DNA of 64,000 nucleotides, taken from assembly GCA_050485365.1 (NCBI GenBank), contig JBJHBH010000008.1:2143-66142 (forward strand). Reading direction: 5' to 3'. Positions 1 through 64,000 of this stretch are shown here, piece by piece (position 1 is the stretch's first letter; every line of letters starts with the position of its first letter). Both the position numbers and the translations under genes were made by a program. The notes beneath the pieces are model-generated. The model was not told where the DNA came from and ran no database searches. It saw only the letters and a program-made list of their open reading frames with translations. This stretch comes from Desulfuromonadales bacterium (lineage in GTDB: Bacteria > Desulfobacterota > Desulfuromonadia > Desulfuromonadales > JACZKF01).

Positions 1-2348
1 TCGCCGAGGTGCGCGACGGCTTTCGCGACCAGCGCCTCTTCGTGCGCATGGACGGCAGGCCGGCGACGCTCGTGAGCGTCTTCAAGCTGCCGGGGGCCAA
101 CACCGTCGAGGTCGTCGACGGGATCAATGCCACCATCGAGCGCCTCGAGCGCTCGGGCTTCTTCCCCGAGGACATCGAGTATCGCACCATCGGCGACCGG
201 GCTTTCTTCATCCGCGGCGCCATCACCAGCGTCGGCACGGCGGCCCTTCTGGGCGGCGTGCTCGCCATGCTCGGCGTCTTTTTGTTTCTCGGCTCCTTTC
301 GCAAGAGCTTCGTCATCGGGCTGTCGCTGCCGATTGCGCTGATGGCGACCTTCGCCATGATGGGGGTGGGGAATCTGACGCTGAACATCATCAGTCTCGG
401 GGGGCTGGCGCTGGGGGTGGGGCTTTTGCTCGACAACGCCATCGTCATGCTCGAGAACGTCTACCGGCACCGCGAGCAGCTCGGCAAATCGCCCGAGGAG
501 GCCGCCCGGGACGGCGCGGCCGAGGTGAGCTCGGCCATCGTCGCCGGCACCATGACGAACCTCGCCGCCGTCGTGCCGTTTTTGCTCGTCACCGGCATGG
601 CGGCGCTGATCTTCCGCGAGCTGATCCTGACGATCTCCTTCGCCATCATCGCCACTCTGGCGGCGGCGCTGACGCTGGTGCCGATGCTGGCGTCGCTGCT
701 GGGGCATCTGCGCTTCGAGAGCGGCGTCGGGCGCTCGGCGCCCCTTCGGGCCTTCAACGGCGCGATCCGGTGGCTGCGGCGCAGGTATCGCCGTGCCCTG
801 CCGCGCGTTTTGCGCCTGCGCTGGCTCGTCGTCGCCGCGGCGGCCGGGGCGTTCGCCGGCGCGCTGCATCTGGCGGGGGAGCTGGGCAACGAATTCCTCC
901 CCCAGGTCGACGACGGCAACGTCGGTGTCTTTGTCTCGCTCCCTCCCGGGACGCCGCCCCACGAGACCGACGACGTCGCCCGGCGCGTCGAGGCGCGCAT
1001 CGCCGAGCTCGATCACGTGGAGAGCTACTTCGCCATGGTCGGAGGGCACCTCGGCGGCGGTGTCGTCAACGAGCGCCCCGGCACGGCGCGCTGGCGCATC
1101 CAGCTCACCCCGGCGCATCAGCGCCCCGAGATGACGGCGGGGCGCTGGGTGGCCGAGGCGCAGCGCAGCCTGCAGAGCCTCGATCTGCCCGGCGCGCGCA
1201 TCAGCGTGCGCCCACCGGGCATCCCCGGGCTGCGTTTCGGCGCCGGGGGGGCCGACCTCTCCATCGCCGTCATCGGCGAAGACCTCGGCGAGCTCAACGC
1301 GCTGGCGCGCGAGATCGACGGGCGTCTGCAGGGGATCGCGGGGCTGGAGGGGGTCGAGGTGGGGCGCGAGGACCGCAGCCCCCTTATGCGGGTGCGCATC
1401 GACCGCGATCGCGCGGCGGAGCTGGGGCTGCGCACCTCGGAGGTCGGCCTGGCGATCCGCCAGGCAGTGGACGGGGCGGTGGCGACGCGTTTTCTCACCG
1501 CGAGCCGCGAATACGACGTGCGGGTGCGCCTTGCGCGCGACGCGGTCAGCGACGCCGAGGCGCTCGGCAACGTTCTTCTTTTTCGCAACGGCGCGGCGCC
1601 GGTGCTGCTGCGCGACGTGGCGAGCTTCGAGCTCGGCGAGGGGCCGGCCCATATCGAGCGGGAAAACCAGAGCCGGGCGGTGCGGGTCAACGGCGACATC
1701 AACACCGAGGTGGCCGACGTCGCCGCCATCATGGCGCAGGTCGAGGCGCGCCTGGCCGATCTCGTCCTCCCCGATCAGGTCAGCCTCATCTACGGCGGTC
1801 AGTGGGAGACGATCCAGGAGACGAACCGCGAGCTGACCGTGGTGGTGCTGCTGGCGATCTTTCTCGTCCTGGTCGTTCTGGCGGTGCAGTACGAACGGCT
1901 CAGCAACCCGCTGGTCATCCTCGCCACCGCTCCGCTGGCGCTGATCGGGGTGGTGGCGATCCTGTGGGCGACGGGGACGCCGCTCTCCGCGCCGGTCCTC
2001 ATCGGCGTGATTTTGCTGGTCGGCATCGTCGTCAACAACGCGATTTTGCTGGTGGAGTACATCGAAATCGGACGGCGCGAGGAGGGGCTTCGCCCGGCGC
2101 GCGCGGTGGTGCGGGCCGGGACGGTGCGGCTGCGGCCGATCCTGATGACGACGAGCACCACCGTCCTCGGCATGACCCCTCTGGCCCTCAACCTCGGCAC
2201 CGGCGCCGAGATCATGCAGCCGCTGGCGCTGTGCGTCATCGGCGGGCTTCTCGTCTCGATGCTCCTCACCCTCTTCCTGATCCCCTGTCTCTACCTCATT
2301 GTCGGCGCCTTCTCCGAACGCCTCAAAAGCGTGCTGACGGGACACTAA
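1..2348 (+). CDS. RND efflux transporter permease subunit (AcrB/AcrD/AcrF family), 5' partial
   Basis: Frame is open from the window edge. Shows GLLLDNAIVMLENVYRH, GIVVNNAILLVEY and RLRPILMT motifs and many TM segments. Confidence 0.92.
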   Translation, partial: AEVRDGFRDQRLFVRMDGRPATLVSVFKLPGANTVEVVDGINATIERLERSGFFPEDIEYRTIGDRAFFIRGAITSVGTAALLGGVLAMLGVFLFLGSFRKSFVIGLSLPIALMATFAMMGVGNLTLNIISLGGLALGVGLLLDNAIVMLENVYRHREQLGKSPEEAARDGAAEVSSAIVAGTMTNLAAVVPFLLVTGMAALIFRELILTISFAIIATLAAALTLVPMLASLLGHLRFESGVGRSAPLRAFNGAIRWLRRRYRRALPRVLRLRWLVVAAAAGAFAGALHLAGELGNEFLPQVDDGNVGVFVSLPPGTPPHETDDVARRVEARIAELDHVESYFAMVGGHLGGGVVNERPGTARWRIQLTPAHQRPEMTAGRWVAEAQRSLQSLDLPGARISVRPPGIPGLRFGAGGADLSIAVIGEDLGELNALAREIDGRLQGIAGLEGVEVGREDRSPLMRVRIDRDRAAELGLRTSEVGLAIRQAVDGAVATRFLTASREYDVRVRLARDAVSDAEALGNVLLFRNGAAPVLLRDVASFELGEGPAHIERENQSRAVRVNGDINTEVADVAAIMAQVEARLADLVLPDQVSLIYGGQWETIQETNRELTVVVLLAIFLVLVVLAVQYERLSNPLVILATAPLALIGVVAILWATGTPLSAPVLIGVILLVGIVVNNAILLVEYIEIGRREEGLRPARAVVRAGTVRLRPILMTTSTTVLGMTPLALNLGTGAEIMQPLALCVIGGLLVSMLLTLFLIPCLYLIVGAFSERLKSVLTGH

Positions 2349-2890
2349 CGCGGCACCGGCAGCGGCACATCGGGCCGGCGCTCCTCCACCTGTCGCGGCC
2401 GAAGATCCTGACCGCGCCGCGCGGCGATGTCGAGCGGCTCGTAGAGCCGGGCGTCCTCACCGACGACCTCCTCGTTGCCGAAGTGCGTCAGCAGGTGGTT
2501 GAGTACGGCCGCCAACTCGATGTCGTGCAGGTGCCCCATGGGGGGCATCGGCGCCCCCCACCTTCGGCTGGTCAGGCCGTAGAGGTGCAGATCGACGACG
2601 TAGTCGCGCCCGTTCGGCTCCAAAAAGAGCAGCCCGGTGTGATCCAGCCCCGGGTACTGGTCCCATCCCTCCCCCTGCGCGCCGTGACAGTTCCCGCAGT
2701 TGCGCAGGTACGATCCCGCCCCCAGCTCCTCCCACTCGAAGCGCTCCAGCCCCGGAGCGAACTGTTGCAGGATCGTCGCCTCGTCGGTGACCACGAACTG
2801 CGCAGAGCGCACCGCGCCGAACACGATCGCGGCGCCGAGAAGAAAGGCGATGATGATGTAGGTGGCGATGCTCGCCAGAAAGTGCCTCAT
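2345..2890 (-). CDS. Membrane-anchored monoheme cytochrome c
   Basis: N-terminal hydrophobic helix, CGNCH heme motif, and downstream PMPPM as a likely Met ligand. Confidence 0.85.
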   Translation of the reverse strand: MRHFLASIATYIIIAFLLGAAIVFGAVRSAQFVVTDEATILQQFAPGLERFEWEELGAGSYLRNCGNCHGAQGEGWDQYPGLDHTGLLFLEPNGRDYVVDLHLYGLTSRRWGAPMPPMGHLHDIELAAVLNHLLTHFGNEEVVGEDARLYEPLDIAARRGQDLRPRQVEERRPDVPLPVPR

Positions 2891-2911
2891 GGGCGGATTC
2901 TCCTCGATCGG

Positions 2912-4228
2912 TCAGGCCAGGTTGAAACGCTCCTGATGGATCAGATCCTTGCGCACTCCCAGCGCCATGAGGGCGTCGTAGACGGCGTCCATCATCGGCG
3001 GCGGCCCGCACACGAAGAAATAGCGATGGATCAGCTCCTGCGGGACGTGGCGCTCCAGAAGCTCCGGGGTGACGAAGCCGCTCTCCCCCTCCCAGTCGTC
3101 GGAAGGATTCTGCAGGACGAAGACGACCTCGAGGTCGAGCAACTCCCTCACGCCCTCGATATCGTCTTTGAAGGCCAGATCGTCCTCGGTGCCGACGGCG
3201 TAGATGAGCAAGACCGGGCGCGGGTCGCGGCGGTCGGCCATGCTGCGCAAAAAGGAGATCATCGGCGTGATCCCCACCCCCCCGGCGATGAAGACGTACC
3301 CGACGGCGGGGTAGCGGTCGATGCAGAAGGCGCCGTAGGGGCCGTCGAGGCTCGCCGGGGTGCCGGGCTTGACGTCCTTGATGGTGCTGGTGAAGTCGCC
3401 GAGTTCCTTGATGCCGAACTCGACGCGATCTTCGCGCTGCGCGCTGGAGCTGAAGCTGAAGGGGTGCTCCTCCAGTGTGAAGGGGGTGTTGGCGATCTTG
3501 ATCCAGGCGAACTGCCCCGGCAAAAAGCGGATACCGGGGTGATCGACCGGTTCGAGCACGAGCGACCACGTGCGGCCGAGCTCGGGGCGCACCTCCACCA
3601 CCTGCCACTGGTTCCCCTTCTGGATGAGCGGCTTGATCACCCGCAGATAGACGACGAGCCCCACCATGGCGATGGCCATGACGACCCAGACGGCGTGCTT
3701 CCAGAAAGTGTTGGTGTACAGCCCGGCCATGGAGACGTGCAACTGCGCGAAGACGACGGCCGCCACTCCGAGGGCCAGGTGCGACAGGCGCCAGTATTCG
3801 TAATCGATCTTGAGCCGTTCCCGAAAGAGGGTGGTGACCGCGATGGCGACCAGGGCCGTCAGGCTCAGAAGGGCGAAGCGGCTCGCCCAGTTCCCCCCCA
3901 ACGGGTTGAGGAGCGCAAGACGCGAGGGGTTGTCGATGACGATGATGAGCGGATGGACGATGATGGCGCAGATGGCGACGACGGCGAGCTGGCGGTGGAA
4001 CTGCAGAATGACGTCGATGCCGTAGGGGGCGGTGACCGCCTTGAAGCGGGCGATGAGCACGAACTGCACGGCGATCTGCGTCAGGCCGAAGAAGCCGAGG
4101 GCCACCGACATCTCGAGCCAGAACCCGCGCCCGGAGGGCAGAGGGGGCGCGAACATCAGCAGGACCGGCAGAAGCACGACGGCCAGAAAGATGGTGATCC
4201 AGAAGAATCCGGAGATGGCGCGGCTCAA
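2912..4228 (-). CDS. Ferric reductase-like transmembrane domain plus FAD/NAD(P)-binding oxidoreductase
   Basis: TM region with heme His residues, HPFS, DGPYG, AGGVGITP and CGPPPMM motifs. TTG start chosen downstream of CAGGAG RBS. Confidence 0.88.
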   Translation of the reverse strand: MSRAISGFFWITIFLAVVLLPVLLMFAPPLPSGRGFWLEMSVALGFFGLTQIAVQFVLIARFKAVTAPYGIDVILQFHRQLAVVAICAIIVHPLIIVIDNPSRLALLNPLGGNWASRFALLSLTALVAIAVTTLFRERLKIDYEYWRLSHLALGVAAVVFAQLHVSMAGLYTNTFWKHAVWVVMAIAMVGLVVYLRVIKPLIQKGNQWQVVEVRPELGRTWSLVLEPVDHPGIRFLPGQFAWIKIANTPFTLEEHPFSFSSSAQREDRVEFGIKELGDFTSTIKDVKPGTPASLDGPYGAFCIDRYPAVGYVFIAGGVGITPMISFLRSMADRRDPRPVLLIYAVGTEDDLAFKDDIEGVRELLDLEVVFVLQNPSDDWEGESGFVTPELLERHVPQELIHRYFFVCGPPPMMDAVYDALMALGVRKDLIHQERFNLA

Positions 4229-4407
4229 TGGAAGGCCCTCCTGTGGGGATGCGAAACGAACAATCTGTGTCCGCGCGGCGGTGCGGGGGCGGCGCGCGAA
4301 TGTGATCAGTGTACTAAATTGCACAGCGGTTGCCACCGCCCGCCCGGTTGACCTCCTTTCACGGCGCGGTAGTCTGCAGCAAAAGAGCGAACGAAGAGGA
4401 GGCGGCC

Positions 4408-4581
4408 ATGACCGTGAAGGCGGGAGAAGAGGCGCTGCACACCGGAGACCTGAGGTGCACGAAATGCGGTGAGCTCGTTCATGTGGAGGAAGGGGTGACG
4501 GTCCCCCGCTGCGCCGTCTGCAACGGGGGCGATTTCACCCGGCGAAATCGCCCCATCGGCCACCCCGGGGAGGAGGTGTAG
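4408..4581 (+). CDS. Small zinc-ribbon protein (57 aa)
   Basis: GAGGAGG RBS then ATG. Two CxxC pairs (CTKC, CAVC). Confidence 0.7.
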   Translation: MTVKAGEEALHTGDLRCTKCGELVHVEEGVTVPRCAVCNGGDFTRRNRPIGHPGEEV

Positions 4582-4600
4582 CTCGCCGTCACTACGGAAT

Positions 4601-4645
4601 CCCCTCTCCCTGGAGGGAGAGGGTGCCCGAAGGGCGGGTGAGGGG
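4601..4645. repeat. REP-like palindromic element (CCCTCTCCC...GGGAGAGGG...GGGTGAGGG type)
   Basis: Nested inverted repeats between convergent genes. Resembles a widespread proteobacterial REP-like motif. Confidence 0.6.
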
Positions 4646-4655
4646 TGCTTTTGCG

Positions 4656-7184
4656 TCAAGCCGCTTTTCGGATCTGCGCCGGCATCGGCGGGGCGAAGCG
4701 CCGAAGCCGCAGCGCGTTGGCGAGCACGCAGACGCTCGAGGCCGCCATGGCCAGCGCCGCGAAGACCGGCGAGAGCAGAAGGCCGAAGGCGGGGTAGAGG
4801 ATGCCGGCGGCCACGGGGATGAGGCTCGTGTTGTAGGCGAAGGCCCAGAAGAGGTTCTGCTTGATGTTGCGGATCGTTGCCTTGGACAGGGCGATGGCGT
4901 TGGGGACGTTGCGCAGATCCCCCGACATGAGGACGACCTCGGCCGACTCCATGGCGATGTCGGTCCCGGTGCCGATGGCGATGCCGACATCGGCCTGCGC
5001 CAGCGCCGGCGCGTCGTTGATCCCATCCCCCACGAAGACGACCTTTCTCCCCCCCTGCTGCAGCGACTTGACCGCCTCGACCTTGCCGTCGGGGAGGACC
5101 TCGGCGACGACCTCGTCGATGCCGAGGGTGCGGGCGATCGCCTCGGCGGTGCGCCGGTTGTCGCCGGTGATCATGGCGACGCGAAGCCCCTCGGCGTGCA
5201 GCGCCCGGATCGCCGCGGGGGTCGACTCCTTGATCGGGTCGGCCACGGCGACGACGGCGGCGAGGCGCCCGTCGACGGCGGCGTACAGGGGGGTCTTCCC
5301 GTCGCCCGCCAGGCGCGCGGCCGCTTCGGCGAAGGGCTCGACATCGAGGCCGAGCCGGCGCATGTAGCGGTCGGCCCCGACTTCGACGCGCCGCCCCTCG
5401 ATCTCTGCCGAGACGCCGAAGCCCGCTTGGGCCTCGAACCCCTTTGCTTCTTCGAGGGTGAGGCCGCGCCCTTTGGCCGCCTCGACGATCGCCTCGGCGA
5501 TGGGGTGCTCCGAGAGGCGCTCCACCGAGGCGACGAGGCGAAGCGTCTCCTTCTCCTCGAACCCCTCGGCGACGACGAAGTCGGTGAGCTCCGGTTTGCC
5601 CCGGGTGAGGGTTCCGGTCTTGTCCAGCGCGATCACCGAGGCGTCGCGCACCGTCTGCAGCGCCTCCCCCCGGCGAAAGAGGACCCCCATCTCGGCCCCC
5701 TTGCCGGTGCCGACCATGATGGAGGTCGGGGTGGCGAGCCCCATGGCGCAGGGGCAGGCGATGATGAGGACGGCGACGGCGTTGACCAGCGCGAAGGTGA
5801 GGGCGGGGGCCGGGCCGACGGCGTACCAGATCCCGAAGGTGACGAAGGCGACCCCCATCACCGCCGGGACGAAGACGTTCGTCACCCGATCGACGAGGGC
5901 CTGGATGGGGAGCTTGGAGCCTTGCGCCTCCTCGACCATGCGCACGATCTGCGCCAGCAGGGTGTCGGCGCCGACCTTGGTCGCCCGGAAGGTGAAGCTC
6001 CCCGAGGTGTTGATGGTTCCGCCGACGACCTCGCCCCCTTTCTCCTTGAGGGCCGGGATCGGCTCGCCGGTGATCATCGACTCGTCGACGTACGATTTGC
6101 CGTCGAGCACTTCGCCGTCGACGGGGATCTTCTCGCCGGGGCGAACGACGACGACGTCCCCCACGCGCACCTCCCCGATGCCGATCTCCATCTCGGCGCC
6201 CTCCCGCACCACCCGGGCGCTTCTGGCCTGCAGGCTCATCAGGCGCTTGATCGCCTCGCCGGTGCGCCCCTTGGCGAGGGCCTCGAGGTAGCGCCCCAGC
6301 AGGATCAGGGTGATGATGACGGCCGAGGCCTCGAAATAGACGTGCACCGTCCCCGCGGGGAGGACCTGCGGAAGGAAGGTCGCCACGACCGAATACCCCC
6401 AGGCGGCCGAGGTGCCGAGCATGACCAGCGAGTTCATGTCCGGGCCCCCACGCACCAGGGCGGGCCACCCCTTGATGTAGAAGCGCAGCCCCGGGCCGAA
6501 CTGCACGACGGTGGCCAGAACGAAATAGAGGTAGAAGAGGTTCTGCCGCCCGACGTTCTGCGCAAGCCAGTGGTGGAGCGCCGGGATGAAGTGGGAGCCC
6601 ATGTCGAGGACGAAGATCGGCAGGGTGAGGGTCGCCGCCAGGATGAAGGCGCGCCGAAGAGAGGCGACCTCGCGCGCTCTCGCCTCGCGTTCCCGGTCGG
6701 CCCTGTCGGGGGCCGCGCCGCTCTGCTGGGCCTCGTACCCCGCCGCGCGCACCGCCTCGGCGAGCTCCTCCGCCGTCACGCTCCCCTCGGCGGCGCGCAC
6801 CGTCGCCTTCTCGGTGGCGAGATTGACCGCCGCCTCGACGACGCCGGGGACGGCGTGAAGCGCCCTCTCGACGCGCCCCACGCACGAGGCGCAGCTCATC
6901 CCCGCCACCGAGAGCTCCAGCGTCTGCACGACCGGCTCGTACCCCGCCTCGCGGATCGCCCGCACCGCCGCCGCAACGTCCCCTTCCCCCTCGGCAAAGA
7001 CGATCCGGGCGCGCTCGACGGCGAGGTTCACCGCGACCTCCGAGACCCCCGGCACCGCGCGGATCGCCTTCTCGACGCGCCCCACGCACGAGGCGCAGCT
7101 CATCCCCCGGATGCCGATATGCACGGCGCCCCGATCGGCAGGGCGTCCTTCGGTTTTTGGGGGGGCGGCGGATTCGACGGCCAT
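4656..7184 (-). CDS. copA: Copper-translocating P1B-type ATPase
   Basis: Two GMSCASC HMA domains, [24 protein letters not shown] and MAASS motifs. ATG follows GAGGAG. Confidence 0.93.
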
Positions 7185-7214
7185 GCGATCTCTCCTCGTC
7201 AAAGGGTTTCCTAT

Positions 7215-7245
7215 AGCATAACCATTTTGAACGCCGGCAGGTCAA
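7215..7245 (-). promoter_or_regulatory. Putative sigma70 promoter of copA with 19-bp spacer (MerR/CueR-like spacing)
   Basis: TTGACC-N19-TATGCT on the minus strand. The internal dyad is weak. Confidence 0.35.
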
Positions 7246-7340
7246 CGCCCTTTTCGCGTTCCTGCCGTTTGACCGCATCAGGCGTCTTGTTAAACTGTCA
7301 GAATAACAGGGATTAATTGCGACCGAGCGGCGGTGACGGC

Positions 7341-7919
7341 ATGGACGACGAGGCAAGACGCCCCTTTATCGAGTGGAAAAATCTGCGCAGCCCGGCGAAT
7401 CTGCTCAGCATCAGCCGCGTGGTGCTGCTCGCTCCGATCGTCTATTTCCTGCTGCAGCCCGGGGAGGCGGCGCGGTGGTGGGCGCTTTTCTGGATCGCGC
7501 TCGCGGTGACGACCGACTATCTCGACGGGCGCGTCGCCCGGGCGCGGGAGGAGGTCACCGAGGAGGGGAAGATTCTCGATCCTCTGGCCGACAAGATCTG
7601 CGTCGGGGTGGTGGTGGTCGTTCTGGCCTTGACAGGGGAGATCCCCCTGTGGTTCTTTGCCGTCATCGTCTCGCGGGATATTCTCATCGCGGCGGCGGCG
7701 CTCTACCTCAAGGGGAGGTTCGGGGAGGTCATCTCCTCGAATATGGTCGGCAAAGTCGCGGTGACCGTCATCGTGGCGGCGCTGGCGCTCATGGTCGTCC
7801 CCTTCGAGGTTCCGGCGGCGCTGATCGCCGTCATGCAGGGGGCGAGCGTCGTGATGGTCGTCGCTTCCCTCCTGTTTTACGCCAGGGAATTTCTTCACCG
7901 GGTGAGGGGGGCGGGATGA
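7341..7919 (+). CDS. CDP-alcohol phosphatidyltransferase family protein
   Basis: ANLLSISR and DYLDGRVAR...GKILDPLADK signature. Confidence 0.9.
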   Translation: MDDEARRPFIEWKNLRSPANLLSISRVVLLAPIVYFLLQPGEAARWWALFWIALAVTTDYLDGRVARAREEVTEEGKILDPLADKICVGVVVVVLALTGEIPLWFFAVIVSRDILIAAAALYLKGRFGEVISSNMVGKVAVTVIVAALALMVVPFEVPAALIAVMQGASVVMVVASLLFYAREFLHRVRGAG

Positions 7920-7959
7920 AGCGCCTTTGCGCAGTGCATCGGAGGAAAGGCGAAAAAAG

Positions 7960-8298
7960 ATGAAGGACTGGTCCGGAAAAGATCTGTGCTTCGAATGTGC
8001 GAAGAAGATCGGCGCCGACATCAACATCGGCCGGCAGTTCAAGGGACGCTGCCACCGCTGCCACAGCGAACAGACCCTCTTCAAGGTGCGCAGGGTCCCC
8101 GTCGCCCCCGCCGCCGGCGATGATGTGTGCCCGGAGTGCGCGCACCCCCTGGGGGCGCACGCCGCCGAGTGCCGCCGATCGGAGCGGCGCCTCCTGGAGG
8201 AGCGCGACGAGATCATTCAGGCCCTGGAGGAATGTCAGCCCTACGATCCGCAACGATCGCTGGTCGATCAGCTCCGGGAGGCCCTCCGCAAGAGGTAG
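7960..8298 (+). CDS. Hypothetical Cys/His-rich protein (112 aa)
   Basis: GGAGG upstream. CFEC, CHRC and CPEC-H-H-C motifs. Confidence 0.6.
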   Translation: MKDWSGKDLCFECAKKIGADINIGRQFKGRCHRCHSEQTLFKVRRVPVAPAAGDDVCPECAHPLGAHAAECRRSERRLLEERDEIIQALEECQPYDPQRSLVDQLREALRKR

Positions 8299-8302
8299 CG
8301 TC

Positions 8303-10198
8303 TTACTTGGCCCTCTCCACGCTCTTTCGGTGCTCGGAGGTGCCGATGGGGGCCGGTTCGGGGATCGGGCGCCCCTTGGCGTGCGCGAGGTAGAGGGCGC
8401 TGTTGATCAGGCCGATGTGGGTGAAAGCCTGGGGAAAGTTGCCGAGGAACTCCCCCGTGGCGGCGTCGATCTGCTCGGAGAAAAGCCCCACATGGTTGGC
8501 GTGGGCGAGCATCGTCTCGTAGATCTCTTCGGCCTCGTCGAGGCGCCCCGACAGCGCCAGGGCGTCGACGAGCCAGAAGGTGCACAGGCAGAAGGTCCCC
8601 TCCTTCCCCGGCAGACCGTCGTCGTTGAGATAGCGGTAGACCATGCCGTTTTCGGTGAGCTGCTCCAGGGTTCGGTCGATGGTCCCCTGAACGCGCGGGT
8701 CGTCGAAGGGGAGAAATTCGAGCAGTGAGATGCGCAGGTTGGCGGCGTCGAGGTCCTTCGAGCCGAAGGACTGCACGAAGGCGCCGACCTTCTCGTCGTA
8801 CCCCTTCTCCAGAACCTCCCTTCGGATGCGCTCGCGCGCCTCGCGCCACCTCTTCACATCCCCCTTGAGGCCGTACCCTTCGGCCAGGTGGACCGCCCGG
8901 TCGAGCCCCGCCCACGCCATCACCTTCGAATAGACGAAGTGGCGCGACTCGCCGCGCACCTCCCAGATCCCCTTGTCGGGCTCCTCCCAGACTTCTTCGA
9001 GATAGTCGGCGCTTTTTTGCAGAAAGTCCATGATCTCGGGTTCGAGCTCTTCGCCCCGGCGCAGCAGCTCGTACCCCATGTTGAGAAACTCGCCGTAGAC
9101 TTCGAGCTGGAACTGGTCGGCGGCGCCGTTGCCGACGTTGACGGGCTTCGAGCCGCGGTACCCCTCCAGGTGTTCGAGCTCCTCCTCGGGCATCTCCCGC
9201 TCGCCGTGCAGGCCGAACATGATCCGCGGGCTCCAGTCGTCGGAGCCGGCGGCCGAGACGCGCTCGAGCCAGTGCAGAAACTCGATCGCCTCGGCGCTGT
9301 GGCCGATGGAGATGAGGGCCTGGGCCGTCAGCGCGGCGTCGCGCACCCAGGTGAAGCGGTAGTCCCAGTTGCGCACCCCGCCGATCGTCTCGGGGAGCGA
9401 CGTCGTCGGCGCCGCCGCTATCGCCCCGGTGTCGGCGTGGGTGAGGAGCTTGCAGGCCAGCGCCGAGCGGATGATGTGGGGGAGCCACTCGCCCGCCCAT
9501 TCGTGGCTGTGGACGATCCCTTCGCGGTGCGACCACTCGCGCCAGATGTCGACGGTGCGCCGCATCGTCTGCACGGCGTTCTCGCAGCGGCACACGGTGT
9601 CCGTCGACCCCCAGCGGGTGACGAGGACGCGCTGCTCCCCCTTCTTCATGCGGAAGCGGGCGCGCACGGTCGGCCCCGTCTCGTCCTCCTCGATCTCCCC
9701 TTCGTCCAGTCCCGCCAGCGACAGGATGTCGTCCCCCCCCCGCGCCAGCCAGCCGCCGTCGGCGCGCTCGATGCGCGTTTCGGCGCGGGCGTAGTCGAAG
9801 CGCGGCGACCACTCGACCTCCACCTCGATCCCCTCGCGCTCGCACCCCAGAAGGCGGTGGATCTCCGAAGGGGCGCTCGATTTTCCGCAGGCGTGAATGT
9901 TGCCGTCCAGCGGCATCAGGTCGGTGACCGTGAGGCGCCCGGCGCCGCTGCGGAAGGTCGTCTTCACGACGTTGGAGTCGCTGATGTACTCCTGATTCTG
10001 CGTCTCGCCCCCTCGGGCGTGGACGCGGAATCGCCCGCCGCGGCGGTGGTCGAGGATGGCGGCGAAGACGCTGCCGCGATCCATGTGCGGAAAGGCGCAC
10101 CAGTCGATGGAACCGTCGCGGCCGACCAGGGCGACCGAGCGCAGATTGCCGATGGCGGCGTAGTCGGAGATCGGTTTGTAGGGGTCTTCCTGCGGCAT
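8303..10198 (-). CDS. Glycoside hydrolase family 15 (trehalase/glucoamylase-like)
   Basis: DYAAIGN, GSIDW, AAPTTSLPE..GGVRNWDYRFTWVRD and FLGNFPQAFTH motifs. Confidence 0.93.
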   Translation of the reverse strand: MPQEDPYKPISDYAAIGNLRSVALVGRDGSIDWCAFPHMDRGSVFAAILDHRRGGRFRVHARGGETQNQEYISDSNVVKTTFRSGAGRLTVTDLMPLDGNIHACGKSSAPSEIHRLLGCEREGIEVEVEWSPRFDYARAETRIERADGGWLARGGDDILSLAGLDEGEIEEDETGPTVRARFRMKKGEQRVLVTRWGSTDTVCRCENAVQTMRRTVDIWREWSHREGIVHSHEWAGEWLPHIIRSALACKLLTHADTGAIAAAPTTSLPETIGGVRNWDYRFTWVRDAALTAQALISIGHSAEAIEFLHWLERVSAAGSDDWSPRIMFGLHGEREMPEEELEHLEGYRGSKPVNVGNGAADQFQLEVYGEFLNMGYELLRRGEELEPEIMDFLQKSADYLEEVWEEPDKGIWEVRGESRHFVYSKVMAWAGLDRAVHLAEGYGLKGDVKRWREARERIRREVLEKGYDEKVGAFVQSFGSKDLDAANLRISLLEFLPFDDPRVQGTIDRTLEQLTENGMVYRYLNDDGLPGKEGTFCLCTFWLVDALALSGRLDEAEEIYETMLAHANHVGLFSEQIDAATGEFLGNFPQAFTHIGLINSALYLAHAKGRPIPEPAPIGTSEHRKSVERAK

Positions 10199-10210
10199 TC
10201 GTCTTCTCCC

Positions 10211-10292
10211 GTAGGGGCGCAATTCATTGCGCCCTATTCGCCATTGCTCTTTACACGCCATTGCACCCGGGCCCGATGAATCGCGCCCCTAC
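10211..10292. repeat. GTAG-type REP doublet (REPIN), copy 1
   Basis: GTAGGGGCGCAATTCATTGCGCCC ... GGGCCCGATGAATCGCGCCCCTAC. Near-identical arms recur at 14301-14392. Confidence 0.85.
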
Positions 10293-11245
10293 CGCAGCGC
10301 GGGCAGGACCTTTTCGCCGAAATCGGCGATGAAGCGCTCCTGGTCGCGGTGGACGTTGTGCAGGATGAGCGTCTCGAATCCCAGGGCCAGATCGTCGCGC
10401 AGCCACTGCAGGTGCGTCTCGGTGTCGGCCGAGACGCGCACCGCCTCCTTCAGATCGTCCGTGCGCACGAACTCGGCCGCCGCCTCGAACTCCTCGGGGG
10501 TGCGCAGCGCGCTCAAGACCGGGCTGTCGAAGATGGTGGTGCGCCACTGCTCGAAGGCCCCCTGCAGCGCCTCCTCGTCGCTCGCGGCGTAGGAGAGCTG
10601 CACCTTCAGCACCATCGGCTTTTTCTCTCCGCCCCCCCGGCGAAAGGCGTCGACGACCTCGACGAGCTCTTCGCGGGGGTGTGAGATGGTGATGAGCCCG
10701 TCGGCCCACCCGCCAACCCACTCGGCCGTCTCCGGCGTCAGGGCCGCGCCGAGAAGGAGAGGCGGCTCGGCGGAGCGGGTGTAGAGGGTCGCCTCTTCGA
10801 TGCGCACGACCCCGGCGCGGGTGAGCTTCTCGCCGCGCCACAGCGCCCGGATGATGTCGGCGCTCTCGCGAAGGCGCGCGTTGCGCTCCGCCTTGGTCGG
10901 CCAGTGGCTGCCGGTGATCCCCTCGTTGAGGAGCTGCCCGCTGCCCAGCGCGAGCCAGAAGCGCCCGGGGAACATCTGCGCCAGCGTCGCCGCCCCTTGC
11001 GCGATGACGGCGGGGTGATAGCGGTCGCCCGGCGCGCAGACGACGCCGAAGGGGAGGTCGGTCGCCTGCATGGCCGCCCCGAGCCAGCTCCAGGCAAAAC
11101 CGCTTTGCCCCTGCTCGCGGCTCCAGGGGTGAAAGTGGTCCGAGCTCAGCGCCGCGTCGAACCCCGCCTCCTGCGCCGCGCGGACGTAGCCGAGCAGCGC
11201 GCTCGGGGGGAACTGCTCGTGAGATGCGTGATAGCCGATCCTCAT
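10289..11245 (-). CDS. LLM-class (luciferase-like) oxidoreductase, TIGR03885-like
   Basis: MRIGYHASHEQF, SDHFHPW, AWSWLGAA and LNEGITG motifs. Confidence 0.88.
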   Translation of the reverse strand: MRIGYHASHEQFPPSALLGYVRAAQEAGFDAALSSDHFHPWSREQGQSGFAWSWLGAAMQATDLPFGVVCAPGDRYHPAVIAQGAATLAQMFPGRFWLALGSGQLLNEGITGSHWPTKAERNARLRESADIIRALWRGEKLTRAGVVRIEEATLYTRSAEPPLLLGAALTPETAEWVGGWADGLITISHPREELVEVVDAFRRGGGEKKPMVLKVQLSYAASDEEALQGAFEQWRTTIFDSPVLSALRTPEEFEAAAEFVRTDDLKEAVRVSADTETHLQWLRDDLALGFETLILHNVHRDQERFIADFGEKVLPALR

Positions 11246-11360
11246 GGCAGGGGCGCTCCTTTGTCGCGTTATCGCTATCGGGTCGGGGGGAGTTGCCTCC
11301 CCTTTCTTCCGAATCTATACCCCCAGACGTCGATGTCAATCGCCGCGGCGGCAGCGATGG

Positions 11361-11400
11361 AGAAAAGAAAGGGCTCCCGATCCTGGCGGACGGGAGCCCT
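11361..11400 (-). terminator. Intrinsic terminator after the Spy/CpxP gene
   Basis: GGGCTCCCG/CGGGAGCCC stem followed by TTTCTTTTCT on the minus strand. Confidence 0.75.
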
Positions 11401-11432
11401 CGCGTGCGACTTTCACTCTGCCGGACGGCAGA

Positions 11433-12044
11433 CTACATCATGCGGCAGGCGCCTCTTTTCCCCTTGTGTCCCCGCTCCATGAGCGCGTCGGCCTTCTCGC
11501 GCTGTTCGGGGGTGAGCAGGGCGTGGACCTGGCGACGGGTCTCGACGTGGGCGACGAGGAGCTGCGCCTTGATCTCGGCCTGGGCCGCGGTGAGCGCGCG
11601 AACCGCCGACTCGTCCAGCGTCTCGGCGCCCAGGACGCTGCGCATCTGCGCGCGGTTTTGTTTCATCTGCTCGCGAAGGGGCGCCAGCTCGCTGCGCTGT
11701 TCGCTGCGGATCTGTCCGATCTGCTCACGCTGCTGCGCCGTCAGGTCGAGGGCGCGGGCGATGCGCTCCAGATGATGCGCACGGTCACCCCCCATCCAGC
11801 GCCCTTCGGGGATGGCGACGAGCTCGCCGCGGATCTCGCGGCAGATCCCTTGACGCAGCTCGCCGTTTCGGGTGGTGAGCTCGACGGCGTCGCCGACGCT
11901 TCTGTCCGCGCACGCCTGCAGCGCCTGGGGCGACGGCCCCCATCGTTTGCCTTCCCTCTGCTCCGCCTGAGCCCATCCCGACACGGGGATCAGGGCCACC
12001 AGGGCCGCCATGGCCACGATTCGCTTCATCGTCTCTTTTTTCAT
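11433..12044 (-). CDS. Spy/CpxP family periplasmic chaperone
   Basis: Signal peptide and two LTxxQ motifs (LTAQQ, LTPEQ). Divergent from the BaeSR-like pair. Confidence 0.85.
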   Translation of the reverse strand: MKKETMKRIVAMAALVALIPVSGWAQAEQREGKRWGPSPQALQACADRSVGDAVELTTRNGELRQGICREIRGELVAIPEGRWMGGDRAHHLERIARALDLTAQQREQIGQIRSEQRSELAPLREQMKQNRAQMRSVLGAETLDESAVRALTAAQAEIKAQLLVAHVETRRQVHALLTPEQREKADALMERGHKGKRGACRMM

Positions 12045-12112
12045 CGCATCGATTCCTTTCTCGCGTGGACAACCCTTGCCGGTTGCCGGTATTTGCAAAG
12101 AAGGTAGCGGGC

Positions 12113-12142
12113 AATGTGGGAACAAATGTGGAGGAAATGGGG
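12113..12142. promoter_or_regulatory. Three direct repeats AATG(T/G)GG, putative OmpR-family (BaeR-like) binding site
   Basis: Copies start at 12113, 12125 and 12136 (11-12 bp period) in the divergent spacer. Confidence 0.45.
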
Positions 12143-12227
12143 AATTGCGCTTCAGGGTGAAAAATGGCGTGGATTCGCTTCGCGGCACTATGATAGGAAA
12201 TGGATGAACAAAAGAAGAGGCGACATC

Positions 12228-13634
12228 GTGACCTTCCGAATCCATCACCGACTTTTTCTCACCCTACTGGCCGCCTCTGGCGTCGTCGTCCTGTGCATGT
12301 TCTTCATCATGCAGTGGAGCATGAACCGCGGCTTCGTGCGCTACGTCAACACTGTCGAGGAGGAGCGCATCGAGCGCCTCGCGGCGGGGCTCGAGCAGGG
12401 GTGGGCCGAGAGCCGAAGCTGGGATTTCCTGCGGGAGGACCCCGGCGTCTGGATGCGTCTTTTCGCCATGACGCAAGGGGGGGACCCCGAAGAGGCGAGA
12501 CTCGCCATGGAGAGATGGCAGGGCAGGGGACGCCCGCCCGGATCTTTGCTGCGGCGCTCGGTCCTGCTCGATGCCGAGCGCAACATCGTTCTCGGTCAGC
12601 CCCGGGGGGAGGGGGAGATGACCCTGCGCCCCCTCACCGTCGACGGCCGCATCGTCGGCTATCTGGGGCAGCCCCCGCACAGGGATCTGACCGAAATCCA
12701 CGAACTGCGCTTCGTGCAGCAGCAAAAGCTCACCATGACCCTCGTGGCGGTGATCGTCCTGCTCGTCTCGGCCCTGCTTTCCCTGCCGCTGGCCCACCGC
12801 CTGGTGCGCCCCATCAAGGAGATCGCCGCGGCCACCCACCGTCTGGCCGCGGGCGAATACGCCGTGCGGGTCCCCGCCGCCGCTTCCGACGAGATCGGCC
12901 GGCTCGCCCGCGACTTCAACGAGCTGGCGCTGACGCTGGAGAAGAACGAGAAGGCGCGCCGCGGATGGGTCGCCGATATCTCCCACGAGCTGCGCACCCC
13001 GCTGTCGGTTCTGCGCGGAGAGATCGAGGCGCTGCAGGACGGCGTGCGCCGCCCCACCCCCGAGGCGCTCAGGTCGCTGCACACCGAGGTCGTGCAGCTC
13101 TCGCGCATCGTTGACGACCTCTATCAGCTCTCCCTTTCGGATCTGGGCGAGCTGACCTACCGCAAGACCAAGGTCGATCTGGTCGAAATTCTCGAGCAGT
13201 GCCTCGATCCGCTCCTCGACGATTTCGCCCGAAAAAAGCTGAAGCTGCAGCTGCGCATCGCCGAGGGGCCCGTCCACATCTTCGCCGATCCGGATCGCCT
13301 CCGTCAGCTCTTCGGCAATCTGCTGGAGAACGCCCTGCGCTACACCGACGGTCCCGGCCTCGTCAAATGCTCGCTGGAGAACGGCAACGTCTGGACGACG
13401 GTGCACATCATCGACAGCGCCCCTGGGGTCCCCGAGGCGGAGCTCGGCCGGCTCTTCGAGCGCCTCTACCGCGTGGAGAGCTCGCGCAGCCGCGCCACCG
13501 GCGGCGCCGGGCTGGGGCTCGCGATCTGCCGCAACATCGTCGAGGGGCACTCCGGGACCATCGATGCGCGCCCCTCGCCCCACGGCGGGTTGTGGATCAC
13601 GGTGAAGATTCCGAAGATGGGAGCAAGACTATGA
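12228..13634 (+). CDS. baeS: HAMP sensor histidine kinase (BaeS-like)
   Basis: Two TM segments, HAMP, ADISHELRTP H-box, NALRY and GGAGLGL. GTG start after AGAGG. Confidence 0.85.
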   Translation: MTFRIHHRLFLTLLAASGVVVLCMFFIMQWSMNRGFVRYVNTVEEERIERLAAGLEQGWAESRSWDFLREDPGVWMRLFAMTQGGDPEEARLAMERWQGRGRPPGSLLRRSVLLDAERNIVLGQPRGEGEMTLRPLTVDGRIVGYLGQPPHRDLTEIHELRFVQQQKLTMTLVAVIVLLVSALLSLPLAHRLVRPIKEIAAATHRLAAGEYAVRVPAAASDEIGRLARDFNELALTLEKNEKARRGWVADISHELRTPLSVLRGEIEALQDGVRRPTPEALRSLHTEVVQLSRIVDDLYQLSLSDLGELTYRKTKVDLVEILEQCLDPLLDDFARKKLKLQLRIAEGPVHIFADPDRLRQLFGNLLENALRYTDGPGLVKCSLENGNVWTTVHIIDSAPGVPEAELGRLFERLYRVESSRSRATGGAGLGLAICRNIVEGHSGTIDARPSPHGGLWITVKIPKMGARL

Positions 13635-14293
13635 GGACGGTACTGATCGTCGAGGACGAGCGCAAGCTGGCTTCGCTGCTCAGCGACTACCTGCAGCAGG
13701 CGGGTTTCGAGACGAGGACGTTGGAGGACGGGCGCGACGTCGTCCCCTTCGTGCGTCAGACCCCCCCTGAGCTGATTTTGCTCGATCTGATGCTTCCGGG
13801 GCGCGACGGCATGGAAATCTGCAAGGAGATCCGCACCTTCTCTCAGGTGCCGATCATCATGATCACCGCCCGGGTCGAAGAGATCGACCGGCTGCTGGGG
13901 CTCGAGCTCGGCGCCGACGACTACATCTGCAAGCCCTTCAGCCCCCGCGAGGTGGTGGCGCGGGTGAAGACGGTGCTGCGCAGGGCCTCGGGGGGCGCGG
14001 CGCAGATCGAAGGGCTCGTCCTCGACCCCCAGCGCTACAGCGCCGCGCTGCACGGGCACGAGATCGACCTCACCGCCGTCGAGTTCAAGCTGCTGCACAT
14101 CCTCGCCGCCCACCCCGGGCGCATCTACTCGCGCATCCAGCTCATGGATCGCATCTACCCCGACCAGCGCGTCGTCAGCGACCGCACCATCGACAGCCAC
14201 ATCAAGAAGCTGCGCAGGAAGATCGACGCCGCCGTCCCCGGCGCCGACATCATCCACTCCATCTACGGCGCCGGATACAAGCTGGAGGTGTGA
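13631..14293 (+). CDS. baeR: OmpR-family response regulator (BaeR-like)
   Basis: LIVED, LLDLMLP, GADDYICKPFSPRE and winged-helix RTIDSHIKKLR. Overlaps the kinase stop. Confidence 0.87.
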   Translation: MRTVLIVEDERKLASLLSDYLQQAGFETRTLEDGRDVVPFVRQTPPELILLDLMLPGRDGMEICKEIRTFSQVPIIMITARVEEIDRLLGLELGADDYICKPFSPREVVARVKTVLRRASGGAAQIEGLVLDPQRYSAALHGHEIDLTAVEFKLLHILAAHPGRIYSRIQLMDRIYPDQRVVSDRTIDSHIKKLRRKIDAAVPGADIIHSIYGAGYKLEV

Positions 14294-14300
14294 AAGAGAT

Positions 14301-14392
14301 GTAGGGGCGCAATTCATTGCGCCCAGGCCCCCTGACGTCCGGCACAATGAATCCGGGCGTGACGAACCGGGCGCGATGAATCGCGCCCCTAC
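14301..14392. repeat. GTAG-type REP doublet (REPIN), copy 2
   Basis: Same arms as 10211-10292 with a different spacer. Confidence 0.85.
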
Positions 14393-16641
14393 GAGGAGAC
14401 CAGCTCGCCGATGAAGAGGCTGCCGTTGTGGACGAGGAAGCAACTCGGCATCCCCGCGGTGAGCTCGGCGAGGCGCCGGGCGTGGTTCTCCTCGTCCCCC
14501 TCCTCCGGCGTCGCCAGCCCCAGCATCACCAGATCCGCCCCGCCGCTTTCGCGCAGGATCACCTCCTTCACGCTCGTCCCCTCCGGTTTGATCATCACGT
14601 CGATCTCGGCCGAGATGCGGATCTCGGGGATGAGCTTCTCCAGGAAGCGCTCGGTCTTCTCCTGCATCAGGCGGTTCGAGGCCACCGAGAGGATGCGGAT
14701 CTGCGACCCGCGCCACTCGGGGTTGCGGGTGAGCAGGAACGAGAGCAGCAGCATCAGGTCGCCGTTTCGCTGCAGCCCCCCCCACCAGATATGCACGCTG
14801 CGCCGCTTCCCCTCGCGCAAGGGGGCCAGGGGTTTGAGCCGCCCGATCATCAAGGAGATCCCCAGGCGCTTCAGGTGCCGTATGACGCGCAGAAAGTGGA
14901 CCTGGCGATCGAACTCGTCGGGCCACCCCAGAAGGACGGTGTTGCTCTCGATGCCGGCGATGCCGCTCGCCTGCGCCACCGTGACGATACCCCTCTCGAC
15001 ATTCTGCACCACGTCGACCTCGCCGAAGGCGACGATCCCCTCGCGCTTGAGGACCGTCTCGATCTCCTTGCGCCGCTTGGCGATGTCGAGATCGAGGTGC
15101 AGCAGATCCCCCTCCACCAACTCGCACACGGTGACGATGCCGCGGTCCTCGCTGAACCAGGAGCCGTAGCGCACCAGATCGAGGCGTCGCTCGACGTTGC
15201 CGACGAAGACCAGCACGTGGGGGCGCCAGTTGCGCGCCGTCATCGGCCGGTCCGCCAGGCGGATGAGCGCCCAGCGGATGAGCGCCTCGTAGATGTCGCG
15301 GCGCACATCCCCCCAGTGCTCCTTGGCGACGCGGCGCCGCAGCACGAGCCACAGCAGCATCACGGTGAGCAGCGCCGTGATCGTGGCCGGCAGGTTGATC
15401 AGCGTCATCGCCGCGAAGCACCCCAGCGCGCCGGCGAGGCTGATCGGCCAGGGGACGTCGACGCGGGGGCGCCACGCCGGGTTCCCCGAGAGCTTCTCCA
15501 GCGCCGCCACCAGGTTGATGGTGCCGTAGACGGTGAGGAAGAACATGGTGACGACGGTGGCGACGGTGTTCAGATTCCCCAGCAGGACGGCGCTCAGGGC
15601 GATGGCCAGGGTGACGAAGAGACCGACGATCGGCTCCTTGGGGGCGCCGTTGTTGCCGTTGATCTCCTGGACGGAGTGCTTTTTCTGCGAGGAGAAGTCG
15701 GCGATCAGCGCCTGCAGGGTGCGCGGCGCCGCGAGCATCGATCCGACGGCCGAGGAGAAGATGGCCCCCCAGAGTCCCGGCAGGATGAGCCAGGGGCCGA
15801 GAACGGCGATCTGCGTCCAGACAAGCGGATCGGTGCGCAGCGTCTCGGCGTCGCTCCCCAGAAAGAGGAGGATCGGAACGAGCAGATAGACGACGAATCC
15901 GGTCAAGGTGGCCAGGATCGTCCCCTTGGGGATCGACTTGCGCGGATCGGCCAGATCGCCCGAGAGGCTCAGCCCGGCCATGATGCCGGTCACCGCGGGG
16001 AAGAAGACGGCGAAGACGAGCCAGAAATCGACCCCTTCAACGGGGGCGACGGCCTGAACGCCCTCCGGGGGCTCGCCCGTCAGGACGCCCGCCGCCAGGG
16101 CGAGGAGCGAGACGGCGATGAGCGCCATGACCGGCAGCTGGGTTCGCAGCGCCGCGCCGGCGCCGCGAAAGGCCAGGGCCGCCACCAGGGCGATGATCAC
16201 GAGGGTCGTCGCCTGGATCGGCACATCGGGCCAGACGATGCGCAGCGATTCGGCCAGACCGAAGGAGTAGAGGGTGACCGAGAGGGCCTGGGAGAGAAAG
16301 AGAGGGAAGCCGATGGCGGCACCGATGTCGACGCCGAGGCTTCGCGAGATCATGAAGTACGCCCCGCCGACGCCGACCCGGGAGTTGGTGGCCACCGCCG
16401 AGAGGCACAGCGAGGTGACGAGGGTGATGGAGTTGGCCATCGCCACGATGAGCAGGGCGCGGCCGATCCCGACCTCTCCGACGACCCACCCGAAGCGCAG
16501 GTACATGATGACGCCGAGGATGGTGAGGATGGTCGGGGTGTAGACGCCGAGAAAGGTGCCGAGCCCCGAGGGGCGGGGCCGCCTCAGGCGCTCTTTTCTG
16601 TCCGAAGGGGTTTTGGAAAGGTTTTTGAAAATTTGGCGCAT
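14389..16641 (-). CDS. Cation-chloride cotransporter / amino acid permease (SLC12-like)
   Basis: LGTFLGVY, GGAYFMISRSLG, FFPAVTGIMAG, NWRPHVLV and WWGGLQRNGDLMLL motifs. Confidence 0.88.
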   Translation of the reverse strand: MRQIFKNLSKTPSDRKERLRRPRPSGLGTFLGVYTPTILTILGVIMYLRFGWVVGEVGIGRALLIVAMANSITLVTSLCLSAVATNSRVGVGGAYFMISRSLGVDIGAAIGFPLFLSQALSVTLYSFGLAESLRIVWPDVPIQATTLVIIALVAALAFRGAGAALRTQLPVMALIAVSLLALAAGVLTGEPPEGVQAVAPVEGVDFWLVFAVFFPAVTGIMAGLSLSGDLADPRKSIPKGTILATLTGFVVYLLVPILLFLGSDAETLRTDPLVWTQIAVLGPWLILPGLWGAIFSSAVGSMLAAPRTLQALIADFSSQKKHSVQEINGNNGAPKEPIVGLFVTLAIALSAVLLGNLNTVATVVTMFFLTVYGTINLVAALEKLSGNPAWRPRVDVPWPISLAGALGCFAAMTLINLPATITALLTVMLLWLVLRRRVAKEHWGDVRRDIYEALIRWALIRLADRPMTARNWRPHVLVFVGNVERRLDLVRYGSWFSEDRGIVTVCELVEGDLLHLDLDIAKRRKEIETVLKREGIVAFGEVDVVQNVERGIVTVAQASGIAGIESNTVLLGWPDEFDRQVHFLRVIRHLKRLGISLMIGRLKPLAPLREGKRRSVHIWWGGLQRNGDLMLLLSFLLTRNPEWRGSQIRILSVASNRLMQEKTERFLEKLIPEIRISAEIDVMIKPEGTSVKEVILRESGGADLVMLGLATPEEGDEENHARRLAELTAGMPSCFLVHNGSLFIGELVSS

Positions 16642-16780
16642 CGCATCTCCCGGGAGCGACTATTTAAGCCGAAACCGAAGGAGATTGCCAGCTTTTCCGA
16701 AACGCGCGCCCGCAATGGGGAAGGCGCGCTCCCGGGCTCGACCGGCGTCGATGGCGATGGTATGATCCGTGGCGGGGGAG

Positions 16781-16969
16781 CTACTTCTGCGGGTTTTCAC
16801 CCGGAAGGAGGGCGAAGACGGTGCCGACGGCCAATCCGAACAGGGCCCCTGACCAGGGGCTCGCGAGGGCGCCTCATATGCCGCCGGCGCATTGGCCGAG
16901 ATAGCCGAGAAGGGCACCGAAGAGGGCCCCTGCGCCGCAGAAAATCGATATTCGGGTGATCCTGTTCAC
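16781..16969 (-). CDS. Candidate small membrane selenoprotein (62 aa, Sec at codon 32)
   Basis: GGAGG RBS and GTG start. Translates as MNRITRISIFCGAGALFGALLGYLGQCAGGI-U-GALASPWSGALFGLAVGTVFALLPGENPQK-stop. In-frame TGA at 16876-16874 is followed by a SECIS-like hairpin. Confidence 0.7.
16845..16860 (-). promoter_or_regulatory. Candidate bacterial SECIS hairpin
   Basis: GCCCCT-GGTC-AGGGGC begins 13 nt after the TGA, placing the loop 19 nt downstream. Loop GGUC resembles the E. coli fdhF SECIS loop. Confidence 0.6.
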
Positions 16970-17044
16970 ATATCCTCCCTGTTGCGGCCCCTGTTGGAGA
17001 GCGTGCGCCCCCGGGGGCGGACGAGCGCTTCGCGCCTTCGTCGC

Positions 17045-17545
17045 TCAGCGGCTGATGCCGATCCCGATGCCGACGCCGAATCGGGTGCGGGTCGCTTCGG
17101 GATGGTCCGTCGGCGTCCAGAGGCGCATCTCGTGGGCGCTCAGCACCGGGTAGCGGTAATCGAGCTCGTCGATGCGCCCGGTGCGGCTCCCCTGAACCTG
17201 GCCCACGACGGTGACGAGGCGCCCCGGCCGGTAGATGGCCGGATCGCGGAAGGCGGGGTCGGTAACGAGGAAGCGGCCCGCCGAGCGGTTGACGGCGCTG
17301 ATGCGGCCGCGCCCGTCGAGGGGATGCTGGACGATCTCGAATACGGTGCCGCTCTCCTTGTCGGTGCGCACCGAGGCGATGGTGCCGCCGACGAGCAGAT
17401 AGTCGCCCACATGGCGCTCGGGCTCACGGATCAGTTCTTCAAAGGTGAGCTGCGGGTCGACGAGCTGCATCGCCTCGCGGCTGACGGCCGGGGCGCACGC
17501 CGTGACGAGCAGCAAGGCGATGGCGGCGAGGATGAGGGGACGCAT
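17045..17545 (-). CDS. Slp family outer-membrane lipoprotein
   Basis: Lipobox VTAC, GRFLV, DPAIYRPGRLVTVVG, YRYPV and C-terminal GVGIGIG. Confidence 0.87.
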   Translation of the reverse strand: MRPLILAAIALLLVTACAPAVSREAMQLVDPQLTFEELIREPERHVGDYLLVGGTIASVRTDKESGTVFEIVQHPLDGRGRISAVNRSAGRFLVTDPAFRDPAIYRPGRLVTVVGQVQGSRTGRIDELDYRYPVLSAHEMRLWTPTDHPEATRTRFGVGIGIGISR

Positions 17546-17641
17546 GTCGATGACCTCCCTTCGCAAGGATATAGTGTCAGTGTGGGGCACCCCCGCAGCG
17601 CTGTCAAGAGGGGCGGCCCGTGTCGCGAGAGAGGATCGGCC

Positions 17642-17893
17642 ATGATGGTGAGAAACGAGGACGTGGTGCAGGTGACGACGGAAATCCCCGAGGGGCATCT
17701 GCATCTGCGTACCACGCTGCAGTTGGTGGACGGAACGGCTGTGGTGCTGCAGGAAGCGACGATGGCGGCCCTGGTGCGGGCCTACGTCGCGGTGAAGACC
17801 GATCCGCTGCGCGAGCGCGTGGTGCTGACGGGGCGCAAGGTCGCCGAGCGAAAGAAGGGGTATGCCGAGTGGCAGCTTCTGGAGGTCGAATGA
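17642..17893 (+). CDS. Conserved hypothetical protein (83 aa)
   Basis: GAGG RBS and coding-like codon usage. Sequence includes EIPEGHLHLR..LQEATMAALVRAY..KKGYAEWQLLE. Confidence 0.65.
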   Translation: MMVRNEDVVQVTTEIPEGHLHLRTTLQLVDGTAVVLQEATMAALVRAYVAVKTDPLRERVVLTGRKVAERKKGYAEWQLLEVE

Positions 17894-18519
17894 AAAAGGG
17901 AGATCCGAAGAAAAAGGACGCAGAAGTGAAGAAGGAGGAAGAGGAGCCGATCCTTTTCCCGAAGCGTCCCAAGGCCCCCCCTTCGGTGCGGATCGGCGCG
18001 GCCGTCGCGTTGTTGCTGCTGCTGTGGGCGATGTACCACTACGCCGCCCGTACGGCCGCCGCCGAAGCGCCGCAGCGGGCGGAGCCCCCCGGCGTCGCCG
18101 CCTTCGGGGGGCGATCACCCCTGCCCCAGAAATCCCTTGATCCGCGCGATGTAGTTGCGCGTCTCGGTCGGAAGGAACGTTCCGTCGCTGCGGTCGAGGT
18201 TCCCCGGCCCCCAGTTGTAGGCCGCCAGGGCCTTGTCGAGGTCGCCGTCGTAGCGATCGAGCATCATCCTGAGATAGCGCGTTCCGCCGAAGACGTTCTG
18301 CTCGGGGTCGAAGGGGTCGCTCACCCCCATGTCGCGGGCCGTGCCGGGCATGAGCTGCATGAGCCCCTGTGCGCCGGCGGGGGAGACCGCCACGGGGTTG
18401 AAGGAGCTTTCGGCGCGGATGACCGCCCGCACGAGCTCGGGGGCGAGGTTGTAGCGCTCGGCGGCCCGCGCGACGATGCCGTCGAGGGAGTCTTTCGGGG
18501 GCGACGCGACGCTGAATGA
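17890..18519 (+). CDS. Hypothetical single-TM protein; frame runs antisense into the slt gene
   Basis: ATGA overlap with the upstream gene, then a charged N-terminus and one TM helix. The real coding part probably ends near 18114. Confidence 0.4.
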   Translation: MKKGDPKKKDAEVKKEEEEPILFPKRPKAPPSVRIGAAVALLLLLWAMYHYAARTAAAEAPQRAEPPGVAAFGGRSPLPQKSLDPRDVVARLGRKERSVAAVEVPRPPVVGRQGLVEVAVVAIEHHPEIARSAEDVLLGVEGVAHPHVAGRAGHELHEPLCAGGGDRHGVEGAFGADDRPHELGGEVVALGGPRDDAVEGVFRGRRDAE

Positions 18520-18849
18520 CGCCTTGCGGGTGACTTCCGGGGCCGACGTGTCAACGTTTCGACTCGCGGCGCCGTAGCGGGCGAGGAGGGCGTTGATGTG
18601 CTGCTGACTCGGCAGGACGGCGTTCTCGTCGGAGCCCTCTCCCCAGTTGAGGGAGGCGCTGAGCATCTGCATCTTTGCCGCGTGGGCGATCATCTGGGCC
18701 TGAAGCGCCAGAGATTCCGAAGACTTGCCGGGCGGCAGAGCGCTCTGGAGCGCCTCGGCGAAGCGCTCCGTCTCGGTGTGGCTGCGCCCGCTCTCCTTCG
18801 GCGCTGCGGGGGTGTTGACGGACGGGGTTTGGATGGGGGGGATCGACAT
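18115..18849 (-). CDS. Lytic transglycosylase (SLT domain) protein
   Basis: AVIRAESSFN, GAQGLMQLMP, ALAAYNWGPG and ETRNY motifs. Start after AAGGAG. Confidence 0.9.
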   Translation of the reverse strand: MSIPPIQTPSVNTPAAPKESGRSHTETERFAEALQSALPPGKSSESLALQAQMIAHAAKMQMLSASLNWGEGSDENAVLPSQQHINALLARYGAASRNVDTSAPEVTRKASFSVASPPKDSLDGIVARAAERYNLAPELVRAVIRAESSFNPVAVSPAGAQGLMQLMPGTARDMGVSDPFDPEQNVFGGTRYLRMMLDRYDGDLDKALAAYNWGPGNLDRSDGTFLPTETRNYIARIKGFLGQG

Positions 18850-18887
18850 GCCCTCGAGCTCCTTCATGGGGTGGACACCGATCGGTT

Positions 18888-18904
18888 TGCAGAGGGCATG
18901 CCAA
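18888..18904 (-). promoter_or_regulatory. Putative sigma54 promoter of the slt gene
   Basis: TTGGCATGCCCTCTGCA, with GG-N10-GC spacing. Confidence 0.6.
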
Positions 18905-18937
18905 ATCGGGAAGGTGTCGCCCTTGCCCGCCCGTGCA

Positions 18938-19831
18938 TCATGGGGCAGCCAAGGGGCTCATCCGCACCAGCCCCAGGGCGGCCTGCTCGGCGTCGTTTCG
19001 GACGGCGGGGCTGAGCCTGCGCACCCAGCGCGCGGGGAGGGCGTCGAGGCCGTAGAAGGCGCCGGCGATCATCCCGGCGATGGCGCCGGTGGTGTCGGCA
19101 TCCCCCCCCTGGTTGACGACGCCGACGAGGCACTCTTCGAAGTCGCCCGTGGTGAAGAGATAGTTGAAGACCGTCTGCAGCGTATCGACCACGTAGGCGG
19201 TGGCGTTGCCGCGGTAGGCGTTGAAGCGGAAGGAGGGGTGCTTCGCCGTCAGCTCGCGGGTGAGGGCGTGCAGGGCGAAGCGGTCGGCGCCCAGAATCGC
19301 CTGCTGCACCATGCGCCCGACGCAGAGGCAGGCGGCGTCGGAGAGGGGGTGGTTGTGGGTGAGGCGCGCCTGCGCCAGGGCGCAGCGCTCAAGCATCGCC
19401 TCGTCCCCCAGGGTGAGCAGGGCGACTGGGGCCATGCGCATGACGGCGCCGTTGCCGGCGTCCCACTCGTTGAAGGGGACTTCAAGGCGCCCCGAGACGA
19501 TATAGCCGCGGATCCCCCGAAGGCAGGTGGCGCCGACGTCGGGGGGATTGCTCTTGAGCCACGCTGCGAGCTCCTCGGCGACGGCCGTCAGGTTCCACCC
19601 TCCGCATCGCAGCGCCGCCCGCGCGATGCACAGCGCCATCTGCGTATCGTCGGTCACCTCCCCCGCCTTCAGGCCGAGCCAGCCGCCCCCGACGATTTTG
19701 CGATGAACCTTGTGCTTCGCCCGGATCTCCCCCGGCGTCATGAACTCCGTCGTCGCTCCCAGAGCGTCGCCGAGGGCCATCCCCAGAAACGCCGCCAGAG
19801 CACGCTGCTCAATGTCCGTGCGTGAGATCAT
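18938..19831 (-). CDS. draG: ADP-ribosyl-[dinitrogen reductase] glycohydrolase
   Basis: GDALGATTEF, VTDDTQM, AGNGAVMR and GGDADTTGAIAG motifs. Adjacent to draT. Confidence 0.9.
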   Translation of the reverse strand: MISRTDIEQRALAAFLGMALGDALGATTEFMTPGEIRAKHKVHRKIVGGGWLGLKAGEVTDDTQMALCIARAALRCGGWNLTAVAEELAAWLKSNPPDVGATCLRGIRGYIVSGRLEVPFNEWDAGNGAVMRMAPVALLTLGDEAMLERCALAQARLTHNHPLSDAACLCVGRMVQQAILGADRFALHALTRELTAKHPSFRFNAYRGNATAYVVDTLQTVFNYLFTTGDFEECLVGVVNQGGDADTTGAIAGMIAGAFYGLDALPARWVRRLSPAVRNDAEQAALGLVRMSPLAAP

Positions 19832-19837
19832 AAGAGA

Positions 19838-19882
19838 TTCAATTCAAAATTAAAAATTCAACATTCACAATTGCCTTTCTCA
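19838..19882. repeat. AT-rich heptamer repeats (ATTCAAA/ATTCAAC/ATTCACA) between draT and draG
   Basis: Tandem 7-mers. Shares the 20-mer ATTCACAATTGCCTTTCTCA with 20734-20753. Confidence 0.7.
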
Positions 19883-20668
19883 TCCTCCGATCATCACCTC
19901 CACCTCGTACTCCCCGCCGATCACCAGAACCTCCTCCTCTCCCTTGAGCAGGGGCGAGGGGAGGATGTCGCTGCAAAAGAAGATCTTGAACAGGGGAACC
20001 TCGGCCTTCAGGACGCGGGAGCCGAACTCCCAGGCGCGCTCGAAGTCGGTGGTGAAGGAGTTGAGGTTGTTCAGGCGCAGCAGGTATCGCCGCCCCTGGC
20101 GCTCCAGAATCCGATGCTCGTCGAAATTGTGGATTCCGCGGTACAGGGAGAGGTGCGACAGGCCGGGGTGGCGCCGGGCGAGCTCGCTCTGGACGAACTC
20201 GAAGAGGAGATCGAGCTGGAAGTGCAGGGCGCTGGTGCGCTCGGCCCCCTTCATCCGGTCGACGGTGTAGAGAAAGTAAGCCTCGGAGTGGATGTCGTCG
20301 ATCGTCTCACGATGAAAGGTCGGAGCGATCCCGAAGCGGCTCTCCACCCACCCTTTTAGAACCGCCCCCTCCAGGGAGTTGGCGTCGAACATCCACCCCC
20401 GCAAAAACCGCAGGTAGCTCTTTTTCAGGCTCTTTCGCCCCCGCTCCGACGTCTCGCGCTCCCACTGGTGGAGCTGAAAGGTGACGTCCATGTAGTCGTG
20501 AAAGAGCGCCGCGCGCTCGGTTGGATCGGCAAGCCCTTGCAGACGATGGAAAAGAAGGCTGTGCGTCCGGCGCACCCCTTGGATCTCCAGAGCCTTGGGG
20601 TGGCTCTGGTAGTGCCGCGATGCGATGACCCAGGGGGGGAGGGTGCAGAGATTGAAAGGAGAAGACAT
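19880..20668 (-). CDS. draT: NAD+:dinitrogen reductase ADP-ribosyltransferase
   Basis: SYLRFLRGWMFDANS.EGAVLKGWVESRFG, LYRG, NNLNSFT and GEEEVLVIGG motifs. Confidence 0.92.
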   Translation of the reverse strand: MSSPFNLCTLPPWVIASRHYQSHPKALEIQGVRRTHSLLFHRLQGLADPTERAALFHDYMDVTFQLHQWERETSERGRKSLKKSYLRFLRGWMFDANSLEGAVLKGWVESRFGIAPTFHRETIDDIHSEAYFLYTVDRMKGAERTSALHFQLDLLFEFVQSELARRHPGLSHLSLYRGIHNFDEHRILERQGRRYLLRLNNLNSFTTDFERAWEFGSRVLKAEVPLFKIFFCSDILPSPLLKGEEEVLVIGGEYEVEVMIGG

Positions 20669-20677
20669 AGGGAGACC

Positions 20678-20753
20678 AATTTTGAATGTTGAATTTTGAA
20701 TTGAAATCAAAGGCCTTAAGCCCTTAATTCAAAATTCACAATTGCCTTTCTCA
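20678..20753. repeat. Inverted AT-rich heptamer repeats between the ANTAR regulator and draT
   Basis: TTTTGAATGTTGAATTTTGAATT ... AATTCAAAATTCACAATT can form a long hairpin. Confidence 0.7.
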
Positions 20754-21314
20754 GCTTTCCATCAACAGGATCGCTTCGGCCACCTCCTTGAGGCTTTTGC
20801 GCTTGTCCATGGCGATCTTCTGCATCTTGCGGTAGGCCTCGGGCTCGCTCATCCCCTTTTTGATGAGGGTCCCCTTGGCCTTCTCGATGACCTTTCGGAC
20901 TTCGATCGTCTCCTTGAGGCGGTTCACTTCGTCGCGAAGGGTGGATGCCTGCATGAAGTGGTGGATGGCCAGGTCGACGGCGGGGTGAAGCTGCTCCTCC
21001 CGGAACGGTTTGACGACATAGCTCATGACGCCGGCAAGGCGCGCCCGCTTCACGTTTCGCGCGTCGGTGGTCCCGGTCAGCAGGACGATGGGGGTCGGCG
21101 CATCTTTGCCTATTTTTTCAGCGGCGCTGATGCCGTCGAGGACAGGCATGGTGACGTCCATGACGATGAGAAGGGGGGTGCGCACCAGGGCGAGATCGAC
21201 CGCCTCTTTGCCGTTCGCGGCTTCGAGAATCTCCTCGAAGCCGTAGGCGCAGAGGGCTTCGGCGACCTGGCGGCGGATCAACGGTTCGTCGTCGACGACG
21301 AGTGCGGTTCGCAT
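20751..21314 (-). CDS. Receiver-ANTAR response regulator (GnfR/NasT-like antiterminator)
   Basis: Receiver domain (VVDD, MDVTMP, KPF) plus ANTAR domain RKVIEKAKG..SEPEAYRKMQKIAM. Confidence 0.9.
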   Translation of the reverse strand: MRTALVVDDEPLIRRQVAEALCAYGFEEILEAANGKEAVDLALVRTPLLIVMDVTMPVLDGISAAEKIGKDAPTPIVLLTGTTDARNVKRARLAGVMSYVVKPFREEQLHPAVDLAIHHFMQASTLRDEVNRLKETIEVRKVIEKAKGTLIKKGMSEPEAYRKMQKIAMDKRKSLKEVAEAILLMES

Positions 21315-21364
21315 CGGAAGGTACCTCCTGGTCTGGTGAGGGTTCGCTGCTATGGTCTGTGCTC

Positions 21365-21380
21365 TGCATAAGGAGTGCCG
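21365..21380 (-). promoter_or_regulatory. Putative sigma54 promoter of the ANTAR regulator-draTG unit
   Basis: CGGCACTCCTTATGCA, with GG-N10-GC spacing, about 50 bp upstream of the start. Confidence 0.65.
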
Positions 21381-21479
21381 TCTCGGGGCCGCCGTTTAGC
21401 TCTTGACATGGTACATTCGTCGCCCCATAGTGAAAAACGTCGTTATATTGAAGGGGGACGCGTTCCTCAAAGGGGCACC

Positions 21480-21821
21480 ATGCACGAGCTCGGCATCACC
21501 CGCAGCATCGTTGAAATCGCCGAAGAGCACGCCCGGCGCGAGGGGGCGGCCAAGGTCCTCTCGGTGACCGTCGCCATCGGCGAGCTCTCCGGCGTCGTCC
21601 CCGAGGCGGTGGAATTCTGCTTCGAGGCGTGCACCCGCGGCACCTTCATGGAAGGGGCGCGCCTCATCGTCTCGCGCGTCCCCGGACGCGGACGCTGCGG
21701 CGACTGCGGCGCCGAGGTCCCCGTCGAGGTTCAAACCTTCGCGTGCCCCGACTGCGGCGCCTTCGCTTTGGAGAGGGTGCAGGGGGAGGAGCTTCGCATC
21801 ATCGAACTGGAGGTCGACTGA
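21480..21821 (+). CDS. hypA: Hydrogenase nickel metallochaperone HypA
   Basis: MHELGI start and two CxxC motifs. Confidence 0.95.
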   Translation: MHELGITRSIVEIAEEHARREGAAKVLSVTVAIGELSGVVPEAVEFCFEACTRGTFMEGARLIVSRVPGRGRCGDCGAEVPVEVQTFACPDCGAFALERVQGEELRIIELEVD

Positions 21822-21826
21822 AAGTT

Positions 21827-22603
21827 ATGTGCATCGATTGCGGCTGCCCCAATCCCGACGGGGAACACGGGCATCACCACCATCACGACGCGGGTCACGG
21901 CCATTCCCACGACCACGAGGGGCGCACCCTGCGCATCGAGGAGGACCTGCTCGCCAAGAACGACCGGTACGCCGCGGCCAACCGGGCGCTCTTTCGCGAA
22001 AAGGGGATCTTCGTCCTGAACCTCGTCAGTTCGCCCGGGTCGGGGAAGACGACGTTGCTGGAGCGCACCCTCACCGCCCTGAAGGATCGGGTGCGCTTCG
22101 CCGTCCTCGAGGGGGACCAGCAGACCTCCAACGACGCCGAGCGCATCGCCGCCACCGGGGTGCCGGTGCGCCAGATCAACACCGGCGCGGGGTGCCACCT
22201 CGACGCCCACATGGTCGGCCACGGCGTCGAGGCCTTCGACCTGGAGGCGACGGACATCCTCATGATCGAGAACGTCGGCAACCTCGTCTGCCCCGCCTCC
22301 TTCGACCTGGGCGAAGCCCACAAGGTCGCCCTCCTCTCGGTCACCGAAGGGGAGGACAAGCCCCTCAAATACCCCCACATGTTCCGCGCCGCCGACCTGA
22401 TGATCGTCAACAAGACCGACCTCCTGCCCTACCTGCGCTTCGATGTCGAGAAGTGCAAAGCCTACGCCCGGCAGGTTCACCCCGGCATCGAGATCATCGA
22501 GCTCTCCTGTGAGTCGGGCGAGGGGATGGAGCGCTGGTATGCGTGGCTGTTGGCAAATGCGAAGGGTGCGCGGGACGCGGAACGAGGGGCGCGGAGGGCC
22601 TGA
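21827..22603 (+). CDS. hypB: Hydrogenase nickel incorporation GTPase HypB
   Basis: MCIDCGC, His-rich region, GSGKTT, CHLDA, ENVGNLVCP and NKTD motifs. Confidence 0.95.
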   Translation: MCIDCGCPNPDGEHGHHHHHDAGHGHSHDHEGRTLRIEEDLLAKNDRYAAANRALFREKGIFVLNLVSSPGSGKTTLLERTLTALKDRVRFAVLEGDQQTSNDAERIAATGVPVRQINTGAGCHLDAHMVGHGVEAFDLEATDILMIENVGNLVCPASFDLGEAHKVALLSVTEGEDKPLKYPHMFRAADLMIVNKTDLLPYLRFDVEKCKAYARQVHPGIEIIELSCESGEGMERWYAWLLANAKGARDAERGARRA

Positions 22604-22683
22604 ACGCCGCCGCACTTGAATTGCGCGTCCCGCACACCGCGATACGCGTCCCTGATTTTGAAGGAGTCGTAACTAGTGGGCAT

Positions 22684-22785
22684 GGGGTCCCAGATCCCAT
22701 TCAAGGGACGCTTTTCGCCGTCCATGGCCGCTTGACTGGCGCCGTCCATGGCGCCAGACACCCTTGTCATGTGAGCCGCGACCCC
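22684..22785 (+). repeat. About 100-bp MITE-like palindromic repeat, copy A
   Basis: Imperfect terminal inverted repeats (GGGGTC...CAAGGG / CCCTTG...GACCCC) around two GCCGTCCATGGC units. Further copies occur in the window. Confidence 0.85.
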
Positions 22786-22820
22786 TCACAAGGTTGAATA
22801 AGATACAAGGAGTCTTTTCT

Positions 22821-23051
22821 ATGTGCCTTGGCGTTCCGATGAAAGTGATCAGTATCGAAGACGATGTCGCGGTGTGCGAGATCGATGGGGTGAGGCGCGA
22901 GGCGAGCCTGATGATGGTGGAGGGGGTCGAGGTCGGCGATTTCATCCTCATCCACGCCGGCTTCGCCATCGAGAAGCTCGACGAGGACGACGCCAGGGAG
23001 ACCCTCGAGCTCTTCCGGCAACTCGTCGCGCAAGGGGTCGTCGCCGAATGA
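22821..23051 (+). CDS. hypC: Hydrogenase assembly chaperone HypC
   Basis: MCLGVP start and LIHAGFAI motif. Confidence 0.95.
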   Translation: MCLGVPMKVISIEDDVAVCEIDGVRREASLMMVEGVEVGDFILIHAGFAIEKLDEDDARETLELFRQLVAQGVVAE

Positions 23052-24139
23052 GCTACACGAGCGAATTTCGAAATCCCGAGGTGGCCGCCCGGCTCCTGGC
23101 GAAGATCCGCGAGGCGGTGGCGGGGTACGCGGGCACCATGACGCTGATGGAGGTGTGCGGCACCCACACCATGGCGATCTACCAGCACGGCGTGCGCGCC
23201 CTGCTGCCGGAGCAGATCCGCCTCATCTCCGGGCCGGGGTGCCCGGTGTGCGTCACCCCCATCGACTACGTCGACCACGCCGTCGCCCTGTGCCGCCGCC
23301 CCGGCACCCTCGTCGCCACCTTCGGCGACATGGTGCGCGTCCCCGGCTCGACGAGCAGCCTGCAGCGCGAGAAGGCCCTCGGGGCCGACGTGCGCATCGT
23401 CTACTCTCCCCTGGACGCCGTCGCGCTGGCCCGCAGAAATCCCGAAAAGGAGGTCGTCTTTCTCGGCGTCGGCTTCGAGACGACGACCCCTACCATCGCA
23501 GGCTCCATCCTGCAGGCGAAAAAGGAGGGGCTCGTGAACTACAGCGTGCTGCCCTCCCACAAGACGATCCCCGGGCCGATGGCGGCGCTCACCGCCGACC
23601 CCGAGCTCAAGGTCGACGGCTACATCTGCCCCGCCCACGTCTCGGCCGTCATCGGCGCCGAGGGGTACGAGCCCCTCGCCCGGGAGTGCAGCGTCCCCTG
23701 CGTGGTGACCGGCTTCGAGCCCCTCGACATCCTGCAGGGGGTCGAGATGCTCGCCCGGCAGGTCGTCGCCGGCGAGGCGCGGGTCGAGATCCAGTACAGC
23801 CGGGTGGTGCGGCGCCAAGGAAACGCCAAGGCCCGCGAGATCCTCTACGAGGTCTTCGAACCGTGCGACGCCCTGTGGCGCGGGATCGGGCTGCTGCCCG
23901 GCAGCGGTCTGTGCATTCGGGACGCGTATGCGCACTTCGACGCCGCGCGCCGCCTTCCGGTGGAGGTGGAGGCGCCCAGAGAGCACGGCGGATGCCAGTG
24001 CGGCGAGGTCCTCAAAGGGAAGATCTCCCCCACCGACTGCCCCCTCTTCCGCACCGTCTGCACCCCCGAAAACCCCGCCGGCGCCTGCATGGTCTCGAGC
24101 GAGGGAACGTGCGCGGCGCAGTACAAGTACGGGGAGTGA
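23048..24139 (+). CDS. hypD: Hydrogenase formation protein HypD
   Basis: MEVCGTHT, GPGCPVC, GFETT and CMVSSEGTC motifs. Confidence 0.96.
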   Translation: MSYTSEFRNPEVAARLLAKIREAVAGYAGTMTLMEVCGTHTMAIYQHGVRALLPEQIRLISGPGCPVCVTPIDYVDHAVALCRRPGTLVATFGDMVRVPGSTSSLQREKALGADVRIVYSPLDAVALARRNPEKEVVFLGVGFETTTPTIAGSILQAKKEGLVNYSVLPSHKTIPGPMAALTADPELKVDGYICPAHVSAVIGAEGYEPLARECSVPCVVTGFEPLDILQGVEMLARQVVAGEARVEIQYSRVVRRQGNAKAREILYEVFEPCDALWRGIGLLPGSGLCIRDAYAHFDAARRLPVEVEAPREHGGCQCGEVLKGKISPTDCPLFRTVCTPENPAGACMVSSEGTCAAQYKYGE

Positions 24140-24172
24140 CAATCCTCCGATAATTCGCCTTAACTGTTCGCT

Positions 24173-24284
24173 GAAGGGTCTCGGGGCGCCCGCGCAGAGG
24201 GTGTCTGGCGCCCCGGACGGCGCCAGTCAAGCCCCCAGGGATGGGTTCATGGCGTCCCTCGGAGTGGGGGGCGCGAGACCCTTC
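24173..24284 (-). repeat. About 100-bp MITE-like repeat, diverged inverted copy D
   Basis: Reverse complement contains GCTTGACTGGCGCCGTCC...GGCGCCAGACACCCT, as in copy A. Confidence 0.7.
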
Positions 24285-24329
24285 TTCACGACTGCTGAAC
24301 AGCAACGATTTGCCCTTTTGAGTGAACTC

Positions 24330-25343
24330 ATGACCAACGACATCATCCTTCTTGGCCACGGCAGCGGCGGCAAGCTGAGCCACCAGCTCCTCAACGAGCT
24401 CATCGTTCCGACGCTCTCGGGAATCGAGGCGCGCGACCAGAACGACGCGGCGATCCTCGCGGCGAGCGGGGGGCGCCTCGCCTTCACCACCGACTCGTAC
24501 GTCGTCGACCCGATCTTCTTCCCCGGCGGCGACATCGGCGATCTGGCGGTCAACGGCACCGTCAACGACCTTGCCATGGCCGGGGCGCGCCCGCTGGCCC
24601 TCTCGGTCGGGCTGATTCTGGAAGAGGGGCTCCCCCTGGCCGACCTGCGGCGCGTCATCGAATCGATGCGTGCCGCCGCCGACGCAGCCGGCGTCCGCAT
24701 CGCCACCGGCGACACCAAGGTCGTCCCCCGGGGCAAGGGGGACAAGATTTTCATCAACACCTCGGGGATCGGCGTGATCGAGCACCCCTTCGATCTGCGC
24801 GGCAGCGGCGCGCGCCCCGGCGACAGGGTCCTGATCAACGGTCCCGTCGGCGACCACGGCATGGCGGTCCTCGCCTCGCGCGAGGGGCTCGAGCTCGAAG
24901 CCGACATCCGCACCGACAGCGCCCCGCTGCACACCCTGGTGGAGGCGATCCTGTCGGCGGGGGGAGAGGCGGTGCACGCCCTTCGCGATCCGACCCGCGG
25001 CGGGGTCGCCACCACCCTCAAGGAGATCGCCCTGCAGTCGCAGGTCGAGATCTCCCTTCGGGAGAACGCCATCCCCGTGCGCGAGGCGGTGCGTGGCGCC
25101 TGCGCCATTCTCGGCCTCGATCCCCTCTTCGTCGCCAACGAGGGGAAGCTTCTGGCGGTGGTCGCCCCGGAGGCGGCGGGTGCGGTCCTCGAAGCGATGC
25201 GCCGGCACCCGGCCGGACAAGAGGGGGCGATCATCGGAGAGGTCGTCGGGGCAGGGGAGGGGCGCGTCGTGATGACGACGGCCATCGGCGGGCGCCGCTC
25301 CATCGAGATGCTCTCGGGGGAGCAACTGCCGCGGATCTGCTGA
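24330..25343 (+). CDS. hypE: Hydrogenase maturation protein HypE
   Basis: HGSGGK, TGDTKVV, RDPTRGG and C-terminal PRIC. Confidence 0.96.
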   Translation: MTNDIILLGHGSGGKLSHQLLNELIVPTLSGIEARDQNDAAILAASGGRLAFTTDSYVVDPIFFPGGDIGDLAVNGTVNDLAMAGARPLALSVGLILEEGLPLADLRRVIESMRAAADAAGVRIATGDTKVVPRGKGDKIFINTSGIGVIEHPFDLRGSGARPGDRVLINGPVGDHGMAVLASREGLELEADIRTDSAPLHTLVEAILSAGGEAVHALRDPTRGGVATTLKEIALQSQVEISLRENAIPVREAVRGACAILGLDPLFVANEGKLLAVVAPEAAGAVLEAMRRHPAGQEGAIIGEVVGAGEGRVVMTTAIGGRRSIEMLSGEQLPRIC

Positions 25344-25398
25344 AAAGGGGGAGGCGGGAAAGAAAGTTCAGGATTGGAAGGGCAGGGCTGGATCGGGT

Positions 25399-26074
25399 TC
25401 AACGGCGCTCACTTTTCCTCTTTTCCAACAAAGAGGACTTTTCAATCCCCTCCAATACCTTCAGATCTTCCCGATCCGCCTCCAGTCTCTGCGCCTCCCG
25501 CCGCTTGGCATCGAACTCCTCGTAGCGCCCCAGCGCCAGCCTCTCGGCCACCGCCGCTTGGATGCGTCCGGCATGAGTGAGCACGTCGCGCTCGTTGAAG
25601 GAGAGGAAAGCATCGAGCTTCTGCTCCCACTCTGCCATGGTTATCTGCCTGCGCCGTTTGGCCTGATCCTCTGCATAATCCAGATACATGACGACAATGC
25701 GGTCGAGCGCCTCTATCTCCTCGGCATGCAGGTAGTTTTTGGCAATCGTGACATCCTTCTTGCGCACACGGCTTCCCTCCCAGTTCGTCACTCCCATGTT
25801 GGGGAGCTCGGGGTTGCTGCGTTCGGCGATCAGTTCGGCCGACTTCGCGGCTCCCCTCGATTTGAACTGTCAAGGATTCCTTGACAGTTGCCTCTTCCTC
25901 CAACTCCCCTTCCTCAAGGATATTCTTGGTATGCAGGCTGATGTTCTGCTTGGTCGCCTGGAACAGCTCGGCCATCTCGGCCTGGGTCATCCAAACCGTG
26001 CCGTCCTGCACCCGCAGCTGCATTTCGACATTCCCATCCTCGGTGGTGTAGATGATCAGTTCTCCCTGGGTCAT
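25399..26074 (-). pseudogene. RhuM-family protein, internally deleted and frameshifted
   Basis: N-terminal WMTQAEMAELF..NISLH and C-terminal NMGVTNW..DVTIAKNYL parts lie in different frames and join near 25836-25841. GC is lower than the flanks. Confidence 0.8.
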
Positions 26075-26163
26075 AGCCCCAACTCCTTCAGGCACTTGGC
26101 CATCTGCTGCCGAGCCTCGGCCAGTTCTTATTCAAGGTCCGTCGATCCGTTCCTGCACCGCGG
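26071..26163 (-). pseudogene. C-terminal remnant of a type I R-M methyltransferase (HsdM-like)
   Basis: Reads AVQERIDG(+1)LE*ELAEARQQMAKCLKELGL*, resembling HsdM C-termini as recalled. Stop overlaps the rhuM ATG. Confidence 0.5.
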
Positions 26164-26201
26164 ATCTGCTGAAGCCTGCGCCCGGGCGTGCGCGCGCGGG
26201 C

Positions 26202-29012
26202 TCAGAAGGCCCAGGGGGGATCGATCTTTTCGCGCAGGGCTTTTTTGCGGAACTTGTGCTCGTACATGCGCGTGTCGGCCTGGTGGAGCGCTTCTCTTAG
26301 GCGCTCGGCCGTCTCGGCGGTGGCGGCGCCGATGGAGATCTCCAACGTCTGCTCTGCCCCTTCGGCGTTGACGGCGTCGCGGGTTTCGCGTACGCGGTCG
26401 GCGACCGCGCGCACGGTGGCTGTGTCGGTGTTCGGCAAGAGGATGGCGAACTCGTCCCCGCCGATGCGGGCCACCACATCCTCGGGGCGCACCGATTCGC
26501 GAAGGACGCGGGCTGCCAGTTTGATGAGGCGGTCTCCGGCGCTGTGGCCGAGGCTGTCGTTGACCGATTTGAGACCGTCGACGTCGGCGATGATGACGCT
26601 GATCGGGTAGCGGCGGCTTCGCGACAGCCGCTCCAACTCCGCGTCGAAGTAGGCGCGGTTGAACAGCCCCGTCGTTGCATCGTGGGTGCTCATGTAGTTG
26701 AGCCGCTCCTCGTACTGCTTCCTCTCGGTGATGATGCTGGTCGTCCCCGCCAGGCGCAGCGCCACCCCCTCCTCGTCGCTCTCCACGATTCGCCCCCGCT
26801 CCAGAACCCATTCCCAGTCCCCGTCTTTTGTGCGCGAACGGAACTCGGCTTCGTAGGCGTCGCTCTGTGCGCGCAGGTGGGCTTCGAGGGCCTCCTGCAT
26901 CCGGGGGATATCGTCCGGGTGGATGAGCTTTTGCCGGGCGGTCATGGTCGGCGCGATCTCTTCGGGGGCGTAGCCGATCATGCGGGCGAAGCGGCGGCTG
27001 AAGGTCATCTCCCCCGTCGTCACGTTCCAGTCCCAGAAGCCGTCGTTGCTCCCCTCCAAAACGAGCTGCAGCCGCTCTTCGCTCTGGCGCAGCGCCTCCT
27101 CGGCTTCGCGCCGCGCCTCCTCGCGCGAGAAGTTGTCGATGGCGAACGAGATGCTCTGCGCCATCTCGGCCAGCAGGTCGAGGATCTTGGCGTCGAAGAA
27201 GTCCTTCTTTTCCGAATAGACCTTGAAGAAACCGAACGGCTCGCCGCGATCGACCAGGGGGAAGACGGCCGAGGCGCGGATGCCGCTGGCCAGGGCGGCC
27301 TCCCTCCACGGTCCGGTAGCCGGGTCGCGCAGGTAGTCGTTGCACACGTACGGCCTCCCCTCGCGCAGGGCGACGCCGGAGGGGCCGCGCCCCTCGGTCC
27401 GGCGCTCGTCGATGGAGACGATGGTCGTGCGGAGGAACTGCGCGGCCGAGCCGCTGAAGGCCACCGGCCGCAGGAGGCTCGACCCCTCCTCGATCATGCT
27501 GATGCCGGCCAGGCAGAACTTGCCGTAGTCGACGGCGATGCGGCAGATCTCCCGAAAGAGGGCGTCGCGGTCGCGGCTGTGCATGATCGCCTTGTTCGTT
27601 CGGCTCAGGGCCGAATAGAGGTTGCTGATCCGAAGGATCGTCTCCTCCGACTTCTTGCGCGCGGTGATGTCCTCGCCGATGCACGCCGTCCCGTCGACGC
27701 TCCCTTCCGCATCGTACAGCACCGTGATGTTCCACGAGATCAGGCGCCGCTCGGCGTTTCGGGTGACGATGTCGTTTTCGAAGTGGGTGGGCATCGTCCC
27801 TGTGTCGATCCAGTCGCCGTACATGGCGAGGAGGTCGGCACCCTCGGGGACGAGCATGTCGAACCAGTTGCGCCCGAGAATCTCCTCGCGGCTCCAGCCG
27901 ACGAGCGCCAGGGTGAAGTCGTTGCAGAACAGAACGCGCCCGTGGCGGTCGAGCTCGATGGCGATCATCTGCACGTTCTCGAAGGTTTCGCGGAAGCGAC
28001 GCTCCGACTCGCGCAGCGACTCTTCGGCCTGCTTTCGCTCGATGAGACGGCCGATGTGGCTGCCCAGAGGGGCGATGCGGTGCAGGAAGTCGCCGTCGAA
28101 GGGGCGCCTGGCGCGGGAGTAGAACTCCATCACTCCGACGCTTCTGCCCCCCAGCACGATGGGGAAGGCGAAGCCGCCCCGCAAACCGCACTCGGCGGCG
28201 AAGGGCCGGCGCAGAAAATTGTCGTCGCTGCGCACGTCTTCGACCCAGAAGGCCTTGCGCGCCTCCCACACGCGCCCCGGAAGCCCCTCGCCGGGGGCGA
28301 AGCTGAGCGTTCTTCCGGCGGTCATGAACGCGTCGACGTCGGTTCCCGCTTCGCTCCAGTGATGCAGCAGGCGAAGGTTTCTCCCCTGGGCGTCTTCCCA
28401 CCAGACCCCTCCCACGTCCCACCCGATGGAGGAGCAGATCGCCTCCAGCACCCAGGGGATCGCCTCAGAGACGGTGGGGGCGGCGGCCAGAATCTCGCTC
28501 ACCGCCTGCTCGACGGCGAGGCGAAGCTCGGTCTGGCTGCGCTCGGTGATGTCGCGGGCGATCTCAACGGTGGCGACGATGTCGCCCGATGCGTCCCTGA
28601 GGACGGAGGCGGACAGATCGCAGTGTCGCTGCTCTCCCCCGCGCAGGGTGAGGGTCCGTTCGCCGCGGCGGCTTCGGCCGTCGCGCAGCGTCTCGACGGT
28701 GAGGCAGCCTCGGCACGGGGCGTCGAGCCCCCACAGCGCCCGGTAGCAGTGCTCGCCGAGGTGCGCTCCGAACGCCGCCTCGCTGGCGGGGTTCTGGTAG
28801 ACGATGCGGAAATCGACGTCCTTGACGGTCACGATGTCGTCGATGGCGGCGAGGATCGCCTCGTTTCTGCGCAGCTCCGCCCTCGCGTCGAGCAGGGCGC
28901 GCCGCAGCGCCTCCGGAGTGTCGGGGTGGGCTTCCGGGGGGGTGTCCACGGGCATGAAGGCTCGCGGCGAGGCGGAAGCACCGAGATCGTTGGAAAAGTT
29001 CAGATCGTCCAT
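26202..29012 (-). CDS. PAS/GAF sensor diguanylate cyclase
   Basis: Multiple PAS and GAF-like segments, intact GGDEF and RPED I-site. Start codon uncertain. Confidence 0.9.
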   Translation of the reverse strand: MDDLNFSNDLGASASPRAFMPVDTPPEAHPDTPEALRRALLDARAELRRNEAILAAIDDIVTVKDVDFRIVYQNPASEAAFGAHLGEHCYRALWGLDAPCRGCLTVETLRDGRSRRGERTLTLRGGEQRHCDLSASVLRDASGDIVATVEIARDITERSQTELRLAVEQAVSEILAAAPTVSEAIPWVLEAICSSIGWDVGGVWWEDAQGRNLRLLHHWSEAGTDVDAFMTAGRTLSFAPGEGLPGRVWEARKAFWVEDVRSDDNFLRRPFAAECGLRGGFAFPIVLGGRSVGVMEFYSRARRPFDGDFLHRIAPLGSHIGRLIERKQAEESLRESERRFRETFENVQMIAIELDRHGRVLFCNDFTLALVGWSREEILGRNWFDMLVPEGADLLAMYGDWIDTGTMPTHFENDIVTRNAERRLISWNITVLYDAEGSVDGTACIGEDITARKKSEETILRISNLYSALSRTNKAIMHSRDRDALFREICRIAVDYGKFCLAGISMIEEGSSLLRPVAFSGSAAQFLRTTIVSIDERRTEGRGPSGVALREGRPYVCNDYLRDPATGPWREAALASGIRASAVFPLVDRGEPFGFFKVYSEKKDFFDAKILDLLAEMAQSISFAIDNFSREEARREAEEALRQSEERLQLVLEGSNDGFWDWNVTTGEMTFSRRFARMIGYAPEEIAPTMTARQKLIHPDDIPRMQEALEAHLRAQSDAYEAEFRSRTKDGDWEWVLERGRIVESDEEGVALRLAGTTSIITERKQYEERLNYMSTHDATTGLFNRAYFDAELERLSRSRRYPISVIIADVDGLKSVNDSLGHSAGDRLIKLAARVLRESVRPEDVVARIGGDEFAILLPNTDTATVRAVADRVRETRDAVNAEGAEQTLEISIGAATAETAERLREALHQADTRMYEHKFRKKALREKIDPPWAF

Positions 29013-29074
29013 GACGTGGTTCCAGAAGGTATGTGACGGCGCCGGCCCGGTGCGGCAGTGCGCGGCGTCCATTC

Positions 29075-29103
29075 TTGACATCGAAATAAGGGATCAGTAT
29101 CCT
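29075..29103 (+). promoter_or_regulatory. Putative sigma70 promoter of the Ca/Na antiporter
   Basis: TTGACA-N17-TATCCT. Confidence 0.6.
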
Positions 29104-29116
29104 TCGGCATGCCGGG

Positions 29117-29199
29117 GCCGGGTCGCTGTCGGGCCTGAAGCGCGATCCGGCTGCGAGACCTTTATCCGTCTGCGCGCGCGGGTAAGGGTCTTTTCGTTT
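29117..29199 (+). promoter_or_regulatory. Structured 5' leader with intrinsic terminator (attenuator or riboswitch candidate)
   Basis: 10-bp stem at 29117-29151, then a 13-bp stem at 29156-29191 with a T-rich tail, just before the RBS. Confidence 0.5.
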
Positions 29200-29217
29200 C
29201 GAAAGAGGAGGCGCTTC

Positions 29218-30288
29218 ATGGACGGGCTCACCCTCGTTCTTTTTTTCGTCGGTCTGGTCATCCTGCTCTTCGGCGCCGAGATCCTGGTGCGGGGGGCCGC
29301 CCGGCTGGCCGTCCTCTTCGGGGTCTCCCCCCTGGTGATCGGGCTCACCGTCGTCGCCTTCGGCACGAGCTCCCCCGAGCTCGCCGTGAGCCTCTTCTCT
29401 TCGGGCGCGGGGCAGGCCGACATCGCCGTCGGCAACGTCGTCGGCTCCAACATCTGCAATATCCTGCTGATTCTTGGGATCTCGGCCGCCATCACCCCCC
29501 TGACCGTCTGTCGTCAACTGATCCGGCAGGAAGTCCCCCTGCTGATCGGCGTCTCCTTCCTCTTCTTTCTCCTCGCCCTCGACGGGCGCATCGGCCGCCT
29601 CGACGGCGCCCTCTTCTTCGGCGGCCTCGTCGTCTATCTCGTCTGGACCATCCGCGCCAGCCGAAAACAGATCGCCTGCGGCGACGACGAGGCGACGGAG
29701 ATCCCCGCCGCCTCGGGGGGGGCGGCCAAGCAGATCTTTCTGGTTCTGGCGGGCCTTGCCATGCTCGTCGCCGGATCGAAGTGGCTCGTCGACGGCGCCG
29801 TCGTCATGGCGCGCGCCCTGGGGGTGAGCGAGCTCATCATCGGGCTGACCATCGTCTCCATCGGCACCTCGCTCCCCGAGGTCGCCACCTGCATCGTGGC
29901 GGCGATGCGCGGCGAGCGCGACATGGCGGTGGGCAACGCCGTCGGGAGCAACCTCTTCAACATCCTGGCGGTGCTCGGGCTCACCGCCCTCGTCACCCCC
30001 GGCGGCGTCCCCGTTTCGCCCGCCGCCCTGCAGTTCGACATCCCGGTGATGCTCGTGGCGACCGTCGCCTGCCTCCCCGTCTTCTTCACCGGACACCTCA
30101 TCGCCCGCTGGGAGGGGATCCTCTTTCTCGGCTACTACGTCGCCTACATCCTCTACATCGTTCTTTCGGCCCTGCAGCACGGGGCGCTGCCGACCTTCAG
30201 CACGGCGATGCTCTGGTTCGTTCTGCCGCTGACCGCCCTCACCCTGTGCATCGGCGTTTGGCGCACGCTGCGGGAACACCGACTTTAG
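29218..30288 (+). CDS. Calcium/sodium antiporter (YrbG/CaCA family)
   Basis: Alpha repeats GTSSPE/GTSLPE, GNVVGSN and GNAVGSN. Confidence 0.93.
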   Translation: MDGLTLVLFFVGLVILLFGAEILVRGAARLAVLFGVSPLVIGLTVVAFGTSSPELAVSLFSSGAGQADIAVGNVVGSNICNILLILGISAAITPLTVCRQLIRQEVPLLIGVSFLFFLLALDGRIGRLDGALFFGGLVVYLVWTIRASRKQIACGDDEATEIPAASGGAAKQIFLVLAGLAMLVAGSKWLVDGAVVMARALGVSELIIGLTIVSIGTSLPEVATCIVAAMRGERDMAVGNAVGSNLFNILAVLGLTALVTPGGVPVSPAALQFDIPVMLVATVACLPVFFTGHLIARWEGILFLGYYVAYILYIVLSALQHGALPTFSTAMLWFVLPLTALTLCIGVWRTLREHRL

Positions 30289-30357
30289 AAGGGGGTTTCC
30301 AGAGTGTAACATACGACAATCGTTCCAAAGGGTGGAATAAAAAAATAGGTCTGACCT

Positions 30358-31449
30358 TTAGTCTTCTGGCGGAATCGGTTGGGGAACCTCGGAGGGGATC
30401 AGGGGGCGGGGGGGGATGTGGTCGGGGATCGTGAGGAGCATCGTCCCCCGGGGCATCTCCAACTCGTCGTAGAGGCGCCGCGTGTTGCGGATGTACGCCT
30501 TGGAAAGGTGGACGGGGAGGAAGGCGCCGGGGCGCAGCTCTTCGAGGAGGGCGTTGACGTCGGTGGTGCACAGGTGCCGCGACGCCCTTGCCTTCTCGGC
30601 GTCGGCGGCGAGGAAGGTGCACTCGGCGATCAGGAGCGTCACGCCCCGCAACAAAGAGACGATCTTCCGCCGGTTCGCCTCGCTGAAGTCGACGTCAGTA
30701 AAATAGCCGAGGCTCGCCGGGGGCGCCTCGCCCCGGATCGCCTCGTACAGGGCGCGGGCGTCGCGCACCGTCTCGCTTCGCTCCCCTTCGGCGGTGCGCC
30801 GCACGATGCGGATCGGTTCGTCGCCCATCGTCCCGCGATGGAAGCTCTTTTTCAGCATCCCGATCCACGGCCCGGCCTCGATCCCTTCGCGCAGGAGCTT
30901 TTCCGGATCGATGAGAAACGGAGGCGCTTCGGTGAGGCGGAAGAAGAGGACGGGGAGGCCGTGATCCGCCGTTTCCGCTTCCACACGCAGGTGACGGTTC
31001 TCGTAGATGGTGCGACCGGCCCTTTGCACTTCGCCCAACTCGCGCAGGGGGAACCCCTCGGGACCGGGCAGAAGGAAGGTGCGGGAGAGCCCCGGGGCGA
31101 TCTCGTGTACACGAAACGAGCACCAGTGCGCTTCGGTGAGGTTCCAGTCGTAGCCGCCGAGTTTTTTCTCGAGGCGCCGGGCGATCCCGGGGGGGCCGAA
31201 CAGATCGACGGTGCGCGGGGAGACGTGGACGTGGCGCACGAAGGTGTCGATCCCCATGAAGTGGTCCATGTGCGCGTGGGTGATGAAGAGCGCTTCGGTC
31301 GATTTGAGGACACGCTTGGCCAGGTGGGTGATCTGCCCGCAGTCGAACAGGAGGCCTTTGCCCCGGGGGCGCACGCGCACCGAGACGACGGGATCGTCGA
31401 GCAGGCCGCTGTAGAGGGTCGGTTCGATGGCGCGAAAGAGGGAATTCAT
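30358..31449 (-). CDS. Ribonuclease Z-like metallo-beta-lactamase fold protein
   Basis: LLFDCG, THAHMDH, YFTD, ECTF and PVHLS motifs. Confidence 0.8.
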   Translation of the reverse strand: MNSLFRAIEPTLYSGLLDDPVVSVRVRPRGKGLLFDCGQITHLAKRVLKSTEALFITHAHMDHFMGIDTFVRHVHVSPRTVDLFGPPGIARRLEKKLGGYDWNLTEAHWCSFRVHEIAPGLSRTFLLPGPEGFPLRELGEVQRAGRTIYENRHLRVEAETADHGLPVLFFRLTEAPPFLIDPEKLLREGIEAGPWIGMLKKSFHRGTMGDEPIRIVRRTAEGERSETVRDARALYEAIRGEAPPASLGYFTDVDFSEANRRKIVSLLRGVTLLIAECTFLAADAEKARASRHLCTTDVNALLEELRPGAFLPVHLSKAYIRNTRRLYDELEMPRGTMLLTIPDHIPPRPLIPSEVPQPIPPED

Positions 31450-31595
31450 CTCTACATTCTACCGTGCGGTGCGCCGCAGCTGAATCGGAGCGTTGACTTT
31501 TCGAGTGCCCGGTGTAAGCTCCTGACGACTTTCACGTTCAGGTCTTCATTCATCCAACCGGGGCGCGTCGGGAGGTGCGCCGCAGGGGCTTTGTC

Positions 31596-32123
31596 ATGAT
31601 TTTTCGGTGCATTCTGATCGCCCTTTTCATCCTCGCCGGGGGGAGCGCCGCCGCGGCGCAAAGCGAACCCGAAGTCGTCCGTTCGTTCGGCGCCTTCGAT
31701 GTGCTCGGCGACAGCCGCAACGTTCTGGAGGTCGGCGTCGGGTTCTTCGACATCGCGGACCGGCACTCGGTGGAGGCCGTCAAGATCGAGGGGCGCCTCG
31801 GGCGCAAGCTCTCCTTCGTCGGGCCGGCCCTCGGGGTGGTGGCCAACCGCGAGGGGGGCGTTTTCGGTTACATGGGCGCCTACGTCGACATCGCCGTGGG
31901 GCGATTCACCCTCACCCCCCTGGGCGGCATCGGCGCCTACCACAAGGGCGACAGCAAGGATCTGGGGGGATTCTTCATCTTTCGCTCCGGCCTCTCGGTC
32001 GCCTACCGCCTGAGCGAGCGCCTCGGCATCGGCGCCGCCTGGGGGCACGTCTCCAACGCCCGGATCTACAACAGCAATCCGGGGCAGGACGACCTCTTTG
32101 TCACCCTGCAGTGGCGATTCTGA
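31596..32123 (+). CDS. Acyloxyacyl hydrolase / PagL-like outer-membrane beta-barrel
   Basis: Signal peptide, HVSNA...NPG motif and C-terminal Phe. Confidence 0.75.
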   Translation: MIFRCILIALFILAGGSAAAAQSEPEVVRSFGAFDVLGDSRNVLEVGVGFFDIADRHSVEAVKIEGRLGRKLSFVGPALGVVANREGGVFGYMGAYVDIAVGRFTLTPLGGIGAYHKGDSKDLGGFFIFRSGLSVAYRLSERLGIGAAWGHVSNARIYNSNPGQDDLFVTLQWRF

Positions 32124-32248
32124 GGCATCGTCTCCCCTTCTTCCCGACGCAAAGTGGTCCGATCCGCCGTTTTCGAGGTTGATTTGACGGCGCGGACGTC
32201 CTAGCATATCCCTTTTTCATTCACCACAGATCCACGGGAAAACCAGCC

Positions 32249-34036
32249 TTGAAGGCCATCACACCTCCGAACCGGCTGCGGGAGCGATGCACCGCGGCCT
32301 TGAGCCGTTTGCGCGTCAGCGAAAACACCTTCATGATCATCCTCGCGGTGATCATCGGGGTGATCTCGGGGCTGGTCAACTACGCCTTCCGCATGACGAT
32401 CGAGTTTTTCGACTGGCTCGTCATCGGCCAAGGGAGCGCTCTGCTCGGCGTCTCCTTCGACGAATGGAGCGCCTCGCGCCTACTGGTGATCTTCTTTCCG
32501 ATGATCGGCGCGTTTCTGCTCGTCCCCCTCTTCTATTTCTTCGGGGCTGAGATGCGCTCGGGGTTCCCGCAGTTTCTCACCACCGTCAATCTCAAGGGGG
32601 CGAAGATCCCGGGGCGCACCATCTTCACCCGGGGGGCGGCGAGCGCCGTCGTCATCGGCACGGGGGGGTCGGCCGGGCAGGAGGGGCCGATCGCGCAGAT
32701 CGGCGGTGCCATCGGCAGCCAGATCGGCCAGGGGTTCAAGATGAGCGGTGAGCGCCTGAAGGTCCTCGTCGCCTGCGGCGTCGCCGGCGGGGTGGCGGCG
32801 ACCTTCAACGCCCCCATCGCCGGGGTCTTCTTCGCCCACGAGATCGTGCTGCGCTCCTCCTTCGAGCGCACCAGCTTCACCTCCATCGTCATCGCCAGCG
32901 CCATGAGCACCGTGGTGTCGCGGGCGCTTCTGGGCAATCACCCCGAATTCGTCGTCCCCCCCTACGTCCTCGTGCACGCCGGAGAGCTCGCCTTCTATCT
33001 TGTCCTCGGCGTCCTCATCGGCGGGCTCGCCGCCCTGTTCATCGACACCCACTACCGCATCAAGGACCGCTTCGACGCCCTGTCGATGCACCCCCTCGCC
33101 AAGCCCTTCGTCGGCGCGGCGCTGGTCGGGGTCATCGGCGTCGGCTTCCCCCAGGTCTTCGGCAACGGCTACGAGTTCATCGAGGCGGTCCTGCACGGCG
33201 ACGGCTCCCTCTACCTGCTCGGGGCGCTGGTGGTCCTGAAGGCCCTCGCCACCTCCTTCACCCTCGGCTCGGGGCTCCCCGGGGGGCTCTTCGCCCCCTC
33301 CCTCTTTCTGGGGGCGGTGGCCGGGGGGGCCTTCGGCAAGGGGGCGCAGCTCCTCTTTCCGGGGATGATCGCCTCGCCCGGAGCCTACGCCCTGGTGGGG
33401 ATGGGGGCCTTTTTGTCGGCGGCGACCCACGCGCCGATGACCGCCATCTTTTTGCTGTTCGAGATCACCGCCTCCTACGAGGTCATCATCCCCATCATGA
33501 TGACGTGCGTCATCGGCACCGCCATCAGCCGCCGCATCAAGCGCGAAAATCTCGAGACGGTGGAGCTCGCCCGGGCGGGGATCAACCTGGAAGGGGGTAA
33601 GGAGCGCAACGTCCTGCAGTCGATCCGCGTCGGCGAGGTGATGAACCGCCAGGCCGAGACGATCCCCGAGAACATGACGCTTCGGCAGTTCACCGACTTC
33701 ATGGCGAGCACGCGGCACACCAACTTCCCCCTGGTCAACCGCAGCGGCGAGCTCACCGGGATCATCTCGGAGCAGGACTTCATGGGGGTCGTCTTCGAGC
33801 CCGACCTCATGGATCTGGTGGTCGTCAAGGAGCTCGCGACCCTCAAGGTCGTCACCGTCCACGAGGACGACAACCTCGACGAGGCGATGCGCCGGATCGG
33901 CATCCGCAACATCGAGCAACTCCCCGTGGTCGATCGGCACACGGGCAAGAAGCTGGTGGGGATCGTCTCCCGGCGCGACATGCTCTCGGCCTACAACCGG
34001 GCTCTGATGGCCCGCACACTGCAAGGTGAACAATGA
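32249..34036 (+). CDS. CLC chloride channel/antiporter with CBS domains
   Basis: GQEGP, FNAPIAG and GGLFAPS motifs plus a C-terminal CBS pair. Confidence 0.92.
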   Translation: MKAITPPNRLRERCTAALSRLRVSENTFMIILAVIIGVISGLVNYAFRMTIEFFDWLVIGQGSALLGVSFDEWSASRLLVIFFPMIGAFLLVPLFYFFGAEMRSGFPQFLTTVNLKGAKIPGRTIFTRGAASAVVIGTGGSAGQEGPIAQIGGAIGSQIGQGFKMSGERLKVLVACGVAGGVAATFNAPIAGVFFAHEIVLRSSFERTSFTSIVIASAMSTVVSRALLGNHPEFVVPPYVLVHAGELAFYLVLGVLIGGLAALFIDTHYRIKDRFDALSMHPLAKPFVGAALVGVIGVGFPQVFGNGYEFIEAVLHGDGSLYLLGALVVLKALATSFTLGSGLPGGLFAPSLFLGAVAGGAFGKGAQLLFPGMIASPGAYALVGMGAFLSAATHAPMTAIFLLFEITASYEVIIPIMMTCVIGTAISRRIKRENLETVELARAGINLEGGKERNVLQSIRVGEVMNRQAETIPENMTLRQFTDFMASTRHTNFPLVNRSGELTGIISEQDFMGVVFEPDLMDLVVVKELATLKVVTVHEDDNLDEAMRRIGIRNIEQLPVVDRHTGKKLVGIVSRRDMLSAYNRALMARTLQGEQ

Positions 34037-36282
34037 AAGACGATCTGCTCAAGGGGCTCAATCCCCGCCAGCGCGAGGCGATCCTGCACGGCGAGGGGCC
34101 ATTGCTCCTTCTGGCCGGGGCGGGCTCCGGCAAGACCCGCACCCTCACCCACCGCGTGGCGCACCTGATCCGCGAGCGGGGGACGGCGCCGTGGCGCATC
34201 CTTGCGGTGACCTTCACCAACAAGGCGGCGGCCGAGATGCGCGAGCGTCTGCTGCACCTGCTGGGGGACGAGGCCAAGGGGCTGTGGGTCGCCACCTTTC
34301 ACGCCGCCTGCGTGCGCATCCTGCGCCGTGAGATCGCCGCGCTGGGGTACACCTCCGACTTCACCATCTACGACGACGGCGACCAGGAGCGGCTGCTGCG
34401 CACCATCCTCAAAGAGCTCGAGATCCCCGAGAAGACCCTTCGCCCCCGCTCGGCGGCCGCCGCCATCGACGCGGCGAAGAACCGCGGACGGCTGCCGCAC
34501 CAGGTCGAGCGCGGCGACGCCTATCACGATCTGACCGCCCGGGTCTACGAGGCGTACCAGCAGCGCCTCAAGCAGGCCAACGCCGTCGACTTCGGCGACC
34601 TGCTCCTGCTCACCGTGCGCCTCTTCGACGAGCACCCCGAGATCCGCCACCGCTACGCCGAGCGCTTCGAGCACCTGCTCGTCGACGAGTTCCAGGACAC
34701 CAACGAGGTGCAGTACGCCCTGATCCGCCACTTGGCGCACCGCCACGGCAACGTGTGCGTCGTCGGCGACGACGACCAGTCGATCTACGCCTGGCGCGGG
34801 GCGCAGATCGGCAACATCCTCAATTTCGAGCGCGACTGGCCCGGCTGCGCCGTCATCCGCCTGGAGCAGAACTACCGCTCGACCGCGACGATCCTCGAGG
34901 CGGCCGGCGAGGTCGTCGCCCGCAACGTCGGGCGAAAGGGCAAGACGCTGTGGACCGAGAACCCCGCCGGAGAAAAGCTCACCGTCGAGCTCCTTCCCGA
35001 CGACCGCGAGGAGGCGCGCTTCGTCGCCGCCGAGATTTCCCGGCTGCGCCGCCGCGGGCGCCACCTGCGCGACGTGGCCGTCTTCTACCGCACCAACGCC
35101 CAGTCGCGCTCGCTGGAGGAGGCGCTGGTGCAGGAGCGCCTCCCCTACGTCATGGTCGGCGGGGTGAAGTTCTTCGCCCGCATGGAGATCAAGGACGTTT
35201 TGGCGTACCTGCGCGCCCTGCTCAATCCCGCCGACGCTCTCTCGGCGCGGCGCATCGTCAACGTCCCCCCCCGGGGGATCGGGGCGGCCACCGTCGAGCG
35301 CATCGGCGCCTTCGAGGCCGAAGCGGGCGGCTTCCTCCCCGCCTGCACCATCGCCCTGGAGCGCGGCGCCCTCAAGGGGGCGGCGGCCGCCAAGGTGCGC
35401 GGCTTCGTCGAGCTGATGCGCACATTCGCCGAGAAGATGGAGCACACCCCCTACCCCGAGCTCACCGCCGAGCTCATCGAAGAGTCGGGGTACGGAGCGG
35501 CGCTGCGCGAGACGGCCTCCGGGGCGATGAGTGCGGCCGACCGGGAGGAGGCGCAGGAGCGCCTGCAGAACCTGGAGCAGCTGCTGGCGGGGATGGAGGA
35601 GCATGTCGCCACCGAAGGGACGCTGCACGACTTTCTCGAACAGGTCGCCCTCGTCACCGACCTCGACAGCTATGACGGCAGCCTCGACCGCGTCACTCTC
35701 ATGACGCTGCACGCCGCCAAGGGGCTCGAATACCCCGTCGTCTTCATGACGGGGATGGAGGAGGGGCTCTTCCCCCACAGCCGCACCAGCGCCGCCGAGG
35801 AGTCGCTGGAAGAAGAGCGGCGCCTCGCCTACGTCGGGATGACCCGGGCGATGGAGAAGCTCTACCTCACCCACGCGCGCCAGCGCCGCATCTTCGGCGA
35901 CTTCCAGTTCAACCCCCCGAGCCGCTTCCTGGGGGAGATCCCCCCCCATCTGGTGGAGGGGGCGCAGACCCCCGCCGCCCCCCCGGCGCTGCAAAAGACC
36001 GCGGGGCACAACCTCGCCTCCATCTTCGAGCGCTTCCCCGCCGCGTCTCTGGAAGACGAGGCGGAGGCCGCAGCCGAGCCCTCACCTTTCGACGAGGTGC
36101 GCGTCGTCCCCGAGCCCGAGGAGGGGGTGCGCCTCGGCACCCGGGTACGCCACCTCAAGTTCGGCATCGGGACGGTGCGGCGCATCGAGGGGAGCGGCGA
36201 CAACCAGAAGGTCACCATCTACTTCAACACCGTCGGCTCCAAAAAGCTCCTCCTCAAATTTGCCGGACTCGAGCCCGCCTGA
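34033..36282 (+). CDS. uvrD: ATP-dependent DNA helicase UvrD/PcrA
   Basis: AGAGSGKT, TFTNKAA, VDEFQD, GDDDQSIY, HAAKGLE, YVGMTRA and C-terminal Tudor-like domain. Confidence 0.93.
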   Translation: MKDDLLKGLNPRQREAILHGEGPLLLLAGAGSGKTRTLTHRVAHLIRERGTAPWRILAVTFTNKAAAEMRERLLHLLGDEAKGLWVATFHAACVRILRREIAALGYTSDFTIYDDGDQERLLRTILKELEIPEKTLRPRSAAAAIDAAKNRGRLPHQVERGDAYHDLTARVYEAYQQRLKQANAVDFGDLLLLTVRLFDEHPEIRHRYAERFEHLLVDEFQDTNEVQYALIRHLAHRHGNVCVVGDDDQSIYAWRGAQIGNILNFERDWPGCAVIRLEQNYRSTATILEAAGEVVARNVGRKGKTLWTENPAGEKLTVELLPDDREEARFVAAEISRLRRRGRHLRDVAVFYRTNAQSRSLEEALVQERLPYVMVGGVKFFARMEIKDVLAYLRALLNPADALSARRIVNVPPRGIGAATVERIGAFEAEAGGFLPACTIALERGALKGAAAAKVRGFVELMRTFAEKMEHTPYPELTAELIEESGYGAALRETASGAMSAADREEAQERLQNLEQLLAGMEEHVATEGTLHDFLEQVALVTDLDSYDGSLDRVTLMTLHAAKGLEYPVVFMTGMEEGLFPHSRTSAAEESLEEERRLAYVGMTRAMEKLYLTHARQRRIFGDFQFNPPSRFLGEIPPHLVEGAQTPAAPPALQKTAGHNLASIFERFPAASLEDEAEAAAEPSPFDEVRVVPEPEEGVRLGTRVRHLKFGIGTVRRIEGSGDNQKVTIYFNTVGSKKLLLKFAGLEPA

Positions 36283-36320
36283 GAGCGTCGGCTTGTACAC
36301 GGCTCGCCAAGGTTCAGCAT

Positions 36321-36423
36321 GAGGTCCCAACTCCCATGCCAAGGGACGCTTTTCGCCGTCCATGGCCGCTTGGCTGGCGCCGTCCATGGCGCCAGACACC
36401 CTTGTCATGGGAGCCGTGACCCC
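36321..36423 (+). repeat. About 100-bp MITE-like repeat, copy B
   Basis: Near-identical to 22684-22785. Confidence 0.85.
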
Positions 36424-36525
36424 ACACACGTGAACAGATCCCTTTGTTGTCCCATTTTCCAGGTCGTATCGCGCACTTCACCCCCTGGCATGCTATGATA
36501 AGAGTTAGGCGGACTGGAGCGGCGT

Positions 36526-37110
36526 ATGGATCTTCGAAAAATCAGCGAAAACCTGATACGCACCTTCGAGGAGAAGGGGGTGCGCTACGCCCTCATCGGA
36601 GGGTGTGCCCTGAAGCTGCGGGGGGTGGAGCGCGAAACCGAGGACCTCAACTTCCTGGTGCACCGCGGCGACCTTCACGAAGTCGACCGCGCCATGCTCG
36701 CCCTCGAATACGAGCCGCAGATCCGCTCCGAAAATCTCAGCCGCTACCGCTCCCATCTGGCGGCCTTCGGCGAAGTCGGCTTCATCCACGCCTTTCGCGA
36801 CGCCACCCTCGAGATGCTCGACCGCGCCGAGGCGCTGCAGGCCTTCGACGGGGCGTTGACGGTGCGGGTCGCGCGCCCCGAGGATCTGATCGGCCTCAAG
36901 GTGCAGGCTCTGGCCAACGACGCGCGGCGCCTCGAGATCGAAATGGCCGACATCGAGGCCCTCCTCGCCGTTCACGGCAGCGACCTCGATTGGAAGAGGA
37001 TCGGCGCCTATTTCGCCCTCTTCGAGCTGACCCCCCTCTACAACGACCTCGAACGCCTGCACCGCCGCCCGGCGATCCGGACGCCGCAGGACGTGTCGTC
37101 TGCAACCTAA
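36526..37110 (+). CDS. Nucleotidyltransferase-fold protein (AbiEii/MNT-like)
   Basis: YALIGG.AL...R.TEDLN and PEDLIGLK motifs. Confidence 0.7.
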   Translation: MDLRKISENLIRTFEEKGVRYALIGGCALKLRGVERETEDLNFLVHRGDLHEVDRAMLALEYEPQIRSENLSRYRSHLAAFGEVGFIHAFRDATLEMLDRAEALQAFDGALTVRVARPEDLIGLKVQALANDARRLEIEMADIEALLAVHGSDLDWKRIGAYFALFELTPLYNDLERLHRRPAIRTPQDVSSAT

Positions 37111-37272
37111 GTTCATCCTTTCCTCCAACCAAAAACCCCTCTTAAACCCTTTGCAAACCAAACCTTTTCATGATATCCAGATAGGGTCCGGCAGCGATGC
37201 CGGCTCGCCGACGGTACGACATTCCCCTGTTCGACATCTGCGATTTTTGACGATCCACTCTGGGAGGGCATC

Positions 37273-38115
37273 ATGGTGTTGCGCGTTTTCGGGCCGACTT
37301 TTCTCCTCGCACTGTGCCTCCTTGTCATCCCCGCCCACGCCGCCGACCCCTTTCCGAACGCCGCGGCGGCCTATCTCGTCAAGTCCGGCGAGACGGTCTT
37401 CTGGTCCCATCAGGCCGAACGCCGGATGCCTCCGGCCAGCCTGACCAAGATGATGACGGCGCTGGTCGTTTTGGAGCGGGCCGCCCTCGACGACGTCGTC
37501 ACGATCTCCGCGACCGCCGCCGCCCAGACGGGGAGCCGTCTGCGAATTCAGGCCGGGGAGAGATTCTCCGTGGGCGATCTGCTGGCGGCGCTGCTGATCC
37601 GCTCGGCCAACGACGCCGCCGTCGCCCTGGCCGAGCACGTCGCGGGGAGCGAAGAGAAGTTCGCCGCCCTGATGAACCGCCGCGTCGCCGAGCTCGGCCT
37701 GAAGAACACCCAGTTCGCCAACGCCAGCGGCCTCGACCACCCGCGCCAGTACTCCACGGCCGTCGATCTCGCCCGGCTGGCCGAGGCGGCGCTGGATCAC
37801 GACACCTTCCGCGCTCTCGTTGTCGAGACGGGTGTCGAGATCCGCACCCTGTGCACGGGGCGCACCTTCGAGCTCACCAACAGCAACAAGCTCCTCGGTC
37901 TGTACGACGGACTGGCCGGCGTGAAGACCGGCTTCACCAGCCGCGCCGGCCCCTGCCTCATCGTCGCGGCCGAGCGGGGGGAGGAGCGGGTTCTGTTGGT
38001 CCTGCTCAACTCGCCCCACCGCTGGATTCTCGCCCCCGCGATTCTCGATCAGGCTTTCGAGCAAAAGGCCCAGATCGCCGGGTCGCGCCTGGCCCGCCTC
38101 GAGACCACCGACTGA
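37273..38115 (+). CDS. D-alanyl-D-alanine carboxypeptidase (peptidase S11)
   Basis: Signal peptide with SLTK, SAN and KTG motifs. Confidence 0.92.
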   Translation: MVLRVFGPTFLLALCLLVIPAHAADPFPNAAAAYLVKSGETVFWSHQAERRMPPASLTKMMTALVVLERAALDDVVTISATAAAQTGSRLRIQAGERFSVGDLLAALLIRSANDAAVALAEHVAGSEEKFAALMNRRVAELGLKNTQFANASGLDHPRQYSTAVDLARLAEAALDHDTFRALVVETGVEIRTLCTGRTFELTNSNKLLGLYDGLAGVKTGFTSRAGPCLIVAAERGEERVLLVLLNSPHRWILAPAILDQAFEQKAQIAGSRLARLETTD

Positions 38116-38158
38116 CCGCCAACGGCAGCGCCCCTCCCTCGACTCGCTCCCCCCAAAC

Positions 38159-38200
38159 CGGTTCAACGGGCTGACGCCGCCGGCGAAGCCCGTTGAACCG
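38159..38200. other. 14-bp perfect inverted repeat upstream of the hox operon
   Basis: CGGTTCAACGGGCT-N14-AGCCCGTTGAACCG, with no U-tract. Confidence 0.55.
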
Positions 38201-38294
38201 CGCCGATAGAATTATTTTTCTCCAAGGTTGAATCGCGCCGGGCTTTGAGTACCCTTGCCCCTATCCGAGCCGTCTCGGACGAAAGGAGGGTTCC

Positions 38295-38827
38295 GTGGCC
38301 GAACCGAGCCGCACCACGCGGGAGACGACGCCCGCCGGGGCAGACGATCCGCGCCTTCGTATGGTGGAGCGCGCCATGAAGAGGGTCCAGTACCGGCCCG
38401 ACGCCCTCATCGAGGTCCTGCACGTGGCCCAGGAGTCGTACGGATTTCTGAGCGCAGAGATCCTGCACGTCATCGCCCGCGCGATGAACGTCCCCGAGAG
38501 CCGGGTCTTCGGGGTGGCGACCTTCTACCACTTTTTTTCGCTGCGCCCCAAAGGAGAGCACAGCTGCATCGTGTGCATCGGGACGGCCTGCTACGTCAAG
38601 GGCGCCGGCGAGATCGTCACCGCCCTGGAGCAGGCGTACGGGATACGGGCGGGGGAGACGACCCCCGACGGCAGGCTCCACGTGGGGGCGGCCCGCTGCC
38701 TGGGGAGCTGCTCGCTGGCGCCGATGCTGACCCTCGACGGCAAGGTGCTGGGCAACGAGACGGCCGATTCGGTGCTCGAACAGGTGCGCGACCTGCTGCA
38801 GGGGAGCCGGGGCGAAGGGGGGGAGCG

Positions 38828-38831
<4 letters not shown>
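38295..38831 (+). CDS. hoxE: Bidirectional hydrogenase subunit HoxE
   Basis: ATFYHFF, CIGTAC and CLGSC [2Fe-2S] motifs. Confidence 0.9.
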
Positions 38832-40539
<1,708 letters not shown>

Positions 40540-40540
<1 letters not shown>

Positions 40541-41271
40541 TGCCGGTCATCACCCTTACCATCGACGGCAATCTCGTCAGCGGCCGCGACGGCCAGAGCG
40601 TCCTCGACGTGAGCCGCGACGCCGGGATCGAGATCCCCACCCTGTGCCACCTCGAAGGGCTGACCCCCTGGGGGGGGTGCCGCCTGTGCGTCGTGGAGAT
40701 CCGGAACGAGCGGCGGCTCCTGACCGCCTGCACCACCGTCGCCGCCGAGGGGATGCACGTCGTCACCCGCAGCGCGCGCCTCGAAAACTACCGGCGGATG
40801 CTCATCGAGCTCCTCCTCGCCGAGCGCAACCATTACTGCGCCGTGTGCGTCGTCGACGGCCACTGCGAGCTGCAGTCGATGGCCGCCCGCCTCGGGGTCG
40901 ATCATGTGCGCTTCGACTATCTCAACCCGCCGATGCCGGTGGACATCAGCCACGAGCTCTTCGGCCTCGACCACAACCGCTGCATCCTGTGCACCCGCTG
41001 CGTGCGTGTGTGCGACGAGGTCGAAGGGGCGCACACCTGGGATGTGCGGGGGCGCGGTACAAGCGAACGGGTCGTCATCGATCTGGATCGCCCCTGGAAA
41101 GAGAGCACGAGCTGCACCCGCTGCGGCAAATGCGTGCAGGTCTGCCCCGTCGGGGCGCTCTTCCACAAAGGGGCGACCGTCGGCGAGATGATCAAGGACA
41201 ACCGCTTCCTGATGGAGATCATCCGGCGGCGCCGCAGCGCACAGCCCTTCATCGAACGACGGCGGAGCTGA
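40540..41271 (+). CDS. hoxU: Bidirectional hydrogenase subunit HoxU
   Basis: IPTLC, CRLC, HYCAVC, CILCTRC and CTRCGKC Fe-S motifs. Confidence 0.92.
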
Positions 41272-41304
41272 CGGGCGGCGGCCCCCCCTTCACGGAGGTC
41301 CTTT

Positions 41305-41865
41305 GTGACGAAGTCGACGACGCAACGAAAAATCCGGCTCGCCACCGTCTGGCTGGGGGGGTGCTCGGGGTGCAACATGAGCTTTCTCGATTTGGGAGAG
41401 CTGCTGATCGATCTCAGCGAGCGGGCGGAGCTGGTCTACGGACCGTTCACCGACATCAAGGAATTTCCCGAGGAGGTGGACATCGCCGTGGTCGAGGGGT
41501 CGCTCAACAACACCGAAAACCTGGAGCTCTACCGGAAGATCCGGCAGCGCACCAAGCTCGTCGTGAGCTTCGGCGACTGCGCCGTCACCGGCAACGTCAG
41601 CTCGCTGAGAAACGTCCTCACCCCCGAGGAGGCTCTGGCGCACTCCTACGGCCGAGACGTCGGAGCGCCCCCCTTCGGCAACGAGGCCTCGCAGGTGCTG
41701 CCGCAGCTTCTGCCCAAGTCGTATCCGCTGCACCACGTCCTTCCCGTCGACGCCTTCATCCCCGGGTGCCCCCCCGACCCCGAGCGGACGTGGCCCGCGC
41801 TCCTCGCCCTGATGGAGGGCAAACAGGGGATCGAGGCCGTCCCCGAGGAGCGCACCTTCGGGTGA
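41305..41865 (+). CDS. hoxY: NiFe hydrogenase small subunit HoxY
   Basis: GCSGC, GDCA and PGCPP motifs. Confidence 0.92.
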
Positions 41866-41899
41866 CGCTCGATCCGAGCGACGAAAGGGAAAGGATCTC

Positions 41900-43336
41900 A
41901 TGACACGAACCGTTCACATCGAGCCCGTCACGCGTATCGAGGGGCACGCCAAGATCACCCTCGTGCTCGGCGAGGCGGGCGAGGTCGCCGATGCGCGGCT
42001 TCACGTCACCGAGTTCCGGGGATTCGAGGCGTTCTGCGTCGGACGCCCCTTCTGGGAGATGCCCGGGATCACCGCGCGGGTGTGCGGCATCTGCCCGACG
42101 AGCCACTCCACCGCCTCGGCCGCTGCCGGCGACGCCATCCTCGGCGTCGACATTCCCCACGTCGCGATCCAGCTGCGTCGCCTGGTGAACTGGGCCACCA
42201 TCATCCAGAGCCACGCCCTGAGCTTCATTCACCTGAGCGGCCCCGATCTTCTGCTCGGCTTCGAGAGCGACCCGGCCAAGCGCAATCTCTTCGGCCTCAT
42301 CGAGGCGCATCCGGAGATCGCCCGCAAGGGGATTCGCCTGCGTCAGTTCGGGCAGGAGGTGGTGCGCCTGATCGAGGGGCGCCGCATCCACCCGACCTGG
42401 ATCGTCCCCGGCGGGGTGCGCGACCCCTTGACGACGCAGGCGCGCGACGCGATTTTGGCGATGATCCCGGAATATGTGCAGATCGCCCGCGAATTTCTCG
42501 ACCTCAACCGCCGCATCCTCGAAGTGCATCCGGCGGAAACTGCGGCCTACGGCAACTTTCCGAGTCTCTTCCTGGCGATGCTCACCCCCGAGGAGGGGCT
42601 GGAGAACTTCGGCGGGACGCTGCGCCTCATCGACAGCCGGGGGCATATCGTGGAGGACGCCTTTGCGGCGGATCGCTACGGAGAGCTCTTCGAGGAGGCG
42701 CAGGAGCCCTGGTCGTACATGAAGTTTCCCTACTACCGGCCGCGGGGGCGCGACGGGTGGGCAGGGGTGTATCGCGTGGGACCGCTGGCGCGGCTGAACA
42801 CGGCGCAAAGAGCCGGAACCCCCCTGGCCGACGAGGAGCTGCGCCGCTTTCGGGCCTACGGCGAGAAAGGGGGGCCGGTCACCAACAGCTTCTACTATCA
42901 TCACGCGCGGCTGATCGAGATCCTGCACGGGCTGGAGCGCATCGTGCAGCTTCTCGACGATCCGCAGATCCTTCGCACCGACGTGCGCGCCCGCGCCGGC
43001 GTCAACCGCCGGCGCGGGGTGGGGGTGGCCGAAGCCCCCCGCGGAACGCTCTTTCACGACTACGAGGTCGACGAGCACGGCCTCCTCACACGGGTCAACC
43101 TCTTCATCGCCACCGTGCAGAACAACCAGGCGATGAACCGCACCATCCTGCAGATCGCCAGGGAGCACCTGCGTGCCGAGCGCCTCGACGAGGGGCTGCT
43201 CAACCGGGTCGAGCACGGCATCCGCATCTACGACCCCTGCCTGTCGTGCGCCACCCATGCGGCCGGCACCGTCGCGCTGGACGTCTCGCTGGTCGACGCC
43301 GCCGGAAATCTCATCGAGCGGCGCCTGCGGCGATGA
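41900..43336 (+). CDS. hoxH: NiFe hydrogenase large subunit HoxH (group 3d)
   Basis: TRIEGH, RVCGIC, EAPRG and DPCLSCATH followed by a cleavable tail. Confidence 0.94.
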
Positions 43337-43818
43337 CGATCCTCCTCATCGCCTGCGGCAATCCCCTTCGCCGCGACGACGGCGCCGGAGGCGTCCTGGC
43401 GCGGCGCCTCGCGGCGGAGCGCCTTGTCGGGCTGCGCATCCTCATCCTCCACCAGCTCACCCCCGAGCTCGCCGTCGATCTGGCTCGTCCCGAGGTGCGG
43501 TGCGCCCTCTTTGCCGATGCTTTCGTTGTCGACGCCGATGCGGACGCACCGATACTGCGCCCCCTCGACGGGGAGGGGGGCGCGCCTCCTCTGGGGCACC
43601 ACCTCTGCCCCGAGTCCCTTCTCGGCCTCACAGCGCGCCTCTACGGCCGCCGTCCCCCCGCCTGGCTGGCGGCGATTCCCGGGGAAGACTTCGGCTTCGG
43701 CGAAGGGCTCAGCCTGGAAGCGCAGCGCGCCGTGGCGCGGGCGCACGAACAGATCCGGGACTTCCTCTCGCGGCAGCGCGACAAGCCCCCTGAAGGCGAA
43801 TCTGTTCGACACGCCTAA
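43333..43818 (+). CDS. hoxW: Hydrogenase maturation protease
   Basis: [15 protein letters not shown] and FGEGLS motifs. Follows hoxH. Confidence 0.85.
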
Positions 43819-43830
43819 GCACGCGGGGCC

Positions 43831-44565
43831 TCAGGCGAGCCTGTGCGGCGCCCAGATCTCCACGTGCAGCGCCTCGCTCTGGGCGTGGAGGATCGGTTCG
43901 CCCTCGGGGGCGGGGAGCCCGTGCGATTCGATCATGGTGGAGCTGAGATAGAGCAGACGGGCGCTTCGCAGCGGCCAGGGGCGGTGGTGGATGCGTCCGC
44001 GCAGAAGCGCACCCTTGTCCCCCTTGGCATAGAGGGCGTAGCGCTCGATGAGGAAAAACTCCAGAGCCCCCGGCGCCGCTTCGGGCAGCGGCGCGCCGAG
44101 CTGCCAGCTCCCCTGGAATTCGGCCGGCGGCGCGCCGCCCTGGGTGCGGCGCGAGGAGAAGCGCACGGGCTCCTGTCCGGCGCTCAGATGCATGCGGGCC
44201 TGAAAATACGGAAGATGGAAGGCGGCCCGCGCCCCGAGGACCGCCAGCGCGTTGTCGGCGTCCAGAGAGAGGAACCACACGCCGGGGACGCCGTCGTGGT
44301 GGACGTAGGTGCGCACGTTGAGCTCGTGCGAGCGGCTCACGATGGGGGCCGGGGGGAGGAGGTGAGGGCGGATCCCGCGCATGGTGAAGGGGGTCACCCC
44401 GATCCACGCCGTCCCGTCGAAGGTGTCGATTTCGAGCTCGGGGGGGATAAGGGGCCGCAGGCGCTGCGCAGGGAGCGGCCAGTGCAGAAAGAGGAGGCGG
44501 TCCCACACCTGGTGCATGACGGGCCACCCCGACGGGCGTTGCCGGACCTTCAGACGATCGATCAT
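43831..44565 (-). CDS. YqjF/DUF2071 family protein
   Basis: MHQVW..LLFLHW, ELNVRTYV, GVWFLSLDA and FLIERY motifs. Confidence 0.85.
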   Translation of the reverse strand: MIDRLKVRQRPSGWPVMHQVWDRLLFLHWPLPAQRLRPLIPPELEIDTFDGTAWIGVTPFTMRGIRPHLLPPAPIVSRSHELNVRTYVHHDGVPGVWFLSLDADNALAVLGARAAFHLPYFQARMHLSAGQEPVRFSSRRTQGGAPPAEFQGSWQLGAPLPEAAPGALEFFLIERYALYAKGDKGALLRGRIHHRPWPLRSARLLYLSSTMIESHGLPAPEGEPILHAQSEALHVEIWAPHRLA

Positions 44566-44852
44566 CTCCGCGATCCCAAGAAATGTCGTGCCTCTCCCGC
44601 ATTCGCGGCAACGATAGCAGAAAGCGCCTCCGGAGCAAGGGGAGGAAGAGGCTCCCTTGACGCTCGGTTCGATTTCGCCCTTTTCAAATCCGGTTTTATT
44701 TGACACGGGAGTCGTGTAGGGGCTATTTTGTCTTAATTCCCATGACCTTAAGAGATCACCATAAAGAAATAAAGCGCTGAGCCGTGTGGGACGGCCCGGC
44801 GATTTTTTTTCGTCTCCGCCCTATCGGAGCGCGATCAGAGAGGAAAGGAACA

Positions 44853-45902
44853 ATGATGCAGAACGGAGGCTGGGGCCGCAAGGGCGATGAAGTCGAAGAG
44901 AAGGTCATCGAACTTGTCAACCGCATGAAGGGGCAGATGAAGGGACAGCAGCCCCCATTCAAGATTTTCGCCGGCATCGGCCTGGCGATCGTTCTGGTGT
45001 GGGCCGCCCTGAGCAGCTTCTACAAGGTCGACACCGAAGAGACCGGGGTCGTGCTGCGGCTCGGCAAATTCTCCCATTTCACCGACCCGGGACTTCAGTT
45101 CAAGGTCCCCTTCGGGATCGATCAGGTCTATCTCGTCAAGACGGGCCGCGTCTTGAGGGAGGACTTCGGATTCCGCAGCATGGTCCAGGGCGACCGCACC
45201 AGCTACACCAAGCGCGGGCTCGAGGAGGAGTCGCTGACGCTCACCGGCGACCTCAACGTCACCGACATCGAGTGGATCGTGCAGTACCAGGTGCGCGACC
45301 CGTACAAGTTCCTCTTCCACATCTACCGCCCGGAGAACACCATCCGCGACATCTCCGAGTCGGTGGTGCGCCGCGTCGTGGGGAACTCCAACGTCACCGA
45401 GGTCCTCACCACCGAGCGTGCCGCCCTGGCGCTGGAGATCCAGCGCGACCTGCAGTCGATCCTCGACAGCTACGACATCGGGGTGCGCATCGTCACCGTG
45501 CGTTTCCAGGACGTCAACCCCCCCGGTCCGGTCAAGGCCGCCTTCAACGAGGTCAACGAGGCCGAGCAGCAAAAAGAGAGCATGATCCTGCAGGCGCGCG
45601 AGCAGTATAACCGCGAAGTCCCCCATGCCCGCGGTGTGGCCAGAAGCCGCATCCTCGAGGCCGAAGGGTACGCCGTCCAGCGCGTCAACCGCGCTCAGGG
45701 CGAGGCGACCCGCTTCTCGGCGCTGCTCGAAGAATACCGCAAGGCCCCCGAGGTGACGCGCAAGCGCCTCTATCTCGAGACGCTGGAGGAGATCCTCCCC
45801 CGGCTGCAGGAGGTCTACATCATCGACAGCAACGGTACGCAGGGAGGCCCGCTGCAGCTCCTTCCCCTGCGCCAGGACGTGATCAGAGGAGCGGCGAAAT
45901 AA
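44853..45902 (+). CDS. hflK: FtsH protease modulator HflK
   Basis: SPFH domain, LTGDLN, AFNEVNEA and PEVTRKRLYLET motifs. Confidence 0.92.
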   Translation: MMQNGGWGRKGDEVEEKVIELVNRMKGQMKGQQPPFKIFAGIGLAIVLVWAALSSFYKVDTEETGVVLRLGKFSHFTDPGLQFKVPFGIDQVYLVKTGRVLREDFGFRSMVQGDRTSYTKRGLEEESLTLTGDLNVTDIEWIVQYQVRDPYKFLFHIYRPENTIRDISESVVRRVVGNSNVTEVLTTERAALALEIQRDLQSILDSYDIGVRIVTVRFQDVNPPGPVKAAFNEVNEAEQQKESMILQAREQYNREVPHARGVARSRILEAEGYAVQRVNRAQGEATRFSALLEEYRKAPEVTRKRLYLETLEEILPRLQEVYIIDSNGTQGGPLQLLPLRQDVIRGAAK

Positions 45903-46837
45903 TGAAGCATTCAGCCATCATCGTCATCGCAGTCATCGCCATCGCGGTCGCCTCGTCGAGCCTCTTCGTCGTCGCCGAAGGGCAGCAGGCGCTCGTCACC
46001 CAGTTCGGTCGCCCCATCGGCGAGGTTCGCTACGCCGGACTCCACTTCAAGCTCCCCGTGGTGCAGGACGTGCACCGCTTCCAGCGCCGCATCGTGCAGT
46101 GGGACGGCGATCCGAACCAGATCCCCACCCGCGACAAGCGCTACATCTGGGTCGACGTCACCGCCCGCTGGCGCATCGCCGACCCCCTCGTCTTCTACCG
46201 CTCGGTCCACAACGAGCGCGGCGCCCAGGCCCGCCTCGACGACATCATCGACTCGGTGGTGCGTGACGCCGTCTCGGGGCACCTTCTGGTCGAGCTGGTG
46301 CGCGGCTCCGACTATACCCCGCCTTCGGGGGTGCGCGAAGAGGTCATCGAGTTCGAAGGGGAGGAGATCGACGTCGACAACCTCATCGGCCGCGAGGAGA
46401 TCCTCGCCAACATCCTGCGCGAAGCGCGCGACATGACCCCCGAGTACGGCATCGACCTCATCGACGTGCAGATCAAGCGCATCAACTACGTCGAGCAGGT
46501 GCGCCAGCGCGTCTACGAGCGCATGGTTTCCGAGCGCCGGCAGGTGGCCGCCCAGTACCGCTCCGAAGGGGAGGGGGAGAGGGCCGACATCCTCGGTGCG
46601 ATGCAGAGGGATCTGCGCACCATCGAGTCGGAAGCCTTCCGCCGCGCCGAGGAGATCCGCGGCGAGGCCGACGCCAAGGCGGCCGCCATCTACGCCGAGG
46701 CGTACGGGCGCGACGGCGACTTCTACGCCTTCCGCCGCACCCTGGAGGCCTACCAGAAGACGGTACGCGAGAACTCGCGCTTGGTCCTTTCGACCGATTC
46801 GGACTTCTACCGATTCCTGCAGAACGCCAATCGGTAA
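45902..46837 (+). CDS. hflC: FtsH protease modulator HflC
   Basis: GLHFKLP, VYERMVSER and FYAFRRTLEAY motifs. Follows hflK. Confidence 0.92.
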   Translation: MKHSAIIVIAVIAIAVASSSLFVVAEGQQALVTQFGRPIGEVRYAGLHFKLPVVQDVHRFQRRIVQWDGDPNQIPTRDKRYIWVDVTARWRIADPLVFYRSVHNERGAQARLDDIIDSVVRDAVSGHLLVELVRGSDYTPPSGVREEVIEFEGEEIDVDNLIGREEILANILREARDMTPEYGIDLIDVQIKRINYVEQVRQRVYERMVSERRQVAAQYRSEGEGERADILGAMQRDLRTIESEAFRRAEEIRGEADAKAAAIYAEAYGRDGDFYAFRRTLEAYQKTVRENSRLVLSTDSDFYRFLQNANR

Positions 46838-46943
46838 CCCCCCGGCCCTGTGGGCCACCCCCCCTATTTCATAGGGGGGAGGCAGGGCAAGGTCTCCCGA
46901 AGGCTGCTTAGCGCTCAGGGGGGGCTTCCCGATCACCCAAGCC

Positions 46944-46988
46944 AAAAAAGAAGAGCCCGTCCGGCGATGTCCGGCGGGCTCTTCTTTT
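46944..46988. terminator. Bidirectional intrinsic terminator
   Basis: AAAAGAAGAGCCCG...CGGGCTCTTCTTTT between convergent genes. Confidence 0.75.
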
Positions 46989-46997
46989 ATCTCGGCC

Positions 46998-47807
46998 TCA
47001 GTGTGCGATCGCAGGTCCCCGGCGTTTCACGCTCGATTGGGCGCCGGCCCATCCGCCGACGATTCCGAGCGCCATCGAGAGAAGAAGCCCCGCGAAGATG
47101 AACCAGGCAGCCCGCGTGAGCCCTTCGACCGCCGCTGCCGCCACTTCCTGCCCTTCGATCTGCTGGGTCGCTCCGATCAGGGCCATCCCCTGGTCGACCA
47201 GCGGTTCGGCGCGCTCGCGGGTGAAGCCCATGGCGACCATGGTCCCGATCGCCCCCTCGCGATCACCGGCGCCGAGCTGCTCCTGCAGTGTGCCCAGCGC
47301 TTCTGGGCTGACCTCCACCCCCGGCGTCCCGGTGATGAGCGCCCCCAGATCCTGACCTTCGGCCGCGGCTCCGGTAACCGTACCGACCGCCTGCAACCCC
47401 TGGCCGAGGATATTGAAGGTTCCGCCGAGAAGGGCACCCACCGAGGTGGTCACCAGATAGATCATGGCCAGTGTAATGGCCCCCCAGGCGACGAATCCGT
47501 GGAAGAGCCCGTCGGTGCGCCGCGACATGCCGGACATGCGCGAGGCGATATAGCCGCCGACGAAGGCGGCCAGAATCATGCTGATCCCCGTCCAGATCCC
47601 GGTGATCGCCGGAACTCTCCCCACCGGCTCCGTGGCTTGGGGATCGATCGCCGTGATCCCCACGGCCAGACCGAGCATGGCCAGAAGAATGAAAGTTGAA
47701 AGGCCTGCCGCCAGACCGCCGAAAATCGCTCCCCAACTGATAAACGGGAAGTGGGGGCGGGTGAAATCGGCTCGTCGTTCGATCGTTTGCGTTGCCATCG
47801 CTTGCAT
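46998..47807 (-). CDS. Hypothetical membrane protein
   Basis: ISWGAIFGG and DGLFHGFVAWG motifs with several TM helices. Confidence 0.75.
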   Translation of the reverse strand: MQAMATQTIERRADFTRPHFPFISWGAIFGGLAAGLSTFILLAMLGLAVGITAIDPQATEPVGRVPAITGIWTGISMILAAFVGGYIASRMSGMSRRTDGLFHGFVAWGAITLAMIYLVTTSVGALLGGTFNILGQGLQAVGTVTGAAAEGQDLGALITGTPGVEVSPEALGTLQEQLGAGDREGAIGTMVAMGFTRERAEPLVDQGMALIGATQQIEGQEVAAAAVEGLTRAAWFIFAGLLLSMALGIVGGWAGAQSSVKRRGPAIAH

Positions 47808-47988
47808 CCTCGTTGAAGGGTTCGTGTCCGCCGTATCATTAATTTACGAGTTTTCGACGTTTTTTCATCTGGTTGCACCATATCACCGCTTTGGGGGATG
47901 TCAAAAAAGAGGGTGCCGTGAGGGCATTTGACCGCGCCCGCATCGCCGATAAGATTCGATAGAGATCACGCGAGAACGGAAAGCGGAA

Positions 47989-48726
47989 ATGAGTGGGAAA
48001 CTGCGCATCGGCACCTCGGGGTGGATCTATCCCCACTGGCGCGGAGATTATTATCCGCAGGGTCTGCCGCAAAAAGACTGGTTCGGGCACTACGCCCGCG
48101 ACTTCGACACGGTGGAGATCAACAACACCTTCTACCGACTCCCCGAGGCGAAGACCTTTGTCCACTGGGCGGAGGTGGCGCCCGCGGGCTTTCTCTACGC
48201 CTTCAAGGCGAGCCGTTACATCACCCATGTCAAGCGCCTCAAAGATCCGGAGGCGTCGCTGGAGAAATTCATCGAACGTATTTCAGGCGCCGGCTCCTGT
48301 CTCGGTCCGCTTCTCTATCAGCTCCCGCCGCGCTTCCCCGCCGACCCGTCGCGCCTCGAAGAATTCCTGAAGGCCCTGCCGCAAGGGCGCACCCACGTCT
48401 TCGAATTTCGCGACGCCGACTGGTATCGCGACGAGATCCGACGTCTCCTCGAGCGCTACGGCGCCTCCTTCTGCATCCACGATCACGGACGAAGCGGGGG
48501 CTCCCCCGAGTGGATCACCTCCGGCACCGTCTATCTGCGTTTTCACGGCCCCTGCGAGGACGCCTACGGCGGCAGCTACTCCGAACCCTTCCTGCGTGAG
48601 CAGGCCGCCAAAATAGCCGCGTGGATCGCGGCAGGCAAGGAGGTCTTCGCCTACTTCAACAACGACATCGGCGGCCACGCCGTTCACAACGCGTTCACCC
48701 TGCGCGAGCTGTGCCGCCGAGGATGA
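47989..48726 (+). CDS. DUF72 domain protein
   Basis: IGTSGW.Y..W, VEINNTFYRLP, YLRFHG and YFNND motifs. Confidence 0.9.
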   Translation: MSGKLRIGTSGWIYPHWRGDYYPQGLPQKDWFGHYARDFDTVEINNTFYRLPEAKTFVHWAEVAPAGFLYAFKASRYITHVKRLKDPEASLEKFIERISGAGSCLGPLLYQLPPRFPADPSRLEEFLKALPQGRTHVFEFRDADWYRDEIRRLLERYGASFCIHDHGRSGGSPEWITSGTVYLRFHGPCEDAYGGSYSEPFLREQAAKIAAWIAAGKEVFAYFNNDIGGHAVHNAFTLRELCRRG

Positions 48727-48787
48727 ACGCGGTGGTCGAGCGAGGGGCTTCGTGGTATGTTTGGCGGGAAATCCCAGCTTTCGGTCC

Positions 48788-48866
48788 GGTCGCCGGATTC
48801 CCATGCCAAGGGACGCTTTTCGCCGTCCATGGCGCCGGACACCCTTGTCATGGGAGCCGCGACCCC
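48788..48866 (+). repeat. MITE-like repeat, copy C (24-bp internal deletion)
   Basis: Matches copies A and B but retains only one GCCGTCCATGGC unit. Confidence 0.8.
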
Positions 48867-48910
48867 AAACGGGTGAACAGTTACTTCGGCATGAACAAGG
48901 AGTGCTTGCC

Positions 48911-50332
48911 ATGACAAAGAGATCCGTAATCGCTGCGCTGCTTCTGCTTCTTTTCTCTGCAGATGCATTCGCGCAGCAGCAGAGCCTGACCGAGGCCGAG
49001 CGCCGCTCGCTCGAGATCACGATCTATGCGGACGATCTGGCGCTGATTTCGGACCGCCGCAACGCCGAGCTCGAGGCAGGGCTCAACCGCCTCGTCTTCG
49101 AAGACGTCAGCGACCGGATTCGCCCCGAGAGCGCCGCCCTTGGCAGCCTGAGCCGCCCCGGCAGCGTCGCGGTGCGACAGATGAGCTACGACGCCGATCT
49201 GCTCACCCCCCGCGCCCTGCTCGAGAGGCATCTGGGGCGCACCGTCGGGGTGGTGCGGGTCGATCCCGCCACCGGAGAGGAGACGCAGGTCGAGGCGCAG
49301 CTGTTGTCCGTCGCCGACGGGGTGGTGCTGCGCATCGGCGATCGCATCGAGACGGCGCCCGAGGGGAGAATCGTCTTTTCAGAGGTCCCCGACGGGCTGC
49401 GGGGGCGCCCCGCCCTCGCCTTCGAGGCGGCTGCCGAGACGCCGGGGCGCCACGAGCTGGAGCTGCGCTATCTGGCCACGGGGCTCTCGTGGCAAAGCGA
49501 CTATATGGCGGAGCTCTCGGCCGATGCGGATCGGCTGCGCCTGCTCGGATCGTTCACCATCGTCAACCGCAGTGCCGTCCGCTACCCCGAGGCGCGCCTG
49601 CAGCTCGTCGCGGGATCGCTGCACCGCGTGCGCGACGAGGTTCATCTTCGGCGCGACGCCCGCGAGCTGATGGCCGTCGCCGCACCCGAGGTGCAGCGCG
49701 AAGCCCTCCTCGACTACCACCTCTACACCCTCACCCCCCCGGTCACCCTCGAACCCAACCAGATGCGCCAGGTCGGCTTCGTCGACGCCGCCGAAGTCCC
49801 CGCCCGGCGCGAACATCTGTTGGTGGGGCAGGAGTACCATTACCGCGGGCGCCACGGGCAGCTCGGCAGGGACCTGCCGGTGGCGACCTTCGTCGAGCTC
49901 GACAACCGTGCGCAGGGCGGCCTCGGCGTCCCCCTGCCGAGTGGGGTGGTCCGCGTCTATCAACCCGACAGCGCCGGGAGGATCCACCTCGTCGGCGAGG
50001 ATCGCATCGGCCACACCCCCGACGGCGAAACGCTCCGGCTTCAGCTCGGCCACGCCTTCGATCTGCGGGCCGACCGGGTTCAGACCGATTTTGTCAGACT
50101 CCCCGCCCCCGAGCGCGAGCAGCGCTTCGAGTCGGCCTTTCGCATCGCGGTGCGCAACGCCGGCGACCGCGAGGTCACGGTGACGATTCTCGAACCGCTG
50201 CCGGGGGAGTGGGAGGTGGTGGAGGAGTCGCACCCCCACGAGCGAAAGAGCGCCCGCGAGGCGCAGTGGCGTCTGGCCGTCCCCCCCCGCGGGGAGGCGG
50301 CTCTGGAGTTCAGGGTGCGGGTTCGGCTCTAA
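48911..50332 (+). CDS. Secreted DUF4139-domain protein
   Basis: Signal peptide, ITIYADDLALI, YLATGLSW, YHLYTL and GEDRIGHTP motifs. Confidence 0.8.
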   Translation: MTKRSVIAALLLLLFSADAFAQQQSLTEAERRSLEITIYADDLALISDRRNAELEAGLNRLVFEDVSDRIRPESAALGSLSRPGSVAVRQMSYDADLLTPRALLERHLGRTVGVVRVDPATGEETQVEAQLLSVADGVVLRIGDRIETAPEGRIVFSEVPDGLRGRPALAFEAAAETPGRHELELRYLATGLSWQSDYMAELSADADRLRLLGSFTIVNRSAVRYPEARLQLVAGSLHRVRDEVHLRRDARELMAVAAPEVQREALLDYHLYTLTPPVTLEPNQMRQVGFVDAAEVPARREHLLVGQEYHYRGRHGQLGRDLPVATFVELDNRAQGGLGVPLPSGVVRVYQPDSAGRIHLVGEDRIGHTPDGETLRLQLGHAFDLRADRVQTDFVRLPAPEREQRFESAFRIAVRNAGDREVTVTILEPLPGEWEVVEESHPHERKSAREAQWRLAVPPRGEAALEFRVRVRL

Positions 50333-50365
50333 AGGGAAAAGGCGGCACAGGCCGCCTTTTCCCTT
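50332..50365. terminator. Terminator-like hairpin
   Basis: AAGGGAAAAGGCGGC-ACAG-GCCGCCTTTTCCCTT. Confidence 0.7.
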
Positions 50366-50393
50366 GATGCGCCGTCAGAGGGGGGACCGGGCG

Positions 50394-50570
50394 TTACGGC
50401 CCGGAAGGGGACGGGTCGCTCATGTAGATGACTTCCATCTCGGTCATTTTGCGACCGCAGTGCGAGTACGAGATCCTGTCGGCTTCAGCGCGGCTGACGC
50501 GGCATCGACAGATTTCGCAGTAATATCCGGGTTCCTTGTTCGTCGTGGGTTTTTCCGTTTTTTCCGCCAT
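50394..50570 (-). CDS. Small Cys-containing protein (58 aa), absent from the ORF track
   Basis: AAGGAG RBS. Translates as MAEKTEKPTTNKEPGYYCEICRCRVSRAEADRISYSHCGRKMTEMEVIYMSDPSPSGP. Confidence 0.6.
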   Translation of the reverse strand: MAEKTEKPTTNKEPGYYCEICRCRVSRAEADRISYSHCGRKMTEMEVIYMSDPSPSGP

Positions 50571-50678
50571 GATTCGCTCCTTTCGTCTTCTGGCGAAGAA
50601 TCCGGTCGGAAGAGTTAACTTTTCTTTGCACTTCTAAATATATCATCCGTTCGGTAAGATTTCAAACCCCCGCCCCCT

Positions 50679-52433
50679 TCACTCCGGGGGATGGCCGTAG
50701 GCCCCCGCCCACAGTCCGGTGAAGAAGTGGCGGGCGTTGGTCCCCAGAACGCGGCTGTCGTACCCCCCTTCCTGCACCACCAGAATCGGCAGGCTGAGCG
50801 CGCCGAGCAGCCGGCCGTTTTCGAGAAAATCCTTCGGCTGCAGGCTCCAGGTGCCGGTGGGGTCCCCCTGCGCGGTGTCGAGGCCGAGGGCCAGAACGAG
50901 AAAAAGCGGTTTGTGGCGCGCGATGCGCCGCAGGGCCTTTTCGAGGGCGCGGCGAAAAGCCGCTCCGTCGACATGCTCCGGCAGGGGAAGATTGAGATTG
51001 AATCCGCTGCCCGGCCCGCTCCCCTTCTCGTCCTCGAAGCCGCTGAAATACGGATAGGCGAAGCGGGGGTGGCCGTGGATGGAGACGGTGAGGACGTCGG
51101 CGCGCTCGTAGAAGATCTCCTGCGTGCCGTTGCCGTGATGGTAGTCGATGTCGAGCACCGCCACCTTCCCGTGGGCCGAGAGGTGATGGGCCGCCACGGC
51201 GGCCGAGTTGAAGTAGCAAAACCCCCCGAAGACGCGCCGCTCGGCGTGGTGCCCCGGCGGGCGCACCAGGGCGTAGGCGATGCGGTGTCCCTTGAGCAGC
51301 AGGCGCGCTCCGGTGAGGGCGCAGTCGACCGAGCGCGTCGCCGCCAGCCAGGCGTTGCGGGTGAGGGGGGTGAAGGTGTCGATGCAGAAGTAGCCCGCCC
51401 GGATCGCCCGCTCCTTCGGTGGGCGGGCGGCGTTGCGGATCGGAAAGACGTAGGGGTAGACCGCCTCCTTCTCGCTGAGCCGGGCGCAGACCGCCTTGAG
51501 GTAGCTGACGAAATCCCCCTGGTGGACCGCGCGGATGTGCTTCTCGGAGAAGCGGCTCACCGGCGTGCGGCGAAAGTAGGGGGTGCGTTCGAGCTCGCGC
51601 ACGATGGAGCGGATGCGCACCGGCGCCTCGACGTAGCCGCGCTCGCGCACATGATGGATCTCGTGCTTGTCGTTGACGACGAGGGGGATCTGCCGGTCGG
51701 CGGGGACGGCGCCGCGCGGCGGCGGAGGGGGCGTCATCGCGCTCAGATAGCGGAAGGGGCGAAGGCGCACCGGGTCGTCGCGGAAGGAGGCGACGACCTT
51801 CTCGATGTACTCCTTCGAGCACAGATGGGCGTACTTTCGCTCCAGAATCGCCCGCACGATCTGCCGGGCGCTCTGGGCCGGCAGATCGATCCCCTGCCCC
51901 AGGTCGTCGAAGACGAGATAGGGCGGGTTGTCCTCCCCCTCCTTCACCGGCGTCTCGTAGGCGGTCCCGGCGACGGGGCGGGCGCCGTACTGCTCGTAGA
52001 ACTTGAGGCGGGCGCGGTTCTGGCGCAGCACCGCCGGGTCGCGGCACAGCTTCGGGTCGTCGGGGAGCGACTCGAAGAAGATCCCCACCGTCCCCAGAGC
52101 CAGCGCCTCCTCGCGCAGCCGCTCGTACAGCGCGCCGCCGATCCCCCGCCCCGTCATCTTCTTCGCCGCCGAAATGTATTCGAGGCAGCAAAAGCGCAGC
52201 TGCGGGTCGTGCAGCACCAGCGCGAAGCCGAGCATCTGGCCGCGCTGCGCCTCGGCGACGTAGAGGATAGAGCGGAAGCGGTATTTCAGCGGATTTCTGA
52301 GCTGCTCGGGGAGCTTGTCGATGTCCTTTTTCGACAGATCGGGGAACTGAACGCGCAGGATGTGCTGAACCTCGCGGATCGCGGCGCGATTGATCGGCAG
52401 AAGGTCGTCGTAGATGCGGCGGATGCCGAACAT
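50679..52433 (-). CDS. GNAT-like domain fused to a histone deacetylase/acetylpolyamine amidohydrolase domain
   Basis: N-terminal GRGIGGALY and FYEQYG. C-terminal RPPGHH, GGFCYFN, DIDYHHGNGTQ, LGLD and QEGGY. Confidence 0.85.
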   Translation of the reverse strand: MFGIRRIYDDLLPINRAAIREVQHILRVQFPDLSKKDIDKLPEQLRNPLKYRFRSILYVAEAQRGQMLGFALVLHDPQLRFCCLEYISAAKKMTGRGIGGALYERLREEALALGTVGIFFESLPDDPKLCRDPAVLRQNRARLKFYEQYGARPVAGTAYETPVKEGEDNPPYLVFDDLGQGIDLPAQSARQIVRAILERKYAHLCSKEYIEKVVASFRDDPVRLRPFRYLSAMTPPPPPRGAVPADRQIPLVVNDKHEIHHVRERGYVEAPVRIRSIVRELERTPYFRRTPVSRFSEKHIRAVHQGDFVSYLKAVCARLSEKEAVYPYVFPIRNAARPPKERAIRAGYFCIDTFTPLTRNAWLAATRSVDCALTGARLLLKGHRIAYALVRPPGHHAERRVFGGFCYFNSAAVAAHHLSAHGKVAVLDIDYHHGNGTQEIFYERADVLTVSIHGHPRFAYPYFSGFEDEKGSGPGSGFNLNLPLPEHVDGAAFRRALEKALRRIARHKPLFLVLALGLDTAQGDPTGTWSLQPKDFLENGRLLGALSLPILVVQEGGYDSRVLGTNARHFFTGLWAGAYGHPPE

Positions 52434-52640
52434 GGTCTCTCCGGGTAAGGGGTTGTTTTCATTATAGCACCGCCGAATGCAGGCGTCGCGGGCGCTTCAG
52501 GGGCCGTCTCGGCGGGGCGTTTTCGCTTGCAATCGGCTGCGAAGTGCACGATATTTCACTACGGCAGCCTTTTTTAATTCGAGACTTTCAAGCCAGGGGG
52601 GCGCGGGTCTCTTCATTCGAGAGAATGATCTTCCCCTGAC

Positions 52641-53867
52641 ATGCAATCGCCCAAGGCTACGATCGACCGACCGTTCCCCTGCGCCTGCCTTTCGCTGCGC
52701 CGGTTGCGCATCGCCTACGCGGCGGCCGCCCTCGTCGCTGTTTTTGCGGCGCTCCTGTACGCTCCGCTCTGGGGGGCGGCCCTCGCCCTCGGCGCCGCCC
52801 TCGCCGGCTTTTCGGCCCTTCAGTATCTCATCGAACGCGATCTGCGCACCGACCTCTCTCACGCCCTGAACCGACCCGAAACCGCCGAAGCGAACGCCTG
52901 CAGCGCCGAAGTCCTCGAAGCCCGGCAGGCCCAGTTCGACTCCGTCGTGCGCGTTCTGGCCGAATCGATCGACGCGCGCGACTACCTCACCGCCGGCCAC
53001 TCGCGCAAGGTTGCCGAATACGCCGAGGGGATCGCCGCGCAGATGGGGCTCTGCGCCGAGTTCCGGCGCATGCTGCGCACCGCCGCGCTGCTGCACGACT
53101 ACGGCAAGATCGCCATCCCCGACACCATCCTGAAAAAGGAAGGCCCTCTGTCCGAAGAGGAGAGGGCCATCATCAACACCCACCCCGCCCGCTCGAAACA
53201 GATCCTCGAAAAGATCGACCTCGACGGCGTCTACCGCGAGATCCCCGACATCGTCCTGTCGCACCACGAGCGCTGGGACGGCACCGGCTACCCCAACGCC
53301 CTGCGGGGGGAGCAAATCCCCCTCGCCTCGCGCATCATCGCCGTCGCCGACTACTACGAAGCGATCACCGCCAAGCGCCACTACCGCGAACCGATGCGCC
53401 TGCAGGAGGCCCTGTGCATTCTGCAGGGCGAATCGGGGCGACACTTCGACCCGCGCGTCCTCGACGCCTTCTTCGGCTACCTGCGCAAGGCCCCCTTCGT
53501 CCGGTGCGACCGCGGCGAGGAGGAGGCGCAGGTGCGCGTGCCGCGCTCGGCCTACCGCACCGAGATCGCCGTCAAGGCCGACCGCCGCATCTACGCCGGG
53601 TTCAGCGTCGACATCAGCTGCGGAGGGCTCTATTTCGCCACCTGCGACGTGTGCGACATCTCCCCCGACACCGAGCTCAGCGTCACCTTCGAGCTGCCGC
53701 AGCAAAAAAAGCTCGCCCAGGTGTGCGGGCGGGTGGCCTGGATCAACCGCGGAACCCCCCGCCCCGCCGAACGCCTCCCCGAAGGGTTCGGCGTCGTCTT
53801 CCACAACATCGGCGACGACGTGCGAAGCGCCATCGAGCGCTACATGGAAGAGCCGATCCCCTACTGA
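52641..53867 (+). CDS. Membrane HD-GYP phosphodiesterase with C-terminal PilZ-like domain
   Basis: Two TM segments, LLHDYGK, HHERWDGTGYP and DISCGG. Confidence 0.87.
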   Translation: MQSPKATIDRPFPCACLSLRRLRIAYAAAALVAVFAALLYAPLWGAALALGAALAGFSALQYLIERDLRTDLSHALNRPETAEANACSAEVLEARQAQFDSVVRVLAESIDARDYLTAGHSRKVAEYAEGIAAQMGLCAEFRRMLRTAALLHDYGKIAIPDTILKKEGPLSEEERAIINTHPARSKQILEKIDLDGVYREIPDIVLSHHERWDGTGYPNALRGEQIPLASRIIAVADYYEAITAKRHYREPMRLQEALCILQGESGRHFDPRVLDAFFGYLRKAPFVRCDRGEEEAQVRVPRSAYRTEIAVKADRRIYAGFSVDISCGGLYFATCDVCDISPDTELSVTFELPQQKKLAQVCGRVAWINRGTPRPAERLPEGFGVVFHNIGDDVRSAIERYMEEPIPY

Positions 53868-53879
53868 TTTAATTTTACA

Positions 53880-54624
53880 AAACCAGGGACACTCCCCATA
53901 TTTCCCTTGCATCGCCTCTTCCCATTCGCTACCATCCCCCATGCCCAGAATCGCCCGCATCATCGCCCCCGGCTATCCCCACCACATCACCCAGCGTGGC
54001 AACAACCGCGCCACCGTCTTTTTCGATGACGAAGACCGGCAGACCTATCTCAAACTGCTGAGCGTCTACGCGCGCAAACACGCCCTGCAGATCTGGGCCT
54101 ACTGCCTGATGGACAATCACGTCCATCTGCTCGCCGTCCCGCAGACCGAGAGATCTCTGGCGCGCGGCGTCGGCCTCACCAATCAGGTCTACACCCAGTA
54201 TCTCAACCGCAAGCTGCGTCAGTCCGGCCGCATCTGGCAGAACCGCTTTTACTCGTGCATTGTGGAGCATGAAGCGTATCTGTGGGCGGTGGCGCGATAC
54301 ATCGAACGAAATCCGTTGAAGGCGGGTGTGGTCGATCGGGTCGAGGATTATCCCTGGTCCAGCGCCCGGGCGCACCTGATCGGAGCGAAGGATGCGGTGC
54401 TGGACGAGGCGTCCTGGCTCGATGCGTCGCAGCGCAGACGTTATGGGGAATTCCTCCTGCAGTCGAAGGATGAAACCGACGAGGCGCTCCGCAAGGCGAC
54501 GCGCACCGGACGGCCGTTCGGCTCGGAGGGATTTGTAGATATGCTCGAAGAGCGGCTGCACGTGGTGTTGCGGGCGAAGAGAGCGGGGAGGCCTCCGAAA
54601 CAATAGGGGGAGTGTCCCTAATTT
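53880..54624 (+). mobile_element. RAYT-type element bounded by inverted repeats
   Basis: Left AAACCAGGGACACTCCCCATATTT (53880-53903) and right AATAGGGGGAGTGTCCCTAATTT (54602-54624) flank the HUH transposase. Confidence 0.7.
53941..54606 (+). CDS. REP-associated tyrosine transposase (Y1 HUH, IS200-like fold)
   Basis: HHITQRGNN, YCLMDNHVH (HUH), WQNRF, YIERNP and YPWSS motifs. Confidence 0.92.
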   Translation: MPRIARIIAPGYPHHITQRGNNRATVFFDDEDRQTYLKLLSVYARKHALQIWAYCLMDNHVHLLAVPQTERSLARGVGLTNQVYTQYLNRKLRQSGRIWQNRFYSCIVEHEAYLWAVARYIERNPLKAGVVDRVEDYPWSSARAHLIGAKDAVLDEASWLDASQRRRYGEFLLQSKDETDEALRKATRTGRPFGSEGFVDMLEERLHVVLRAKRAGRPPKQ

Positions 54625-54795
54625 GAATCCCCCTATTTCCGGGGCCGCCATCGAACGCTAGATGGCGTTCCGCGGCGAAGCGCTCTTGCCGAACGGCTCG
54701 CCTCCTGAGGGCGCTCCTCCTCCCTCCCCCCCCCCGATTATCTTCTCGGACTTGCACTCTGGTAAAATTGATTCTCCTAAAGGAAGGGGAACGGA

Positions 54796-54838
54796 ATGGC
54801 CAGGGGGCGCTTTTCGCCGTCCCTGCGAGCCGCGACTC
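54796..54838 (+). repeat. MITE-like repeat, degenerate copy E
   Basis: GCGCTTTTCGCCGTCC joined directly to GAGCCGCGAC. Confidence 0.5.
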
Positions 54839-54943
54839 GTACAAGGTGAATCGATCTACGGAATTTTAGTGAAACTGTCGTGAAAATTTACTAAAGTTAC
54901 CGCGCTTGGACGGAGCGCTTTGTGGTGAAAAGGGATGTGCACA

Positions 54944-57900
54944 ATGGCAGGGCGTGAGGCGCAGGGTCGCGCGACGAAGAAAAACGCCGAAAAGGGCAGG
55001 GCGAAGCCGGGCGAGACGCCGCCGTCGAGCGCTTCGCCGGGCGGCGGCGATTTTCCCATTGTCTGCGTCGGCGCCTCGGCCGGGGGGCTCAGGGCCATAG
55101 AGGGGTTCTTCGCCGGGGTTCCGCAAGACTGCGAGATGGCCTTCGTTGTCGTCCAGCACCTCGACCCGCAACGCGAGAGCCTGCTCAAGAACCTCATCGG
55201 GCAGTACGCCGACCTGCCGGTCCGGCTGGCCGAGGAGGGGACGGCGGTGGAACCGGGGCACATCTACGTCAAGGCTCCGGGGCGCGACGTCGTCCTGCGA
55301 GGAGGCACGCTGCACCTGCAGGATTCGGCGGAGCCCTCTTCGCTTCGCCACCCCATCAACGCCTTTTTGCGCTCTCTCGCCGACGACAAGGGTGAGCGGG
55401 GGATCGCCGTCATCCTCTCCGGCACGGGGAGCGACGGGACGCTGGGGGTGCGCGCGGTGCATGCCGCGGGGGGGCTCGTGCTCGTTCAGGAGGAAGGGGA
55501 GGCCGAGTACGACGGGATGCCCCGCAGCGCCATCGAGACGGGGATGGTCGATTTCGTCCTGCCGGCGGAGCGCATGGCGCAGGAGATCATGCGCTACTGC
55601 AACCATCCCCTCGTCGCCCGCCGCGAGATGAAGCGCGAGTGGGCCGAAGAGCGCTCCGGCAGCGAGATGGCGACGGTGCTGGGGATCGTGCGCGCCCAGA
55701 CGGGGCATGACTTCTCGCTCTACAAGCGCAACACCATCCGCCGCCGCATCGAGCGCCGCCTGGCGATCCACAAGCTCGAGCGCCTCTCCGACTACGCCGC
55801 GCTGCTGCGCCAGAACCCTTCCGAAGGGCAGGCCCTCTTCAAGGACCTGCTCATCAACGTCACCAGCTTCTTTCGCGACCCCGAGGCCTTCGAGCTTCTT
55901 GGGGAAGAGCTGCGCCGGCTTCTCAAAGAGCATCCCGCCGAGGAGCCGGTGCGGGTCTGGGTCCCCGGATGCGCCACCGGCGAGGAAGCCTACACGCTGG
56001 CGATCCTTTTGATCGAGGCGATGGAGGAGCTGGAGAAGATCTTCCCCGTCAAGATCTTCGCCAGCGACATCAACCCGCAGTCGATCGAGACGGGGCGCGA
56101 GGGGATCTACCCCGACTCCATCGCCGCCGACGTCTCCGGGCGCCGCCTCATGCGCTACTTCACCCGTCACGAGGGGCACTACCGGGTCGACGTGCGCCTG
56201 CGCGAGATGGTCGTCTTCGCGGTGCACGACCTCACGCGCGACCCCCCTTTCTCGCGCCTCGACCTGGTGTGCTGCCGCAACCTGCTGATCTACCTCGAGA
56301 CCCGGATGCAGAAAAAGGTCATCCCGCTGCTGCGCTACGCCCTGAAGCCGGGGGGGGTGCTGCTGCTCGGCTCCTCGGAGGAGGTCGGCGAGTTCGGCGA
56401 TCTCTTCACGCCGCTCAACCGCAAGTGGAAGATCTTCCGCGCGCTGGAGCAGACCCCCGTCCTTCGCCATCAGGACTTCAACCTCATGCCGCAGATCCGG
56501 TCCGGAACGGCCGCCGCCGCAGAAACGCCCCAAGCGGCGCAGAAGCCCTCGCCGCAGACGGTCCGAAGACGCGAGGCGGCCCTTCGCGCGCTGGTGGAGA
56601 CCTCGCTCATGGAAGAATACGCCCCTCCGGGGGTTCTGCTCGACGAGCACGACGACGTCCTCTATTTTCACGGCGAGACATCCCCCTACCTCTCGCCGCC
56701 GCGCGGAGAGCCGTCGCTCAACGTGGCGCGCCTGGTGCGCGGCGAGGTGGCCGCCGCCCTGCCCGACCTTCTGAGCCGGGCGCGGGCGCTGCAGCAGCGG
56801 GTGCGAAGCGAGGCGCTGCGCATGCCGACCGCCGTCGGGAGCGTGCGGGTCGAAGTCAGCGTCAAGCCGATGCCGACGGCGGGGCATGGCCACCTTCTGG
56901 TCACCTTCGAGACGGTGGAGGCGGCACCGACCGAAGGGGAGTCGCCCCGGGGCGACTCCTGCGACGTGCGCCTGGTCGGGCTTCAGCGCGAGCTCTTCTC
57001 TACCCGCCAGGACCTGCAGGCGACCATTGAAGAGCTCGAGACGGCCAACGAGGAGCTGCAAAGCGCCAACGAGGAGCTGCAGGCCAACAACGAGGAGCTG
57101 CAGTCGACCAACGAGGAGCTCGAAACCTCGCGCGAAGAGCTTCAGTCGACCAACGAAGAGATCGAGACGGTCAACGCCGAGCTCAAGAAGACCAACGACG
57201 AGCTGCTGCAGGCCAACGACGACATCAACAACCTTTTCACCGCCACCGACATCGGCACCCTGATCCTCGACACCTCGCTGCGCATCAAGCGCTACACCCC
57301 GTCGGCGACCCGGTTCTTTCGCCTGATCCCCTCGGACGTCGGCCGCCCGGTGACCGACATCGCCACCACCCTCATCCAGGGCGGTCTCGGCGACGACCTG
57401 CGCGATGTCCTGGAGAGCCTCCACTGCAAAGAGCGCGAGATCGAGAGCCGCAACGGGCGATGGTACGCGGTGCACATCGTGCCGTATCGCACCAGCACCA
57501 ACGTCATCGCCGGCGTCATCGTCACCTTCACCGACATCACCGACCTCAAGAAGGCGGAGATCGCCGCCCGCGAGGCGCGCCTGTACGCCGACGCCATCAT
57601 CGGGACCCTTCGCGAGCCCTTCCTCGTTCTTGACGCCGGGCTGAAGGTCGTTTCGGCCAACGGCGCCTTCTACAACGTCTTTCGCGTCGAACGCAGCGAG
57701 ACGGAAAATTCGCTCCTCTTCGAGCTCGGAGCGGGGCAGTGGGACATCGCGCCGCTGCGCGAGCTGCTCGAGCGCATCGTTCCGGCCAACGAGACCTTCG
57801 ACGATTTTCGCGTCGAGCACGATTTTCCGCATATCGGGCGCCGCGTCTTTTTGCTGAACGCCCGGCGCATCGAGCGCAAGGAACGGGCGGATCTGATTCT

Positions 57901-57946
57901 ACTGGCTTTTGAAGACGTTACCCAACGGCAGGGGGAGAACGCATGA
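54944..57946 (+). CDS. CheB methylesterase-CheR methyltransferase fusion with coiled coil and PAS
   Basis: GASAGG, QH and GSDG (CheB). VTSFFRD, GCATGEEAY and CRNLLIY (CheR). NEELQ heptads. Start may be 54935. Confidence 0.9.
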   Translation: MAGREAQGRATKKNAEKGRAKPGETPPSSASPGGGDFPIVCVGASAGGLRAIEGFFAGVPQDCEMAFVVVQHLDPQRESLLKNLIGQYADLPVRLAEEGTAVEPGHIYVKAPGRDVVLRGGTLHLQDSAEPSSLRHPINAFLRSLADDKGERGIAVILSGTGSDGTLGVRAVHAAGGLVLVQEEGEAEYDGMPRSAIETGMVDFVLPAERMAQEIMRYCNHPLVARREMKREWAEERSGSEMATVLGIVRAQTGHDFSLYKRNTIRRRIERRLAIHKLERLSDYAALLRQNPSEGQALFKDLLINVTSFFRDPEAFELLGEELRRLLKEHPAEEPVRVWVPGCATGEEAYTLAILLIEAMEELEKIFPVKIFASDINPQSIETGREGIYPDSIAADVSGRRLMRYFTRHEGHYRVDVRLREMVVFAVHDLTRDPPFSRLDLVCCRNLLIYLETRMQKKVIPLLRYALKPGGVLLLGSSEEVGEFGDLFTPLNRKWKIFRALEQTPVLRHQDFNLMPQIRSGTAAAAETPQAAQKPSPQTVRRREAALRALVETSLMEEYAPPGVLLDEHDDVLYFHGETSPYLSPPRGEPSLNVARLVRGEVAAALPDLLSRARALQQRVRSEALRMPTAVGSVRVEVSVKPMPTAGHGHLLVTFETVEAAPTEGESPRGDSCDVRLVGLQRELFSTRQDLQATIEELETANEELQSANEELQANNEELQSTNEELETSREELQSTNEEIETVNAELKKTNDELLQANDDINNLFTATDIGTLILDTSLRIKRYTPSATRFFRLIPSDVGRPVTDIATTLIQGGLGDDLRDVLESLHCKEREIESRNGRWYAVHIVPYRTSTNVIAGVIVTFTDITDLKKAEIAAREARLYADAIIGTLREPFLVLDAGLKVVSANGAFYNVFRVERSETENSLLFELGAGQWDIAPLRELLERIVPANETFDDFRVEHDFPHIGRRVFLLNARRIERKERADLILLAFEDVTQRQGENA

Positions 57947-60035
57947 ATGAGCAGGGTTCAAAGGGCAATGAACGAAGAGATCGCCTCCAAGAGATTGCCC
58001 GGGCCTTCGCCCGCGGAGAGCGCCATGAGCTGGACGGCCTCGCCCCCGGCGACATCGAGGTCCTTCTGCACGAGCTCGGGGTCTATCAGGCCGAGCTGGA
58101 GACGCAGAACGAAGAGCTTCGGGCCGCCAACCTGGAGATCGAAGTGGGGCGCCGACGCTATCGCGATCTCTACGACTTCGCCCCCGTCGGCTATCTCACC
58201 CTCGACCGGGAGGGGGCGATCCGCGAGATCAACCTCACCGCCTGCGATCTTCTGGGGGGGACGCGCCGAAGCCTCGTCGGAGAGCCCCTGGCGCGCCGCA
58301 TCGCCGACGCGTGGGCCGGCCCCTTCTACCTCCACCTCGACCGCATCTTCGCCGGCAGGCAAGATGAGGGGATCGAGATCGTCGTCACCCCAACCGACGC
58401 AGAGCCGAGGACGGTCCTGCTGGAGAGCGCCCTGGCCGGCGATGGCGCTGCCCCGGTCTGCCGTGCGGCGATGACCGACGTCACCGCCAGGCGCCGGGCG
58501 GAGGAGAAGCAACGCGCCGGCGAGGCGCGTTTTCGCACCTTCGCCGAGAGCTCCCCCCTGGGGGTCTTCGAGTGCGACCCCGCCGGGCGCTTCACCTGGG
58601 TCAACCGCCGATGGGAGGAGCTCTCCGGCCTCGGAGGGGGCAGGAGTCTCGACTTCGGCTGGAAACGGGCGATCCACCCCGACGACCGGTCGCGGGTGCT
58701 GCGGAGTTGGCCCCGGGGGTCAAGCACCGAAATCTGGAGCGACGAGTGCCGTCTGTTGCGCCCCGGCGGGTCCGAAGGCTGGGTGCGCCTGATCGTCTCG
58801 CCTGTCGAGATCGAAGGAGAGCAAACGGTCTTTGTCGGGACCGCCGAGGAGATTACCGGACGAAAGCGCGCCGAAGAGGAGGCGATGCGCTCCAGGGAGG
58901 CGGCCGAAGACGCCAACCGCGCCAAGAGCGAGTTTCTGGCCAACATGAGCACGAGATCCGCACCCCGATGACGGTCATCCTCGGCGCCCTGGAGCAGCTT
59001 CGCGAAGGGCCCCCCGAGGTGGCCGACGAACTGCTGCGCATGGCGGAGACGTCGGCCGAGCGTCTTCTGGCGATCATCGACGACATCCTCGATTTCTCGC
59101 GCATCGAGGCGCGGCGCCTGGAGATCGCCCACGAGCCCTTCGACCTGCGCGCCTCGGCGGAGGCGGCCCTCCTCCTTTTTCGCAGAAAGGCTTCGGAGAA
59201 GGGTCTGGAGCTGCGGCTCGATATCGCAGCGGACGTCCCCGAGGCGGTCATCGGCGATGAGGATCGCCTGGCGCAGGTCCTCATCAATCTCGTCGGCAAC
59301 GCCGTCAAGTTCACCGCGCGCGGAGAGGTCGCGGTGGGCGTCGAAATGCGCGAGGCGATGCTCCACTTCGCCGTGCGCGACACCGGCATCGGCATCCCGC
59401 AGGACAAGCTGGACCTCATCTTCGACAGCTTCAGCCAGGTCGACCCCTCGCGCACCCGCCGCTACGGCGGCACCGGCCTGGGGCTGGCGATCAGCCGGGG
59501 GCTCGTCGAGCTCATGGGGGGAACCCTGCGGGGAGAGAGCGTCGAGGGGAAGGGGAGCGTCTTCACCTTCACCGTTCCGCTCGCCGTGCCGCTTCGGCCC
59601 GTTGCAGCCGATCCGGCGCCGGACAAGGAGGCTGCGGCCACCACCAGGGACGATCTGAAGATCCTCCTCGCCGAGGACGACCCGATGGTCAGAGAGCTCA
59701 TCGAAATGATCCTGCGTCAGAGGGCATGGAAAGTGACGAGCGTTCCTTGCGGCCGCGAGGCGGTGGCGCACTGGGAGAATCACCATTTCGACCTCATCCT
59801 GATGGACGTACAGATGCCGACCATGGACGGCCTCTCGGCGGTCCGGGAGATCCGGACCCGGGAGGGGGCGAACGAAGGACGCCATGTGCCGATCATCGCC
59901 CTGACCGCCCACGCCCGGCGCGAGGACCGCGACGAGGCGCTGGCCGCCGGCATGGACGATTGGCTTCCGAAGCCGGTCTCCAGAGAGCGGCTCTACGCCG
60001 TGGTGGAGGAGCATCTGGCGAAAGGTGACTCCTGA
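57943..60035 (+). pseudogene. PAS-PAS hybrid histidine kinase/receiver split by a 1-bp deletion at the H-box (possible sequencing error)
   Basis: AKSEFLANMS ends one frame and EIRTP..NAVKFT..GGTGLGL plus the receiver continue in another. One C is missing near 58950. Confidence 0.85.
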
Positions 60036-60071
60036 CCCCCGTGCGGTAGAATAGGGGAAAGGAGACCATCC

Positions 60072-61079
60072 ATGGCGCAGCACAGACGCGACATCATCGT
60101 CCTCGGGGCTTCCATGGGCGGGGTGGAAGGTTTCATGAATCTGGCCGGGCAGTTGCCCCCCTCTTTTTCCGGAACCCTCTTCATCGTCCTTCACACCTCC
60201 CCCGAATCCCCCGGAAACCTCCTCGAGATCCTGTCGAGCGCCGGTCCCCTCCCGGCGATGAACGCCCGCAACGGAGTCAATTTCCGCACCGGGCACATCT
60301 ACGTCGCCCCACCCGACCACCATCTGCACCTTCGCGACCACAAGACGATCTTGTCGCGCGGCCCAAAAGAGAACCGCACCCGCCCCGCCATCGACCCCCT
60401 CTTCCGATCGGCGGCGGCGACCTGGACGACGCGGGTCGTCGGGGTGCTGCTGTCGGGCTACCTCGACGACGGCGTCGCCGGGCTCTCGGCGATCCGGCGT
60501 TGCGGCGGGCTGACGGTGGTGCAGGACCCGGACGACACCCTCTACCCCGACATGCCGCGCAACGCCCTGAGCGCCCTGGCCGTCGATCACTGTCTGCCGC
60601 TGGCGCAGATCGGGGCGCTGCTGCAGCGCCTGAGCCGCGAGGCCGCTCCCCCCGCCTTGCCGGTTCCGGACGAACTGCGACTCGAAGCCAAGATCAGCGA
60701 GAACCTCATGAGCGATATCTCTTCGGACAAACCGATCGGCGCTCCGAGCGCGCTGTCGTGCCCCGACTGCGGCGGTCCCCTGTGGCAGATCGAAAACGAT
60801 GCCCTGATCCGGTTTCGCTGCAGCGTCGGGCACGCCTACAGCCCCGCCAATCTCCTAGAAGGCCAGGGGGAAGCGGTAGAGAAAGCCCTGTGGGTCGCCC
60901 TGCGCACCCTGGAGGAGCGCGCCCGGATGCTGCGCAAGATGGCCGACGACGCAAGCCGACGCGGCTACACCCACGGGCGCTTCAAAACCGACGCGCAGGA
61001 GAGCCTCGCCCACGCCGAGCAGATCCGCGGCCTGCTGATGAGTCTCAACAATATCGGGGCAAACGAAAGTGAAACATGA
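60072..61079 (+). CDS. Stand-alone CheB-type methylesterase with C-terminal Cys/His domain
   Basis: GASMGG, LH, RPAIDPLF, LDDG, then CPDC and C..GH. No receiver domain. Confidence 0.85.
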   Translation: MAQHRRDIIVLGASMGGVEGFMNLAGQLPPSFSGTLFIVLHTSPESPGNLLEILSSAGPLPAMNARNGVNFRTGHIYVAPPDHHLHLRDHKTILSRGPKENRTRPAIDPLFRSAAATWTTRVVGVLLSGYLDDGVAGLSAIRRCGGLTVVQDPDDTLYPDMPRNALSALAVDHCLPLAQIGALLQRLSREAAPPALPVPDELRLEAKISENLMSDISSDKPIGAPSALSCPDCGGPLWQIENDALIRFRCSVGHAYSPANLLEGQGEAVEKALWVALRTLEERARMLRKMADDASRRGYTHGRFKTDAQESLAHAEQIRGLLMSLNNIGANESET

Positions 61080-61090
61080 TCGACCACTAC

Positions 61091-61162
61091 CCCTGCATAA
61101 ACCAGGGACACTCCCCCTATTTTGGATGAAAAATAGGGGGAGTGTCCCTGGTTTATGCAGGG
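61091..61162. mobile_element. Non-autonomous hairpin (REPIN/MITE-like) matching the RAYT flanks
   Basis: Perfect 33-bp inverted arms with a 6-nt loop, containing AAACCAGGGACACTCCCCCTATTT. Confidence 0.8.
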
Positions 61163-61213
61163 TGTGGCTGGAGGTGAAGGAGCCGGCCTTTGATCGGCCG
61201 GCTCTTGATGGTC

Positions 61214-62287
61214 TCAGCGTGCCTGGGGGAGGAGCTCTTCGAGGAGGGCGAAGATCTCTTCCATGTCGGCCATGGTGAAGTCGGCCATGTGCGCGATGCG
61301 GAAGGTCTTGTTCTTGATCTTGCCGTAGCCGTTGTCGATGGCGTAGCCGCGCGCGGCGGCGAGCTTCTTGAGCTTCTCCAGATCGGTGCGGCCGTCGTTT
61401 TTCGCGCAGGTGAGGGTGACCGAGCGGGCCCCTTCGGTGGCGAAGAGGTCGAACCCCTGCTTCTGCACCCAGGCGCGGGTCGCGTCGGCCATTTTGCGGT
61501 GGCGCGCGTAGCGGTTTTCGAGCCCCTCGGCGAACATCTTTTCGAGCTGGTGGGCCAGGGCGTAAACGAGGCTGATGGCGGGGGTGCTCGGGGTGTTGTC
61601 CTTCTCGTCGTTCTTCTCGAACTCCTCGAAGTCGAAGTAGTACCCCCGGCCGGGGATCGTTCTGGCCTTGTCGAGGGCGCGGCGCGACACGGCGAAGACG
61701 GCGAGGCCGGGCGGCAGGCCGAAGGCCTTCTGCACTCCGGCCAGGCAGACGTCGGTCTGCAGGGCCGACAGGTCGAGGGGGACGGCCGTCATCGACGAGA
61801 CGGTGTCGACGATGAAGGAGACGTCGGGATACTTCTTCATCGTTTCGGCGATCTCCTCCAGGGGGCTCATCACCCCGGTGGAGGTCTCGTTGTGTACCAG
61901 CGTCACGGCGTCGTATTTTCCGGTGGCGAGGGCCTCGTCGACCATCCGCGCGGTGATCGGCTCGCCCCAGGGGGCCTCGAAGAGATCGGCTTCAATGCCG
62001 CAGCGCACCGTGACGTCGTGCCATTTCGAGCTGAAGGCGCCGTTGCCGAAGCAGGCGCAGCGCTCGCGCACCAGGTTGCGCACCGCCCCTTCCATGACGC
62101 CGAAGGCGCTGGAGGTGGAGAGAAAGACGGGGTCGGCGGTGTTGAGAAGCTCCTTGAGCCGGGCGGTGGCCTGCCGGTGCACTGCGGCGTATTCCTTCAT
62201 CCGGTGGCCGACCATCGGCGCGCTCATCGCCTCCATGACGTCGCGGGAAATCTCCACCGGGCCGGGGATGTAGAGTTTTTTGTCCAT
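61214..62287 (-). CDS. Class V PLP aminotransferase (alanine-glyoxylate/serine-pyruvate family)
   Basis: IPGP, VHNETSTG, DTVSS, QKAFGLPPG and FRIAHM motifs. Confidence 0.9.
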   Translation of the reverse strand: MDKKLYIPGPVEISRDVMEAMSAPMVGHRMKEYAAVHRQATARLKELLNTADPVFLSTSSAFGVMEGAVRNLVRERCACFGNGAFSSKWHDVTVRCGIEADLFEAPWGEPITARMVDEALATGKYDAVTLVHNETSTGVMSPLEEIAETMKKYPDVSFIVDTVSSMTAVPLDLSALQTDVCLAGVQKAFGLPPGLAVFAVSRRALDKARTIPGRGYYFDFEEFEKNDEKDNTPSTPAISLVYALAHQLEKMFAEGLENRYARHRKMADATRAWVQKQGFDLFATEGARSVTLTCAKNDGRTDLEKLKKLAAARGYAIDNGYGKIKNKTFRIAHMADFTMADMEEIFALLEELLPQAR

Positions 62288-62457
62288 CGATCGATTCTCC
62301 GTGGCGGGGCAGTTGAGAAATTGCGACTGCGTTAGCACGGCGCCCCCCGCGCTGTCAAGGGAATCGACACGGACCCCCGGTTTCGGCGGCGCTGGGCGAA
62401 AGGTGCCGCAACGTCTTCAACCCCTTGTCGGCGCGAAAAAATCTTGGTGCGGGGGCT

Positions 62458-62486
62458 TTGACAAGGGGCGTCGATCGCGATAATCT
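62458..62486 (+). promoter_or_regulatory. Putative sigma70 promoter
   Basis: TTGACA-N17-TAATCT. Confidence 0.5.
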
Positions 62487-62797
62487 GAAATCAACAGTGG
62501 CGGAATCAGCCAAGGGCGCAGAGCGATTCTTCCCGAATGCGAAGGCGAGCGTAAAGACCTCGGCCCGGTCAATCGGGGAAAACGCCGCCCGATGCGAATG
62601 CACGACGGGTTCGATCGGGGCGACGCCTCGGCGGTTCCGTCGCTGTCGTTTTTCCCGTCTCGACACTCCCCCGTTCACGTTGTACGCCCTGGAGGTTCTT
62701 TTTGCCCACCGTCAGTGAAGAAGCCGAAGAGCAACGGACCGAAGAGCTTCGGGAGCGCGAGGCGCCGCACTCCGAATCGGAGGTGCGGCTGGAGACC

Positions 62798-63172
62798 GTG
62801 ACGACGATTCTGGTCGCCGAGGATCACGACGCGATCCGCAAGCTCACCGAGACGATGCTGCGCAAGCGCGGCTGGGACGTGACGGCGGTGGCCGACGGCG
62901 CGCAGGCGGTGGCCGCCTGGAGCGCAGGGGGGGTGGGGCTGGTGCTGATGGATGTGCACATGCCGGTGATGGACGGGCTGGAGGCGACCCGGCGCATCCG
63001 CCGCATGGAGGAGGGGACGGGGCGCCACACGCCGATCATCGCGCTGACGGCCTACGCCCGCCGGGAAGACTGGGAGTCGTCGCTGGCGGCGGGGATGGAC
63101 GACTACCTGACCAAGCCGATCGACCGGCGGTTGCTGCTGGCGACCATCGACCGCTACATGGCGCCGGGGTGA
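62798..63172 (+). CDS. Single-domain response regulator receiver
   Basis: ILVAED, LMDVHMP, ALTA and KP motifs. Start uncertain (GTG after GGAG). Confidence 0.85.
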   Translation: MTTILVAEDHDAIRKLTETMLRKRGWDVTAVADGAQAVAAWSAGGVGLVLMDVHMPVMDGLEATRRIRRMEEGTGRHTPIIALTAYARREDWESSLAAGMDDYLTKPIDRRLLLATIDRYMAPG

Positions 63173-63193
63173 GCTGAACAGGCGCGACGCAAT

Positions 63194-63243
63194 AAAGCGA
63201 AGAGGGCCGCCCCGTTCGGAGGCGGCCCTCTTCGCTTTTTTTT
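63194..63243. terminator. Intrinsic terminator
   Basis: AAAGCGAAGAGGGCCGCC...GGCGGCCCTCTTCGCTTTTTTT. Confidence 0.8.
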
Positions 63244-63248
63244 GCCGC

Positions 63249-63515
63249 TCAGCGCGGACCCTGCCCTTCGGAGAGGGAGATGTTGAGCTCGAGCACTTCG
63301 CAGTCCCCGTTGCGCTCGACCGAGAGCTTGATCTGGTCTTCGGCGATGGGGATGTATTTGCGCACCACGTCGAGAAGATCCTTCTGCAGCATCGGCAGAT
63401 AATCGGGACCCGACGGCGGGCGCCTTCGCTCATGGGCGACGATGATCTGCAGGCGCTCCTTGGCGACCGAGGCGGTGTTGCGGGGCGACGAACGGAAATA
63501 GTCTAGAAATCCCAT
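63249..63515 (-). CDS. minE: Cell division topological specificity factor MinE
   Basis: TASVAKERLQIIVAHER and VLELNISL motifs. Confidence 0.95.
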   Translation of the reverse strand: MGFLDYFRSSPRNTASVAKERLQIIVAHERRRPPSGPDYLPMLQKDLLDVVRKYIPIAEDQIKLSVERNGDCEVLELNISLSEGQGPR

Positions 63516-63518
63516 GGC

Positions 63519-64000
63519 TCACGTTCCGAAGAGGCGGGAGAGGAACCCTTTTTTGGCGACATCCATGAAGCGGTGCGGACGCTCCTGGCCGAGAAAGCGG
63601 TCGACGATGTCGAGGTAGGCGTCCCCGGCGTCGCTGGTCTGGGCGAGGGTGACCGGCACCCCCGAGTTGGAGGCGAGCAGCACCGAGGGCGATTCGGGGA
63701 CGACCCCCAGAAAGGGGATGGCGAGAATCTCCTGCACGTCGGCGGCGCTCAGCATGTCCCCGCGGTGGACGCGGCCCGGATCGTAGCGGGTGACGACCAG
63801 GTGTTCCTTGACGGGGGTCTTGCCCTGCTCGGCGCGACGGGTCTTGCTCGCGAGCATGCCGATGATGCGGTCGGAGTCGCGCACCGAGGAGACCTCGGGG
63901 TTGGTGACGACGAGGGCCTCGTCGGCGAAGTACATGGCGGCCATGGCGCCGTGCTCGATCCCCGCCGGCGAGTCGCACACGATGTAGTCGAAGCGCTCGC
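63519..64000 (-). CDS. minD: Septum site-determining protein MinD, 5' partial
   Basis: CDSPAGIE, TNPEVSSVRDSDR and C-terminal KKGFLSRLFG amphipathic helix. Confidence 0.95.
   Translation of the reverse strand, partial: ERFDYIVCDSPAGIEHGAMAAMYFADEALVVTNPEVSSVRDSDRIIGMLASKTRRAEQGKTPVKEHLVVTRYDPGRVHRGDMLSAADVQEILAIPFLGVVPESPSVLLASNSGVPVTLAQTSDAGDAYLDIVDRFLGQERPHRFMDVAKKGFLSRLFGT

Follow-up and report, generated by a model that had tools for sequence, protein, structure and literature searches.

We identified a short minus-strand gene at positions 16781 to 16969 of the window, by which we mean the whole 64,000-nucleotide stretch of Desulfuromonadales DNA that was analysed. It very probably functions as a monocistronic gene encoding a DUF6132-family selenoprotein of 62 residues, in which a UGA codon would be read by SelB and Sec-tRNA(Sec) by means of a SECIS hairpin located shortly downstream. 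The in-frame TGA falls in a column where most of the best homologues carry cysteine, the frame is under selection on both sides of it, and the genome encodes the machinery for selenocysteine insertion.

Gene structure and neighbourhood

The gene occupies a 403-bp gap that extends from the start of an SLC12-type transporter ORF (16641) to the end of an Slp ORF (17045). A preliminary description of this DNA had pointed to an apparently empty gap of about 400 bp with a minus-strand ORF inside, and we recovered the ORF, its ribosome-binding site and its GTG, TGA and TAG codons as described there. On the minus strand the layout is GTG, 31 sense codons including the start, TGA, 30 sense codons and TAG. 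The peptide around the TGA reads ...GYLGQCAGGI-U-GALASPWSGALFG..., the same translation as that given earlier, with a frame that remains open past the TGA. The features are listed below with the basis for each call.

16781..16969, minus strand: predicted complete selenoprotein gene of 62 codons plus TAG stop, DUF6132 (PF19628); sequence and Pfam match, architecture shared by orthologues in 20 of 61 related genomes
16974..16978, minus strand: GGAGG ribosome-binding site, 4-nt spacer to the start codon; direct sequence reading and upstream 20-mer
16967..16969, minus strand: GTG start codon; sequence reading, start 31 (16 loci) or 32 codons (4 loci) 5' of the TGA in 20/20 orthologues
16889..16891, minus strand: TGC, Cys27, partner of the predicted Sec in the C-x4-U motif; invariant in 20/20 orthologues, Cys in 148 of the best 150 homologues (of 271)
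16874..16876, minus strand: in-frame TGA, codon 32, predicted selenocysteine; TGA in this column in all 20 matches at the order level and all 10 further ones in the phylum, Cys in 139 of the best 150 homologues
16845..16860, minus strand: predicted SECIS apical hairpin, stems 16855-16860 and 16845-16850, loop GGUC 16851-16854; MFE, orthologue identity, compensatory changes and bSECIS criteria
16781..16783, minus strand: TAG stop; sequence reading
16886..16963, minus strand: predicted helix 1, residues 3-28, Gly-rich and hydrophobic; AlphaFold2 model, low confidence
16808..16858, minus strand: predicted helix 2, residues 38-54, Gly-rich and hydrophobic, its first codons doubling as the SECIS hairpin; AlphaFold2 model and codon alignment

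A scan for promoters and terminators found no promoter-like or terminator-like minus-strand site for the gene. RNA coverage consists of one contig assembled from one RNA library and comes from a relative that is approximately 92% identical; transcription is thereby hinted at, not proven. The position between an Slp lipoprotein gene and a cation-chloride cotransporter gene, mentioned in the preliminary description, is correct insofar as Slp and SLC12-type ORFs flank the gap, but this context is not conserved among orthologues and therefore carries no functional information. When 150 of the 172 flanking ORFs from 30 Sec-type loci were run against Pfam (the last 22, from L049 and L051-L054, being left out), no conserved neighbour was found, and the neighbourhood was dropped as a clue to function.

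Homologues and the residue at the TGA

The read-through peptide matches PF19628 across the TGA with an E-value of 9.5e-10 and 38.4 bits (cut-off 23.2), residues 8-54 covering profile positions 11-55 of 60, and in a six-frame search of the genome the same family scored 33.2 bits. A likeness to DUF6132 had previously been suggested, and the Pfam match bears it out. Other resources returned little: no NCBIfam model matches the peptide (only arsenic_eff appeared, at E 2.3), searching PDB sequences with the family profile yielded no match below E 0.57, and a word-based protein search retrieved no full-length orthologue on record, its single homologue being a Cys form. Gene calls already on record stop at the TGA or place Trp there.

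Among the best 150 of 271 database homologues, the column of the TGA holds Cys in 139, Trp in five and Gly in one, with a gap in the remaining five; four of these gapped entries are products of 31-32 residues that end at the TGA. The five Trp-type proteins look like miscalls made under a TGA=W code, because they are the closest in sequence to TGA loci and in one of them the terminal TGA, too, is translated as Trp. The expectation that homologues would have Cys or TGA at residue 32 was borne out in these 139 proteins and in all 30 six-frame matches from the phylum, all of which have TGA, with the five apparent miscalls as the Trp cases. In a sample of 401 genomes of the phylum no Cys form was found at E<=0.001.

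Cys-type DUF6132 proteins, including thioredoxin fusions, occur in Verrucomicrobiota, Planctomycetota and Bacteroidota. They share with the window protein two Gly-rich helices, the loop G-Y-x-G-x-C-x-x-G-x-[C/U] and a second helix that starts with P-[WYF]-x-G. The Sec-type genes differ in the second Cys, replaced by the predicted Sec, and in the residue after it, which is Pro in 129 of the best 150 homologues and Gly in 18 of 20 Sec-type orthologues, while the first Cys stays in place at the same spacing. Additionally, the Arg of P-W-R-G (108 of the best 150 homologues) becomes Ser, and the Lys before the first Cys becomes Gln. The Gly-for-Pro exchange probably marks the Sec-type genes as a distinct subfamily. 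Cys-type proteins are usually fused to thioredoxin, whereas no Sec-type gene found here is so fused.

Conservation across the TGA

Of 61 genomes from the order (our own and 60 relatives), 20 have an orthologue, each match having exactly one TGA, in the same column. In the phylum sample, 13 matches came from 11 of the 401 genomes, and every match has TGA. In total the TGA is kept over 30 loci (20 at the order level and 10 further ones at the phylum level), with identity down to 40%. Among the orthologues G18, G22, Y23, C27 and G29 are invariant before the TGA, and P38, W39, S40, G41, G45 and G49 after it. Pairwise dN/dS has a median of 0.28 upstream of the TGA and of 0.32 over the 23 codons downstream, and the ORF ends 29-32 codons past the TGA in 17/20 orthologues. 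Conservation beyond the TGA, which had been named as a test of the reading, is as strong as before it. In 5/20 orthologues TGA also serves as the terminator of the same gene, and we therefore conclude that it is not reassigned genome-wide.

The family is also present in metagenomes, where at least 75 of the 120 pattern matches listed are family members and 45 are chance matches in G+C-rich DNA. The hairpin core was fixed by the search pattern itself, so these loci give nothing independent on the core pairs.

The SECIS-like hairpin

The hairpin GCCCCU-GGUC-AGGGGC has a 6-bp stem, a 4-nt loop that starts 19 nt past the TGA, and an MFE of -11.1 kcal/mol; it was found at 16845-16860, with the stem, loop and distance noted before. 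Folding of the single sequence against shuffles does not single it out: the 20-nt hairpin has z = -1.44, with 14 of 200 shuffles folding equally well or better, and in context z is +0.64 (42 nt) and +0.33 (66 nt). Since G+C-rich shuffles fold equally well, the significance of the hairpin rests on the comparison of genomes. Here the constraint on the nucleotides is clear. Codons +6 to +9, which form the 12-nt hairpin core, are CCC TGG TCA GGG in 20/20 orthologues, whereas the codons of other invariant Gly and Cys residues vary synonymously. All four synonyms appear at the corresponding Pro and Gly codons of 80 Cys-type genes; the 12-mer occurs in none of these genes and all four pairs are kept in two. 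Moreover, in four of the five variants reading PWSW the change GGG>UGG is paired with a synonymous CCC>CCA. Over 30 sequences 94.8% of the cells pair, three pairs show a compensatory change, and none of 500 shuffles reaches the covariation score. Four of the six stem pairs are invariant among the 20 closest orthologues, and because these vary so little the covariation rests on the distant, phylum-level forms.

The published bSECIS model, in the form given in PMC13188914, has a loop of 3-9 nt, a stem of 4-16 bp, a G in the first two loop positions with a spacing of 16-37 nt, and an MFE <= -7.5 kcal/mol. The hairpin lies within all four of these limits, with a 4-nt loop, a 6-bp stem, GG at the loop start at a spacing of 19 nt, and -11.1 kcal/mol. 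An Rfam search of the region 16000-17800 at E<=10 returned two chance eukaryotic matches and no SECIS family. The SECIS of E. coli fdhF has the same GGUC apical loop, named in the preliminary description and indeed present 18 nt past its UGA, compared with 19 nt here; it likewise has a G+C-rich closing stem and lies inside the coding sequence. One fdhA of our own genome shows the same loop, again 18 nt past the UGA and inside the coding sequence. Unlike in the fdhF and fdhA elements, the conserved part here is a 6-bp mini-helix only, and neither a conserved lower stem nor a bulged U was found; SelB is predicted to bind it.

Selenocysteine machinery and decoding of the TGA

The genome contains selB (399.6 bits), selA (619.4 bits), tRNA-Sec (76.4 bits) and selD (359.5 bits), all above their curated cut-offs, as well as two fdhA genes which, like selD, each have an in-frame TGA. 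The machinery whose presence the preliminary description had asked to be checked, namely selA, selB, tRNA-Sec (selC) and selD, is thus complete. Across the order, selB is found in 20/20 carrier genomes, and none of the six genomes without a selB match has the gene.

The in-frame TGA is almost certainly read as selenocysteine. As we picture it, a short SECIS, with its GGUC loop 19 nt past the UGA on a CCCCU/AGGGG stem extended by a G-C pair, would bring in SelB and Sec-tRNA(Sec) to decode the UGA at codon 32, and this hairpin would be formed by the codons of the conserved Pro-Trp-Ser-Gly motif that opens helix 2. Selenocysteine had been proposed from the first reading of this DNA, and the proposal is supported on the three points on which it had been staked: the machinery is there, residue 32 is Cys or TGA in the homologues, and the sequence after the TGA is conserved.

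Two other ways of decoding the codon need to be weighed. The TGA could be read through without selenocysteine, by a near-cognate tRNA inserting Trp, Cys or Arg, with the hairpin acting only as a stimulator of read-through or as a pause site for the ribosome. The computations would fit any inserted residue, and five database proteins have Trp at the position. Those Trp forms, however, are nearest to TGA loci and one carries its terminal TGA as Trp, which suggests gene calls under a TGA=W code, while Cys, the usual counterpart of Sec, is aligned in 139 of the best 150 homologues. A SelB-type GGUC loop at the spacing of fdhF and the occurrence of selB in all 20 carrier genomes also argue for dedicated decoding, and we regard near-cognate read-through as very unlikely. 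It is even harder to believe, indeed barely credible, that the TGA is a true stop, leaving a one-helix peptide of 31 residues or a pseudogene, with the downstream conservation caused in some other way. Four products of 31-32 residues ending at the TGA do exist in the public protein library, and the word-based search brought up no full-length orthologue on record. Against this, 23 downstream codons are under purifying selection in frame (median dN/dS 0.32), the downstream part shows homology to the latter half of DUF6132, the ORF terminates 29-32 codons past the TGA in 17/20 orthologues, and a TGA kept at 30 loci with identity down to 40% is unlike what is seen in a pseudogene.

Predicted structure and possible function

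The AlphaFold2 model of the window protein has a mean pLDDT of 63.8 (109-row alignment), and because of this low confidence only the helix boundaries and secondary structure were used. The protein would be a Gly-rich helical hairpin with Cys27 at the end of helix 1 and Sec32 in the loop that joins the helices; by charge bias, both termini are predicted to be inside and the loop outside. Small helical hairpins rich in Gly-x3-Gly also occur in the Gly-zipper_YMGG and C19orf12-like families. Membership in the glycine-zipper families was rejected, with 12.5 bits for PF13441, 9.1 for PF13436 and 7.7 for PF13488 against cut-offs of 28.9, 27 and 25, and a further sub-threshold match of this type, in the comparison with Gly-zipper_YMGG and C19orf12-like proteins, reached 16.8 bits against a cut-off of 30. 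These families are not known to have a conserved Cys/Sec pair.

For the loop, the preliminary description had suggested either a redox or a metal-binding role; thioredoxin fusions now favour redox, although neither role goes beyond inference. Cys27 and Sec32 could work at or within the membrane as a redox pair, joined reversibly by a selenenylsulfide bond and recycled by thioredoxin. We consider this proposal evenly poised between right and wrong. The link to thioredoxin is proposed because 46 of 49 long homologues are fusions of DUF6132 with Thioredoxin (PF00085), one of which also has a Redoxin domain; one other long homologue has AhpC/TSA instead. The thioredoxin part keeps a CxxC motif in 45 of the 49, most commonly CGPC (n=23). 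For one fusion, AlphaFold2 gave a pLDDT of 91.5 and a pTM of 0.74; its C-terminal domain aligns to classical thioredoxins with a TM of ~0.9, and a fold search of the PDB returned thioredoxins only. Furthermore, a thioredoxin gene lies within ~1 kb of 8 of 31 stand-alone Cys-type genes. Speaking against the redox proposal, thioredoxin fusions do not occur among the Sec-type genes, whose surroundings at 30 loci show no conserved neighbour. The loop chemistry of the Sec forms may also differ from that of the Cys forms, because the following Pro is missing and Ser replaces Arg. If the loop is periplasmic, as the charge bias suggests, it would not be directly reachable by a cytoplasmic thioredoxin.

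Alternatively, the protein could be a genuine selenoprotein whose Cys-x4-Sec loop handles soft metals or metalloids (species of Hg, Cu, Ag, As, Se or Te) or persulfides, either binding them or handing them on, in the manner of small two-helix carriers and with no recycling by thioredoxin. Indeed, 16 of the 31 stand-alone Cys-type genes (Verrucomicrobiota, Planctomycetota) are found within or next to RND efflux operons, at one locus between adaptor and pump, but these pumps, read from partial ORFs, gave their best scores with generic multidrug RND models and not with CusA or CzcA. Other neighbours of Cys-type genes are rhodanese (four loci) and DUF302 (three loci), with YeeE-type sulfur transport, DsrE, TusA, YgaP-TM and OsmC at single loci; nothing of this kind stands beside the Sec-type genes at 30 loci. 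Similar membrane selenoproteins have already been catalogued, including a MerT-like mercuric transport protein, YeeE/YedE and the SO_0444 Cu/Zn efflux transporter (PMC13188914), yet neither Pfam nor NCBIfam shows any similarity of the window protein to MerT or another metal transporter. The dominant architecture of the family is the thioredoxin fusion. We find a carrier function rather unlikely.

Relation to known selenoproteins

A selenoprotein catalogue from 2026 comprises 119 prokaryotic families (PMC13188914). Neither PF19628, nor the C-x4-U motif, nor a comparable membrane family appears in Table 1 of that paper; supplementary tables of selenoproteome surveys may include the family under a different name. 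A literature search for DUF6132, CXXXXU and membrane selenoprotein found no description of the family, the matches listed being eukaryotic or unrelated. The catalogued membrane selenoproteins MerT-like mercuric transport protein (PF02411), YeeE/YedE (PF04143) and rhodanese/DsbD-like TsoB with its UxxxxU motif resemble the window protein in having Sec in or beside a transmembrane segment, and TsoB also shares the four-residue spacing between two chalcogen residues (PMC13188914). Judged by Pfam and NCBIfam, however, they have no sequence similarity to the window protein, which is far smaller, with 62 residues and two helices.

Food for thought is what these parts would amount to together. Our tentative suggestion, more speculative than the redox pair by itself, is a widespread, not yet catalogued family of minimal selenoproteins embedded in the membrane, in which a glycine-zipper hairpin of 62 residues carries a Cys-x4-Sec selenenylsulfide switch within the membrane or at its outer face. 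The protein might serve as a tiny relay for electrons or chalcogen between thioredoxin and a substrate in the membrane or periplasm, a two-helix functional analogue of DsbD/CcdA, with a SECIS built from its own Pro-Trp-x-Gly codons that would have forced the Arg-to-Ser change in every Sec form.

The gene adds to the list of selenoproteins a family that extends across an order (20/61 genomes), occurs elsewhere in the phylum and is common in metagenomes. Within it, coding sequence and RNA signal constrain each other, with three codons synonymously frozen and a Gly-to-Trp change offset by a silent change in a Pro codon. With 62 residues and a 16-nt SECIS core, it would also make a compact test object for selenocysteine insertion. 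Finally, it offers a first functional handle on DUF6132, which is abundant in Verrucomicrobiota, Planctomycetota and Bacteroidota: the replacement of Cys by Sec would mark that Cys as chemically active, and the thioredoxin fusions may point to thiol/selenol redox chemistry at the membrane.

A probable read-through gene between Slp and SLC12-type transporter genes

The window contains 403 bp without a called gene, flanked by the genes for an Slp lipoprotein and an SLC12-type transporter. The preliminary description had placed here a candidate for a hidden two-helix membrane selenoprotein with a CxxxxU motif, and every element that it described (GGAGG, GTG, in-frame TGA, TAG and hairpin) is present in the sequence:

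17048-17608, Slp lipoprotein gene (PF03843)
16974-16978, minus strand, GGAGG, read from the sequence, with a 4-nt spacer to the start codon
16967-16969, minus strand, GTG start codon, opening 31 sense codons up to the TGA
16874-16876, minus strand, in-frame TGA, then 30 sense codons
16845-16860, minus strand, hairpin GCCCCU-GGUC-AGGGGC, loop start 19 nt past the TGA
16781-16783, minus strand, TAG stop
14392-16641, SLC12-type transporter gene (AA_permease + SLC12)

The read-through peptide, MNRITRISIFCGAGALFGALLGYLGQCAGGI-U-GALASPWSGALFGLAVGTVFALLPGENPQK, matches the Pfam model of DUF6132 with E 9.5e-10 (38.4 bits, cut-off 23.2). The match covers residues 8-54 and so spans the TGA, bearing out the likeness proposed in the preliminary description. 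NCBIfam holds no model for the peptide. This is very probably a real gene, whose TGA encodes selenocysteine (Sec).

Conservation across the TGA

When the window's genome and 60 relatives from its order were searched in six frames, 20 of the 61 genomes gave an orthologue, each with exactly one TGA and, outside the own genome, with 40-75% identity. The TGA column is identical in 20/20; the start codon lies 31 codons before it in 16 loci and 32 codons in 4, and the frame ends 29-32 codons past it in 17/20. Residues are invariant before the TGA (G18, G22, Y23, C27, G29) and after it (P38, W39, S40, G41, G45, G49), and median pairwise dN/dS is 0.28 over the 24 codons before (152 usable pairs) and 0.32 over the 23 codons after (184 pairs), values that are rough because dS is near saturation. 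The similarity looked for on both sides of the TGA is thus there. Five of the 20 orthologues use TGA as their own terminator; TGA is therefore still a stop in those organisms.

Among 401 genomes sampled from the phylum, 11 gave matches to the Pfam model, 13 in total, and each match contains a TGA. They include a second Sec subtype (…VKCxGST-U-…PWSW…), which co-occurs with the first in two genomes, G215 (loci L045, L053) and G245 (L043, L054); the paralogues there are of the types GKCSGST-U-G…PWSG and VKCVGST-U-P…PWSW, the latter with a compensated CCA/UGG stem pair. Two other phylum-level Sec forms, L048 and L049, have five residues from Cys to Sec instead of four (C-A-G-G-G-S-U and C-A-G-G-T-A-U), at an unchanged distance between hairpin and TGA.

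A profile built from the 20 orthologues and searched against 1.84 billion representative proteins matched 271 at E<=0.001. Among the best 150 of these 271, the TGA column holds Cys in 139, Trp in 5, Gly in 1 and a gap in 5, so that, with the orthologues, position 32 nearly always carries the TGA or Cys that the preliminary description had anticipated. Four gapped entries (P0099, P0128, P0136, P0141) are products of 31-32 residues ending exactly at the TGA. The five Trp proteins (P0003, P0067, P0089, P0093, P0110) are probably gene calls under a code that reads TGA as Trp, since their nearest similarity is to TGA-containing loci and in one, P0110, the terminal TGA of the closest locus is also read as Trp. 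Public protein collections probably carry Sec forms in two wrong shapes, as TGA-cut fragments or at full length with Trp. The Cys forms share the consensus G-Y-F-G-K/Q-C-S-S-G-x-C-P-L-T-x-x-P/W-[WYF]-R-G. A genome collection gave 400 confirmed relatives, the best 80 of which come chiefly from Verrucomicrobiota, Planctomycetota, Kiritimatiellales and Victivallales; Atlas clusters add Bacteroidota.

A candidate SECIS element

By single-sequence folding the hairpin is unremarkable: the 20-mer has z = -1.44 and is equalled by 14 of 200 shuffles, z is +0.64 in a 42-nt and +0.33 in a 66-nt context, and G+C-rich shuffles fold as well as the hairpin. Rfam has no match for the region. The decisive evidence for a putative SECIS comes from comparison at the nucleotide level. 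Codons +6 to +9 past the TGA read CCC TGG TCA GGG in 20/20 orthologues, while synonymous codons vary at Gly29, three codons before the TGA (GGC 16, GGT 2, GGG 1, GGA 1), at Gly45, thirteen codons after it (GGA 9, GGT 6, GGG 3, GGC 2), and at Cys27 (TGC 14, TGT 6). Across 80 genes of the Cys type, codon choice is free at the homologous Pro (CCT 17, CCA 12, CCG 12, CCC 7) and Gly (GGG 23, GGC 21, GGT 21, GGA 15), the 12-mer occurs in none and all four core pairs are possible in 2; the constraint therefore tracks the TGA and not the protein motif.

In the PWSW subtype, 4 of 5 loci combine the change from GGG (Gly) to UGG (Trp) with a silent change from CCC to CCA, replacing a C-G pair with A-U, and in one further locus the closing U-A pair is replaced by U-G. 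Over 30 sequences, 94.8% of cells pair and compensatory changes affect three of the six pairs (9 cells); none of 500 column shuffles reaches the observed covariation score or percentage paired, and pairing falls to 32-68% when the 3' partner is shifted by 1-3 columns. In the 20 close orthologues alone four of the six stem pairs are invariant and the statistics weak.

The consensus model of bacterial SECIS elements has a loop of 3-9 nt, a stem of 4-16 bp, a loop that opens with G followed by G or U at a spacing of 16-37 nt, and an MFE <= -7.5 kcal/mol (PMC13188914, section 5), and the hairpin agrees with it on all four counts. The GGUC loop that the preliminary description ascribed to E. coli fdhF is indeed found in the K-12 gene (GCA-GGUC-UGC), where it starts 18 nt past the UGA, compared with 19 nt here. 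One of the two fdhA genes of the window's own genome has a GGUC(U) loop, also at 18 nt; loops of the G-U-U type occur in the second fdhA and in selD.

Selenocysteine machinery and a hint of expression

The decoding mechanism proposed for the gene in the window is textbook SelB/SECIS recoding. All the machinery that the preliminary description had named for checking was found in the genome (G000): selB (399.6 bits), selA (619.4 bits) and tRNA-Sec (76.4 bits) share a single contig (G000:C80:2-3833), and selD (359.5 bits; G000:C86:229-1149) has an in-frame TGA of its own. Two fdhA genes (G000:C25:20834-23815 and 31405-34434) each contain one too, giving the genome at least four selenoprotein genes, with the one described here included. 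In the window, 24354-25100 (plus strand) matches the selD family model weakly (50.7 bits, cut-off 125); we guess that it is no second selD but a different member of the AIR-synthase-related superfamily. Across the order, selB was found in 55 of 61 genomes and in all 20 carriers of the gene (once as a partial match), and the gene is in none of the six genomes with no selB match, three of which are incomplete. The association fits but says little, because Sec is used by almost the entire order.

One run contains the full stretch and may be where the window comes from. In a separate study, of a different habitat, RNA-seq yielded an assembled 439-nt contig from a related organism that spans 16650-17070, the gene with its flanking sequence, and is about 92% identical. 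TGA and hairpin are intact, and the 9 differences in the ORF are 5 synonymous changes and 4 replacements, including I31T towards the family consensus. This is only a weak hint of transcription, because contigs from RNA libraries are no proof of it.

Predicted structure and possible function

AlphaFold2 (109-row alignment) predicts helices at 3-28 and 38-54 with low confidence (pLDDT 63.8), placing Cys27 at the end of helix 1 and Sec32 in the connecting loop. In Sec forms the mean K+R count is 2.45 for the N tail, 0.05 for the loop and 1.9 for the C tail, where D+E average 1.85. This charge bias suggests cytoplasmic termini and a loop facing out, a topology that is tentative given 1.44 K+R in the loop of Cys forms.

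Domain fusions offer the strongest hint at function. Among 49 homologues of at least 140 residues scanned for domains (from proteins P0007-P0152), 46 combine an N-terminal DUF6132 with a C-terminal Thioredoxin (PF00085), one of them also with Redoxin, and one has AhpC/TSA instead. CxxC is kept in the thioredoxin part of 45/49 (CGPC 23, CPPC 10), and in a confident fusion model (pLDDT 91.5) the C-terminal domain superposes on classical thioredoxins with a TM of about 0.9. Products reach at least 129 residues at 49 of 80 Cys-type loci (L055-L134) and are stand-alone, with at most 100 residues, at 31. By these counts, fusion to a classical CGPC/CPPC thioredoxin domain is the commonest DUF6132 architecture.

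Around the 31 stand-alone loci (141 of 179 neighbouring ORFs scanned), an RND efflux pump gene lies beside 16, thioredoxin beside 8, rhodanese beside 4 and DUF302 beside 3, with YeeE-type sulfur transport, DsrE, TusA, YgaP-TM and OsmC at single loci. The RND-adjoining loci (L059, L072, L076, L081, L093, L098, L100, L102, L109, L114, L119, L121, L124, L127, L132, L133) belong to Verrucomicrobiota and Planctomycetota and lie beside or within RND efflux operons, at L119 between the adaptor and pump genes; rhodanese, DUF302 or thioredoxin genes often come next. In this context, the stand-alone Cys-type protein may serve efflux systems as a small subunit, either accessory or redox. The setting between Slp and cotransporter genes, which the preliminary description had pointed out, does not recur: across 30 Sec-type loci (150 of 172 flanking ORFs scanned) no neighbour is conserved.

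Sec in place of one Cys of a conserved pair implies that the pair is chemically active. Because of the fusions, the most economical reading is a thioredoxin-linked redox function, in which thioredoxin would recycle a Cys27-Sec32 selenenylsulfide; we give it roughly an even chance. The main rival, that the selenoprotein binds or relays a metal, a metalloid or persulfide, seems to us rather unlikely.

A probable additional selenoprotein family

In a 2026 review, Table 1 covers 119 families and subfamilies of prokaryotic selenoproteins (PMC13188914); neither there nor in the full text is there any mention of PF19628, of a C-x4-U motif or of a membrane family with a glycine zipper. Parts of the deep-Sep paper present other new selenoprotein families (PMC12013277). 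Full-text literature searches yielded nothing relevant on DUF6132, CXXXXU or a membrane selenoprotein of this kind, and DUF6132 is so far known solely as a DUF. A metagenome scan with a pattern demanding Cys, TGA and the hairpin core gave at least 120 matches; among the matches listed, 75 belong to the family (69 distinct peptides) and 45 arose by chance. Environmental data thus commonly contain the Sec form. The gene in the window very probably represents an additional bacterial selenoprotein family, unusual in its size (62 residues), its predicted membrane location and a SECIS formed by its own Pro-Trp-x-Gly codons.
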